Shown here in pieces: positions 1-35,711 of a DNA stretch of 35,711 nt. Within the stretch, counting starts at the first letter, position 1, and each line of letters opens with the position of its first letter. The stretch covers positions 1 to 35,711 of the forward strand of contig JAUVXW010000041.1 in the NCBI GenBank assembly GCA_030603385.1, given 5' to 3'. The translations under genes were made by a program, and so were the position numbers. Origin of the DNA: Promethearchaeota archaeon (GTDB taxonomy: Archaea; Asgardarchaeota; Lokiarchaeia; Sigyniarchaeales; SOKP01). The notes beneath the pieces are model-generated. The model was not told the origin of the DNA and made no database searches. It was given only the letters and a program-made list of their open reading frames with translations.

Positions 1-876
1 GCCGATCTCAATCCATTCTTTAGTTTTTGGATGTTCCACAAATATCTCAAATTCCATCTGAGGTGCGTAATACTTTGAAGTTGCTTTTTTAATCTCCGAT
101 CTGCTATTTTTAAATCCCATTTGCCCACAGATAAGTGACGCAATATTTTGACAATCTTCGAGTGTAATTTCTTCTGCCATAATTACTAAAGATAGCGTAT
201 TCGAATCGTAGAGATGTGTAGCATCGATTTTTTGTTCACGCCTAAATTTGGGACATATAGAAAAGTACTGTAATGGTAAGATCATTTTCTTTTTTAACTC
301 TGCTAACACTTTAAACCATAACGCAGTAGTATGGCTTCTTAAAGTAGATTTAGTAGGTATTGGTTTCAACGCTTTTAACTCAGGAAAAACTTTATCAATT
401 ATTTCTGAAGCTTGACTTTCAGAAATTGATAATTGTTCGATTAGAAATTCGATCATATCATCTGCTTCAATTTCTCCCTTTTTATACATTCTAAATATGT
501 CTTTTATAGCATCTATGTTAGTGGCATCAGGTGCTATATCTCTTATTTTTTCAATCCTTTCTTTTGAAATTCCAATATCGGGGCGTGGTAGTCCGGCCAA
601 ATAAAATAATCTATCAAGTATTAAGACCGCTTCGGGGCCATATTGTTTATATATCTCCCCCTCTTCAACAAACATAGGCAAAATTACTTCTTCAAAACCT
701 AAAGTAATCATTTGTTTTCTCGCATCAGAGATAAAATCATTAACAGGATGAGATTTCCCTTTACTTTGGAGATTAAAATAATTTCCGCGTAATTTTAAAA
801 GATCCTTAGTTTCCAGCTATGCCTTTTCATAATTACTTTTTGCTTGTCTTCTAATTTTTTCAATATCGAAGGGCAT
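1..876 (-). CDS. sepS: O-phosphoseryl-tRNA(Cys) synthetase (SepRS), 5' part running off the window edge, with an in-frame TAG at codon 20
   Basis: Not in the ORF track. Manual translation from ATG 876: MPFDIEKIRRQAKSNYEKA*LETKDLL...KGKSHPVNDF...LGFEEVILPMFVEEGEIYKQYGPEAVLILDRLFYLAGLPRPDIGIS...TLRSHTTALWF...FRREQKIDATHL...SKYYAPQMEFEIF...WIEIG. These are SepRS signature blocks. Confidence 0.93.
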
Positions 877-893
877 TCTTAAACCTTATAAAA

Positions 894-1532
894 TTATTTT
901 TTATTTGTATTATCTTGCACGCTACTTTCAATACATTCTCTTAAGCTATTCATTTGAAGAGATATTGAGACATCTCCCCTAGTTCTTTCAATAATATTTC
1001 TAGCTTGATCAGTTTTATGTCTTAAATCTTGAGTAATCCCTGAGGGATAATCTAATGAAAACAGATACGTATAAATTTCATCCATACTTTCTAAAATTTC
1101 ATTAAGATCATCAATTTGAGATTTTCTAATATTGTCTAAAACATATCTACGTAATTCTCCAACAACATCTGCTAGACCTAATGCATAGTTTAGAGGATTA
1201 ATTTTCAACACTTTAGGCGTTGGAAGATCTTTTTTCATAATAATTGAGAAAAATGATATAGCCTCAGCATATTCTTGTTCAGGAGTTTTCAAATATTTGA
1301 AAAAAACTCCTGTATTTTTATTAACTAGTGACACCAGCTTTTCATGAGTTACTATTATATTATTAATTTTGTCTTGATATTGGTTAAATTCTCTCCTATG
1401 AATATGTTTAATTGCAACACTACAATCCCGAACTATCAATCGAGAAATTTTTAAAATCTCTTCTCTATCTTGATCTAATTTATCTAATGCCTCGGTTATT
1501 TCCGTGAAAATATTTTTAAGATTCATACTCAC
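894..1532 (-). CDS. Translin/TRAX (C3PO-like) family protein
   Basis: Motifs DREEILKISR, QEYAEA, YALGLADVVGELRR and LRHKTD; the acidic catalytic-type residues are retained. Start may be ATG 1526. Confidence 0.88.
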   Translation of the reverse strand: MSMNLKNIFTEITEALDKLDQDREEILKISRLIVRDCSVAIKHIHRREFNQYQDKINNIIVTHEKLVSLVNKNTGVFFKYLKTPEQEYAEAISFFSIIMKKDLPTPKVLKINPLNYALGLADVVGELRRYVLDNIRKSQIDDLNEILESMDEIYTYLFSLDYPSGITQDLRHKTDQARNIIERTRGDVSISLQMNSLRECIESSVQDNTNKK

Positions 1533-1667
1533 TATGCTTTAAAAAATGCGATAAAAATTTTAGTAATGATTAATTTCAATTTTAAATATAATTAATTATC
1601 ATAATTCTAAAAATATTTAGAATTTTTTATTAGAAATAGTTAAGAAAAATAAAGATTAAAGATTGTT

Positions 1668-3728
1668 ATGAAGATTTTATTAATTCATTCGGACGGCGTA
1701 GAAGTTATTAAACAAAAACCAGCTACAAGCAAACCTCAAAAATTTCCCGGAAAGAAAATTAAAATGGATGGTTTGGTCCTTGTAGCGTATGTTTCTGTAG
1801 AAGATCAAGATACTTATGATACTGATATAATTGCAAAGCAAGGAGCTGATGTTATTGAGGAAGCAATTCTTCTAATAACAGGTTTTCCTGAAAAAATCCG
1901 TGAGAAAAATGAGGAAATTAGAAAACATAATAAAAAAATCGAATCTGGAGAAATCAAGGGAAAGCCTAGAAATTTAGTCGAATTAATTAAAGAAAGGGAT
2001 ATGTATCGAGTTGATAAAGTACTGGTTTATCCATGGGCTCACCTATCAAAATTCCTGAGTAATGATAATAACGCAATGGAAGTGTGCCCTAAAATTGCTA
2101 AACTATTGGAAGAAAAAGGAATCGAGGCAAGTTTTTCTCCATTTGGATGGTATAAATCTTTTAAAATTAACTGTATAGGTCATGAAGTAGCTGAAATGTA
2201 TCGAGATATCAAACTAGCCATAAAACCCGAAGAAGAGGTCAAAAACTCCGTTTTTAAAGTAATAACACCTCAAGGGAAGGAGTTAAATATAGAATTGGAT
2301 GAAGAAAAAGAAATTTTGCCCTTAGAAGATATTAAAGAAGAAGATTTTTATTTATTTTTAAAATCCGAATTAGGAGCAAGAAGAGTAGATAAAGATATTG
2401 AACCAGCACATCTTAAAGTTTTACGAGAATTTGAACTTCTGGATTGGAAAGAAAACACTGAAAAAAGTTTTCCTACATGGTATACAAAGGGCGTTATTAT
2501 GAAAAATCTAATAAAAAATTTTATCGAAGATAGATTAATAGACTATGGGGCAATATTAATCGATACTCCGGTTATGTATACAGTAAAAAATAAGAAGTTA
2601 ACAGCCCAAACTGCTCGATTTCCCGCTAGAAGTTATTGGGTTGAATCAGGGAAAGATAGATTTCTATTGAGATATGCAAGTGATTTTCTTCTGTTTGATT
2701 TATTCTCTCAGATGAATTTAAAACCACAATATTTTCCGTTAAGAGCATACGAGTATGAACAATATGCTTTTAGACGCGAACAGGAAGGAGAATTATCAGG
2801 ATTAAGAAGACTACGAGCATTTATAATGCCAGATATGCATACAATGTGTAAAGATTTAGAATCTTCCATTGATGAGTTTAAAAAGCAGTATGAATTAATT
2901 AAGAATCTTGAAATGGATTTAGGTATAAAAACTTATGTTACATTCAGAGTTACAAAAGAATTTTATGCGGAAAATAAGGATTGGATAATTAATTTAATTA
3001 AATCAGAAAAACATCCTGCGCTATTAGAACTATGGGAAGATAGATATTATTATTACATCTTAAAATTTGAAAGGAATGTGCTTTCTGCTCATGGTAAAAG
3101 TGCTACATTAGCAACCAATCAAATAGATGTAGAGAGCTCTTTAGAATATATGAAAGATACTGACGGTGTGGAAAGACAGAAATATAATATTTCTTTCACA
3201 GATACTGATGGTCAAATAAAACATCCGATAATTCTTCATAATTCTCCAACTGGAGCTATAGAGAGAGTTTTATGGGGTTTAATTGAATCAGCTATCCGAA
3301 ATAAGGATAAGTTAGTTCCAGGATTTAGAGCTTGGTTATCCCCCATTCAAGTACGGATTATAACCGTTTCTGATGATCAAAACGAATATGCTGAAAAGGT
3401 TCTTGATATTATCAATGGAGAGGAATTTAGAGCAGATTTCGATGATCGAGAAGAAACGGTTGGTAAAAAAATAAGACAATCTGAAATTGATTGGATTCCC
3501 TATACAATTATAATTGGCAAAAAAGAACAGCAAAATCAAACCATATCAATAAGAAAAAGATTGATAGGTGAACCTTTTGGCCCAAAAAAACAAACATCTA
3601 ACCAAATTAATGATGTAAAACTAGATAAATTATTAGAAATGCTTGAAGATGATACAAGAAATTTTCCAAAATATAAATTGCCAAAACCTTTTAGAAAATT
3701 CTCAACTAAAGTCTACTTTAGAAAATGA
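1668..3728 (+). CDS. thrS: Threonyl-tRNA synthetase, archaeal type with N-terminal editing domain
   Basis: MKILLIHSD, VYPWAHLS and PFGWYKSF (editing domain); FRREQEGELSGLRRLRAFIMPDMH (motif 2); ILHNSPTGAIER (motif 3); WLSPIQVR...DDREETVGKKIR (anticodon domain). Confidence 0.97.
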   Translation: MKILLIHSDGVEVIKQKPATSKPQKFPGKKIKMDGLVLVAYVSVEDQDTYDTDIIAKQGADVIEEAILLITGFPEKIREKNEEIRKHNKKIESGEIKGKPRNLVELIKERDMYRVDKVLVYPWAHLSKFLSNDNNAMEVCPKIAKLLEEKGIEASFSPFGWYKSFKINCIGHEVAEMYRDIKLAIKPEEEVKNSVFKVITPQGKELNIELDEEKEILPLEDIKEEDFYLFLKSELGARRVDKDIEPAHLKVLREFELLDWKENTEKSFPTWYTKGVIMKNLIKNFIEDRLIDYGAILIDTPVMYTVKNKKLTAQTARFPARSYWVESGKDRFLLRYASDFLLFDLFSQMNLKPQYFPLRAYEYEQYAFRREQEGELSGLRRLRAFIMPDMHTMCKDLESSIDEFKKQYELIKNLEMDLGIKTYVTFRVTKEFYAENKDWIINLIKSEKHPALLELWEDRYYYYILKFERNVLSAHGKSATLATNQIDVESSLEYMKDTDGVERQKYNISFTDTDGQIKHPIILHNSPTGAIERVLWGLIESAIRNKDKLVPGFRAWLSPIQVRIITVSDDQNEYAEKVLDIINGEEFRADFDDREETVGKKIRQSEIDWIPYTIIIGKKEQQNQTISIRKRLIGEPFGPKKQTSNQINDVKLDKLLEMLEDDTRNFPKYKLPKPFRKFSTKVYFRK

Positions 3729-4345
3729 ATGCAATTAAATCTGTTATTTTTGATTTAGGTGGAGTAGTAGTAGATTTAGATTTCTCAAATTTCTATAATA
3801 GAATCATTTCTCAATCTCCTCTTAATAAACCTCAAACTCCAATTATTTTAGAATTTTTCCGTCAATCTGATATTTATCATCAAGGAATGATGAGTGATGA
3901 TGAATTTTATCATTTAGCATGTGATTTACTCCAAGTTTGCGAACTTGACCAAAAAAATTTTTATACAGCTTTTAATAGTATAATTTCTGGTTTCAATCCT
4001 GAAATTGTTGAAATAATAGGAACAATAAAAGAGAACAATAAATTCAAACTTATTTGTCTCTCAAATGTAAATTCTAGTCATTGGGAATTTCTTCTTAAAA
4101 AAAAATGGGGCTTCCTTGAATATTTTGATGAATTAATCTTATCTCATGAAGTTCATATGACTAAACCAGATAAAAAAATATTCGAATATACTATAGAAAA
4201 GGCAGGATGTAAACCGGAAGAGATAGTTTTTATTGATGATGGGATAAATAATGTCCGAACAGCTCGAGAACTAGGTATTATCGGAATAAAATTTACAAAT
4301 AAAGAAGATCTGGTTAAAGAACTTAAGAATTTAAAGATTTTATAA
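3725..4345 (+). CDS. HAD-superfamily phosphatase (YihX-like)
   Basis: FDLGGVVVD, LSN, KPD and FIDD motifs; ATGA overlap with the thrS stop. Confidence 0.9.
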   Translation: MNAIKSVIFDLGGVVVDLDFSNFYNRIISQSPLNKPQTPIILEFFRQSDIYHQGMMSDDEFYHLACDLLQVCELDQKNFYTAFNSIISGFNPEIVEIIGTIKENNKFKLICLSNVNSSHWEFLLKKKWGFLEYFDELILSHEVHMTKPDKKIFEYTIEKAGCKPEEIVFIDDGINNVRTARELGIIGIKFTNKEDLVKELKNLKIL

Positions 4346-4371
4346 AATTTGGAAAAAATTTATCAATTAAT

Positions 4372-4896
4372 TTATATTTCCCCGGCATTTTGCAGACAGG
4401 CCCTAGCAATTTCTTCAAACACATGTTCTACATTTTCTCCTGTTTTCGCGGAAGTCTCCAAATATCCACAGCTTAATCTCTTTGCTAAGTCTTCGGCTTC
4501 TTCTTTATCGACCTCTCTCTCCAAATCGACTTTATTCCCTAAAAGTATCATAGGTATCGTTTTTTTTACGGTTTTCTTTATAGAACTTATCCAACCAGGT
4601 ATTTTTAGAAGAGTTTGATTCGATGATAGATCAAATACACCAAGAGCGCCATTGCTACCTTTAAAATAAATTGTTCTTAGCTTATGGAATTGAGGTTGCC
4701 CCCCGATATCCCATAAAAGCAAGCGTACCTGCTTTCCATCTATTTCGACATCTTTAATTAAGAAGTTACTTCCTATGGTTTTTTTAAGGTCATCACTAAA
4801 GTAATCTTTAATGTACCTTAATAGTAAGGATGTTTTTCCCACTCCACCAGGCCCGAAAAGAGTTATCTTGAACTTATACTGTCCTTTCCCCGACAT
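4372..4896 (-). CDS. Ras-superfamily (Rab-like) small GTPase
   Basis: G1 GPGGVGKTS, G2 TIG, G3 WDIGGQ, G4 NKVD, G5 ETSAK; SD-like AGGTG upstream; no C-terminal prenylation motif. Confidence 0.95.
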   Translation of the reverse strand: MSGKGQYKFKITLFGPGGVGKTSLLLRYIKDYFSDDLKKTIGSNFLIKDVEIDGKQVRLLLWDIGGQPQFHKLRTIYFKGSNGALGVFDLSSNQTLLKIPGWISSIKKTVKKTIPMILLGNKVDLEREVDKEEAEDLAKRLSCGYLETSAKTGENVEHVFEEIARACLQNAGEI

Positions 4897-5162
4897 ATTA
4901 AAACACCTTATCAGAAATAAATACTAAATATATCTCCTTAAAAATTTAAATTAATTTATTCCAATATGAAAATTAATGAATTATAGTACTAATAAATTCA
5001 CTTATTAATATTTCATATTATTCTTTAAAGATATTTATATATTTACAAAGGGAAGAATTGTTAATTTGAAAAGACAGATTTTTTGTGTCATTCATCCTTC
5101 TTAATTATTTGAACTGTCTCTTTTGTCTTTTCAGCAATTAAATGAGATTATTTTTTAATGAA

Positions 5163-6443
5163 TTATTTAGATTTTTGCCCCATTTGTCCAAGTTTAGTCA
5201 TTATCCATTCAGGACTACCTACACCATTAAAGAATTTATACCATACATACATCAACAAACCTAAAAATCCACAATATGTTATCCCCACTATAGGGTAAAA
5301 TATTATCGAAAACTGTCCAAGATAGAGTGGTAGAAACAAATATTGAATTAGAAATAAAGATAAACTTGCTTTTCCATAAAAGATTAGCATCTTTATAAAA
5401 TCATTTTTTTTTCTTTTAATATCAATAAAGTAAAAACTAACTGCTATAATTAGTAGAGCTGCTCCAAGATTATAGAACATATTTGACATCGTGCACCTAA
5501 TCATAAAATCTGGCATACCATCAAAATGATAATAATCTTGTTGATTTGCAATTCTAAGTAAATCTAAATGCAAATATTCTGACAATTCCAGTGTTTCTGT
5601 TGTTTGTGTTCCCCAACCTATGTGTATTCCCCAACCTATGAATGTCAATACGAGTCCTGTTAGAACAAACGCAATCCCGTAATAGGAGAATATCCGAAAT
5701 AAGTGAAAATAAGCTTCCTTTGTACCTTTTATCATTGCATCATATAAGAATTCTCCAAATATAGTAGAAATAAAGCATACTGCAAGCCAGGGGAGAAATG
5801 GCACTTGAGGAAGGGGGGATGTTATCAGAAAATGTAAAATCAAGAAACCAGGATTAACATCTTTATTTACAAAAAGAAAATCTCTGATGTATGGTGAAAT
5901 TACAATTATGACTACTCCAATTGCAGCACGAGGAATTTTTTTAATTTTTAATACATAATACGAGAATATTTGTGAGAACCCGATAAATACAAGAAAATTC
6001 CAACCCCATAAATTAAGAGGAAATGGAACACTTACTCCAGAAGTATATAAAGACATTGGATTAAATAAGAGACCAATAACAACTATTACAATACCACGAG
6101 TAAATATTCGATTGCGAATAAGTTTTTCAGATACATTCTTTTTTTTTCGTTTAATACTAAAAATCACACTAAGAGCAGACAAAAAAACGAATAAAGAAGG
6201 ACCTAAAATATCTAAAAAAGAAAAAAGAAGCCCATAAAGATAACGCCAATCTCTATCGAACCAGGATAATGCAGTATGAGCTAAAATAATAAAACATATA
6301 GCAAAACCCTTTACAAAATCAATTGATGCAATTCTTTTTGGTGATGAGGAATCTCTTAATTCTTCAACAGGAATTTCTTCCTTCAAAATGTCACTCAAAT
6401 GTTGTGTTTCTGCACTGCGATTTTTATTATTGGAATCTGACAT
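5163..6443 (-). CDS. DUF1624 / HGSNAT-like polytopic membrane acyltransferase
   Basis: RIASIDFVKGFAI...ILAH motif, FVFLS, PFLPWL and GKASLSLF; many hydrophobic helices. Confidence 0.75.
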   Translation of the reverse strand: MSDSNNKNRSAETQHLSDILKEEIPVEELRDSSSPKRIASIDFVKGFAICFIILAHTALSWFDRDWRYLYGLLFSFLDILGPSLFVFLSALSVIFSIKRKKKNVSEKLIRNRIFTRGIVIVVIGLLFNPMSLYTSGVSVPFPLNLWGWNFLVFIGFSQIFSYYVLKIKKIPRAAIGVVIIVISPYIRDFLFVNKDVNPGFLILHFLITSPLPQVPFLPWLAVCFISTIFGEFLYDAMIKGTKEAYFHLFRIFSYYGIAFVLTGLVLTFIGWGIHIGWGTQTTETLELSEYLHLDLLRIANQQDYYHFDGMPDFMIRCTMSNMFYNLGAALLIIAVSFYFIDIKRKKNDFIKMLIFYGKASLSLFLIQYLFLPLYLGQFSIIFYPIVGITYCGFLGLLMYVWYKFFNGVGSPEWIMTKLGQMGQKSK

Positions 6444-6642
6444 TGTTTTTCATACTAAAGCCAAAAATTTACTACCTTAAAATTAACAAAGAAAAATATA
6501 GGTTCTTCATTAAAATATATAAATATTTAATTAAGAAACGATATTATTAAAAACCTTACTAAAAACTAAATTTTTCTACTTTAGATACATATATTAGCAA
6601 CTGGGAAGCTCTTTTCTAATCCTTGAATATTATTTATAAAAA

Positions 6643-7482
6643 TTAGATTCTATGCTTACAAAAAATAAATAAATTATAATAAAGCAGAATTAGCAATACA
6701 AGTCCACCAAGATTAAAAGGAAAAATTTCATAAGTAAGAAAAAAAAGACTCCACAACATCACCGTTAATATAGCAAGGAGATTATGAATGTATTTAAAAA
6801 ATGTAAATCGCTCAAAATTCTTGTATAAAAGCATAAATAGAATCATGAAAGGTGCCAATACAACTAAGTGATGAGGCCAGGTATCAAAATACACTATTAA
6901 TGCAGTAGTAACTGCAATTAAATATCCAATTATTATTTTATTTGGTTGATCTGCCGATAAAATAAATAGAAAATATATTGGGAGGAAAATTAATAATGAT
7001 ATTACAATAAGGACTAAGAAATTATTAATATTCAGATCCAATAATTCATAAGAAATAAGTACAATTCTAGTTAAGCTAAATGAAGGATTAACCTCTACAT
7101 CACCTCTTATGCTGTAAGTATGTTTACCGGTAAGATTAACTTTAATAAAATCATCCAGCATTATACGATAGATAAGAAAAAAGAATCCTGAAATTACGAT
7201 TAAAATTATTGATCCACTTAATCTGATAATTGTCTGCTTAAATTTGAAAGTAAATTTCCTAGTTTCCCTATTATAACTCAAAGCAATTATAAACGGTAAA
7301 ATAAGAATTAACGTTGGTTTCACTAGAATACCAAATCCTAACAATAAACTTCCCAAAAAATCATACCTTTTTCTTCCTTTTAGAAAATAAAAAAGTGAGG
7401 CAAGAATGAAAACTAAAATTAGAAAATTAATCTGTCCTAAGAAATAATTCATAAATTGTAGGGGTATTATTAGTAATAAAGC
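6643..7482 (-). pseudogene. 3' half of a GT87/DUF2029-like membrane glycosyltransferase, 5'-truncated
   Basis: NYFLGQIN, LLGFGILVKP, NPSFS and DTWPHHLVVL follow the GT87-type pattern (GQ.n / K. / W.H). The frame continues upstream of the listed Met (ALLLIIPLQFM) to the junction at about 7483; the N-terminal part is absent. Confidence 0.62.
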
Positions 7483-7627
7483 TTGCGAATCCTTTTACAA
7501 AATCTATAGATTGAATTCGCCTAGGGGAAGCATAATCTTTTAAATCCTCAAGGGGAATTTCTTGCTTCAGATAATTAAAAAGTGGAGGTGATTCAGTTAC
7601 TATATCTGTTTCTGTTTGTGAAGACAT
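7427..7627 (-). pseudogene. 5' fragment of a second DUF1624-family gene (paralogue of 5163..6443), truncated after about 48 codons
   Basis: LKQEIPLEDLKDYASPRRIQSIDFVKGFA versus LKEEIPVEELRDSSSPKRIASIDFVKGFA in the intact gene; similarity stops abruptly after FVKGFA. Confidence 0.8.
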
Positions 7628-7759
7628 TATAATTTAAGTGATTTATTATGAGATCTCTAAGAAAAATTAATATTTTTAAAATTTATTTTAATATTATTCT
7701 TTTTGAATTATTATAGTTTTTCAATTATAGTTTTTTAAATATTATAGATATGATAATTA

Positions 7760-8179
7760 ATGGAGCTTAAAAAGATATACCTTGTTTTATTACTTGGATT
7801 AAGTGGACCTATTCTCCTAATATTATCTGAATTTTTTTCCTGGTTTTCAGACTATAATTTAATTGAATTATATGTTATATATACAGATTTACAAATTGAA
7901 AGTTCATTTTTATTCCTCTTTCCATTAATAAGTGGAATTGTATGCTTAATAGCAAATGTTTTGGTAATATATAAAGTCGAATTTAGAATCAAATCCATTA
8001 TTTTATCTTTTGTAGGATTAGGGTTTCAACTACTCTTTTTTATTGACCATATTTCCCAAGAAATTGAATTTATCTCCGATGCAGGTCTTGGATTCTACTT
8101 AGGGATATTTGGCTTTCTTTTAATTATTATTAACGTAATTAATGTTTTAACCACAGTAGAAAACCAATCAGGAGGTTAA
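7760..8179 (+). CDS. Hypothetical membrane protein (about 4 TM)
   Basis: ORF with four hydrophobic segments; no recognisable motif. Confidence 0.7.
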   Translation: MELKKIYLVLLLGLSGPILLILSEFFSWFSDYNLIELYVIYTDLQIESSFLFLFPLISGIVCLIANVLVIYKVEFRIKSIILSFVGLGFQLLFFIDHISQEIEFISDAGLGFYLGIFGFLLIIINVINVLTTVENQSGG

Positions 8180-8233
8180 TTAGCTATCAGTGAGAAAAAT
8201 AATGAAAATCCCAAAAATACTAAAGATATAGAC

Positions 8234-9067
8234 GTGGAATCGAGCTTTTATTATGCTTTGGGTCATGATATACGTAGAAAAATAATTAAAATCATTGGTG
8301 ATAACGATTATACCTCCTTTACTTATCTTAAAAAAGAGTTAGGTGTAAGCACTGGCACGATATATCACCATCTAGAAACCTTATCTGAATTAATTAAACA
8401 AAAAGAAGATAAGAAATATTATTTAAAAGATTTAGGAGTTTATGCTTATAAATCTTTAAAAGACAATATTGAAATAATTAAATTTCCTAAAAGAGTATTC
8501 AAATCCCCAATTCTAAAAAAACTAATGGTGTTAACATCTAAAAGATTCATATCATTTAATAAAAAAGACAGAATTTACACAATTTTAATATCTGTTGTAA
8601 TAATCATTCTTGGCACGATTTTTAGTTATTTAAATGGTTTTAACTCTTTTTTATTGTTTTTTATTGATACCAATCAAGATAATTTACTTCTATTGAATCA
8701 AATCTTAATTAATCTCAGTTTTATTTTAAACTTCTTTGCTTTTTTTATAATAGTGGAATCCATATCTCGTATATTCTACAAGAAAAACGAGAGTATTCTA
8801 AATTTTCTTATATCATTTGCGTTAATTCAGTTTCCTATGGTTATATATCTCATATTACACTTTATTTTTGAATATGCATCACTCATTACCATAAATATAT
8901 TCAATTTTATTGATAAAATTCTAATGATTATTTTTCAAGTTTGGTCTTTATGGTTACTTTCATATAGTTTGAGCGTAAAGAAGGGAATAAAAATTGAGAA
9001 TTGTTTAATAATTTCCTTATTATTACATTATAGTGGATTTACAATAATATTGTTAACGATCATTTAA
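8234..9067 (+). CDS. ArsR-type winged-HTH regulator fused to a multi-TM domain
   Basis: ALGHDIRRKIIKII...SFTYLKKELGVSTGTIYHHLETL...YYL (wHTH) followed by about 5 TM helices. The frame is open from 8180, so the start may lie upstream. Confidence 0.8.
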   Translation: MESSFYYALGHDIRRKIIKIIGDNDYTSFTYLKKELGVSTGTIYHHLETLSELIKQKEDKKYYLKDLGVYAYKSLKDNIEIIKFPKRVFKSPILKKLMVLTSKRFISFNKKDRIYTILISVVIIILGTIFSYLNGFNSFLLFFIDTNQDNLLLLNQILINLSFILNFFAFFIIVESISRIFYKKNESILNFLISFALIQFPMVIYLILHFIFEYASLITINIFNFIDKILMIIFQVWSLWLLSYSLSVKKGIKIENCLIISLLLHYSGFTIILLTII

Positions 9068-10364
9068 TAATTTTAAAATTAAATTCTTCTAATAGTTGTT
9101 GTATTTCCTGCATTCTTTTTTTAGACGAGTTTAAATCTTCTGTTTTAGTCGCGATAAAACATGTAAATTGATTAGATTTACTCAATGAAATAGGTGGGGT
9201 TACTAATTCCGGTATAAGGTTTATTAACTTATGGGCTAACTCTTCTTTAAGTTTTTTATTGAGTTTTGACTTAAAATATACTAATTCAATCCTTGTAAAG
9301 AGAGAGAAATATTGTAATTTTACACCCTTTGGCTTTAAACTGTCTAATTTTGAATCAAAAATCAATTTGGCGGGATTTTGATTAATTGCATTTCTTAAAC
9401 CTATATATGAGGTTGTTAATCTAGGATTAATTTCAATAAAATAAAATCTCGAATCATCGCTTTTTATTAAATCAATTCCAAAATATCCAGAAAACTGTGA
9501 AAAATCAATTTTTTCTAAAATTTTGGTCAATTCAATAGAAGTTTTTTGATGATTTTCTATAGGTGTGATTCCACCAAAATATTCAGAGGTGTAATTAGGA
9601 TTTTTAATGTTAATATTTTGAGAATTTATACTTAAAATATAAGGATTTTTAGTCTGTAAATTCAAGGAAGTAGCTGTATTTATTAAAGAGATACTTAAAT
9701 CTGTACCCTCAATGAATTCTTGAAGAACATAATTTCTTCCTGATTCAATTTTGTATTTGAAATTTTGAAAAAAATTCTCAATCTGATTTTTTGTCTCAAA
9801 AAAGTAAATTGATTCAGCACCAACGCCATCTTCAGGTTTAATTACGATTGGTTTTTTTAATTCATAGAATTTCCGAATTATAAATTCAACATCCAAATTA
9901 TTCTTCTTAAAAGGTATTAAATAAGTTTTAGGTGTTGTAATTTTATTCTTTCGAAAAAATTTATATGTGTTTATCTTAGATGTGCCTATTTTTATCCCTT
10001 CTAAATTAGTACTTAGAAGTATTTTATTAAAATTTTTAACAATATTAGTTAATTTATAGAGAATATTTGTGGACTCTGGAGCAATAATGAAAGCATATTC
10101 ACATTCTTTAACAAGAATTTTGAATTGCTTTAGATAATTTTCTTTTCTCTTAATTATTATAAAATTATCAATTGCTAACACTGTTGATAGGTGATGAATT
10201 CGATAATCTAATAATGTGTAGATTTCAAATCCTATAGATTTAAAGTCTTTAATGATAGATCTCAACATTCCAAAACCTTCGCAAAAAAGTGAAATTGGTA
10301 TATTAACTCTATTAAAACCTCCACCTGTGACAAATTCAAAAATAAAAATTCGTTTTTTCATCAT
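9060..10364 (-). CDS. ATP-grasp ligase, MfnD (tyramine-glutamate ligase)-like
   Basis: IFEFVTGGG, EGFGML, IIAPE, VIKPEDGVGA, QEFIEG, GYFGID and IEINPRLTTSY. Start moved to the ATG-ATG at 10364/10361. Confidence 0.8.
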   Translation of the reverse strand: MMKKRIFIFEFVTGGGFNRVNIPISLFCEGFGMLRSIIKDFKSIGFEIYTLLDYRIHHLSTVLAIDNFIIIKRKENYLKQFKILVKECEYAFIIAPESTNILYKLTNIVKNFNKILLSTNLEGIKIGTSKINTYKFFRKNKITTPKTYLIPFKKNNLDVEFIIRKFYELKKPIVIKPEDGVGAESIYFFETKNQIENFFQNFKYKIESGRNYVLQEFIEGTDLSISLINTATSLNLQTKNPYILSINSQNINIKNPNYTSEYFGGITPIENHQKTSIELTKILEKIDFSQFSGYFGIDLIKSDDSRFYFIEINPRLTTSYIGLRNAINQNPAKLIFDSKLDSLKPKGVKLQYFSLFTRIELVYFKSKLNKKLKEELAHKLINLIPELVTPPISLSKSNQFTCFIATKTEDLNSSKKRMQEIQQLLEEFNFKIIK

Positions 10365-10375
10365 TAGAAAGATAA

Positions 10376-10645
10376 GTAAAAGGTATAAAATCAATTAATC
10401 TTCTAAGATTTAGTAATCTAATAATAACTATCTTTAATATATTCTTTGATTATGGGGAGGCTGGATTTTACTATAATTTGAATACGGATATAGATATTAT
10501 TTTCCATCTACGATCTGATGATGATGTCCTTGAATATTTCTTAGAATATCAAGGAGAACCTGAAGAATTTGGTGAATCCCCATATAATAAAACCATTCAA
10601 GATGACATTAAATATATTGAAGAAATTATAAAACTCTATACTTAG
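10376..10645 (+). pseudogene. Possible small gene or gene remnant without ATG
   Basis: An 89-codon stop-free frame ending at TAG 10643-10645: ...FFDYGEAGFYYNLNTDIDIIFHLRSDDDVLEYFLEYQGEPEEFGESPYNKTIQDDIKYIEEIIKLYT. The only standard start is TTG at 10478. Confidence 0.35.
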
Positions 10646-10740
10646 AGAGGTTTTCAGACCTATAAGTGAATAGTCAGTGGCATTCAAAAGGTTTTAAAGG
10701 AAACCTTGAATATTCTTATTTAACTTAACTCTAATAAAAA

Positions 10741-11982
10741 ATGCTGATTCTGATGTTTTTTGACGAACAAACCAGTATGCGGATTCGATATCTGCACTTC
10801 AAAATAAAAAAAATTGAAGATGCTATAGTAAAAGAAGATGAATATTTCAATCTCGATGATTTAAATCTTGTTTTAGAATACACGAAAGCCTTGAATTTAA
10901 ATTATCAAAACAAAAATCATAAGGAGATTTTAAAAGATTTGGATATTACTAGTACATTCCAAGATCCTTTAGTTAACACAGAAATAGAGATTCAAGATAT
11001 TATGTTTGAGTGTGCTCGTGTTCTTTGGGTTATGGCAAGAGCTTATTCTCAGCTTTCTGAGAAATACGAAGAAGATGGAGTATGGGAAAATGCAGTAATA
11101 GCAATGACAGAGTGCAGTAAAATGTATAAAACTGCTGCATATTTTAGTGCTGCTGTTATTAACCAAAAGGATATAGGAATTACACTTGATTCTGAAAATT
11201 TAGAATTAAATTCAGAAGAATCAAGGATTCTCGCTCAAAGTATTGCTGCATTACGTGAGGAAACTAATAACAATATTTATTTTGCTTCAAAATTATACGC
11301 AGGACTTAGTTTATTATCAAAAAGATTGTTTTATTTAAAACAGCATAGGGAGAAAAAGAAGCAACAAATACGAGCCCAATTTCATTACGATATGGGAAAA
11401 GCTTGTCATCTTAAAGCTCGAGCTTCTTTAGAATCGTCAATAACAAATATCAATACAGAAAAAGTTAAAAGGCTTGAACAAAAAGCTTTATGGTATTATG
11501 GTAAAGCAAAAGATATTTGGGAAGAGATGATTAAAACTATTTCACTCTCAATAGAGGAGAAAGAAAGTATTGAGTTGAATTTATCGATTGTTAATGACAA
11601 TCTTAAACAAAACGATGTTAATCCGTTAGATTATGAGGATATAAAAAAAATACAAGATCCAGAACCGATAATTATTATTCCTGAAAACCTAGCTCCATTT
11701 GTACCTAAGAATATAATCTATTTAACTAAATTTGTACCTAAGGATTTAAATATTAAGAGATTTAAGGCTTATCAAAGGAAGAAGTTAGAAGAAAAAATAC
11801 CTTATAGCAAGAAAGAAAAATTAATTGATCAAAAAGCTGGTGTTGTTCGAACCATAAATGAGTTGAAGCTGTTAAAAGAGAGTAATGAGATAGATATCGA
11901 AAAATTTGCGGAATTAATGGAAAAATACTCAATAAAACTCAAAATGATTGAAACTGCTATCGAGAAATTAGCAAAAAAGTAG
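10741..11982 (+). CDS. Putative BRO1-domain (ALIX-like) protein with a C-terminal steadiness-box-like hairpin
   Basis: STFQD...IMFECARVLWVMARAYSQLS resembles Bro1 F.W.D...FEKA.VLFN.AALYSQ.A. The C-terminal RTINEL...NEIDIEKF...SIK aligns without gaps to the TSG101 SB. By-eye comparison only. Confidence 0.65.
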   Translation: MLILMFFDEQTSMRIRYLHFKIKKIEDAIVKEDEYFNLDDLNLVLEYTKALNLNYQNKNHKEILKDLDITSTFQDPLVNTEIEIQDIMFECARVLWVMARAYSQLSEKYEEDGVWENAVIAMTECSKMYKTAAYFSAAVINQKDIGITLDSENLELNSEESRILAQSIAALREETNNNIYFASKLYAGLSLLSKRLFYLKQHREKKKQQIRAQFHYDMGKACHLKARASLESSITNINTEKVKRLEQKALWYYGKAKDIWEEMIKTISLSIEEKESIELNLSIVNDNLKQNDVNPLDYEDIKKIQDPEPIIIIPENLAPFVPKNIIYLTKFVPKDLNIKRFKAYQRKKLEEKIPYSKKEKLIDQKAGVVRTINELKLLKESNEIDIEKFAELMEKYSIKLKMIETAIEKLAKK

Positions 11983-12007
11983 TAATAATTTTTTAGATAT
12001 TTTATAG

Positions 12008-12478
12008 TTATTCTCCTGGCAAAGGTCTTTTCTCTTTTTCAATATATTTTTTACGATTTTCTTCTATTTCAAAATCCCTACGAGTTTCTTCCAAGAATAC
12101 TAAATCGTAGACTTCTTTTAATACCACACTGATTAGAAGCACCTCCATAAAAATGATTAAAAAAACTATTATCATTTCTAAGTTATGTCTATCTCTGAAT
12201 AAAAGTGTAATAAATAAGAACAGGTGTGGGATATAAAATAAGGTAATTACTCCAAGTTTTTTCCCTAATTTGATAATATTTTTATTTTCTAATTTGTAAA
12301 TCTTTTCTAAATTTGATACTTCCCATATATAGTAGGTGCAAAAGAATAGATTAATAGAACATAGAATAACAATGAAATCCCTTTCTTTAACAGTAAGAGC
12401 AATATAAGGCATTAAAAAAATTGAACTAAGTATAAAAGTAAATGAAAAAATAATCAAAATCAGCGCTAATGAAAGCAA
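12008..12478 (-). CDS. Hypothetical membrane protein (about 4 TM) with charged C-tail
   Basis: Four hydrophobic segments; start codon uncertain. Confidence 0.7.
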   Translation of the reverse strand: MLSLALILIIFSFTFILSSIFLMPYIALTVKERDFIVILCSINLFFCTYYIWEVSNLEKIYKLENKNIIKLGKKLGVITLFYIPHLFLFITLLFRDRHNLEMIIVFLIIFMEVLLISVVLKEVYDLVFLEETRRDFEIEENRKKYIEKEKRPLPGE

Positions 12479-12613
12479 TCCATCATGAAAATCTTTGTAA
12501 TCTAAGGGTTTATCACCTAACTTTAATTAATCAAATCTAATTTCAAAAGATACATTGAATTTATAATTTAATTAATAATTTAATTTTTTATTTTAAGCAA
12601 CCTTTTCTAATTT

Positions 12614-12883
12614 ATGTCTGAACAAATTGCAATCTTGTTATACATTAAAAATATGATGGCAGATTTAATTTACATCAATGGAATAATAGCAACAGAGCTT
12701 ATTAAAGTGACAGAAAACACCGCTACTATTCGCCGTGGTGAAGAATTTCTAAATAAATCAACTTGCCTTGCTGAACATAATCAGTTAAACAAAAAAATAA
12801 TTGAAATTTTAAAAAGGTATCAAAAAACAGCAGAAGATCTAGCGGGATTGGATTCACACGTATTAAAGCATGGTGCTGAATAA
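12614..12883 (+). CDS. Small hypothetical helical protein
   Basis: ATG-initiated 89-aa ORF, first in a co-directional run with the IscU-like, hydrolase and prs genes. Confidence 0.7.
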   Translation: MSEQIAILLYIKNMMADLIYINGIIATELIKVTENTATIRRGEEFLNKSTCLAEHNQLNKKIIEILKRYQKTAEDLAGLDSHVLKHGAE

Positions 12884-12902
12884 TATAATTGATGGAATTA
12901 AT

Positions 12903-13340
12903 ATGTCTGAAAACTTTGAAAAATTTGTAGAAAAGCTTCAAAAGAAAATAATTAAAAAGGAAATTAAGGATCATAATGAAAGAATAGTAACCCTATGTTA
13001 TAATCCTCAAAATTGGGGAAAACCTCTGAAAGAAAAAATATCTGTTCTAGAAGAACGAAGGGGAGGCCCAAAAGGTTATTTCTTAGGATTATATTTAATG
13101 ATAGATAATAATTTAATCGTCAAAGCAAATTATATTACTGATGGATGTGGTGTAATGATTGCTACTGGAAGTCAAACTACAATTTTAATTGAAGGTCGTT
13201 CAATAGAATTTGCTGAGAATTTAAAAGTTGAAGATTTAGATAAGGCACTAATGGGTTTACCTAAGGATGAGAAACATTGTGCGGATTTAGCAATTAATAC
13301 ACTTAAAACTGCAATTGAAAAATATAAACAAGAAATTTAA
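12903..13340 (+). CDS. NifU/IscU-family Fe-S scaffold-like protein lacking the first Cys
   Basis: NPQNWG, TDGCGVMIATGS and LMGLP...KHCADLA. Start reassigned to ATG 12903 to avoid overlap. Confidence 0.85.
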   Translation: MSENFEKFVEKLQKKIIKKEIKDHNERIVTLCYNPQNWGKPLKEKISVLEERRGGPKGYFLGLYLMIDNNLIVKANYITDGCGVMIATGSQTTILIEGRSIEFAENLKVEDLDKALMGLPKDEKHCADLAINTLKTAIEKYKQEI

Positions 13341-13352
13341 TTTAAATTCATA

Positions 13353-14093
13353 ATGTTGGATATAATAACTGAAAATGTTGATATTCCTGTAATATCAGAT
13401 AAAATAAATCTCAAAAGCTCTATATATTTTACTTTAAATACAGCCCCTAAGGCCCCGTGGATAGTTAATCTTGCTGGATTTATGAATCACAGAGAAAGCT
13501 ATCTTGTAAAATATTTTTCTGAAAGATTTGCTAACGCAGGATATTATGTTCTTTCCTATGATTATCGTGGTCATGGAGAAACAAAAGAAGAGACCGGAGC
13601 TAGATGGTATGAAATGATGCCCCAAATATTTTCAGATATTCATATTGTTCTTGAGTGGATTATTAAAAATCAAGCTAATAGACTTTTAGATAAAAAAGTT
13701 GCGTTGTTTGGGAGGAGTTTAGGGGGTGCAATTATCTTATCTCATGGATTTATAGATGAAAGAGCAAAATTATTAATTGCACTTAGTACTAGGTATGATT
13801 ACCGAACGATTCGAGGAAGATATCCGGCAGTTGAAGAACATGAAGGGGAAGAAATCATTAGAAAAATTAGTCCTAAATCTTTCTTAAAAAAGGATCTACT
13901 AAACAACGAGAGAATTTTGATTGCACATTGTAAAGATGATGATACAGTTCCTTTTGAAAACTTGCATCACATTAAACAACATCTTGAATTAAATAATGAA
14001 AATATTATTGAGTTTGATACCGGGGGGCATACATTTTCAGGACACAGAGAAGAAATTTTCAATTATTCACTTGAATTTTTAAAGAAATTGTAA
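13353..14093 (+). CDS. Alpha/beta-fold hydrolase
   Basis: YDYRGHGE, nucleophile elbow GRSLGG, DDTVP acid and GGH histidine. Confidence 0.92.
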   Translation: MLDIITENVDIPVISDKINLKSSIYFTLNTAPKAPWIVNLAGFMNHRESYLVKYFSERFANAGYYVLSYDYRGHGETKEETGARWYEMMPQIFSDIHIVLEWIIKNQANRLLDKKVALFGRSLGGAIILSHGFIDERAKLLIALSTRYDYRTIRGRYPAVEEHEGEEIIRKISPKSFLKKDLLNNERILIAHCKDDDTVPFENLHHIKQHLELNNENIIEFDTGGHTFSGHREEIFNYSLEFLKKL

Positions 14094-14145
14094 AGAAGGA
14101 AAAAAAGAAATATTCATATTTATTAGTATATAATGGTGAAAAAAA

Positions 14146-15051
14146 ATGGTGAAAAAAATTCTTATAGTAGGTCCAGCTTCCCAAATACTTGGAGTAAAGA
14201 TAGCTCAGGAATTAGAGATTGAAGCTATAAATACTGAAGTTAAGAGGTTTCCAGATGGTGAAAATTATTTAAGAATTAATATTGAAAATGAAACTCTAAT
14301 CGCTGATAAAGAAGTTATAATAATTCAATCTACAGGACCTAGTTATAGTGGTAATCAGAATAGTCGGCTAATGGAGCTTTTTATGATGATTGATTCTGTG
14401 AAAAGAATGGGTGCTGCAAGAATTATTGTTGTTGCTCCCTATCTTGCGTATGCTCGTCAAGATAAGCCTTTTAGACCCGGAGAAAGTCAATTTGCTTATG
14501 TAATATTCCGTATAATTAATTCAATGGGAATAGATGAATTTTATTCTGTTGATATCCATGCCCCAGAAGTTATGGATGAGTGTTCTTGTAAAGCAATTAA
14601 TATTGATCCTATGAAACTCTTAGCTGATTATGTAACATCCAAAGGGGCAAAAGACATTGTTGTAGTAGCTCCAGATAAGGGTGCAATAGAAAGGTCAAAA
14701 GCTTTTGCCAAGCATTTCGGAGAAAATGTTCCTGTAGATGTTTTTGAAAAAGAACGAGATGTTAAGACAGGTGAAATCAAAATGACGGGAACACTGAGTT
14801 TGAAAGATAAAGATGTTGTTATTGCAGACGATATAATTGCTACAGGTGGAACAATGGCTTCAGCGATAAAATTAGCGAGAAAAAGTGGAGCCAATAAAAT
14901 ATTCGCAGTGGCTACTCATGCATTATTATTAGATCAAGCTAAATTTCGAATATTAAAAGCAGGAGCAGATGAAATAATTGGTACTGATGCAATTGATAAT
15001 GAAGTAAGTAAAGTTTCATTAGCAAAAATAATTGCTGATTATTTAAAATAA
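14146..15051 (+). CDS. prs: Ribose-phosphate pyrophosphokinase
   Basis: FPDGE, PYLAYARQDK, VDIH, APDKGA and DDIIATGGT; SD GGTGA 6 nt upstream. Confidence 0.97.
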   Translation: MVKKILIVGPASQILGVKIAQELEIEAINTEVKRFPDGENYLRINIENETLIADKEVIIIQSTGPSYSGNQNSRLMELFMMIDSVKRMGAARIIVVAPYLAYARQDKPFRPGESQFAYVIFRIINSMGIDEFYSVDIHAPEVMDECSCKAINIDPMKLLADYVTSKGAKDIVVVAPDKGAIERSKAFAKHFGENVPVDVFEKERDVKTGEIKMTGTLSLKDKDVVIADDIIATGGTMASAIKLARKSGANKIFAVATHALLLDQAKFRILKAGADEIIGTDAIDNEVSKVSLAKIIADYLK

Positions 15052-15067
15052 AAGATAAACCCTTCAC

Positions 15068-15610
15068 TTAGTAAGATTTAATTATTCCAAGTACTAGTTT
15101 TCTGGTTTTTTTTTTTAAATCCTGTATCGTCGAATCATTTCGAATCTTATAATCAGCGATTTTTATTACTTCTTTAAGTCCAAATTGAATTTCTCTTTTA
15201 TCTCTCTCCTTTAGATCATCAATATTTTTTGGATCATCACTTCGACCTCTTTCAAAAAGCCGTTTAAATCTTTCTTCTTCCTTGACTACAACAGCTATAA
15301 TTGGAAATTTCCAAAACTTTCTAAAAACGTTGACTTCTGAGATAGATCTAACCCCATCTACAATAATTACTTCTTCGTTTTTATTTTTAATTAAATCTAC
15401 ACATTTTTTAGCTATTATTCCTGGACCCTCCTTTTCACGCAGTTCTTTAGCAATTTTACCAATAATGTTTCCAGAAGGTTCTAAATTTCTCTTTTTAGCT
15501 TCATTTCGAACAACATCACCCATTGTTACAACAAGTCCTAAACCTCTTATTGCTTCTATGGCAGTTGTTTTACCAGAACCAGGCAAACCCACTATCGTAC
15601 AGATTTTCAT
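15068..15610 (-). CDS. UPF0200 / dephospho-CoA-kinase-like P-loop kinase
   Basis: GLPGSGKTT, MGDVVR, DGVRS..E, RGRSDD and RDKRE..FG. Confidence 0.85.
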   Translation of the reverse strand: MKICTIVGLPGSGKTTAIEAIRGLGLVVTMGDVVRNEAKKRNLEPSGNIIGKIAKELREKEGPGIIAKKCVDLIKNKNEEVIIVDGVRSISEVNVFRKFWKFPIIAVVVKEEERFKRLFERGRSDDPKNIDDLKERDKREIQFGLKEVIKIADYKIRNDSTIQDLKKKTRKLVLGIIKSY

Positions 15611-15721
15611 TTTTGCAACAATTCTTACTAAAATAATTTAAATATCTAGAATTTGTTTAGATTCTATATATAGGAAAAGAAATAAAATTTTTAAAATCTA
15701 ACATAGCGGACAATAATTTCC

Positions 15722-16855
15722 TTGGTTATGAAAAAAAAAAAAAAGATTACCCCATTTAATTCACCGGTTTTATTAACAATAAACGCTTATAAAAGAATCG
15801 TTGGTTATGCTATTAGATATGCCAATGACGATATAAGTGAAAAGAAATGGCGTGAAGTATATGGAATCTTAATAGGAACTATAGAAAATAATGCTAAAGT
15901 TATCGTAAAAGATGCCATACCCATGGTTGTAGGTGATCGAGCAGGAGTTACTTATGAAAATAAACAATACGTTGATATGGCTCAAATTGATGCGTCTATA
16001 TTTGAAAGATCAGTTCAAGATGATAAAAATGATTTCATAATCGGCTGGTTTCACACCCATCCGAATTTTGGTTTTTTCTATAGTCCTATCGATTGTATGA
16101 CTCAGTTGGGTTACCAAATACCAAATCCTTTTGCTGTAGGATTAATTTTTGATCATTCTAAAAGAGATTCTAAAGATTATTTTCTGGGTATAGCTGGCTT
16201 ACGGTTAAAAGATCCTGACTTGGGCATGTCATCTACTTATAATTTGATAGAGTTAAATTATGAAGAAGATCAAAAAATAATGGCTCAAAAGGCTGATAAG
16301 GCTATCAAAAAGGTCAATCGAAATATTAGCAATGTGTTGAAAGAAATAAAATCTATCGATGAAGTGTTGCGTAAAAAAATGCTTGCTCAACTTCAGAGGA
16401 ATTATGGATTGATTTTAGTTCCAAAAGAAGATATTAAAGTAACCGATAATGAAGAGGAAGCTGAAGAGGATGAGCTCTATTTGTATGAGTGGGATCCAGA
16501 TTTTTTTAAAAAAACATATAGAATCCCAAAATTTAGAGAAAAAATTGAGAAAACCATCTCGGAAGCTTATGACGAATTAGATAAATTAGTGGAAAAAAAT
16601 GAAACAGAAAAATTTGAAATCAGAAAACAGAAATTGTCAAAAAAAATTCAAAATATGTTAGCGAAACCAAACGAATGGTATGATAAATTAATGGATGAAT
16701 TTTCTAAGAGAATAGAAGTTATAAGCCAATTCTTTAATTATTTAGATACTTATGAAAGAAAAATTATAGAACATTTTGAAGAGAGAAGTTCTGAATATTA
16801 CAAAATTTTAGACGACCTAAATGTCAGGGCAGAATTAAACTTAGAGAATTTTTAA
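15722..16855 (+). CDS. MPN+/JAMM metalloprotease (Rpn11/CSN5/AMSH-like) with C-terminal coiled-coil region
   Basis: EVYGILIG, DAIPM and IIGWFHTHPNFGFFYSPID form a complete E...HxH-x7-S-x2-D motif, followed by TQLGYQ. Start is TTG 15722 or ATG 15728. Confidence 0.9.
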   Translation: MVMKKKKKITPFNSPVLLTINAYKRIVGYAIRYANDDISEKKWREVYGILIGTIENNAKVIVKDAIPMVVGDRAGVTYENKQYVDMAQIDASIFERSVQDDKNDFIIGWFHTHPNFGFFYSPIDCMTQLGYQIPNPFAVGLIFDHSKRDSKDYFLGIAGLRLKDPDLGMSSTYNLIELNYEEDQKIMAQKADKAIKKVNRNISNVLKEIKSIDEVLRKKMLAQLQRNYGLILVPKEDIKVTDNEEEAEEDELYLYEWDPDFFKKTYRIPKFREKIEKTISEAYDELDKLVEKNETEKFEIRKQKLSKKIQNMLAKPNEWYDKLMDEFSKRIEVISQFFNYLDTYERKIIEHFEERSSEYYKILDDLNVRAELNLENF

Positions 16856-17016
16856 TACAAAAAATTGTTTATAGTTTTGTTAAACTTTAATAATATGCGT
16901 AAATATTATCAAATTAAGAATGTTAGAAAAAATTTAATATAGATAAGATATTAATAAGATTAAGTAAAGCTTCTTTTTAATGAAATTTATATTTTTTTCT
17001 CGAGAGAGGTTCTTTC

Positions 17017-17355
17017 ATGGTTTATGAGACTACTATTATAATCAGAAGTAGAAGTGATAAAGAAAAATCGATTAAGGACGCAATATTTGCATTTTCTGGT
17101 GGTAAAAAATCATTACTAATTAAGGGGGAGGGTGAAGAAATAAGTACAGCAGTTGAAGTTGCTGAAATATTAAAAAATCGTATGTACCCCCGATTAGAAA
17201 TTGGAAATGTTTCTTTAGGAAGTCGTCCCTTTTTTGACAACAGGAACCGTAGATACGATAACAGATACAATAACAGAAATAATAAATTTAATGGAAATAA
17301 AAAAGATATTATATCGAAAATTGAAATTACGCTTCAAACGAAATCTATTGCATAA
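17017..17355 (+). CDS. Divergent Alba-family nucleic-acid-binding protein
   Basis: LLIKGEGEEISTAVEVAEILKNR...ISKIEITL matches the Alba pattern IKARG.AIS.AVDVAE...VS.IEI.L; SD GAGGT upstream. Confidence 0.82.
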   Translation: MVYETTIIIRSRSDKEKSIKDAIFAFSGGKKSLLIKGEGEEISTAVEVAEILKNRMYPRLEIGNVSLGSRPFFDNRNRRYDNRYNNRNNKFNGNKKDIISKIEITLQTKSIA

Positions 17356-17358
17356 TAT

Positions 17359-17529
17359 ATGAAATCTAATTTTAAGAATTTAGGTCCATTATTAGACGAA
17401 ACTCGAACATCTGAAGTTTGCGCTCTTTGCAATAATTTCATTTATAAACGCGTTTATTTTGATGAAAATTCTAAAGAGAAGAGAAAAACCGTATTTGTTT
17501 GCAAGAATTGTTTAAATAATGAACTTTAA
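17359..17529 (+). CDS. Small CxxC...CxxC zinc-finger protein (56 aa), not in the ORF track
   Basis: MKSNFKNLGPLLDETRTSEVCALCNNFIYKRVYFDENSKEKRKTVFVCKNCLNNEL*; starts 3 nt after the Alba stop and fills the gap to the next gene. Confidence 0.8.
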   Translation: MKSNFKNLGPLLDETRTSEVCALCNNFIYKRVYFDENSKEKRKTVFVCKNCLNNEL

Positions 17530-17539
17530 TTGGAATGAT

Positions 17540-18364
17540 CTAACTATTCTCACTACTTGATTGCTTTTTTTGTTTTCTTTTTTCAAGAAATTTTGTCCAA
17601 TCAAAAGCCATTATAAAAAACATCGCAGTGATAGTGACTAACAATAAGATTGCTTCTGTAATAATACTAGATTTACTATTGGATTGAATTCCTTGAGCTG
17701 TAAACCCAAGTGCGATAAATATAGGCCAACAACAATAAAATAATATAGTAAAGTTCTTACCTAACCACCCTGGAACGATGCATTTCCAAAAAGGGTATCT
17801 TATCATTCCTAAAGGTATGAATAGAATATCATCGGGTAGTGGAGTTAAAGCAAAAAGGAATATATATAATGGAGTACGTTTCTGATTTTCCAAAACTAAT
17901 TTTCCAAACCCGTCTACATTATTTAACAATTCGGAACGCCGCTCTTCTGCAATTTTTTTTGTACCATACCCCACAGCATAACCAGTTAATTCTCCTAAGG
18001 CACTCCCTAAACCACCAACAAGTGTAATACCTATAATTTCAAACCAAAAACCTCCAGATGCCAAAGTTTGGGTAAGAGTTAGTCCACTAGTAGAATATTT
18101 AAACATTATTGAATTTGAAAGGGAAAATATAACAAAAGGAAAAGGTATGGGAAAACCTATCGATGCAGAGCCTAAAAAGCATATCCCCAAAGAAATAAGT
18201 AGAGCCCAATAATAATTGGATCCCTCAGTTACAACTGTTAGATTCTCTCTTAACTGAATTATGGCATTTTGGATTTCTGGAAAAAATAGAAATAGGAGGA
18301 TATAAATAATGATAATTAAATAGAAACTAGTGAACACAATTGTTAACTTCTTCGGAACGGCCAT
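17540..18364 (-). CDS. DedA/VTT (SNARE-associated) family membrane protein
   Basis: GFPIPF, GGLGSALGELTGYAVGYG, FALTPLPDD..FIPLG...Y and GWLGK. Confidence 0.88.
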   Translation of the reverse strand: MAVPKKLTIVFTSFYLIIIIYILLFLFFPEIQNAIIQLRENLTVVTEGSNYYWALLISLGICFLGSASIGFPIPFPFVIFSLSNSIMFKYSTSGLTLTQTLASGGFWFEIIGITLVGGLGSALGELTGYAVGYGTKKIAEERRSELLNNVDGFGKLVLENQKRTPLYIFLFALTPLPDDILFIPLGMIRYPFWKCIVPGWLGKNFTILFYCCWPIFIALGFTAQGIQSNSKSSIITEAILLLVTITAMFFIMAFDWTKFLEKRKQKKQSSSENS

Positions 18365-18368
18365 AATT

Positions 18369-18761
18369 CTAAGATTTTTTAGATATTTTCGTATTCAATC
18401 CATTTCTTGCTTCTAATAATAATTCAAGATTTGAATTCACTTTACCTACTTTATTCACTTTATTTGGCATTTGCATATTTTCTATAAGAATTACTAACTC
18501 ATCAGTCTTGGGATTATATATAATATCTCCTTTCTCTACTTCCTTTACTGATTTAGGATTTGAACCTTTAAAAATTCCTAACCCGGGGAGTGTCCAGTAA
18601 TTCTTCGAACCAAAACTAAATCTACCTCTCATATTAATTGGTAGTTTTTCAATTATCGCATCTGCAGAAAATGGAGCAATATATCTTATAATATGTCCTT
18701 CTATTGTGCCAATTCCGAAAAACTCAATTTTTATTGGTACTATACCTGTATCACTATTCAT
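18369..18761 (-). CDS. Cyclophilin-like fold protein (DUF369/UPF0288-like)
   Basis: AP.S...I...LP, VEKGDIIYNP...LVI and VNKVGKV pattern. Confidence 0.7.
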   Translation of the reverse strand: MNSDTGIVPIKIEFFGIGTIEGHIIRYIAPFSADAIIEKLPINMRGRFSFGSKNYWTLPGLGIFKGSNPKSVKEVEKGDIIYNPKTDELVILIENMQMPNKVNKVGKVNSNLELLLEARNGLNTKISKKS

Positions 18762-18860
18762 ACTTTATAAATAATGTAATTACAGATATTTATATTATTT
18801 TAAATTGATACATAAATTTTTTCGTCAATGAAATCTAAAAAATTATTATTATATTTAATA

Positions 18861-18874
18861 ACAAGATTTAAATA
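18861..18874 (+). promoter_or_regulatory. Archaeal BRE/TATA promoter for the putative ncRNA
   Basis: TTTAAATA at 18867-18874 preceded by purine-rich ACAAGA; the terminal helix starts about 20-23 nt downstream, the expected TSS distance. No + strand ORF follows. Confidence 0.55.
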
Positions 18875-18892
18875 CTTCTTTTATCATATATA

Positions 18893-19393
18893 GAGTTGAA
18901 GAGGATAATAGGTTGCATTGGAATTAGATACATAATTACGGTTCAAACACCGAATTTATTATTTGCTAAAAAAATAAACTGATTCCGACATTTTTTTGTT
19001 TTTGATACGAGATAACAATCAATATCAATAGATTAATTCCCATATATTCCTGTAGTGCTTAATACGAAAATACAGAAAAGTTGATTTTCACATAACTTCT
19101 GATAACCATTTTTGAAAATTAGCATATTGGAGTAAAATCATAAGTTCTTCATTTAATCCATGGTTGAATATGTACATGCTTTGGCAATGAGACATTATTA
19201 CTCTGAGGATTGAGTTTAGCTTAATTTGTATTAAATTCTTATTCACAAGACATTTAAACAATGAGAAATTTGGTTTTAAATGAGAAATTTTTATAAATAG
19301 GAGCTTTGATTACATAATTGCTTCATAGGATAATGATTCTATACATTCCTTTGATTCAAAGAATAATCGGAGCACCTATTGTCCTTTTCACTT
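18893..19393 (+). ncRNA. Putative large (~500 nt) structured non-coding RNA of unknown class
   Basis: 18897-18916 pairs with 19372-19390 (19 bp, 2 G-U, 1 bulge). Nested helices: 18918-27/18979-88, 19050-54/19071-75, 19080-90/19113-23, 19142-49/19299-306 and 19251-58/19275-82. Upstream TATA, downstream T-tract and no ORF. Confidence 0.68.
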
Positions 19394-20233
19394 TTGTTCT
19401 AAGCTCAATATATCTGATTTTGTATCGATATCAAGATATATGTATTGGGGATCAATGGGAACTGCATAAAGTATATTTTTATGCTTAATTATATGGTTAA
19501 GTATTTCTCTAATTGTGGTTGCTGAAATTTTCCTTTCGGTCTCTATAATTTTATTAATAATTCTATAGTTAAAAACAAATAAGGGTACTATTTGATTAAT
19601 CTCTTCATTGTTATCAATTTCACTTAGTTTTCTTTGCTGTACTTCTTTAACCACTATTTCTTTTGATCCTAATTCTTCAATTTTTGCAATTGAAATTAAT
19701 TTTTTAGAATTTAATTTTGTTTTTAGATTAATTGCTTTCGTTTTCTGGTAAAAAACCATCGATTTATTATCAGGAATAGTGAGGCTGTTAGAGATAATTT
19801 GAAAAATTTCTTTCAATAAAATTGATTCATAGTAAGTATCACCAGGAAAAACCAAATAGAATTTACCTTTTTTAATAATAGCTTTTCTGTTTGTTATTGA
19901 AAGAAAAGAATATAATGGTCCCATTTTATAATTATTACCAGAGTTAACTAGTAATATTTTGTTTTGAAGAGATTCATCTTTTTTCTTGAGGGAAGAGATG
20001 TATTTTTCTATCTCCTCTCTTAGATGCCCAGTTATAATAACAATTGATGTTATGTTTAGTTTAATTAAATTGAAAATTAAATGAGATAGAATTGGCTTAT
20101 CATATATTTTAATTAATGGTTTTGGTATGTTATGAATAAAATCACTTATCCGCGTCCCTTCACCAGCACATAATATTATCGATATTAAATTTTCTATTAG
20201 TTTATTCTTTTGTAGTGACAATTTTATTTCCAT
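19388..20233 (-). CDS. NTP-transferase family (sugar/choline-phosphate nucleotidyltransferase-like)
   Basis: IILCAGEGTRI...PKPL, FPGD and C-terminal DIDT..D. Exact start uncertain because it overlaps map. Confidence 0.85.
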   Translation of the reverse strand: MEIKLSLQKNKLIENLISIILCAGEGTRISDFIHNIPKPLIKIYDKPILSHLIFNLIKLNITSIVIITGHLREEIEKYISSLKKKDESLQNKILLVNSGNNYKMGPLYSFLSITNRKAIIKKGKFYLVFPGDTYYESILLKEIFQIISNSLTIPDNKSMVFYQKTKAINLKTKLNSKKLISIAKIEELGSKEIVVKEVQQRKLSEIDNNEEINQIVPLFVFNYRIINKIIETERKISATTIREILNHIIKHKNILYAVPIDPQYIYLDIDTKSDILSLEQK

Positions 20234-21119
20234 CCATATCCAATACGATTGTATGTTCTTCTTGAGCTACGGGTTCTTTACTTTTTTCTATTAAAATGGG
20301 ATATTTATCCAAAATCTTTCTTCCTAAAAATGTTTCAATAGTTCTCTGAATTTTGGATTTAGGAATAAGATTATTATTAACAATCCAGCGAGGGGAAAAA
20401 GGGAGATGTTTGAAATTCTTCTCGATTTTATTCATATATCCTTGTTGTTCATATGGCATATTTTTTTTGACTCTTTTTACAAATCGATATATATATGAGT
20501 ATTTTCCATTTTCAACTTTCCCTACTCCAGAAGTAGCAAACGGTTCACAAGCATAAGCATCTCCAGGTTTTAAGATTTGATCATGTAGTTTTTCTTTATA
20601 GTTTGGAATAAATGGTCCTGCATGTAAATTATATTGCTTTAGCTCATGACCACCCAGATTTGTTATTGGTCTTAATCCCCTATTCATAATTTTTTGAGCA
20701 ATTACTTCACCTAATTCATACAATTTAATTCCAGGATTAAACAATTCTATAGCCGCATCAAGAGCTTCTCTTGCAGCATCAATATAATTTTGAAGTTTAG
20801 GATCTTCATCTAAGTTAATAGTAAAAGCGGAATCTGCAATATATCCGTTAAAAATAGCACCGACATCAATTTTCAATAGACCTTTTTCAGGAATAACTGT
20901 TTTATCGTCAATTTCTGGGCTATAGTGTGCTGCAATTTCATTTAAAGACATATTTATTGGAAAAGATAATTCGCATCCTGCTTTGATTATTTCTGCTTCA
21001 CATCTGTTGGCTATTTCTAAGAATGGTACTCCAGGATTAATAATCCTTTTTGCTAATTTTTTTGCAGCAATAACCCCCTTTCCAGCTCGTATATAATCTT
21101 GAATATACTCTTCGCTCAT
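20202..21119 (-). CDS. map: Methionine aminopeptidase type II
   Basis: AAHYSP, KIDVG...GYIADSAFT, NLGGH...LHAG, ACEPFAT and AQEEHT. Confidence 0.97.
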   Translation of the reverse strand: MSEEYIQDYIRAGKGVIAAKKLAKRIINPGVPFLEIANRCEAEIIKAGCELSFPINMSLNEIAAHYSPEIDDKTVIPEKGLLKIDVGAIFNGYIADSAFTINLDEDPKLQNYIDAAREALDAAIELFNPGIKLYELGEVIAQKIMNRGLRPITNLGGHELKQYNLHAGPFIPNYKEKLHDQILKPGDAYACEPFATSGVGKVENGKYSYIYRFVKRVKKNMPYEQQGYMNKIEKNFKHLPFSPRWIVNNNLIPKSKIQRTIETFLGRKILDKYPILIEKSKEPVAQEEHTIVLDMDGNKIVTTKE

Positions 21120-21155
21120 AATTTCAATATTTATGTGTAATTATAGTAAAAATTT

Positions 21156-22475
21156 TTAAGGTTCAAGACGATCTGGTGTCCTAGGGTAAAAAACGGCTTC
21201 TCGGATATCATCTAACCCACATATCATAGTTAACCATCGATCGACTCCTAAACCGAATCCCGCATGAGGGGGCATTCCATAATCGAATGATTTAAGGTGT
21301 GATTCAAAAGAAACAGAATTAAGTCCTTTTGATTCTAAGGCATTCACCAATTGTATTTTATTATGAACTCTAGTTCCTCCTGAAGTTAGTTCCAACATTC
21401 CTTTTTGTAAGTCAAATGACTCACTGTATTTAGGATCTTTTGAAGGCATAATGTAAAATGGTTTAATTGACATTGGCCAATGGGTAATATAATAATAATC
21501 CGGTAATTCTTTTCCTAATTTTCTATAAGCTTCAGTTGAAGGATCTTCTCCAAATTCAATATTAAATCCAAACTTATTATTAATTAGATCAATGATTTCT
21601 TCATATCTATATCTTGGAAATGGTATTTCAGGTAAACTTGTTTCATTTTCCATTTTTAGAAATTTTAACTCATTCATTTTATTATCTCTAATATCCTTAA
21701 TAACATTGTGTATCAATTCCTCTAATAATTTCATAACATCTTCCATTGTTACAAATGCCATCTCTACATCTAAAATAAAGATTTCACATATGTGTCTTTT
21801 TGTCCGACTTTTTTCAGCTCTAAAACAATCACTTATTTCAAAAACCCTTTCATAAACGCCACTAAGTTGTTCTTTATATAGTTGAGCAGATTGCGTCAGG
21901 AAAGCTTCTCTTTCAAAATACATAATAGGAAACAATTCAGTACCACCCTCTGTGGCAGAGCCTATAATTTTGGGTGTACTGATCTCTGTAAAAGCTTTTT
22001 CAAATAAAAAACGCCTAATGGATCTTAGCATTTCACCCCTAATCTCAAAAACAGCTTGATTTCGAAGGGATCTTAAATCTAGTGCTCTATGATTTAATCT
22101 AAGATCTAATTCTGATATTGTTTCTCCTGTCATATCAATAGGTAATTTATCAGGAGTTCTATTTAATATTTTTATATCAGAAGGTATTATCTCAATTCCA
22201 CCTGGAGCCTTATCAAATGCTTTAACTTTACCTTTTACCATTAAGCAATATTGATAACCAACCTTAGTTTTGTCAAATAAATCATCAGAAATGAGTCCTT
22301 TTTTTAGGGTAATTTGCCTTTCTCCATATTTATCTTGAAGAGATAAAAATTTTAATCCACCAAGATCTCGATAATTTCGAACCCATCCACCCAAAATAAC
22401 CTCATTTCCCACTAAGTCTGGTGTAACGTCTCTTGTAAAATGCGTTTTTCTCCAATCTCCTAACTCATCGAGCAT
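21156..22475 (-). CDS. aspS: Aspartyl-tRNA synthetase, archaeal type, probably non-discriminating
   Basis: GWV..RDLGG, ATEGG, QSAQLYK, FRAE, ELTSGG.R and [14 protein letters not shown]. The Pro in KAPGG of the anticodon-domain loop is typical of non-discriminating enzymes. Confidence 0.95.
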
Positions 22476-22565
22476 ATATTTGTATCAACTTATTTATATT
22501 TTAATTAAAAATATAAATTTAAAAATTAAAGTAAAAATATAATTTTTCCCTTCTTATCTATATTT

Positions 22566-24050
22566 ATGGTAAATTTGAAATGGAAAGGTAAAAAAGATAG
22601 TAAAGAAATTCTTTCAAAAAAATTTACGGCTACACCTTTTCATATTCTTGACAATTATCAGCCGAAAGATTTTGACCTTAAATCAGAAGAAAGATGGCAA
22701 AACTTACTTTGTTGTGGGGAAAATAGAGCAATAATAAATTCATTATTAGACACCCTCGAAAATAAAATATCTCTTATTTATATTGATCCTCCATTTGCTA
22801 CAGGTGGAGATTTTAATCTTAAGATTCAAATAGGTGAAGATGGAAAATACATTGATGATATAGCTTATAAGGATAAGTGGAAAGAGGGATTAGATTCTTA
22901 CCTAACATTTTTATATGAAAGACTTGTTACAATGAAACGATTATTAGCTCATAATGGTTCAATATATGTTCATTTAGATTGGCACATCTCTCATTATGTA
23001 AAATTAATATTAGATGAAATTTTTGGTATTGAGAATTTTAGAAATGAAATTATTTGGGCGTACCCTGCAGCATCTGTTAAAACGAGACACTTTTTTATTA
23101 GATCTTATGATACAATCCTTTTTTATTCAAAATCAAATGATTATGTTTTTAACAATGACCCAAATATATATATGGAATACTCAAATCGAGTTAAAAATGC
23201 CTTAAAGAAAGATGAGCAAGGAACATTTTATTACCGAGGAGGAAGTCATAATGGAAAGAAGTTATCTCGAAAAGTTTATGTTGTACAAGAAGGAATTTTC
23301 CCTAGAGATGTTTGGAATGATATACCCTATATAAGGGCTAATACGTCAGAGTATCAAGGTTTTTCTACACAAAAACCCGAGCGCCTGCTAAAGAGGATAA
23401 TTTTAGCATCAACAAACGAAAAAGATATAGTAGCAGATTTCTTTTGCGGTTCAGGTACTACTCTAGCAGTAGCAGAGAAATTAGGACGACGTTGGGTTGG
23501 ATCTGATATAAATAAATATGCTATTCATATATCAAGAAAGCGAATTCTTAACATAAGTAGTAGCAATGATATCTTAAATTGGAAAAAAAAATACAATAAA
23601 ACATCTCATTCTTTTAAAATTCTTTCACTAGAAAAGGAAATTGAACCACAGTTGATTTCGAAGGAATTTTTAAGAAAAAATGCTCAAATTGAAACTGTTC
23701 ATACAATACAAGAAAGTCCAGAATTAAACATAGAAATATACCAAAATGATAATTCTGTAATAATTGAACTTATTCATTATAATAATCCTTATCTTAATTT
23801 AGTCTCTGAAAAAATCAGAGATAAAATTACATCTTTTTCAGATTGGATTGATTATTGGGCAATAGACTATAATTTTAATAACCATATCTTCAATAATATG
23901 TGGATTTCTTTTAGAACACCAAAAAAGAGAGAATTAACGTTAACATCAAAACCATTTCTTTATGATAAACCAGGAAAATATAATTTATCAATCAAGCTAA
24001 TTGATATATTTGGAATTGAAACTCAAAAATCATACAAAATTATAATATGA
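22566..24050 (+). CDS. Amino (N6A/N4C) DNA methyltransferase, beta class / Mod-like, orphan
   Basis: IYIDPPF catalytic motif precedes TQKPE and the SAM motif DFFCGSGTT; C-terminal DWIDYWAID...IDIFG domain. No nuclease gene is adjacent. Confidence 0.92.
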   Translation: MVNLKWKGKKDSKEILSKKFTATPFHILDNYQPKDFDLKSEERWQNLLCCGENRAIINSLLDTLENKISLIYIDPPFATGGDFNLKIQIGEDGKYIDDIAYKDKWKEGLDSYLTFLYERLVTMKRLLAHNGSIYVHLDWHISHYVKLILDEIFGIENFRNEIIWAYPAASVKTRHFFIRSYDTILFYSKSNDYVFNNDPNIYMEYSNRVKNALKKDEQGTFYYRGGSHNGKKLSRKVYVVQEGIFPRDVWNDIPYIRANTSEYQGFSTQKPERLLKRIILASTNEKDIVADFFCGSGTTLAVAEKLGRRWVGSDINKYAIHISRKRILNISSSNDILNWKKKYNKTSHSFKILSLEKEIEPQLISKEFLRKNAQIETVHTIQESPELNIEIYQNDNSVIIELIHYNNPYLNLVSEKIRDKITSFSDWIDYWAIDYNFNNHIFNNMWISFRTPKKRELTLTSKPFLYDKPGKYNLSIKLIDIFGIETQKSYKIII

Positions 24051-24052
24051 TT

Positions 24053-25444
24053 TCATTTGATTAGTTCTCTTAATAACATTGTTGCATAACTTCCTTTTTG
24101 GAGTGAGAATTCAATTTTTATTTTCTTCTTACCATGGTAAAGCTCGTCATCTGTGAGTTCGACCATTTTTAAACCACTAGGTTTAACAGTCATCGCTCTA
24201 ATTGAACCCTTAAACTCACTCCCATTTATATATTTACTATAAAAAATGTTTTTGTCTATCCGATCTGATTTAGCAACCTCTTCATATATATATTTTATCA
24301 GAGGATATTCATCCAAAATTGTACTATTGCCAATAATAGGTAAAGCTATAGAAGCTCGATTTAATTTTAGAGCTTTTTTCAAATACTTGTCATAAATTCC
24401 TCCAAAGGTATATTTAACCTTAGTAACATTTCCATCATAATCATCTAGTATGCAAATTACGTCTCCTTTAACTGGTTTAAATAACGGAATACCTTTCTTT
24501 ACTCTTAAGGAAAGCATTCTATTGAATAAATATGATTGAAATGAACTAATTAATAATCTTATCAAATCAATTGGTAATGTATTTATAGCTCCTTGAAAAT
24601 CTCCTCCGTTTTCTATTAAAAATTGAATCATTTTTCGTTCATATCGTAGGATTTTGGGAAAATTATCATAAGCTTTTTTTAGATTCCCATCCATTCTTAA
24701 ATCACTTCTCACCTTTCTCGAATCGCTAGGTTCAGTAGAATATGTTGTTGATACATATTCTTTGAAAGCGTTTTCATAATCGCCCTCTAACAGAAAACGC
24801 CCTACAATATGAGAATTGGGTCTATAATTACCAAATCTTTGAAGCCCAAAATAGTTAGGAAAACCAAAGTTACTCAAAAAATTTAGGTTTTTCTCTATTT
24901 TATGTTTAACTTCTTTAACATTATCAAGGTTTCTAATTGTTATTGTGAAATTATTACCTAAATGGCTCCCTAATTTGACTGGTTTTTTTGTAGGATTAAT
25001 ATTTCTAATAAACATATCTCTTAACTTCAGATTCTTTAATTGTTCAACATAATTTCCCTTGATGGAAATCTTTTGGACAGAAATAGCTTGTTTATCTTTT
25101 AACCCAGAATAATAAATTAAATTATATGGGATATTGAGAGCTTTACTAATTTTTTTAACAGCTCTAAATGTATCCTTATTAATTTTAATTAAATTAAATG
25201 TAGTAAATTTATCTCTTAATTCTTTCGAAAAAGTAGGGCTTGTATAATCTTCCTTTATATCTAGAATCCTCCCATTTTTATCTATTTCTTTCACTATGAA
25301 ATCTTTATAATGAACTTTATACTCTCCCTTAATTCCATTAATCTTGTGAGTAGAGTAAATTTCGATTCCCACAAACTTCTCTACTTCTTTTTCATTGTTA
25401 TTTTTAAAAGAATAAGTAGTGCTACTTTTTTCTTGATTAAACAA
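24053..25444 (-). CDS. truD: tRNA pseudouridine(13) synthase
   Basis: DFIVKE, GLKDKQA (catalytic Asp), GNNFTI, PNYFGLQRFG, QSYLFN and F.L.KGSYAT.LLRE. Confidence 0.96.
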   Translation of the reverse strand: MFNQEKSSTTYSFKNNNEKEVEKFVGIEIYSTHKINGIKGEYKVHYKDFIVKEIDKNGRILDIKEDYTSPTFSKELRDKFTTFNLIKINKDTFRAVKKISKALNIPYNLIYYSGLKDKQAISVQKISIKGNYVEQLKNLKLRDMFIRNINPTKKPVKLGSHLGNNFTITIRNLDNVKEVKHKIEKNLNFLSNFGFPNYFGLQRFGNYRPNSHIVGRFLLEGDYENAFKEYVSTTYSTEPSDSRKVRSDLRMDGNLKKAYDNFPKILRYERKMIQFLIENGGDFQGAINTLPIDLIRLLISSFQSYLFNRMLSLRVKKGIPLFKPVKGDVICILDDYDGNVTKVKYTFGGIYDKYLKKALKLNRASIALPIIGNSTILDEYPLIKYIYEEVAKSDRIDKNIFYSKYINGSEFKGSIRAMTVKPSGLKMVELTDDELYHGKKKIKIEFSLQKGSYATMLLRELIK

Positions 25445-25468
25445 TTTCTTTAGCCCACGTTTTTAACA

Positions 25469-25825
25469 TTATAATAATTTGAGATCTCCTGTAATCTTAT
25501 CAATTTCTTCTGACAAATCTGGACCAATACCAACGGAAGTTGTTGTACCGGGGGTTAACTGAGTGAGACCAGCATCTTTTACGACAAAATAGGGCACTTT
25601 ATTAGATTCTAACTTTTTTACTATTTCTTTTAATTGTTCTAAGTTACTTATCTTAAGAACAACTTTTTTCTGCCCAGAATTCTTCCAATTTTTCCAAATA
25701 CCTTTATTTTGAATACGAACTAGATCTGACGCTGAAACACTTGCATGACATGATTGAGCACACCTTTTTCCTGTACTCATTTTCAAATCTGTTCTAATTA
25801 AAATTACTTGTTTATATTCTTCCAC
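25469..25825 (-). CDS. pth2: Peptidyl-tRNA hydrolase Pth2
   Basis: KQV...RTDLKM..G...AQ..HA, GQKKVVL and DAGLTQ..PGT.T..GIGP. Confidence 0.96.
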
Positions 25826-25875
25826 ATTAGTTCTATTAAATATTAAGAATATAATTAATTAAATCTTATTGATTA

Positions 25876-26388
25876 TCATTCAAACTCCACCCGAATAACA
25901 TTGCCGGTCAATTCAAGAATCAATTGTTCAAGTTCTTCATTAGTAAACAAAAGTTTCTCTCTATCATCTTCCCATAAAACTGCTCTAAATTGAACATCTC
26001 CCGTTGCTAGGAATATTTCATTTAAAGAAACTAATTTATATGGATTAATTAATGCTTCTACTATTGGTCGAGGTTTATTAGTTTTATCAACTAATATTAT
26101 CTCATCGACTTCATAAGTCTCTTTTATCCAATCTAATAATTCTGAAGTTATTCTTAATTTATCCCTCTTCCCTATTACAAGAATTATAAGATCTTCGTAA
26201 TCAATTGCTTTATAAAAAGAAACATCTTTTAAAAATACGAAACTTTCATTATCTTCTTCTAATTCTAAAAGATCCTTTGCTAAATCAATCTCGAATTCGG
26301 TTATTTCACCCGCATCAAGCCTTGCTTGACAACTATTACACAAGAAACCAGACTTTATACAAGTTTTATCTGCAGGAAGAATTTTCAT
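25876..26388 (-). CDS. Archaeal NusA-like transcription factor (Cys-rich N-terminus, KH-like)
   Basis: LP.D..CIKSGFLCNSCQ..L..GEI...E N-terminal signature; lies upstream of pth2-truD. Confidence 0.65.
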   Translation of the reverse strand: MKILPADKTCIKSGFLCNSCQARLDAGEITEFEIDLAKDLLELEEDNESFVFLKDVSFYKAIDYEDLIILVIGKRDKLRITSELLDWIKETYEVDEIILVDKTNKPRPIVEALINPYKLVSLNEIFLATGDVQFRAVLWEDDREKLLFTNEELEQLILELTGNVIRVEFE

Positions 26389-26582
26389 ACTATTTAAACT
26401 CGGGAGAAAATATCGATTTTAATATTACTCTACATAATAAATTTAGTAGAGCTATTGTAATTGAGATCTATTTAAGATATTTAATTAATTTTATGATAAA
26501 GATTCTTAAACTCTTCCTATAAATGTGATCAATTTTTATCTCTCATATCAATTTGCCTTTAAAAGAAGCGATAATAACATTA

Positions 26583-27503
26583 TTATACTTTTACAGCAAG
26601 AATTTTATTTATTTCATCTTCGATCATCGATATTTCTCTAACAGCTTGTCTAAATTCTACCTTGGACGCTTTATCTCTATTTAACACAGTTTTAGCTATT
26701 GCTTTATATTTCTCAATAATGTTAGACTCAGCGAAATTTTTAAGTTTCAAACAGAAAGAATATAAGTAAGAGTAAGTTTCTGCATATTTTGAAAATCCTA
26801 GAGACTCTTTTACCATATCTAGATAATATTGTAATCTAAGTTTCCTATCTTTAATCTCGTCTCTAAGAGACTTTGCTTCTGTTTGATATTCAATAAATTT
26901 CTCATCATCTCGAAGTTTTTCTGAGATCTCAATTAATTTCTTAGAGATTTCATATTTTTTGAGATAATTTTCCTCAATTAAATATTGTGTAGTAAGTTCT
27001 TCTCTTTTACTAAATAGATTTTCTCTTAATTGTTCAGAAAGAGCACCCTTTTGTTCCCAAATTGATTTTAAAATAGAACTCTGATTGGTAGTTAAAGATG
27101 ATTCAGAAATTAACTTCTTATTAGATAAAATTAACTGTATGATTTTTAAATCGAACATTTCAAGCTTTTCCGGCTCTTGATCCCAATTAGTGAATAAATC
27201 TTCATGACTCATTATAACCTTGATAATTTTAGGGATCAGTTTTTGAGCTTCTTTAATATCTTCACTATCAATTATGATTACTAAATCAGAAGATACTTCA
27301 GAAATTCTTGAAATAAGAACAATATATTCCCCTAATTCAATTGTACTTAATGATTCTGTGCTACTCTCAGTTAACTCAGACACAAAAGTTTGAAGCGCAG
27401 AAAAAAATGAACTAAACATTTCCATTTTTTCATCGCTTTGAAAATTCTTGTTATACAGTAAATTCTTTGAATTGCTTTGAAAAATATAAAGTGATTGGAT
27501 CAT
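26583..27503 (-). CDS. Longin-like N-terminal domain protein with helical C-terminal region
   Basis: MIQSLYIF...LLY..NF...MFSSFFSALQTFVSEL...LSTIELG pattern typical of Asgard longin/roadblock-related domains. Confidence 0.6.
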   Translation of the reverse strand: MIQSLYIFQSNSKNLLYNKNFQSDEKMEMFSSFFSALQTFVSELTESSTESLSTIELGEYIVLISRISEVSSDLVIIIDSEDIKEAQKLIPKIIKVIMSHEDLFTNWDQEPEKLEMFDLKIIQLILSNKKLISESSLTTNQSSILKSIWEQKGALSEQLRENLFSKREELTTQYLIEENYLKKYEISKKLIEISEKLRDDEKFIEYQTEAKSLRDEIKDRKLRLQYYLDMVKESLGFSKYAETYSYLYSFCLKLKNFAESNIIEKYKAIAKTVLNRDKASKVEFRQAVREISMIEDEINKILAVKV

Positions 27504-27687
27504 GCTTAGGATTTTATGGTTATTAAAATTGTAATGTTTCTAATTAAAACCTTTATTTACAATATCTAAATTGAAAAATTTATAATTATCTTTTTCAGAA
27601 AAGGAAAGTAAAACTTTTATATGCAAAATTACGAATTCCTTAAACAAAAAAGTCTAAAAACTAGCTTAAGAAAATAGATTTTCTAAT

Positions 27688-27882
27688 TTATAATTCTATT
27701 ATATCGCAGGATATATTCGTAATAAGTCTTTCTGCTGTTGTTACATCTGTTTTAAATGTATAAAGAATTTTTTTAGTTCTCAATTTCAGTTTAACTACTT
27801 CTTTTAAGCGTTTAACTCTACAATGAACAGCGAATTCTGATAATTCTATAAATTTTTCTTCATCAAAAATTTCTCTAGGCAT
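27688..27882 (-). CDS. rpl38e: Ribosomal protein eL38
   Basis: MPREI.D...F.E....A..CRVKR....VKLKLRT.K.LYT. Confidence 0.9.
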   Translation of the reverse strand: MPREIFDEEKFIELSEFAVHCRVKRLKEVVKLKLRTKKILYTFKTDVTTAERLITNISCDIIEL

Positions 27883-28074
27883 AGCAACTCAACTAAACTT
27901 CGATATTGTAATTGTTGAATAGATCTATTCACTATAGAATTTTAATTTTATCATATTTTACAATAATTTAATCAAAAATTTTATTTTAAATCGCGTGTTT
28001 TCCAAATTATTCTTATATTTATTAATTCTAAGTTAGATCTTAGGAAGCTAAAAGAAAAGGAAAACTGAGAAAAA

Positions 28075-28236
28075 ATGCCGATTGATGATCCAGTGAAACG
28101 AAGAATTGCCCGATATCATTTATTGGAGAAAAGCGTTTGTCGGAAATGTGGAGCTTTAAATCCCGTTAAAGCTAAGAAATGTAGACGGTGTCGTAGTAAA
28201 GATTTACGACCAAAAAGAAGAGAATTAATAAAATAA
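28075..28236 (+). CDS. rpl40e: Ribosomal protein eL40 (53 aa, no ubiquitin fusion), not in the ORF track
   Basis: MPIDDPVKRRIARYHLLEKSVCRKCGALNPVKAKKCRRCRSKDLRPKRRELIK*. Confidence 0.96.
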   Translation: MPIDDPVKRRIARYHLLEKSVCRKCGALNPVKAKKCRRCRSKDLRPKRRELIK

Positions 28237-28454
28237 ATTAATTGTTTTATTAATCACTAATTTTTAAATATTAATTTTCATATCAAATTTATACAAATTT
28301 AAACATAAAATTCCTTAAAGTTCTAATATTAAATTTTTTCTGATTATAGCATAATTCGTAAACTTTTTTAATTTTATGACTTAGAGATCTATATATATAA
28401 ATTATTAATATCAAAAAAATTATTCAATATTAAATTAACAAAAAGTGAAAAAAA

Positions 28455-30146
28455 ATGGCACAATTAGGCGGAACACCCGTATTAATAATGAGAGAAGGCA
28501 CTGAGAGACAACGTGGTAGAGATGCTATGTCAAATAATATTGCTGCCGCAATTGTGATCGCAGAAGCCGTTCGTACATCACTAGGTCCCATGGGCATGGA
28601 TAAGATGCTCGTAGACCAATTTGGAGACGTTGTTATTACAAACGATGGAGCTACAATCCTAAAAGAGATTGACGTGCAACATCCTGCCGCTAAGATGATG
28701 GTTGAAGTCGCAAAAACTCAAGATTCTGAGGTGGGAGATGGAACCACTACATCAGTAATTCTTGCTGGTGAACTCTTAAAACGAGCCAAAAAACTTATAG
28801 AACAAAAGATTCATCCAACAGTTATTACCGAAGGATTTCGTAAAGCAGCTGATAAAGCAGTTGAAATTCTTGATGGAATGTCCATAAAAAGCGGTATTGA
28901 TGACGAAAAAGGTTTATTGGACTCTGCAATGACATGCATGTCTAGCAAAATCGTTTCCGAATCAAAAGAGAAACTAGCTAAAATATGTATGGATGCAATT
29001 AAGGCTGTTGCTGAAAAAAATGAGGACGGAAAGTGGTTAGCAGATATCGAAAAGGTTCAAATTCAAAAGAAAGCAGGAGAATCTATTGATGACACTAGCT
29101 TAATTCAAGGTATCATCCTAGACAAAGAAGTTGTAAGCCCTGGAATGCCAAAATTTGTAAAAGATGCTAAAATCCTACTCTTACAAAGCGCAATTGAGAT
29201 TCAAAAGACTGAATTCGATACCAAACTTCAGATCACCAGGCCTGAACAAATTCAAGAGTTTCTTGATGAAGAAGAAAAAATGATCAGGACCATGGTTGAA
29301 AAAATAGTGAAATCTGGAGCAAAAGTCGTTATCTGCCAAAAGGGAATCGATGATTTAGCTCAACATTTCTTATCTAAAGCTGATATCATGGTTGTAAGAA
29401 GAGTCAAAAAATCTGATATTGAAAAACTCTCAAAAGCCACTGGTGGAATGATCTATACAAATCTTGATGATATTACCGAAGACAAACTTGGATGGGCAGG
29501 ATTAGTAGAAGAACGTAAAATTATGAATGATAGCTGGATTTTTATTGAAGAATGTAAAGATCCAAAATCGGTCGTAATTCTTATAAGAGGTGGAACCGAT
29601 CTCGTAGTTGACGAAGTTGATAGGGCTATTCATGACGGTCTTTGCGTTGTTAGAGATGTCGTAGAAGATGAAAAACTCGTCGGTGGAGGTGGAGCTCCTG
29701 AAGTTGAGACCGCTATTCAATTACGAAAATACGCGTCTTCTCTAGGCGGACGCGAACAACTTGCTGTCGAAGTATTTGCTGATTCGCTTGATATTATCCC
29801 AAAAACCCTAGCAGAAAATGCTGGTTTAGACCAAATTGATACTCTCATGAAATTAAGAGCTGCTCATCAACAAGGCAATAAATTCGCCGGAACCAACTTA
29901 GACAATGGAGATGTAATCAACGATATGAGTAGTGTTGGCGTAGTTGAACCAACTGTCGTGAAAGTGCAAGCTATCAAAAGCTCTACTGAAGCAAGCTCAA
30001 TGATATTACGGATTGATGATGTAATTGCATCTGCGAAAAGTGCAATGCCCCCTGGGATGCCCCCTGGTGGACCTGGTGGTATGCCCCCAGGAATGGGTGG
30101 GGGTGGTATGGGTGGTATGGGAGGACTTCCTCCTGGTATGATGTAA
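28455..30146 (+). CDS. ths: Thermosome (group II chaperonin) subunit
   Basis: [30 protein letters not shown] and LRIDDVI; long PPGM/GGM tail. Confidence 0.98.
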
Positions 30147-30153
30147 ATCTAAA

Positions 30154-30190
30154 TATTTTTTTAATTTATTTTTTCTTATTATTTATTTAA
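30154..30190 (+). terminator. Possible oligo-T terminator of ths
   Basis: Successive T-tracts directly after the stop codon; weak evidence in such AT-rich DNA. Confidence 0.35.
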
Positions 30191-30281
30191 TTAACCAAAT
30201 ATTAGTCAAAATTAACACAGTCTTTCTCTTATAGTTAATAGGCAATTAATCTAATATTTTAATTATATTAGAAGAATAAGG

Positions 30282-30725
30282 TTAAGAACCGATTGCTAAA
30301 TGAACTGTTTTCGTTTTAGAATCGTATCTAATGAATTCTAAATACAAATCGTCCAAATAATGCCCCCATATTCCATATGGACCGTCAGACTTCTTTCTAT
30401 TATAAAGCATCTCGTATGTTCCAGGATCTCCAACTTGACCCTCTTCTTCCGCATAGATTTTTTTATATGCTTTATAAATCCATTCGAATAGATCCTTTCG
30501 TGAAAAACCTCCCTTTTGTTCACGCTCATAGAGCACATCTACTGAAAGAGGGTAAGTTATTCGAAGCGTTATTTTTTCATCGGGAATAATTACCTCATCA
30601 GGATCGATTATCCGATTTTGTAATTCTTCATCCTCATAATCAATAATGTGTGGTGTCCCATGATCTTCAATATCTAAATAATAGATCATATATCCATAAG
30701 GATCAACTTGTCCATCTTTTTTCAT
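30282..30725 (-). CDS. Hypothetical protein with YPL...GF.R...Y..IY.EE and YGIWGH..DL.LE motifs
   Basis: Globular-looking 147-aa ORF, divergent from the GIY-YIG gene. Confidence 0.75.
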   Translation of the reverse strand: MKKDGQVDPYGYMIYYLDIEDHGTPHIIDYEDEELQNRIIDPDEVIIPDEKITLRITYPLSVDVLYEREQKGGFSRKDLFEWIYKAYKKIYAEEEGQVGDPGTYEMLYNRKKSDGPYGIWGHYLDDLYLEFIRYDSKTKTVHLAIGS

Positions 30726-30859
30726 GTTATATTATAAAATCTTATCTATTTAAAGAAAAATAAATTATATGGTTTATAATTAGTGCTAATTCTAAGATTC
30801 ATGATTGAAGTTTATATAGTCCTTATGAGATAAAATTTAAAAGACTCTAAAATTCAATT

Positions 30860-32725
30860 ATGGTTAAAAAAGAAATAAATCCATATGGTTATATTTATCG
30901 AGCGACTAATCGTTTAAATGGAAAGAATTACGTAGGTCAGACCGTTACAAGCCGTTGGGGGAATGATGAAATTCCTATAGAAGCACGTTGGAAAGAAGAG
31001 ATTCGAGAATCTTATTCAAGAAACAGAAGGGGAGAAGAACTCCGCAATATTGAAAAGGCAATAGTTAAATACGGTCCTGAAAATTTTGTATTGAGGGAAC
31101 AGGATAGAGCATATAGTCAAGAAGATTTAGATGCAAAAGAAACATATTGGATTAAGGATTATGATTCAATGAATCCAGATAAAGGATATAATATGACTGA
31201 GGGTGGTTTGGGAGGTAGACCGAGTGATGAAGTAAGAGAAAATATAAGCAATATTATAACAGATAAATGGGATAAGGATCCTGTGTATCGAAATAAGCAA
31301 GCCAATGAAAGGAGTGAAAGAGGACAAAATCCTGAATTTATAGAAAAAATGACACGAATTAATAAAGAAAAAGGAAAGAATCCTGAATTTAAAGAGAAAA
31401 TGACTAAGATCAATCAAGAAAAAGCGAAAAACCCAGAATGGAGAGAGAAAATGAGTCAAGTCGGTAAAGAAAAATGGAATGAGGATCCTGAATATAGGAA
31501 AAAACAGACCAATGAAAGGAGGGAGCGTGCAAAAAATCCAGAATGGAGAGAGAAAATGACCAGAATTAATCGGGAAATAACTCAAAGACCAGAATACAAA
31601 GAGAAAATGAGTCAAATCAGTAAAGAAAAATGGAAGGATCCAGAATATCAACAGAAACAAATAGATTCTCATGATAAATATAAAAAGAAGATAGAAGATA
31701 AGAGGGAGTTTTTAAATGAAGTAAAGAATAAAGTGCCAAAAAAGGAGCTGGTTGAGAAATATGGGATGGATGGTAAAACTTTGAATAGAAGGATTGAAGA
31801 AATGTTTGGATCGAATGGACCAAAGAATTATACAGAGTTAAAGGATCATTTACAGGATAAGAATGTTGATGATGTTTTGAAAGACATCGATAATAGAAGT
31901 GGTGAGAGACAGGATAGTTCAAGCGAAAACACAAATGAAGAGAAAAAAGAGGAGACATCTGAAGAATCAAAACAAGAGGAGGATAACGATGAGAAGCAAT
32001 CTGAAGAGAAAAGTGAGGAATTAAATGATAAGGAAAGTGAGGAATCAGATGAGGAGGCACCTGAAGTGCCATCTGAAGAGATCACGGAGGAGTCTACTGA
32101 AGAGGGTAGGGATGAAGGAAAGGATGAAACAACAGAGTCCGAATCTGAAGAATCTCAGGATCAGCCGTTAGAAGAAGGCACAGATATTTCAGATGGCAAA
32201 GAAGAGAAAGATAAGGAGAAGGATGATGAGAAAGGTGAAGAATCAACTGAGCAAATACTTGAGAAGGAAAATCCAATAGAAAAGGCTACTGATAATGAGT
32301 CAAGCGAGTCAATTGATAAAAAGAGTAAACCTGAAACTACAAAACCAAGGGACTCAGGATTGAAGGAGGGGGACATTATCTCTATTGAAATTATAGATGG
32401 CGATAAAAGTGTTGTAGTTCATGGTTCGATATATTCTGATAAGATCCATCCATATATCCTTACTTCGGGAGTAGAACAGAGGCAACCAGTTCAGAGAAGT
32501 TCCAAAGATTATGATGGTATTAATGAGAGTCCTAATGATAAGAGACGTGATTATGATGGGATCGACACGAACTCTGATAATGATAAAAGCGATATTAAAA
32601 CTTTAGATGGAGGAATTGATGAACAAGGCAACGACTATGATGGAATAGATAATCCTCAAGAGGATGTAGATAAGGATTATGATAAGATAGATGAGAGTTA
32701 TGGTGAGGGGGGTTATGAAGGATGA
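30860..32725 (+). CDS. GIY-YIG nuclease-domain protein with helical repeats and long acidic tail
   Basis: GYIYRATNRLNGKNYVGQT...RW..E...KETYWI...GYNM..GG is a homing-endonuclease-type GIY-YIG domain with R, E and N retained. Repeats, an HTH-like segment and a D/E-rich tail follow. Confidence 0.88.
   Translation: MVKKEINPYGYIYRATNRLNGKNYVGQTVTSRWGNDEIPIEARWKEEIRESYSRNRRGEELRNIEKAIVKYGPENFVLREQDRAYSQEDLDAKETYWIKDYDSMNPDKGYNMTEGGLGGRPSDEVRENISNIITDKWDKDPVYRNKQANERSERGQNPEFIEKMTRINKEKGKNPEFKEKMTKINQEKAKNPEWREKMSQVGKEKWNEDPEYRKKQTNERRERAKNPEWREKMTRINREITQRPEYKEKMSQISKEKWKDPEYQQKQIDSHDKYKKKIEDKREFLNEVKNKVPKKELVEKYGMDGKTLNRRIEEMFGSNGPKNYTELKDHLQDKNVDDVLKDIDNRSGERQDSSSENTNEEKKEETSEESKQEEDNDEKQSEEKSEELNDKESEESDEEAPEVPSEEITEESTEEGRDEGKDETTESESEESQDQPLEEGTDISDGKEEKDKEKDDEKGEESTEQILEKENPIEKATDNESSESIDKKSKPETTKPRDSGLKEGDIISIEIIDGDKSVVVHGSIYSDKIHPYILTSGVEQRQPVQRSSKDYDGINESPNDKRRDYDGIDTNSDNDKSDIKTLDGGIDEQGNDYDGIDNPQEDVDKDYDKIDESYGEGGYEG
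31277..31687 (+). repeat. Intragenic tandem repeat, about 17 aa (51 bp) x 8
   Basis: DPVYRNKQANERSERGQ / NPEFIEKMTRINKEKGK / NPEFKEKMTKINQEKAK / NPEWREKMSQVGKEKWNE / DPEYRKKQTNERRERAK / NPEWREKMTRINREITQ / RPEYKEKMSQISKEKWK / DPEYQQKQIDSHDKYKK. Confidence 0.9.
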
Positions 32726-32833
32726 TATATTGTTTTGGCAATCTCGAATTAAGTTAATCCAAGCTCCAGAACCATTTATCCCTCAATAATAGTACTTAAT
32801 GAAATATATATTATAATCTAAAAATTCCTGAAT

Positions 32834-32874
32834 GGTAAATTCAAAGTCTGATTTCAAAGGAATTCTAATGAAAA
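32834..32874 (+). repeat. Partial copy (C) of the dispersed intergenic repeat
   Basis: GGTAAATTCAAAGTCTGATTTCAA (32834-32857) differs at 1 position from the core of copy B. Confidence 0.7.
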
Positions 32875-33009
32875 AAATATTATATCTTCGAAATCCAAAG
32901 GGAAATATCCTATTAATTGAAGAATTCCAGGGGCTTCAATTGTAATTATGCTGCAATTTCAAGAATAACAAACAATTTAAACAAATTGTTTATACTTTGA
33001 CTAATTTAT

Positions 33010-34158
33010 TTATTTTTTATTTACTAATTGTTTAAGATCTATCTTTTCTGAAATCCAGTATTTATCAAGTATGCTACGTGCTTTTTCTCGCTTTTCTTGA
33101 TGATGTCTCAAAAATTTAACGATTTTTTCTATTAATATAGATTTACATTCACCACATAATCTTTCTCCGTTTAAACATTCGTTTCTTACGCTTAATAACT
33201 CTTCGTTATCTAAAATAAACATCATAAAGAAGTATTTAAACACAGAACATACATCAGGGGTTCCACCTAATTCTTTTTGCTCTTTAGCAGAACCACGACC
33301 ACCTGTAAAGGCATTTCCTACTTTCTTCCTCACTTCCTCTGCTGAATCAGTGGAGAAAATAGCATCTGTTCCATTGGTCGTAGACATTTTGCTTTGTTGC
33401 TTTAATCCAGGTAAGAAAATACACTGTATTGACGCAGGTTTGTAATACCCTAACTTTGGGAGCACATCTCGAGCAATCCGAAAATGTGGATCTTGATCAA
33501 CCGCATGAGGAATCAGACATGGAATGTTTCTTTCTTCAATTAAGCTTTTCAAAATCGCAGGTACCGCTTGCATACTAGTATAGAAGATTTGACCTATGTT
33601 TGAACTTTCAGTCAATCCAAACGTAGCTCGTATCATAGAAAAGGTGATTTTCTTCGCAATTCTTGCGGCATGTCTATAGAGGGTATTAGCTAACTCAATA
33701 TTAGAAAAAATAAAGGTCTTTTTTGGATCAAATCCAACTGCGATGACATCTAAAGCGTTTTCATAAGATAATTGATGAGTCTCCTCCAAAGAAAGATTTT
33801 CTTTAAAGTAAAATTTTTCATCATCCGTCATTTGAAACCATAATTCCACATTAAACGTATCTTGGAGCCACTTTGTAAAGATCCAAGGCATAATATGACC
33901 TATGTGGATATCTCCTGATGGACCTCTGCCAGTATATAAAAAAAATTTATTCCCTTGTTGATATTCATTTAAAATCCAATCTAAATCTCTATGAGCAAAA
34001 AAAATTCTCCTTTGTAGAAACGGATGATTGGAACCTGAAATTTGTTCTATAGTTTTCATGAGATTTGGATCTATTAACTTAATGCCGAATTGCTCTACTA
34101 ATTTCGTGTAATCAACATCACCGCTTACTTCCCAAGGTGTTACTATAAAGTCTTTCAT
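33010..34158 (-). CDS. trpS: Tryptophanyl-tRNA synthetase, archaeal/eukaryotic type
   Basis: VTPWEV, DY.KL...FG, YTGRGPS..IHIGH, TDDEK, VDQDPHFR, KMST and AFTGG. Confidence 0.97.
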   Translation of the reverse strand: MKDFIVTPWEVSGDVDYTKLVEQFGIKLIDPNLMKTIEQISGSNHPFLQRRIFFAHRDLDWILNEYQQGNKFFLYTGRGPSGDIHIGHIMPWIFTKWLQDTFNVELWFQMTDDEKFYFKENLSLEETHQLSYENALDVIAVGFDPKKTFIFSNIELANTLYRHAARIAKKITFSMIRATFGLTESSNIGQIFYTSMQAVPAILKSLIEERNIPCLIPHAVDQDPHFRIARDVLPKLGYYKPASIQCIFLPGLKQQSKMSTTNGTDAIFSTDSAEEVRKKVGNAFTGGRGSAKEQKELGGTPDVCSVFKYFFMMFILDNEELLSVRNECLNGERLCGECKSILIEKIVKFLRHHQEKREKARSILDKYWISEKIDLKQLVNKK

Positions 34159-34253
34159 TTAACTCATTAATTACTATTTTTTATTTAATTGATTAACCTT
34201 AAATTTTTTTTCTTATTTTGAACTCAATTACTCTCTTTGTTTTCAATTTTGAT

Positions 34254-34352
34254 ACAAGGTTCCAGCTTTTTTAAATTTTGTCCCAAATTTTATGAAAATT
34301 TGAATAGAAAGGTAAATTCAGAGTCTGATTTCGATGAAAATTCCTTTGAAAA
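34254..34352 (+). repeat. Dispersed ~99-bp repeat, copy A
   Basis: Ungapped match to 35322-35420 with 14 mismatches in 99 by manual count. Confidence 0.9.
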
Positions 34353-34417
34353 ACCAAACTGAAAGTAAAAAGGGATTTTTACATAGTTTTTTAGATAATA
34401 GTGAATTTTTTACTTTT

Positions 34418-35305
34418 ATGATTAAAATTGCCGGTATTCAGATAGCTCCTGTTTTTCTTGATGCACAAAAAACGTGGGAGAAATTGGAAGGATATATTAG
34501 GGAAGCCCAGACCAACGGAAGCGATTTGGTAACATGGGGTGAAACATTAATACCATGTTATCCTCATTGGATATGGCGAGATTTTCCATATAATCACCAG
34601 AGAACAATTTACGGGAAATACTGGGAAGAAGCTATTAAATTAAATGAAAGTCAGATTATTAAAGAAATGAAGGCTTTAGCGAAGGAATTAGGTATAATGA
34701 TGATGGGAGGGATTGCTGAGAAGTTTGGCGGATCAATTTACTGTTGTCTTTTAACAATAAGTAAAGAGGGAGAAATCTTAGGAAGGCATCGTAAGGTCAA
34801 ACCAACATATAGAGAACGCTTAGTTTGGGCTGATGGTGATGGATTGGGGCTCAAAACATATTCTCTAAATGATGTGAAGATTGGAGGTTTAAATTGTTAT
34901 GAAAATTGGCTCCCATTGGCGAGGGCGAGATTACATCTGCAAGAAGAAACATTACATGTTGCTGTGTGGCCTGGAAGTTTGATAGAAACACAAGATATAA
35001 CAAGGTTTATTGCCCTCGAAGGTCGATCTTGGGTGATTTCGATTTCAGGTCTCTACCGTTCTTCTGATGTCTCTAGTTATCTAAATGAGATTCTAAATGA
35101 AGATATCTTTCCTACAAAGGAAATAGTGGTGGGAAATGGGGGTTCGATGGTTGTAAACCCAACAGGAAAGGTTGTTACTGGTCCTCTAGTTGAAGAAGAG
35201 GGAATAATCTATGCAGATATTGATCCTATAGTTGCAATAGAAGAACGCTTTAATTTCGATATTAGCGGTCATTATTCACGCTTTGATATTTTCAACAAAC
35301 CTTAA
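34418..35305 (+). CDS. Nitrilase (carbon-nitrogen hydrolase family)
   Basis: Triad E (WGETLIPCYP), K (HRKVKPT..ER..W) and C (LNCYENW); ends FDISGHYSR. Start reassigned to ATG 34418 (MIKIAGIQ) because the longer ORF begins inside repeat A. Confidence 0.93.
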   Translation: MIKIAGIQIAPVFLDAQKTWEKLEGYIREAQTNGSDLVTWGETLIPCYPHWIWRDFPYNHQRTIYGKYWEEAIKLNESQIIKEMKALAKELGIMMMGGIAEKFGGSIYCCLLTISKEGEILGRHRKVKPTYRERLVWADGDGLGLKTYSLNDVKIGGLNCYENWLPLARARLHLQEETLHVAVWPGSLIETQDITRFIALEGRSWVISISGLYRSSDVSSYLNEILNEDIFPTKEIVVGNGGSMVVNPTGKVVTGPLVEEEGIIYADIDPIVAIEERFNFDISGHYSRFDIFNKP

Positions 35306-35321
35306 CCATCACAACCTAGAC

Positions 35322-35420
35322 ACAAGGTTCGATCCTTTTTAAATTTTATCCCAATTTCCTTTGAAATTGGAATGGAAAGGTAAATTCAGAGTCTGATTTC
35401 AATGAAAATTCATTTGAAAA
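35322..35420 (+). repeat. Dispersed ~99-bp repeat, copy B
   Basis: Direct repeat of 34254-34352, starting 16 nt after the nitrilase stop. Confidence 0.9.
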
Positions 35421-35595
35421 CACGAAGTAAAATCAAGAAAGATTCGGAATCGAAAAAGTTTTCTCAAAAAATATTAACTTTATGATTTAAAGTCTTAATT
35501 ATATATTCCTCACACTTTAATATCGTTATTTTTTATAATATTTATATAGCTAATTTATAATTTAATAAGGAAAGAATCATCCATATAGAAAGACA

Positions 35596-35711
35596 ATGAT
35601 AAAAGGAGTGTTTTTTGATCTTTATGGAACACTATTGATTTATAATGATTTGGAAAGGTCACAGGAGGACGGGCTTTTAGAAATATACAAATACTTAAGA
35701 AATTTAGGCTT
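35596..35711 (+). CDS. HAD-family hydrolase, 5' part running off the window
   Basis: MIKGVFFDLYGTLLIY... is HAD motif I. Confidence 0.8.
   Translation, partial: MIKGVFFDLYGTLLIYNDLERSQEDGLLEIYKYLRNLG

What the first reader, a model, noticed from the sequence alone, without database searches (positions are those of the whole stretch)
11800..11982. Steadiness-box (ESCRT-I core)-like C-terminus fused to the Bro1-like domain
Seen: YSKKEKLIDQKAGVVRTINELKLLKESNEIDIEKFAELMEKYSIKLKMIETAIEK. Knowledge (recalled human TSG101 SB): YKQILNLYAEENAIEDTIFYLGEALRRGVIDLDVFLKHVRLLSRKQFQLRALMQK. The two align without gaps, with identities at Y, L, T-I, L, I-D, F, S-x-K and K and conservative changes between. 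Inference: a Bro1-SB fusion could assemble directly into an ESCRT-I-like headpiece and link it to ESCRT-III, bypassing ESCRT-II. Eukaryotes achieve this non-covalently through the ALIX PSAP-TSG101 UEV contact. This would be a distinct, possibly ancestral ESCRT wiring.
Basis: partly seen in the sequence, partly recalled or inferred. Interest (0 to 1): 0.78.

Follow-up and report, generated by a model that had tools for sequence, protein, structure and literature searches.

The report
Archaeal Bro1 protein ending in steadiness-box hairpin
The last ~57 residues of this Lokiarchaeial protein form a helical hairpin related to the "steadiness box" that holds eukaryotic ESCRT-I together, and it is fused to a Bro1-fold domain, an architecture unknown in eukaryotes whose binding partners are still untested.

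Summary
Window 11800-11982 encodes the quoted peptide, which is the C-terminus of a 413-aa protein (10741-11982, +; the true start is probably Met5 at 10753). AlphaFold2 models residues 357-380 and 386-412 as a confident two-helix hairpin. A low-confidence ~30-residue linker joins it to a Bro1-fold domain (residues 1-322; Z about 22 to HD-PTP, yeast Bro1, BROX and ALIX).

The hairpin profile matches the steadiness box (SB) of Asgard UEV-Vps23 proteins over all 56 columns without gaps (hhalign 96%, P 2e-9, score 46.7; column-shuffle null 10.4 +/- 2.1). It matches the family's own Znr_PH_CC_SB hairpin at 93%. It does not match Vps28-N, the OST1 tail or canonical SHOCT. ESCRT-I headpiece hairpins rank first in both fold searches, but they are not separated from other hairpins.

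The functional inference (headpiece assembly, ESCRT-II bypass) is not shown. The gene occurs in 27 of 27 genomes of one Lokiarchaeial family. Full-length Vps28 was found in only 18 of them.

This scan reached the same reading independently on orthologues and paralogues in at least 7 other genomes. I class it as a new variant of known kinds.

The parts
10741..11982 (+). Whole gene, 413 codons plus stop. The likely true start is Met5 at 10753, giving 409 aa like most orthologues.
   Evidence: ORF. Orthologues are 409-411 aa and begin at the MFF/MTFF motif. The genome search match starts at 10753.
10741..11706 (+). Bro1-fold domain (residues 1-322): a helical solenoid with one small beta hairpin.
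   Evidence: AF2 pLDDT is 88.5 overall and above 90 for most of the domain. The top 21 Foldseek hits are all Bro1 domains. VIA-align gives Z 20.7-22.6, rmsd about 4 A, 273-297 residues aligned, model range 1..322. The next unrelated fold scores Z 12.
11656..11709 (+). Nearly invariant extended Pro-rich segment (DPEPIIIIPENLAPFVPK, residues 306-323) that closes the Bro1 domain.
   Evidence: P309, P314, E315, N316 and P322 are invariant or at least 90% conserved. The segment lies inside the structural alignment to Bro1 domains.
11710..11808 (+). Basic, low-confidence linker (residues 324-356).
   Evidence: pLDDT is 51-57 for residues 330-360, with segments below 50 at 330-336 and 349-355.
11809..11880 (+). 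Steadiness-box-type hairpin, helix 1 (residues 357-380).
   Evidence: DSSP helix 357-380 in the full model and helix 8-31 in the hairpin-only model with pLDDT 97-99. Aligned to SB helix 1.
11881..11895 (+). Turn (residues 381-385, S-N-E-I-D), equivalent to the G-x-I turn of SB.
   Evidence: Aligned to 'a-g-e-I' of Asgard SB and 'R-G-V-I-D' of TSG101.
11896..11979 (+). Hairpin helix 2 (residues 386-412) plus the last residue. The stop codon is 11980-11982.
   Evidence: Helix 2 alone still scores 22.4 (70%) against SB helix 2. F389, L392 and Y396 align with the invariant Y47, L50 and Y54 of the Asgard SB alignment.

Best explanation
The 3' end of the gene encodes a divergent but genuine steadiness-box (Vps23-core-type) helical hairpin. 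A flexible basic linker tethers it to a Bro1-fold domain. The most likely mechanism has two parts. The hairpin is an assembly module that buries its hydrophobic stripe by packing against other SB-type hairpins: its own copy, the family's universal Znr_PH_CC_SB protein, and/or the Vps28 N-terminal hairpin. The Bro1 domain engages ESCRT-III (the genome's single detected Snf7-family protein) as eukaryotic Bro1 domains do. The protein would then be an ALIX-like adaptor plugged covalently into the SB-based (ESCRT-I-like) assembly network of Lokiarchaeia. What is shown: the hairpin structure prediction, SB homology at profile level, the Bro1 fold, and strict conservation of the fusion. What is inferred: SB-SB packing, the identity of the partner, and ESCRT-III binding.
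For: Structure:
- The hairpin is modelled with pLDDT 92.7 alone and 91-94 in the full-length context.

Profile-profile comparison (hhalign):
- Against Asgard UEV-Vps23 SB: 96.2%, P 2.3e-9, score 46.7, 56 ungapped columns.
- Nulls: column shuffle 10.4 +/- 2.1, reversed 16.5, helices swapped 22.6.
- Against the family's own Znr_PH_CC_SB hairpin: 93.3%, score 36.3, same register.
- It is not a match to just any hairpin: Vps28-N 3.4%/15.6, OST1 C-terminal hairpin 15%/21.2 and out of register, canonical SHOCT 45%/21.8 over 20 columns.

Independent HMM-to-sequence evidence:
- The full-length family HMM hits, with its positions 343-412 only, the C-termini of 250-287-aa Vps23-like ORFs in other Asgard lineages at E 8e-7 to 7e-6.
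- One of these is G076:C28, the same place that Pfam Vps23_core hits.
- The Asgard SB profile has human TSG101 (6vme_B) as its top PDB hit, E 0.001.
- Orthologues in one genus of the family read GEISLENYTKLYEKYK, close to the Asgard SB consensus GEI-PTDYTKLYRKYK.

Fold searches:
- The first six Foldseek PDB hits of the hairpin are ESCRT-I headpiece chains, rmsd 0.9-2.2 A, TM 0.75-0.86.
- The exhaustive VIA search ranks three yeast ESCRT-I core chains first (2caz_D, 2p22_A, 2f66_A), Z 9.4.
- The Bro1 fold scores Z about 22. One distant family member reaches Pfam BRO1 at E 3.2e-8.

Conservation:
- The fusion is present in 27 of 27 genomes and 13 of 13 genera of the family.
- Outward-facing K365, R370, T371, E391, E394 and K395 are conserved in 88-94% of the sampled family sequences, including 25%-identical members, which suggests a binding surface.
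- Published context: SB fused to many Asgard domains is proposed to dock onto ESCRT-I SBs (PMC10936438). Odinarchaeal Vps23 dimer plus Vps28 and the Lokiarchaeal free SB with Vps28 interact experimentally (PMC9192718).
Against: - Pfam Vps23_core does not hit the protein itself, and it hits only 1 of 33 family hairpins, at E 0.048.
- The Asgard SB HMM run against this genome's ORFs does not retrieve this protein at E <= 10.
- Family profiles find no ESCRT chain in the PDB by sequence.
- The fold-search matches are not statistically separated from unrelated hairpins (Foldseek E >= 0.44; Z 9.4 against 8-9 for others).
- SB-like motifs also occur in hairpins with no known ESCRT role (the OST1 cytoplasmic tail, SHOCT-annotated proteins), so homology does not guarantee ESCRT-I function.
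- There is no coiled-coil stalk before the hairpin.
- The SB signature Asp is Arg here.
- Full-length Vps28 was not found in 9 of 27 family genomes that keep the gene.
- No ESCRT gene lies nearby, though ESCRT genes are scattered in this genome anyway.
Confidence: 0.68

Rival explanations
1. The hairpin is a generic SHOCT-like or coiled-coil self-association module. It merely dimerises the Bro1 protein, much as ALIX dimerises through its V domain, and has no contact with ESCRT-I-type proteins.
For: SHOCT and SHOCT-like DUF1707 are the most frequent weak Pfam hits among family hairpins: 4 and 2 of 33, best E 0.0039. A mixed Asgard 'SHOCT' profile reaches 89%/31.2. The Asgard SB profile itself matches that SHOCT set (92.7%), so the motif classes overlap. 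The gene persists where full-length Vps28 was not found. Odinarchaeal Vps23 homodimerises (PMC9192718).
Against: Against canonical short SHOCT domains the match is 45% over 20 columns, the turn only. Against Vps23-type SB it spans the whole 56-residue hairpin at 96%. The helices (24 and 27 residues) are about twice as long as in the 28-position SHOCT model. The family HMM hits real Vps23-like C-termini in other lineages. Homodimerisation and hetero-assembly are not mutually exclusive.
Confidence: 0.2
2. The hairpin is an intramolecular regulatory element. It folds back on the Bro1 domain (for example over the ESCRT-III-binding surface) and autoinhibits it until a partner releases it.
For: The ~30-residue flexible linker would allow fold-back. 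The conserved charged surface on the hairpin could equally face the Bro1 domain. ALIX is known, from general knowledge, to be autoinhibited by intramolecular contacts.
Against: The hairpin folds confidently on its own (pLDDT 92.7). The linker is modelled with low confidence rather than as a docked element. No inter-domain confidence data (PAE or coordinates) were available, so this was not tested directly. Homology to an intermolecular assembly module argues for an intermolecular role.
Confidence: 0.08
3. The resemblance is chance or compositional similarity between two amphipathic helical hairpins, with no common ancestry.
For: The pairwise match to TSG101 is only 20% identity, and another offset in the same protein scores nearly as well. 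Fold matches for short hairpins are non-specific.
Against: The profile-profile score is about 17 standard deviations above the column-shuffle null and far above the reversed or helix-swapped controls. Other real hairpins from the same organisms do not match. There is an independent HMM-to-sequence hit on Vps23-like C-termini. Orthologues in one genus carry an intermediate YTKLYEKYK motif.
Confidence: 0.04

Closest known systems
Steadiness box / Vps23 core hairpin of ESCRT-I (Pfam PF09454; TSG101 in 6VME; yeast Vps23 in 2F66, 2CAZ, 2P22, 2F6M)
   Same: A ~57-residue antiparallel two-helix hairpin at the extreme C-terminus. The register is the same, with shared core positions (L375, I384, F389, L392, Y396 against L, I, Y/F, L, Y) and a turn motif x-E/V-I-D. 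These are the best-ranked structural matches, at rmsd about 1 A.
   Different: It is below Pfam's threshold. The preceding element is a Bro1 domain plus a short linker, not a UEV domain plus coiled-coil stalk. The signature Asp of 'AIED' is Arg. Assembly with Vps28/Vps37-type partners is not shown.
Asgard SB-bearing proteins: UEV-Vps23-like (~260 aa) and Znr_PH_CC_SB (asCOG cog.011556), as described in PMC10936438 and PMC9192718
   Same: These are the closest sequence relatives of the hairpin (hhalign 96% and 93%). They follow the same Asgard theme of SB fused to varied domains. Znr_PH_CC_SB co-occurs with this gene in 26 of 27 family genomes.
   Different: The N-terminal partner domain is Bro1-fold. 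The 2024 survey reported Bro1/ALIX as not identifiable in Asgard archaea. I found no paper in the searched library that names the Lokiarchaeum orthologue Lokiarch_26770 / KKK43463.1.
Eukaryotic Bro1-domain proteins (ALIX/PDCD6IP, yeast Bro1, HD-PTP/PTPN23, BROX; Pfam PF03097)
   Same: The N-terminal 322 residues have the Bro1 fold (Z about 22, 273-297 residues aligned). This includes the extended Pro-containing C-terminal strap.
   Different: There is no V domain, proline-rich region, PDZ, phosphatase or CAAX. Sequence identity is 11-14%. Eukaryotes link ALIX to ESCRT-I non-covalently (PSAP-UEV contact; general knowledge), whereas here an ESCRT-I-type assembly hairpin is fused directly.
SHOCT domain (PF09851) and SHOCT-like DUF1707
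   Same: They share the helix / G-x-I-(T/S)-x-x-E-F / helix turn motif at a C-terminus. There are weak Pfam hits in a few family members.
   Different: The SHOCT model has 28 positions, whereas the hairpin here is 56 residues. Only the turn region aligns (20 columns, 45%).
CdvA helical hairpin (PF18822; S. islandicus CdvA filament 9S9G)
   Same: A helical hairpin that a published analysis links to SB (PMC10936438). There are weak Pfam hits in 4 of 33 family hairpins, and a structural match at Z 8.8.
   Different: The rmsd is much worse (4.0 A). It has no PRC barrel or E3B peptide context, and it belongs to a different lineage (TACK).

Membership tests
Steadiness box / Vps23_core (PF09454) | Antiparallel two-helix hairpin of about 55-65 residues | tested here: met
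   AF2 gives helices 357-380 and 386-412. pLDDT is 92.7 for the hairpin alone and 91-94 in the full-length model.
Steadiness box / Vps23_core (PF09454) | Scores above the Pfam gathering cut-off (26.8 bits) | tested here: not met
   No hit for the protein or its last 60 residues at E <= 1. Only 1 of 33 family hairpins hits, at E 0.048.
Steadiness box / Vps23_core (PF09454) | Profile-level homology to bona fide SB sequences over the whole hairpin | tested here: met
   hhalign against Asgard Vps23 SB gives 96.2%, P 2.3e-9, 56 ungapped columns. The family HMM hits Vps23-like C-termini at E about 1e-6. The SB profile used is validated by its TSG101 top hit.
Steadiness box / Vps23_core (PF09454) | Structural superposition on ESCRT-I headpiece hairpins | tested here: inconclusive
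   ESCRT-I chains rank first in both searches (rmsd 0.9-1.8 A, Z 9.4). However, Foldseek E is >= 0.44 and unrelated hairpins score Z 8-9.
Steadiness box / Vps23_core (PF09454) | Assembles with the Vps28 N-terminal hairpin and a second SB into a headpiece | not testable with these tools
   This needs a binding experiment or a solved complex, which these tools cannot supply. The phyletic pattern gives indirect information only.
Steadiness box / Vps23_core (PF09454) | Conserved 'A-I-E-D' signature in helix 1 | tested here: not met
   The aligned residues are G-V-V-R. Arg370 is 94% conserved where Asgard SB has an invariant Asp and TSG101 has Asp.
BRO1 domain (PF03097) | Bro1 fold (boomerang-shaped TPR-like helical solenoid with a C-terminal strap) | tested here: met
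   The top 21 Foldseek hits are all Bro1 domains. VIA gives Z 20.7-22.6 over model residues 1..322, against Z 12 for the next fold.
BRO1 domain (PF03097) | Scores above the Pfam gathering cut-off (35.1 bits) | tested here: not met
   No hit for this protein. Only 1 of 45 family members hits, at 33.3 bits, E 3.2e-8. The family HMM finds no Bro1 chain in the PDB by sequence.
BRO1 domain (PF03097) | Binds the C-terminal helix of Snf7/CHMP4-type ESCRT-III | not tested
   The genome encodes one detected Snf7-family protein (G000:C4, 215 aa). No binding test was run.
SHOCT (PF09851) | Short (~28 residue) C-terminal hairpin scoring above the cut-off (27 bits) | tested here: not met
   The best family member reaches E 0.0039, below the cut-off, and only 4 of 33 members hit. 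hhalign against 9 canonical SHOCT domains gives 45% over 20 columns. The helices here are about twice as long.

The most novel reading that the evidence does not exclude
Lokiarchaeia carry an ALIX-like adaptor that is a covalent subunit of an SB-built, ESCRT-I-like assembly. The Bro1 domain would recruit or nucleate ESCRT-III directly from that assembly. On this reading, the eukaryotic ALIX-TSG101 link descends from, or was preceded by, a physical Bro1-SB fusion, and a direct ESCRT-I to ESCRT-III route existed before eukaryotes. The charge-reversed signature residue (Arg for Asp) could encode heterotypic pairing with an Asp/Glu-bearing SB such as Znr_PH_CC_SB.
Probability: 0.3. Interest if true: 0.85.

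Novelty: new variant of a known kind. Interest (0 to 1): 0.64.

Why it matters
Bro1/ALIX is the one major ESCRT accessory module that a 2024 survey (PMC10936438) could not identify in Asgard archaea. The 'Bro1' entries of the 2023 Heimdall paper are short proteins from other lineages, labelled with a different Pfam model. Here a true Bro1-fold protein is universal in one Lokiarchaeial family. That family's MAGs are labelled Lokiarchaeota or Promethearchaeota, and its members include the Lokiarchaeum sp. GC14_75 orthologue Lokiarch_26770. The protein carries the assembly hairpin of ESCRT-I. If the hairpin docks onto other SB proteins, the Bro1-to-ESCRT-I connection predates eukaryotes in a simpler, covalent form. 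This gives a directly testable handle (two small domains, defined candidate partners) on how upstream ESCRT factors hand over to ESCRT-III in the closest archaeal relatives of eukaryotes.

Tried and rejected
- Complex prediction. The hairpin (alignment A3) with the Vps28 N-terminal 105 residues (alignment A4) scored 0.00 in both runs. The tool's verdict is 'no answer', which is neither support nor evidence against.
- Direct sequence searches. Pfam on the protein and on its last 60 residues gave no BRO1, Vps23_core or SHOCT hit. Three PDB searches found no ESCRT chain: phmmer of the protein, hmmsearch of the hairpin profile, and hmmsearch of the whole-family profile.
- SHOCT as the best label. 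I rejected it because only the turn aligns with canonical SHOCT. The higher score against my first, mixed 'SHOCT' set came from members with long SB-like helices.
- CdvA reading. The evidence is weak Pfam hits only and a poor rmsd.
- Remnant of the ALIX V domain. The structural alignment to full-length ALIX (2oev) ends at model residue 321, so the hairpin is not aligned to the V domain.
- Gene neighbourhood as evidence for an ESCRT role. There are no ESCRT genes in the window. This is uninformative, because Vps28, the EAP30/Vps22 homologue, Snf7 and Znr_PH_CC_SB lie on different contigs or are interleaved with metabolic genes.
- 'Stops inside' the orthologue matches of one genus and of G008. 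These are simply the natural stop codons.
- Vps25 (PF05871) in this genome. There was no hit, but the control rang nowhere, so nothing can be concluded.
- Literature search for the Lokiarchaeum orthologue accessions. No paper was found.
Full report
**1. What is at the coordinates**

It is the C-terminus of the ORF 10741-11982, 413 codons. Orthologues are 409-411 aa and start at an MFF/MTFF motif, and the genome search match starts at 10753. The real start is therefore probably Met5. I keep the 413-residue numbering throughout. The 56-codon ORF on the opposite strand (11762-11932) has no support.

**2. The family**

- The product has hundreds of close relatives, all from Asgard MAGs labelled Lokiarchaeota or Promethearchaeota. 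One is the Lokiarchaeum sp. GC14_75 protein Lokiarch_26770 (KKK43463.1), which UniRef names automatically as 'BRO1 domain-containing protein'.
- At 50% clustering there are only 55 representatives.
- In a sample of 151 genomes of the phylum, full-length matches occur in 25 of 25 genomes of the window's own family and in no other family. One other family has a 511-aa protein that shares only the Bro1-like part and ends differently.
- In a second sample of the own family, the gene is present in 27 of 27 genomes and 13 of 13 genera.
- Many genomes hold extra, longer paralogues (500-770 aa). These carry an N-terminal helix-hairpin-helix domain and a basic low-complexity spacer, and they keep the same C-terminal hairpin.

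**3. Structure**

With a 45-sequence alignment, AlphaFold2 gives mean pLDDT 88.5 and pTM 0.77.

- Residues 1-322 form a helical solenoid.
  - The 21 best Foldseek PDB matches are all Bro1 domains: yeast Bro1 1zb1, HD-PTP, BROX and ALIX, with E 1e-6 to 8e-4.
  - VIA-align gives Z 20.7-22.6, rmsd about 4 A and 273-297 aligned residues for these. The next fold scores Z 12.
- Residues 324-356 are a low-confidence basic linker.
- Residues 357-380 and 386-412 form a helical hairpin. It is predicted with pLDDT 92.7 when folded alone.
- By sequence, the Bro1 assignment is weak. Only one distant family member reaches Pfam BRO1 (33.3 bits, cut-off 35.1). The family HMM finds no Bro1 chain in the PDB.

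**4. Is the hairpin a steadiness box?**

Direct searches fail. Pfam gives nothing for this protein. Among 33 family hairpins, the weak hits are SHOCT (4), CdvA (4), SHOCT-like DUF1707 (2) and Vps23_core (1).

I therefore built profiles for comparison.

*The reference SB profile.* Scanning 151 Asgard genomes with Pfam Vps23_core gave the C-terminal hairpins of ~260-aa Vps23-like proteins, aligned as A5. This profile is a valid SB reference. Its best PDB hit is human TSG101 (6vme_B, E 0.001) over the full hairpin.

*hhalign results:*

| Comparison | Probability | Score | Note |
|---|---|---|---|
| Family hairpin (A3) vs Asgard Vps23 SB (A5) | 96.2% | 46.7 | P 2.3e-9, 56 ungapped columns |
| A3 vs A5, 100 column shuffles | - | 10.4 +/- 2.1 | maximum 16.9 |
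| A3 vs A5 reversed | - | 16.5 | |
| A3 vs A5 with helices swapped | - | 22.6 | helix 2 finds helix 2 |
| A3 vs Vps28 N-terminal hairpin | 3.4% | 15.6 | |
| A3 vs OST1 cytoplasmic hairpin | 15% | 21.2 | out of register |
| A3 vs nine canonical SHOCT domains | 45% | 21.8 | 20 columns around the turn |
| A3 vs own family's Znr_PH_CC_SB hairpin | 93.3% | 36.3 | same register |
| A5 vs Znr_PH_CC_SB hairpin | 97.7% | 61.9 | |
| A5 vs OST1 tail | 88% | - | |
| A5 vs Vps28-N | 80% | - | |

The family hairpin is thus a divergent member of the SB group. It lies nearest the Vps23 and Znr_PH_CC_SB type.

*Independent checks.*
- The whole-family HMM, scanned over other Asgard lineages, hits with its positions 343-412 the C-termini of 250-287-aa ORFs at E 8e-7 to 7e-6. 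One of these is the exact place that Pfam Vps23_core hits in genome G076.
- Orthologues in one genus of the family read GEISLENYTKLYEKYK, close to the Asgard SB consensus.
- Structurally, the first six Foldseek hits of the hairpin model in the whole PDB are ESCRT-I headpiece chains (rmsd 0.9-2.2 A, TM 0.75-0.86). An exhaustive VIA search of 48,161 representatives ranks three yeast ESCRT-I core chains (2caz_D, 2p22_A, 2f66_A) first at Z 9.4. Neither list is statistically separated from other hairpins.

That is marginal alone, since another offset scores 19. It is nevertheless in exactly the register given by the A3-A5-TSG101 chain.

**5. Departures from classical SB**

- There is no coiled-coil stalk.
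- The invariant Asp of the 'AIED' signature (Asp in Asgard SB and in TSG101, Glu in Znr_PH_CC_SB) is Arg370 here, 94% conserved.
- Several outward-facing polar residues (K365, R370, T371, E391, E394, K395) are 88-94% conserved across members down to 25% identity. This points to a conserved interaction surface.

**6. Partners and context**

The complex prediction of the hairpin with Vps28-N returned no answer and is not used as evidence.

This genome has the following ESCRT-related genes:

| Gene | Location |
|---|---|
| Vps28, 218 aa | C41 |
| Vps28-C fusion, ~796-aa open frame | C30 |
| EAP30/Vps22 homologue | C57 |
| One detected Snf7-family gene | C4 |
| Znr_PH_CC_SB protein, 673 aa, with N-terminal zinc ribbons | C4 |

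- No canonical UEV-Vps23 was found in this genome or in most of its family.
- In the family, full-length Vps28 was found in 18 of 27 genomes. Eight of the other nine genomes, in five genera, show only the ~790-aa Vps28-C fusion.
- Znr_PH_CC_SB is present in 26 of 27 genomes.
- The most consistent candidate partners are therefore the hairpin itself and Znr_PH_CC_SB, rather than Vps28. This is inference from co-occurrence only.
- The window holds no ESCRT gene, but ESCRT genes are scattered in this genome, so this says little.

**7. Literature**

- Makarova et al. 2024 (PMC10936438) describe SB fused to many Asgard domains and propose that such proteins dock onto ESCRT-I. [quoted passage not shown]
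- Hatano et al. 2022 (PMC9192718) show a Vps23 dimer plus Vps28 trimer in Odinarchaeota, and a free SB protein interacting with Vps28 in Lokiarchaeota.
- The 'Bro1' homologues of Eme et al. 2023 (PMC10307638) are short proteins of Hod-, Njord- and Thorarchaeia listed under PF18097. They are not this family.
- No paper in the searched library names the Lokiarchaeum orthologue.

**8. Earlier notes of this scan**

After I had reached this reading, the scan's notebook showed that orthologues and HhH-bearing paralogues in at least seven other genomes had been followed up with the same conclusion. This agrees with my result but is not independent evidence.

**9. Verdict**

The wiring hypothesis is plausible but untested, and the phyletic data argue against an obligate Vps28 partnership. 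It is a new domain architecture built from known modules.

Noticed in passing
window 9060-10394 (-), with 7760-8179 (+) and 8234-9067 (+): A divergently transcribed ATP-grasp_3/preATP-grasp_3 gene sits immediately upstream of the Bro1-SB gene in all short-form orthologue loci whose upstream flank was fetched. It does so even for 25-28%-identical family members from other lineages (L095, L096). There the same 139-aa gene, a ~300-aa gene in the position of the window's HTH-membrane gene, and a Ras/Arf-type small GTPase also recur. This may be deep synteny or a functional link.
   Followed up: partly
window 12008-12478 (-): A 156-aa multi-pass membrane protein lies convergent to the Bro1-SB gene. 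It is conserved at this position in most orthologous loci and has no Pfam match.
   Followed up: partly
proteins P0124-P0138; e.g. G113:C27:130319-131545 (L085): Many genomes of the family carry longer paralogues (500-770 aa). They have an N-terminal HHH_5 helix-hairpin-helix domain and a basic low-complexity spacer in front of the same Bro1 + SB-hairpin core. This genome's search found only the short form.
   Followed up: partly
G000:C51:50469-52340 (L119 467-2317, -): The OST1/ribophorin-I homologue (616 aa) ends in a cytoplasmic helical hairpin that the Asgard SB profile matches (E 0.0014 in this genome; hhalign 88%). The solved MK-D1 counterpart (8whn) also appears among the hairpin's structural matches. 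SB-like hairpins are therefore not confined to ESCRT proteins.
   Followed up: partly
G000:C4:180610-182628 (L118 6611-8632, +) and L118 9773-10420 (-): The family's Znr_PH_CC_SB protein (zinc ribbons, Q/N/P-rich spacer, C-terminal SB) lies about 1.1 kb from the genome's only detected Snf7-family ESCRT-III gene. A MetE-like gene separates them.
   Followed up: partly
G156:C331:1658-2554 and 2556-2819: In one family genome the gene appears split into a 322-aa Bro1 ORF and an adjacent 92-aa ORF holding the linker and hairpin. This could be a frameshift error or a natural split. It was not examined.
   Followed up: no
window 15722-16855 (+) and 4372-4896 (-): A JAB/MPN-domain protein (377 aa, possible deubiquitinase type) and a Ras-family small GTPase (174 aa) are encoded within 7 kb of the gene. 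No link to it was tested.
   Followed up: no
L091 1333-2868 (+), another Asgard family (f16): A 511-aa protein shares only the Bro1-like core (family-model positions 7-309, E about 1e-22). It ends in an acidic VEDA repeat and an unrelated ~80-residue C-terminal domain. The Bro1-like fold therefore exists in a second Asgard lineage without the SB hairpin.
   Followed up: partly

Follow-up and report, generated by a model that had tools for sequence, protein, structure and literature searches.

The gap between the cyclophilin-like and NTP_transferase genes

The window analyzed herein is a stretch of 35,711 nucleotides from a Promethearchaeota archaeon (contig JAUVXW010000041.1), the genome assembly of which (G000) is 94% complete. 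Within it, a cyclophilin-like gene (positions 18369-18761) and an NTP_transferase gene (19388-20233, stop codon at 19388-19390) border a gap on the left and right, respectively. The initial annotation had placed a structured plus-strand RNA in this gap and described it as antisense to both neighbors; its coordinates and sequences for the gap are as stated, and both flanking genes do lie on the minus strand, the NTP_transferase gene being convergent with the RNA. We show herein, by comparison of sequences, that the gap represents a predicted stand-alone plus-strand gene whose product, a structured non-coding RNA of ~500 nt, makes up a family new to description, and it is very probable that the locus is a real functional structured RNA. 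Each check of the sequence that the initial annotation had suggested turned out in favor of its interpretation.

The gap had been called ORF-free, and no open reading frame of at least 60 amino acids occurs in it. Shorter frames of 30-57 amino acids can be found mechanically, and these are what speaks for the view that the gap contains one or more small proteins, a decayed pseudogene or a mobile element. This view is scarcely credible, as indels of all lengths separate the short conserved blocks of the relatives, and the element is syntenic, with neither terminal repeats nor target-site duplications found. The possibility of a miniature transposable element (MITE), raised in the initial annotation, was rejected because there is a single copy, in the same neighborhood in the relatives.

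The predicted gene appears to have its own promoter and terminator. A block at 18855-18874 on the plus strand (TTAATAACAAGATTTAAATA) consists of a BRE-like purine-rich stretch directly upstream of a TATA box (TTTAAATA, 18867-18874), which lies ~24 nucleotides upstream of the first paired base. This block is directed into the gap, is nearly invariant in 21 genomes of the same genus and is retained in other genera; by the archaeal promoter consensus, it probably acts as a promoter. A CATATA element at 18885-18890, between the TATA box and the start site, falls in conserved alignment columns and may represent a proximal promoter element. At the other end, a T-rich tract (TTTT-CAC-TTTT-G-TT, 19385-19398) comes after the last paired strand. 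The terminal T-run has a median length of nine in the relatives, and measures at least five in 55 of 58. Oligo-T tracts terminate archaeal RNA polymerase, so that this tract is a likely terminator. Thus, the upstream box and the 3' T-tract of the initial annotation were both recovered; a scan for bacterial promoters and terminators gave nothing relevant. From the distance to the TATA box, the helix joining the two ends, and the T-runs, the transcript is predicted to extend from 18893 to 19398, with a start near 18893-18898 and an end within the terminal tract. Homologues are 385-538 nucleotides long in four genera and about 365-640 nucleotides long in the others.

Helices of the predicted RNA and their covariation

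A constant feature of the RNA is P1, a helix of 15 base pairs that joins the first and last nucleotides and is followed by the T-rich stop. Its 5' strand (GAAGAGGAUAAUAGG, 18898-18912) holds the family-wide core GGAYAAUAG, and its 3' strand (CCUAUUGUCCUUUUC, 19375-19389), which overlaps the stop codon of NTP_transferase, holds the core CUAUURUCC. In alignment A3, 97.9% of the P1 cells are paired. For example, pair 23-585 occurs as UA (30), GC (13), AU (5), UG (2) and GU (1) and is never broken, while pair 17-591 occurs as CG (48), UG (9) and UA (1). The pairing of 18897-18916 with 19372-19390, seen in the initial annotation, closes both the minimum-energy and the centroid structures of RNAfold, and its core is the helix that comparison of the relatives supports. 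A pairing of an internal AAUAGG with the 3' CCUAUU in place of the 5' end was rejected, because its fifth pair is non-standard in 24 of 53 sequences, whereas all sequences have that 3' base paired with the 5' end.

P1 is followed by the motif GCAUUGG (18915-18921), then by a U/A-rich stretch and GAUAC. GCAUUGG is invariant or nearly so across eight genera. Its potential partner in genera g12, g23 and g16 is a stretch located 2-5 nucleotides upstream of the P1 3' strand; in the genus of the window, that stretch pairs with GCUUUGAUU instead. From genus to genus, the inner domains vary strongly in both sequence and length, while P1, GCAUUGG and the promoter stay fixed.

Hairpin P3 (18934-18956; AAUU-a-CGGU, loop UCAAAC, ACCG-AAUU) is part of the minimum-energy fold. 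Each of its eight pairs has both partners changed in some part of the family, as seen, for example, in CGGU/ACCG, ACAG/CUGU and UACAGU/ACUGUA; only 58% of its cells are paired in a MAFFT alignment, because lineages shift register. P5 is formed by AUUCC (19046-19050) and GUGCU (19055-19059), separated by an internal loop UGUA, which pair with AGCAU (19121-19125) and GGAGU (19129-19133), separated by a loop AUU; the latter strands correspond to the conserved block AGCACUUUGGAGCA of the relatives. In alignment A3, the outer helix of P5 is 77.5% paired with three of five pairs changed on both sides, and the inner helix is 76.3% paired with all five so changed. The outermost pair is A-U in the window genome versus G-C in most relatives.

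Two further boxes lie downstream. A first UGAGACA box (19188-19194) is conserved in genera g1 and g21. The second GAGACA box (19246-19252) reads CAAGACA here and CGAGACA in most relatives, and its G, A and C do not vary among 58 sequences. The box serves as 3' strand in a helix with an upstream CUCUUGU (columns 390-396/428-434, 87.2% paired); in the window genome, the 5' strand has diverged.

The 3' domain (19303-19373) is a single long irregular hairpin with basal, middle and apical parts. Its basal helix, GCUUUGAUU/AAUCGGAGC, contains tandem U-G pairs, and its apex, above the middle helix, consists of UCA/UGA plus a GGA/UCC hairpin. Genomes folded singly share this one architecture, with a middle helix that differs in sequence from lineage to lineage. 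In structural alignment A6, 87.2% of the cells are paired and six of seven pairs in the middle helix have both partners changed; the score for covariation reaches 0.129, compared with 0.085 for shuffled alignments (0/500 as high) and at most 0.086 with partners slid.

Over the full length, 83.9% of the cells are paired versus ~42% with partners slid. The covariation score of 0.140 compares with 0.097 after shuffling (0/500 as high) and at most 0.075 after sliding, in an alignment fitted partly by eye or by model; as the homologues are mutually related, significance is overstated by the shuffle controls. Several helices are only weakly retained in this alignment, P3 and P5 (~77% of cells paired) among them. 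Compensatory changes, judged from the aligned sequences, support P1, the 5' hairpin, the bipartite central helix and the long 3' hairpin. The nested fold of the initial annotation survives in part. The closing helix and the CGGT...ACCG hairpin are borne out by the relatives, and several of the inner helices, as drawn by eye, are wrong or not conserved: TTGGAATTAG/CTGATTCCGA (UUGGAAUUAG/CUGAUUCCGA) can form in only ~10 of 58 homologues; AAGTTCTT/AGGAGCTT, ATAGGA/TTCTAT and CTTTG/CAAAG compete with the conserved fold of the 3' domain; and the remaining ones sit in lineage-variable sequence.

Folding energies and model scores both bear on the strand. In the window genome, the plus strand folds at -112.1 kcal/mol, compared with -87.6 +/- 6.2 for 100 dinucleotide shuffles (z = -3.95, 0/100 as good), and the minus strand has a z of -1.90. 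The corresponding values are -5.41 and -3.18 in a g22 homologue, and -2.31 and -2.47 in g12, where the strands are not separated. A model of the 3' domain scores 108 bits on the plus strand versus 38 on the minus strand, on which the conserved tandem U-G pairs would become A-C mismatches. The plus strand, proposed earlier on the basis of G-U asymmetry, is thus favored by the G-U pairs, the model scores and the folding z-scores.

These observations also bear on the view that no functional RNA exists and that the conserved blocks are DNA signals of the flanking genes, such as divergent promoters, factor sites or a bidirectional terminator. The left block indeed borders on the cyclophilin-like gene's promoter and the right block on the 3' end of NTP_transferase; moreover, the G+C content of the RNA gene (24-33%) is not above that of the surrounding genome, and many structured RNAs have a G+C content higher than their genome background. 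However, compensatory changes ~480 nucleotides apart and within the 3' hairpin are unexpected for DNA sites, the G-U asymmetry favors one strand, conserved blocks also occur midway through the gap, well away from both genes, and the RNA gene is kept where one neighboring gene differs (g15 and g16). We regard DNA signals alone as a most improbable explanation.

Distribution and relation to known RNA classes

The window genome carries one copy of the RNA gene, and the syntenic gap of its relatives contains a homologue with compensatory base changes. The 3'-domain model matched once per genome, on the plus strand, in 48 of 53 genomes of g1, 36 of 42 of g22, five of ten of g21 and the single genome of g19 (1/1), and a broader model, R3, gave the same distribution. 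Homologues that have diverged but share the promoter, the 5' motif, a complementary 3' end and the T-run were found in g12, g15, g16, g21 and g23. Altogether, at least eight genera, all from one Promethearchaeota family (f1), carry one syntenic copy per genome. An exact-pattern scan of 185,579 species genomes returned 57 matches, 56 of which are titled Asgard archaea or "uncultured archaeon", the other being titled Nanopelagicaceae. No homologue was found in other families of the class Promethearchaeia, where the 3'-domain models matched 0 of 19 genomes in f2-f4. The 5' pattern had only two matches outside f1, and at both of these sites the promoter and complementary 3' end are missing. The cyclophilin-like gene of f2 directly abuts a PRPP synthetase gene, leaving no gap. 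To judge from these searches, the RNA is found only in one family of Asgard (Promethearchaeia) archaea.

The RNA does not match a known family. A scan of the whole window against Rfam 15, which took in OLE, ROOL, GOLLD, HEARO, group I/II introns, Y RNA and U snRNAs, gave no match at the gathering score and chance-level matches only at E values up to 10. At the latter threshold, 16 homologue loci from eight genera (17 homologues scanned) showed no match inside the RNA and shared no weak match. Several classes were considered individually. Archaeal RNase P RNA (RF00373), whose model comprises a P1-P4 core and conserved regions, has no match in the window, and that of this genome lies elsewhere (G000:C26:124759-125079, 129 bits). 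Archaeal SRP RNA (RF01857), the model of which covers helix 8, helix 6 and the Alu domain, also has no match in the window; in 18 of 24 relatives of the same genus, the best SRP match (56-84 bits) is on a contig other than that of this RNA (in G003, C23 versus C2). An SRP RNA was not detected in G000 itself. The absence of RNase P and SRP signatures, noted from the outset, agrees with RNase P RNA lying elsewhere in the genome and SRP RNA elsewhere in relatives. ARAGORN found no tRNA or tmRNA in 18600-19600, in line with the earlier remark that the RNA has no tRNA-like end.

Among guide RNAs, a box C/D sRNA is ~50-70 nucleotides long and is characterized by box C (RUGAUGA) towards its 5' end and box D (CUGA) towards its 3' end, which form a K-turn next to a terminal stem. 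Rfam matches to this class were below threshold (17-33 bits versus cut-offs of 45-60) and their sites are not conserved in the relatives. A box H/ACA sRNA is a hairpin whose upper stem contains a K-turn or K-loop; it also has a pseudouridylation pocket, and an ACA three nucleotides from its 3' end. The RNA does present a stem followed by GAGACA (columns 390-396/428-437), with an internal ACA and no pocket. Above this stem, ~60% of the sequences allow U-U, G-A and A-G pairs to be drawn, and several entire subgroups have lost the G-A motif. This loss speaks against reading UUGA...UGAUAC-ACGAGACA as a K-turn or an H/ACA-like element.

A strongly diverged representative of some known class (RNase P/MRP, SRP, C/D or H/ACA guide, U3- or snRNA-like RNA, Y RNA, telomerase-type RNA) could account for the weak C/D snoRNA model matches in the window (E 0.15-9), for UGAUAC...GAGACA, which many homologues allow to be read as tandem G-A pairs beside a stem with ACA after it, and for the Y RNA-like layout of a conserved terminal stem, a variable interior and a U-tail. 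Nonetheless, such a relationship is highly unlikely. Beyond the Rfam results, relatives that carry this RNA have their SRP RNA elsewhere, and neither the C/D-like nor the G-A motif is maintained from one subgroup to the next, UGAUAC giving way to UGGUAC or UGCUAC. A Y RNA in particular was rejected, since the 94%-complete genome has no TROVE/Ro60 match and the RNA, at ~500 nucleotides, is about five times as long as a Y RNA.

In general appearance, the RNA resembles the large orphan bacterial RNAs of the OLE, ROOL, GOLLD and raiA class, which are ~0.5 kb long, have many helices and short conserved blocks between variable regions, are lineage-restricted, usually occur once per genome and were found by comparative genomics before their function. 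It differs from them in being archaeal and AT-rich, in not matching their Rfam models and in having no conserved partner gene identified. It shares with Y RNA an end-joining stem of conserved sequence, a variable interior and a 3' oligo-U tail; the differences are those of length, Ro60 and Rfam match given above. Archaeal RNase P and SRP RNAs are likewise stable, have a promoter to themselves and pair their two ends in a helix (the stability of the present RNA being presumed), but the locus scores with neither model. A full-text literature search found no description of this RNA, and no large structured RNA of this kind was found described for Asgard archaea. To our knowledge, archaea as a whole have yielded very few large structured RNAs whose function is unknown.

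The internal U-tract and a possible role of the RNA

An internal U-tract (U7-G-U5, 18991-19003), preceded by GACA, lies ~103 nucleotides from the 5' end. A U-run of at least five occurs here in 54 of 58 homologues (median U7, maximum U12), and complementary arms flank the tract in several lineages. It may represent a binding site for Sm-like proteins, a partial terminator, or both. Since an internal run of U7-U12 is as long as the terminal terminator, RNA polymerase would be expected to stop there, and the full-length RNA may be a minor product. Alternatively, the locus might mainly give a small RNA of ~100 nucleotides (18893 to ~19000) ending at this tract, with the downstream 400 nucleotides made by read-through only, or acting separately, and the end-to-end pairing working within rare read-through molecules or between molecules. 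The near-constancy of the run, its median length of U7 versus U9 for the terminal one and the established termination of archaeal RNA polymerase at oligo-T are all compatible with this idea, and the most conserved 5' features (the P1 5' strand, GCAUUGG and P3) all lie upstream of the tract. On the contrary, the P1 3' strand, directly before the terminal T-run, covaries with the 5' strand, and no second conserved promoter was seen between the tract and the downstream domains. Helices downstream of the tract covary too, which indicates that the downstream part is under selection as RNA. A mainly short product is thus unlikely.

The explanation that we prefer as a whole, and consider reasonably probable, is a stand-alone gene for a stable RNA that acts in trans as the scaffold of a ribonucleoprotein; that the RNA works as a protein-bound scaffold in the manner outlined below is about evenly balanced. 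P1 encloses the 5' hairpin, the internal U-tract, the bipartite central helix, the GAGACA-box helix and the long 3' hairpin; in this scheme, the blunt terminal helix with its 3' U-overhang would protect the ends. P1 and GCAUUGG would be the probable docking site of a sequence-specific protein, or a target-recognition element, because the sequence of P1, and not its pairing alone, is conserved. An antisense action of GCAUUGG on rRNA was also considered; the 16S rRNA is unassembled in G000, G006 and G023, and in G023 a gap of 100 N stands in its place.

The A-U(5-12)-R tract, single-stranded between helices ~100 nucleotides from the 5' end, would probably bind an Sm-like (LSm) ring in this scheme, and may also cause partial termination, giving a short isoform. 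That Sm-like proteins bind the tract at all appears possible but doubtful. Three LSM-domain proteins are encoded in the window genome; LSM genes are present in many archaea, and hence do not discriminate. A possible parallel is with eukaryotic Sm-class snRNAs and U3-type snoRNAs, which likewise have a single-stranded A-U(n)-R tract between helices, a small invariant single-stranded motif by the terminal stem and a fast-evolving size. In contrast to these, the present RNA contains no family-wide box C/D, box A or ACAGAGA-type motifs and has no Rfam match, and its U-tract is of low complexity and may simply be a terminator.

RNAs this large with a conserved architecture have historically proved to be ribozymes or the cores of ribonucleoprotein machines, and Asgard archaea are the closest prokaryotic relatives of eukaryotes. 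Further-reaching proposals, namely that the RNA is the scaffold of an Asgard-specific ribonucleoprotein comprising an Sm-like ring and a sequence-specific binder of P1, or else a new large ribozyme, are quite improbable. If the Sm-ring reading were true, the particle would be a prokaryotic counterpart of eukaryotic Sm-class snRNPs or snoRNPs and might even be related to them, and either an Sm-type particle or a new catalytic RNA would bear on the origin of eukaryotic RNA machinery. Otherwise, the RNA would still provide a new family for Rfam and explain a conserved "empty" gap in these genomes. With predicted ends, a promoter, a strand, a covariation-backed fold and a range of at least eight genera, it can be sought directly and used as bait.

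A predicted RNA gene between two minus-strand genes

We show herein, by comparison of related sequences, that a predicted RNA with its own putative promoter, ends locked together in a helix and covarying internal domains is encoded between two minus-strand genes of the window, a cyclophilin-like gene (18369-18761) and an NTP_transferase gene (19388-20233). The intervening gap (18762-19387; 626 nt), called ORF-free in the initial annotation, lacks ORFs of at least 60 aa, and the sequences and coordinates quoted in that annotation proved correct on the window. The G+C content of the RNA locus (~25%) is the same as that of its surroundings. When 21 such gaps were aligned, a putative promoter block, TTAATAAcAAGATTTAAATA (18855-18874, plus strand), was nearly invariant; its TATA box precedes the first paired base by ~24 nt, the interior of the RNA has several short conserved blocks, and a T-run follows the last paired base.

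A second conserved block (18762-18815; TTTATAAATAATGTAATT...ATATTTATATTATTTTAA) immediately precedes the ATG of the cyclophilin-like gene. It probably represents the promoter of this gene, which would then have a very short leader, arranged back to back with the putative promoter of the RNA. An Alba-domain gene (Alba is a chromatin and RNA-binding protein) lies at 17017-17355, 1.5 kb from the RNA gene, past a VTT/DedA membrane protein gene.

Pairing of the ends and of the internal domains

Folded with RNAfold, the plus strand of 18893-19395 gave a molecule closed by the end-to-end helix proposed in the initial annotation. Its energy was -112.1 kcal/mol versus -87.6 +/- 6.2 kcal/mol for dinucleotide shuffles (z -3.95), and none of 100 shuffles folded as well; the reverse strand had a z of -1.90. 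The annotation had also assigned the RNA to the plus strand. This assignment is favored by the putative promoter, which is directed into the gap, by G-U pairs in the terminal helix (P1) and conserved tandem U-G pairs that become A-C mismatches on the other strand, by the score of a 3'-domain covariance model (108 bits on the plus versus 38 on the minus strand), and by folding both here and in a homologue from genus g22 (z -5.41 versus -3.18). However, folding in genus g12 does not favor the plus strand (z -2.31 versus -2.47).

Pairs of the hand-drawn structure were counted on an alignment of 58 full-length homologues. Standard pairs filled 83.9% of cells, compared with ~42% when partners were slid by 1-3 columns, and the covariation score of the whole structure was 0.140, versus 0.097 for shuffled (0/500 as high) and at most 0.075 for slid alignments; such counts, made on related sequences and partly fitted alignments, give strong support rather than a formal probability. 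P1 (18898-18912 with 19375-19389, plus strand) was 97.9% paired. One of its pairs occurs as U-A (30), G-C (13), A-U (5), U-G (2) and G-U (1) and is never broken, another changes from C-G to U-G or U-A, and in genera g12 and g19 the core GGACAAUAG/CUAUUGUCC is replaced by GGAUAAUAG/CUAUUAUCC. The 3' strand could instead pair with an internal AAUAGG, but the fifth pair of this rival is lost in 24 of 53 sequences, which argues that the end-to-end helix is the conserved pairing.

The 3' domain, a long hairpin (19303-19373, plus strand), takes the same fold in every genome taken alone. It consists of a basal helix, GCUUUGAUU/AAUCGGAGC, with tandem U-G pairs, a middle helix, and an apical hairpin of UCA/UGA and GGA/UCC. 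Depending on the lineage, the middle helix reads AUAAUUG/CAAUUAU, CAGAUUUG/CAAAUCUG, UCAGGAGA/UUCUUCUGA, CGAAGAAU/GAUUCUUUG or GUAGGAU/AUCCUUU, with two-sided changes in six of its seven pairs in a structure-guided alignment; the domain scored 0.129 for covariation versus 0.085 when shuffled (0/500 as high). Two-sided changes, with more broken cells, were also seen in the previously noted 5' hairpin P3 (CGGU/ACCG in the window; ACAG/CUGU and UACAGU/ACUGUA elsewhere) and in the bipartite central helix P5 (GUUCC...GUGCU with AGCAC...GGAGC). A U-run of at least 5, ~103 nt from the 5' end, is present in 54 of the 58 homologues (median 7, maximum 12); it often has A before it and G or A after it, with helices on both sides. 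The central 200 nt vary too much to be folded with confidence; within this variable part, the 12-nt sequence AATGAGAAATTT is repeated exactly, in direct orientation, at 19260-19271 and 19279-19290, 19 nt apart.

Distribution and comparison with known RNAs

The RNA is single-copy in its own genome and syntenic in relatives, without repeat character, and is thus not a MITE. BLAST found a syntenic match in 22 of 24 same-genus genomes, with 75-83% identity at both ends and a far more diverged middle. A covariance model built from the 3'-terminal 100 nt gave exactly one plus-strand match per genome in 48/53 genomes of the window's genus (g1), 36/42 of g22, 5/10 of g21 and 1/1 of g19; nine further genera of the family gave no match. 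A broader model gave the same result within the family and no match in 19 genomes of three other families of the order. The missing matches in other genera partly reflect a limit of the 3' model. In both g12 and g23, the NTP_transferase and cyclophilin-like genes are still separated by an ORF-free gap of ~700 nt. The RNA predicted there shares the promoter and the 5' end (GGAYAAUAG...GCAUUGG) and has a complementary 3' end, CUAUURUCC, with a T-run, but its 3' domain differs.

A 5'-motif pattern recovered true homologues in g12 (5/5) and matched in g15 (3/6), g16 (3/4), g23 (4/7) and g21 (6/10); the reversed pattern, as a control, matched six times in 161 genomes. Promoter, complementary 3' end and T-run accompany all three g16 matches and one g15 match (G049). 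The other two g15 matches lack all three, and two matches outside the family lack the promoter and 3' complement; these look like chance. Homologues range from ~365 to ~640 nt. Family f2 has no such gap: its cyclophilin-like gene directly adjoins a PRPP synthetase gene. A scan with an exact 3' pattern, covering 185,579 prokaryotic species at one genome each, matched 57 records. All but one are titled as Asgard archaea or 'uncultured archaeon'; most of the titles give Promethearchaeota or Promethearchaeia, and some give Hermod-, Hod-, Thor- or Odinarchaeota. Taken together, the model, pattern and gap surveys suggest that the RNA is restricted to a single family, where it occurs in at least eight genera.

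NCBI phylum labels vary within this one GTDB family (Hermod-, Hod-, Thor-, Odinarchaeota). The exceptional record, DATKTW010000163.1, titled 'Candidatus Nanopelagicaceae bacterium', looks mislabelled or contaminated, since it carries the Asgard RNA. The RNA gene is kept in g15 and g16 with changed neighbors: g16 (G054) lacks the NTP_transferase gene and has an M24 peptidase gene immediately next to the RNA, and in g15 (G049) the upstream neighbor is a 278-aa ORF without a Pfam match.

Scans of 17 homologues, drawn from eight genera and admitting E values up to 10, gave no match above chance to any Rfam 15 family, and no published description of the RNA was found. The locus is not RNase P RNA (encoded on contig 26 of this genome; 129 bits), SRP RNA (located elsewhere in relatives), tRNA or tmRNA; the initial annotation had seen no RNase P or SRP helix-8 signature and no tRNA-like end. 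Some sequences allow C/D-like and H/ACA-like motifs to be drawn, which are not kept across subgroups. No Ro60/TROVE gene was found in the window's genome, which is 94% complete.

The Rfam archaeal SRP RNA model had no match in this whole genome and only sub-threshold matches (56-84 bits; cut-off 96.5) in the 24 same-genus relatives, so SRP RNAs of this Asgard family are missed by standard annotation. These MAGs lack assembled rRNA; in the 'complete' MAG chromosome CP070805.1, a 100-N gap (positions 3100-3199 of 868500-880500) stands at the expected 16S rRNA site, followed by only the last ~120 nt of the 16S gene (3311-3433) and a tRNA.

A possible ribonucleoprotein scaffold

Across the eight genera, the putative promoter and terminator, the P1 sequence and a GCAUUGG a few nt downstream of the P1 5' strand are fixed, and the rest drifts. 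That P1 is kept in sequence as well as in pairing points to protein recognition rather than to a role in architecture alone. In g12, g16 and g23, GCAUUGG could base-pair with nucleotides immediately upstream of the P1 3' strand; in g1 and g22, GCUUUGAUU of the 3' hairpin occupies these nucleotides, and GCAUUGG would then be unpaired. The internal U-run may be a site for Sm-like proteins, of which three LSM genes are present in the window's genome, a partial terminator giving a short isoform, or both. P1 conservation, GCAUUGG and the U-run together lead us to read the RNA as a candidate stable ribonucleoprotein scaffold.
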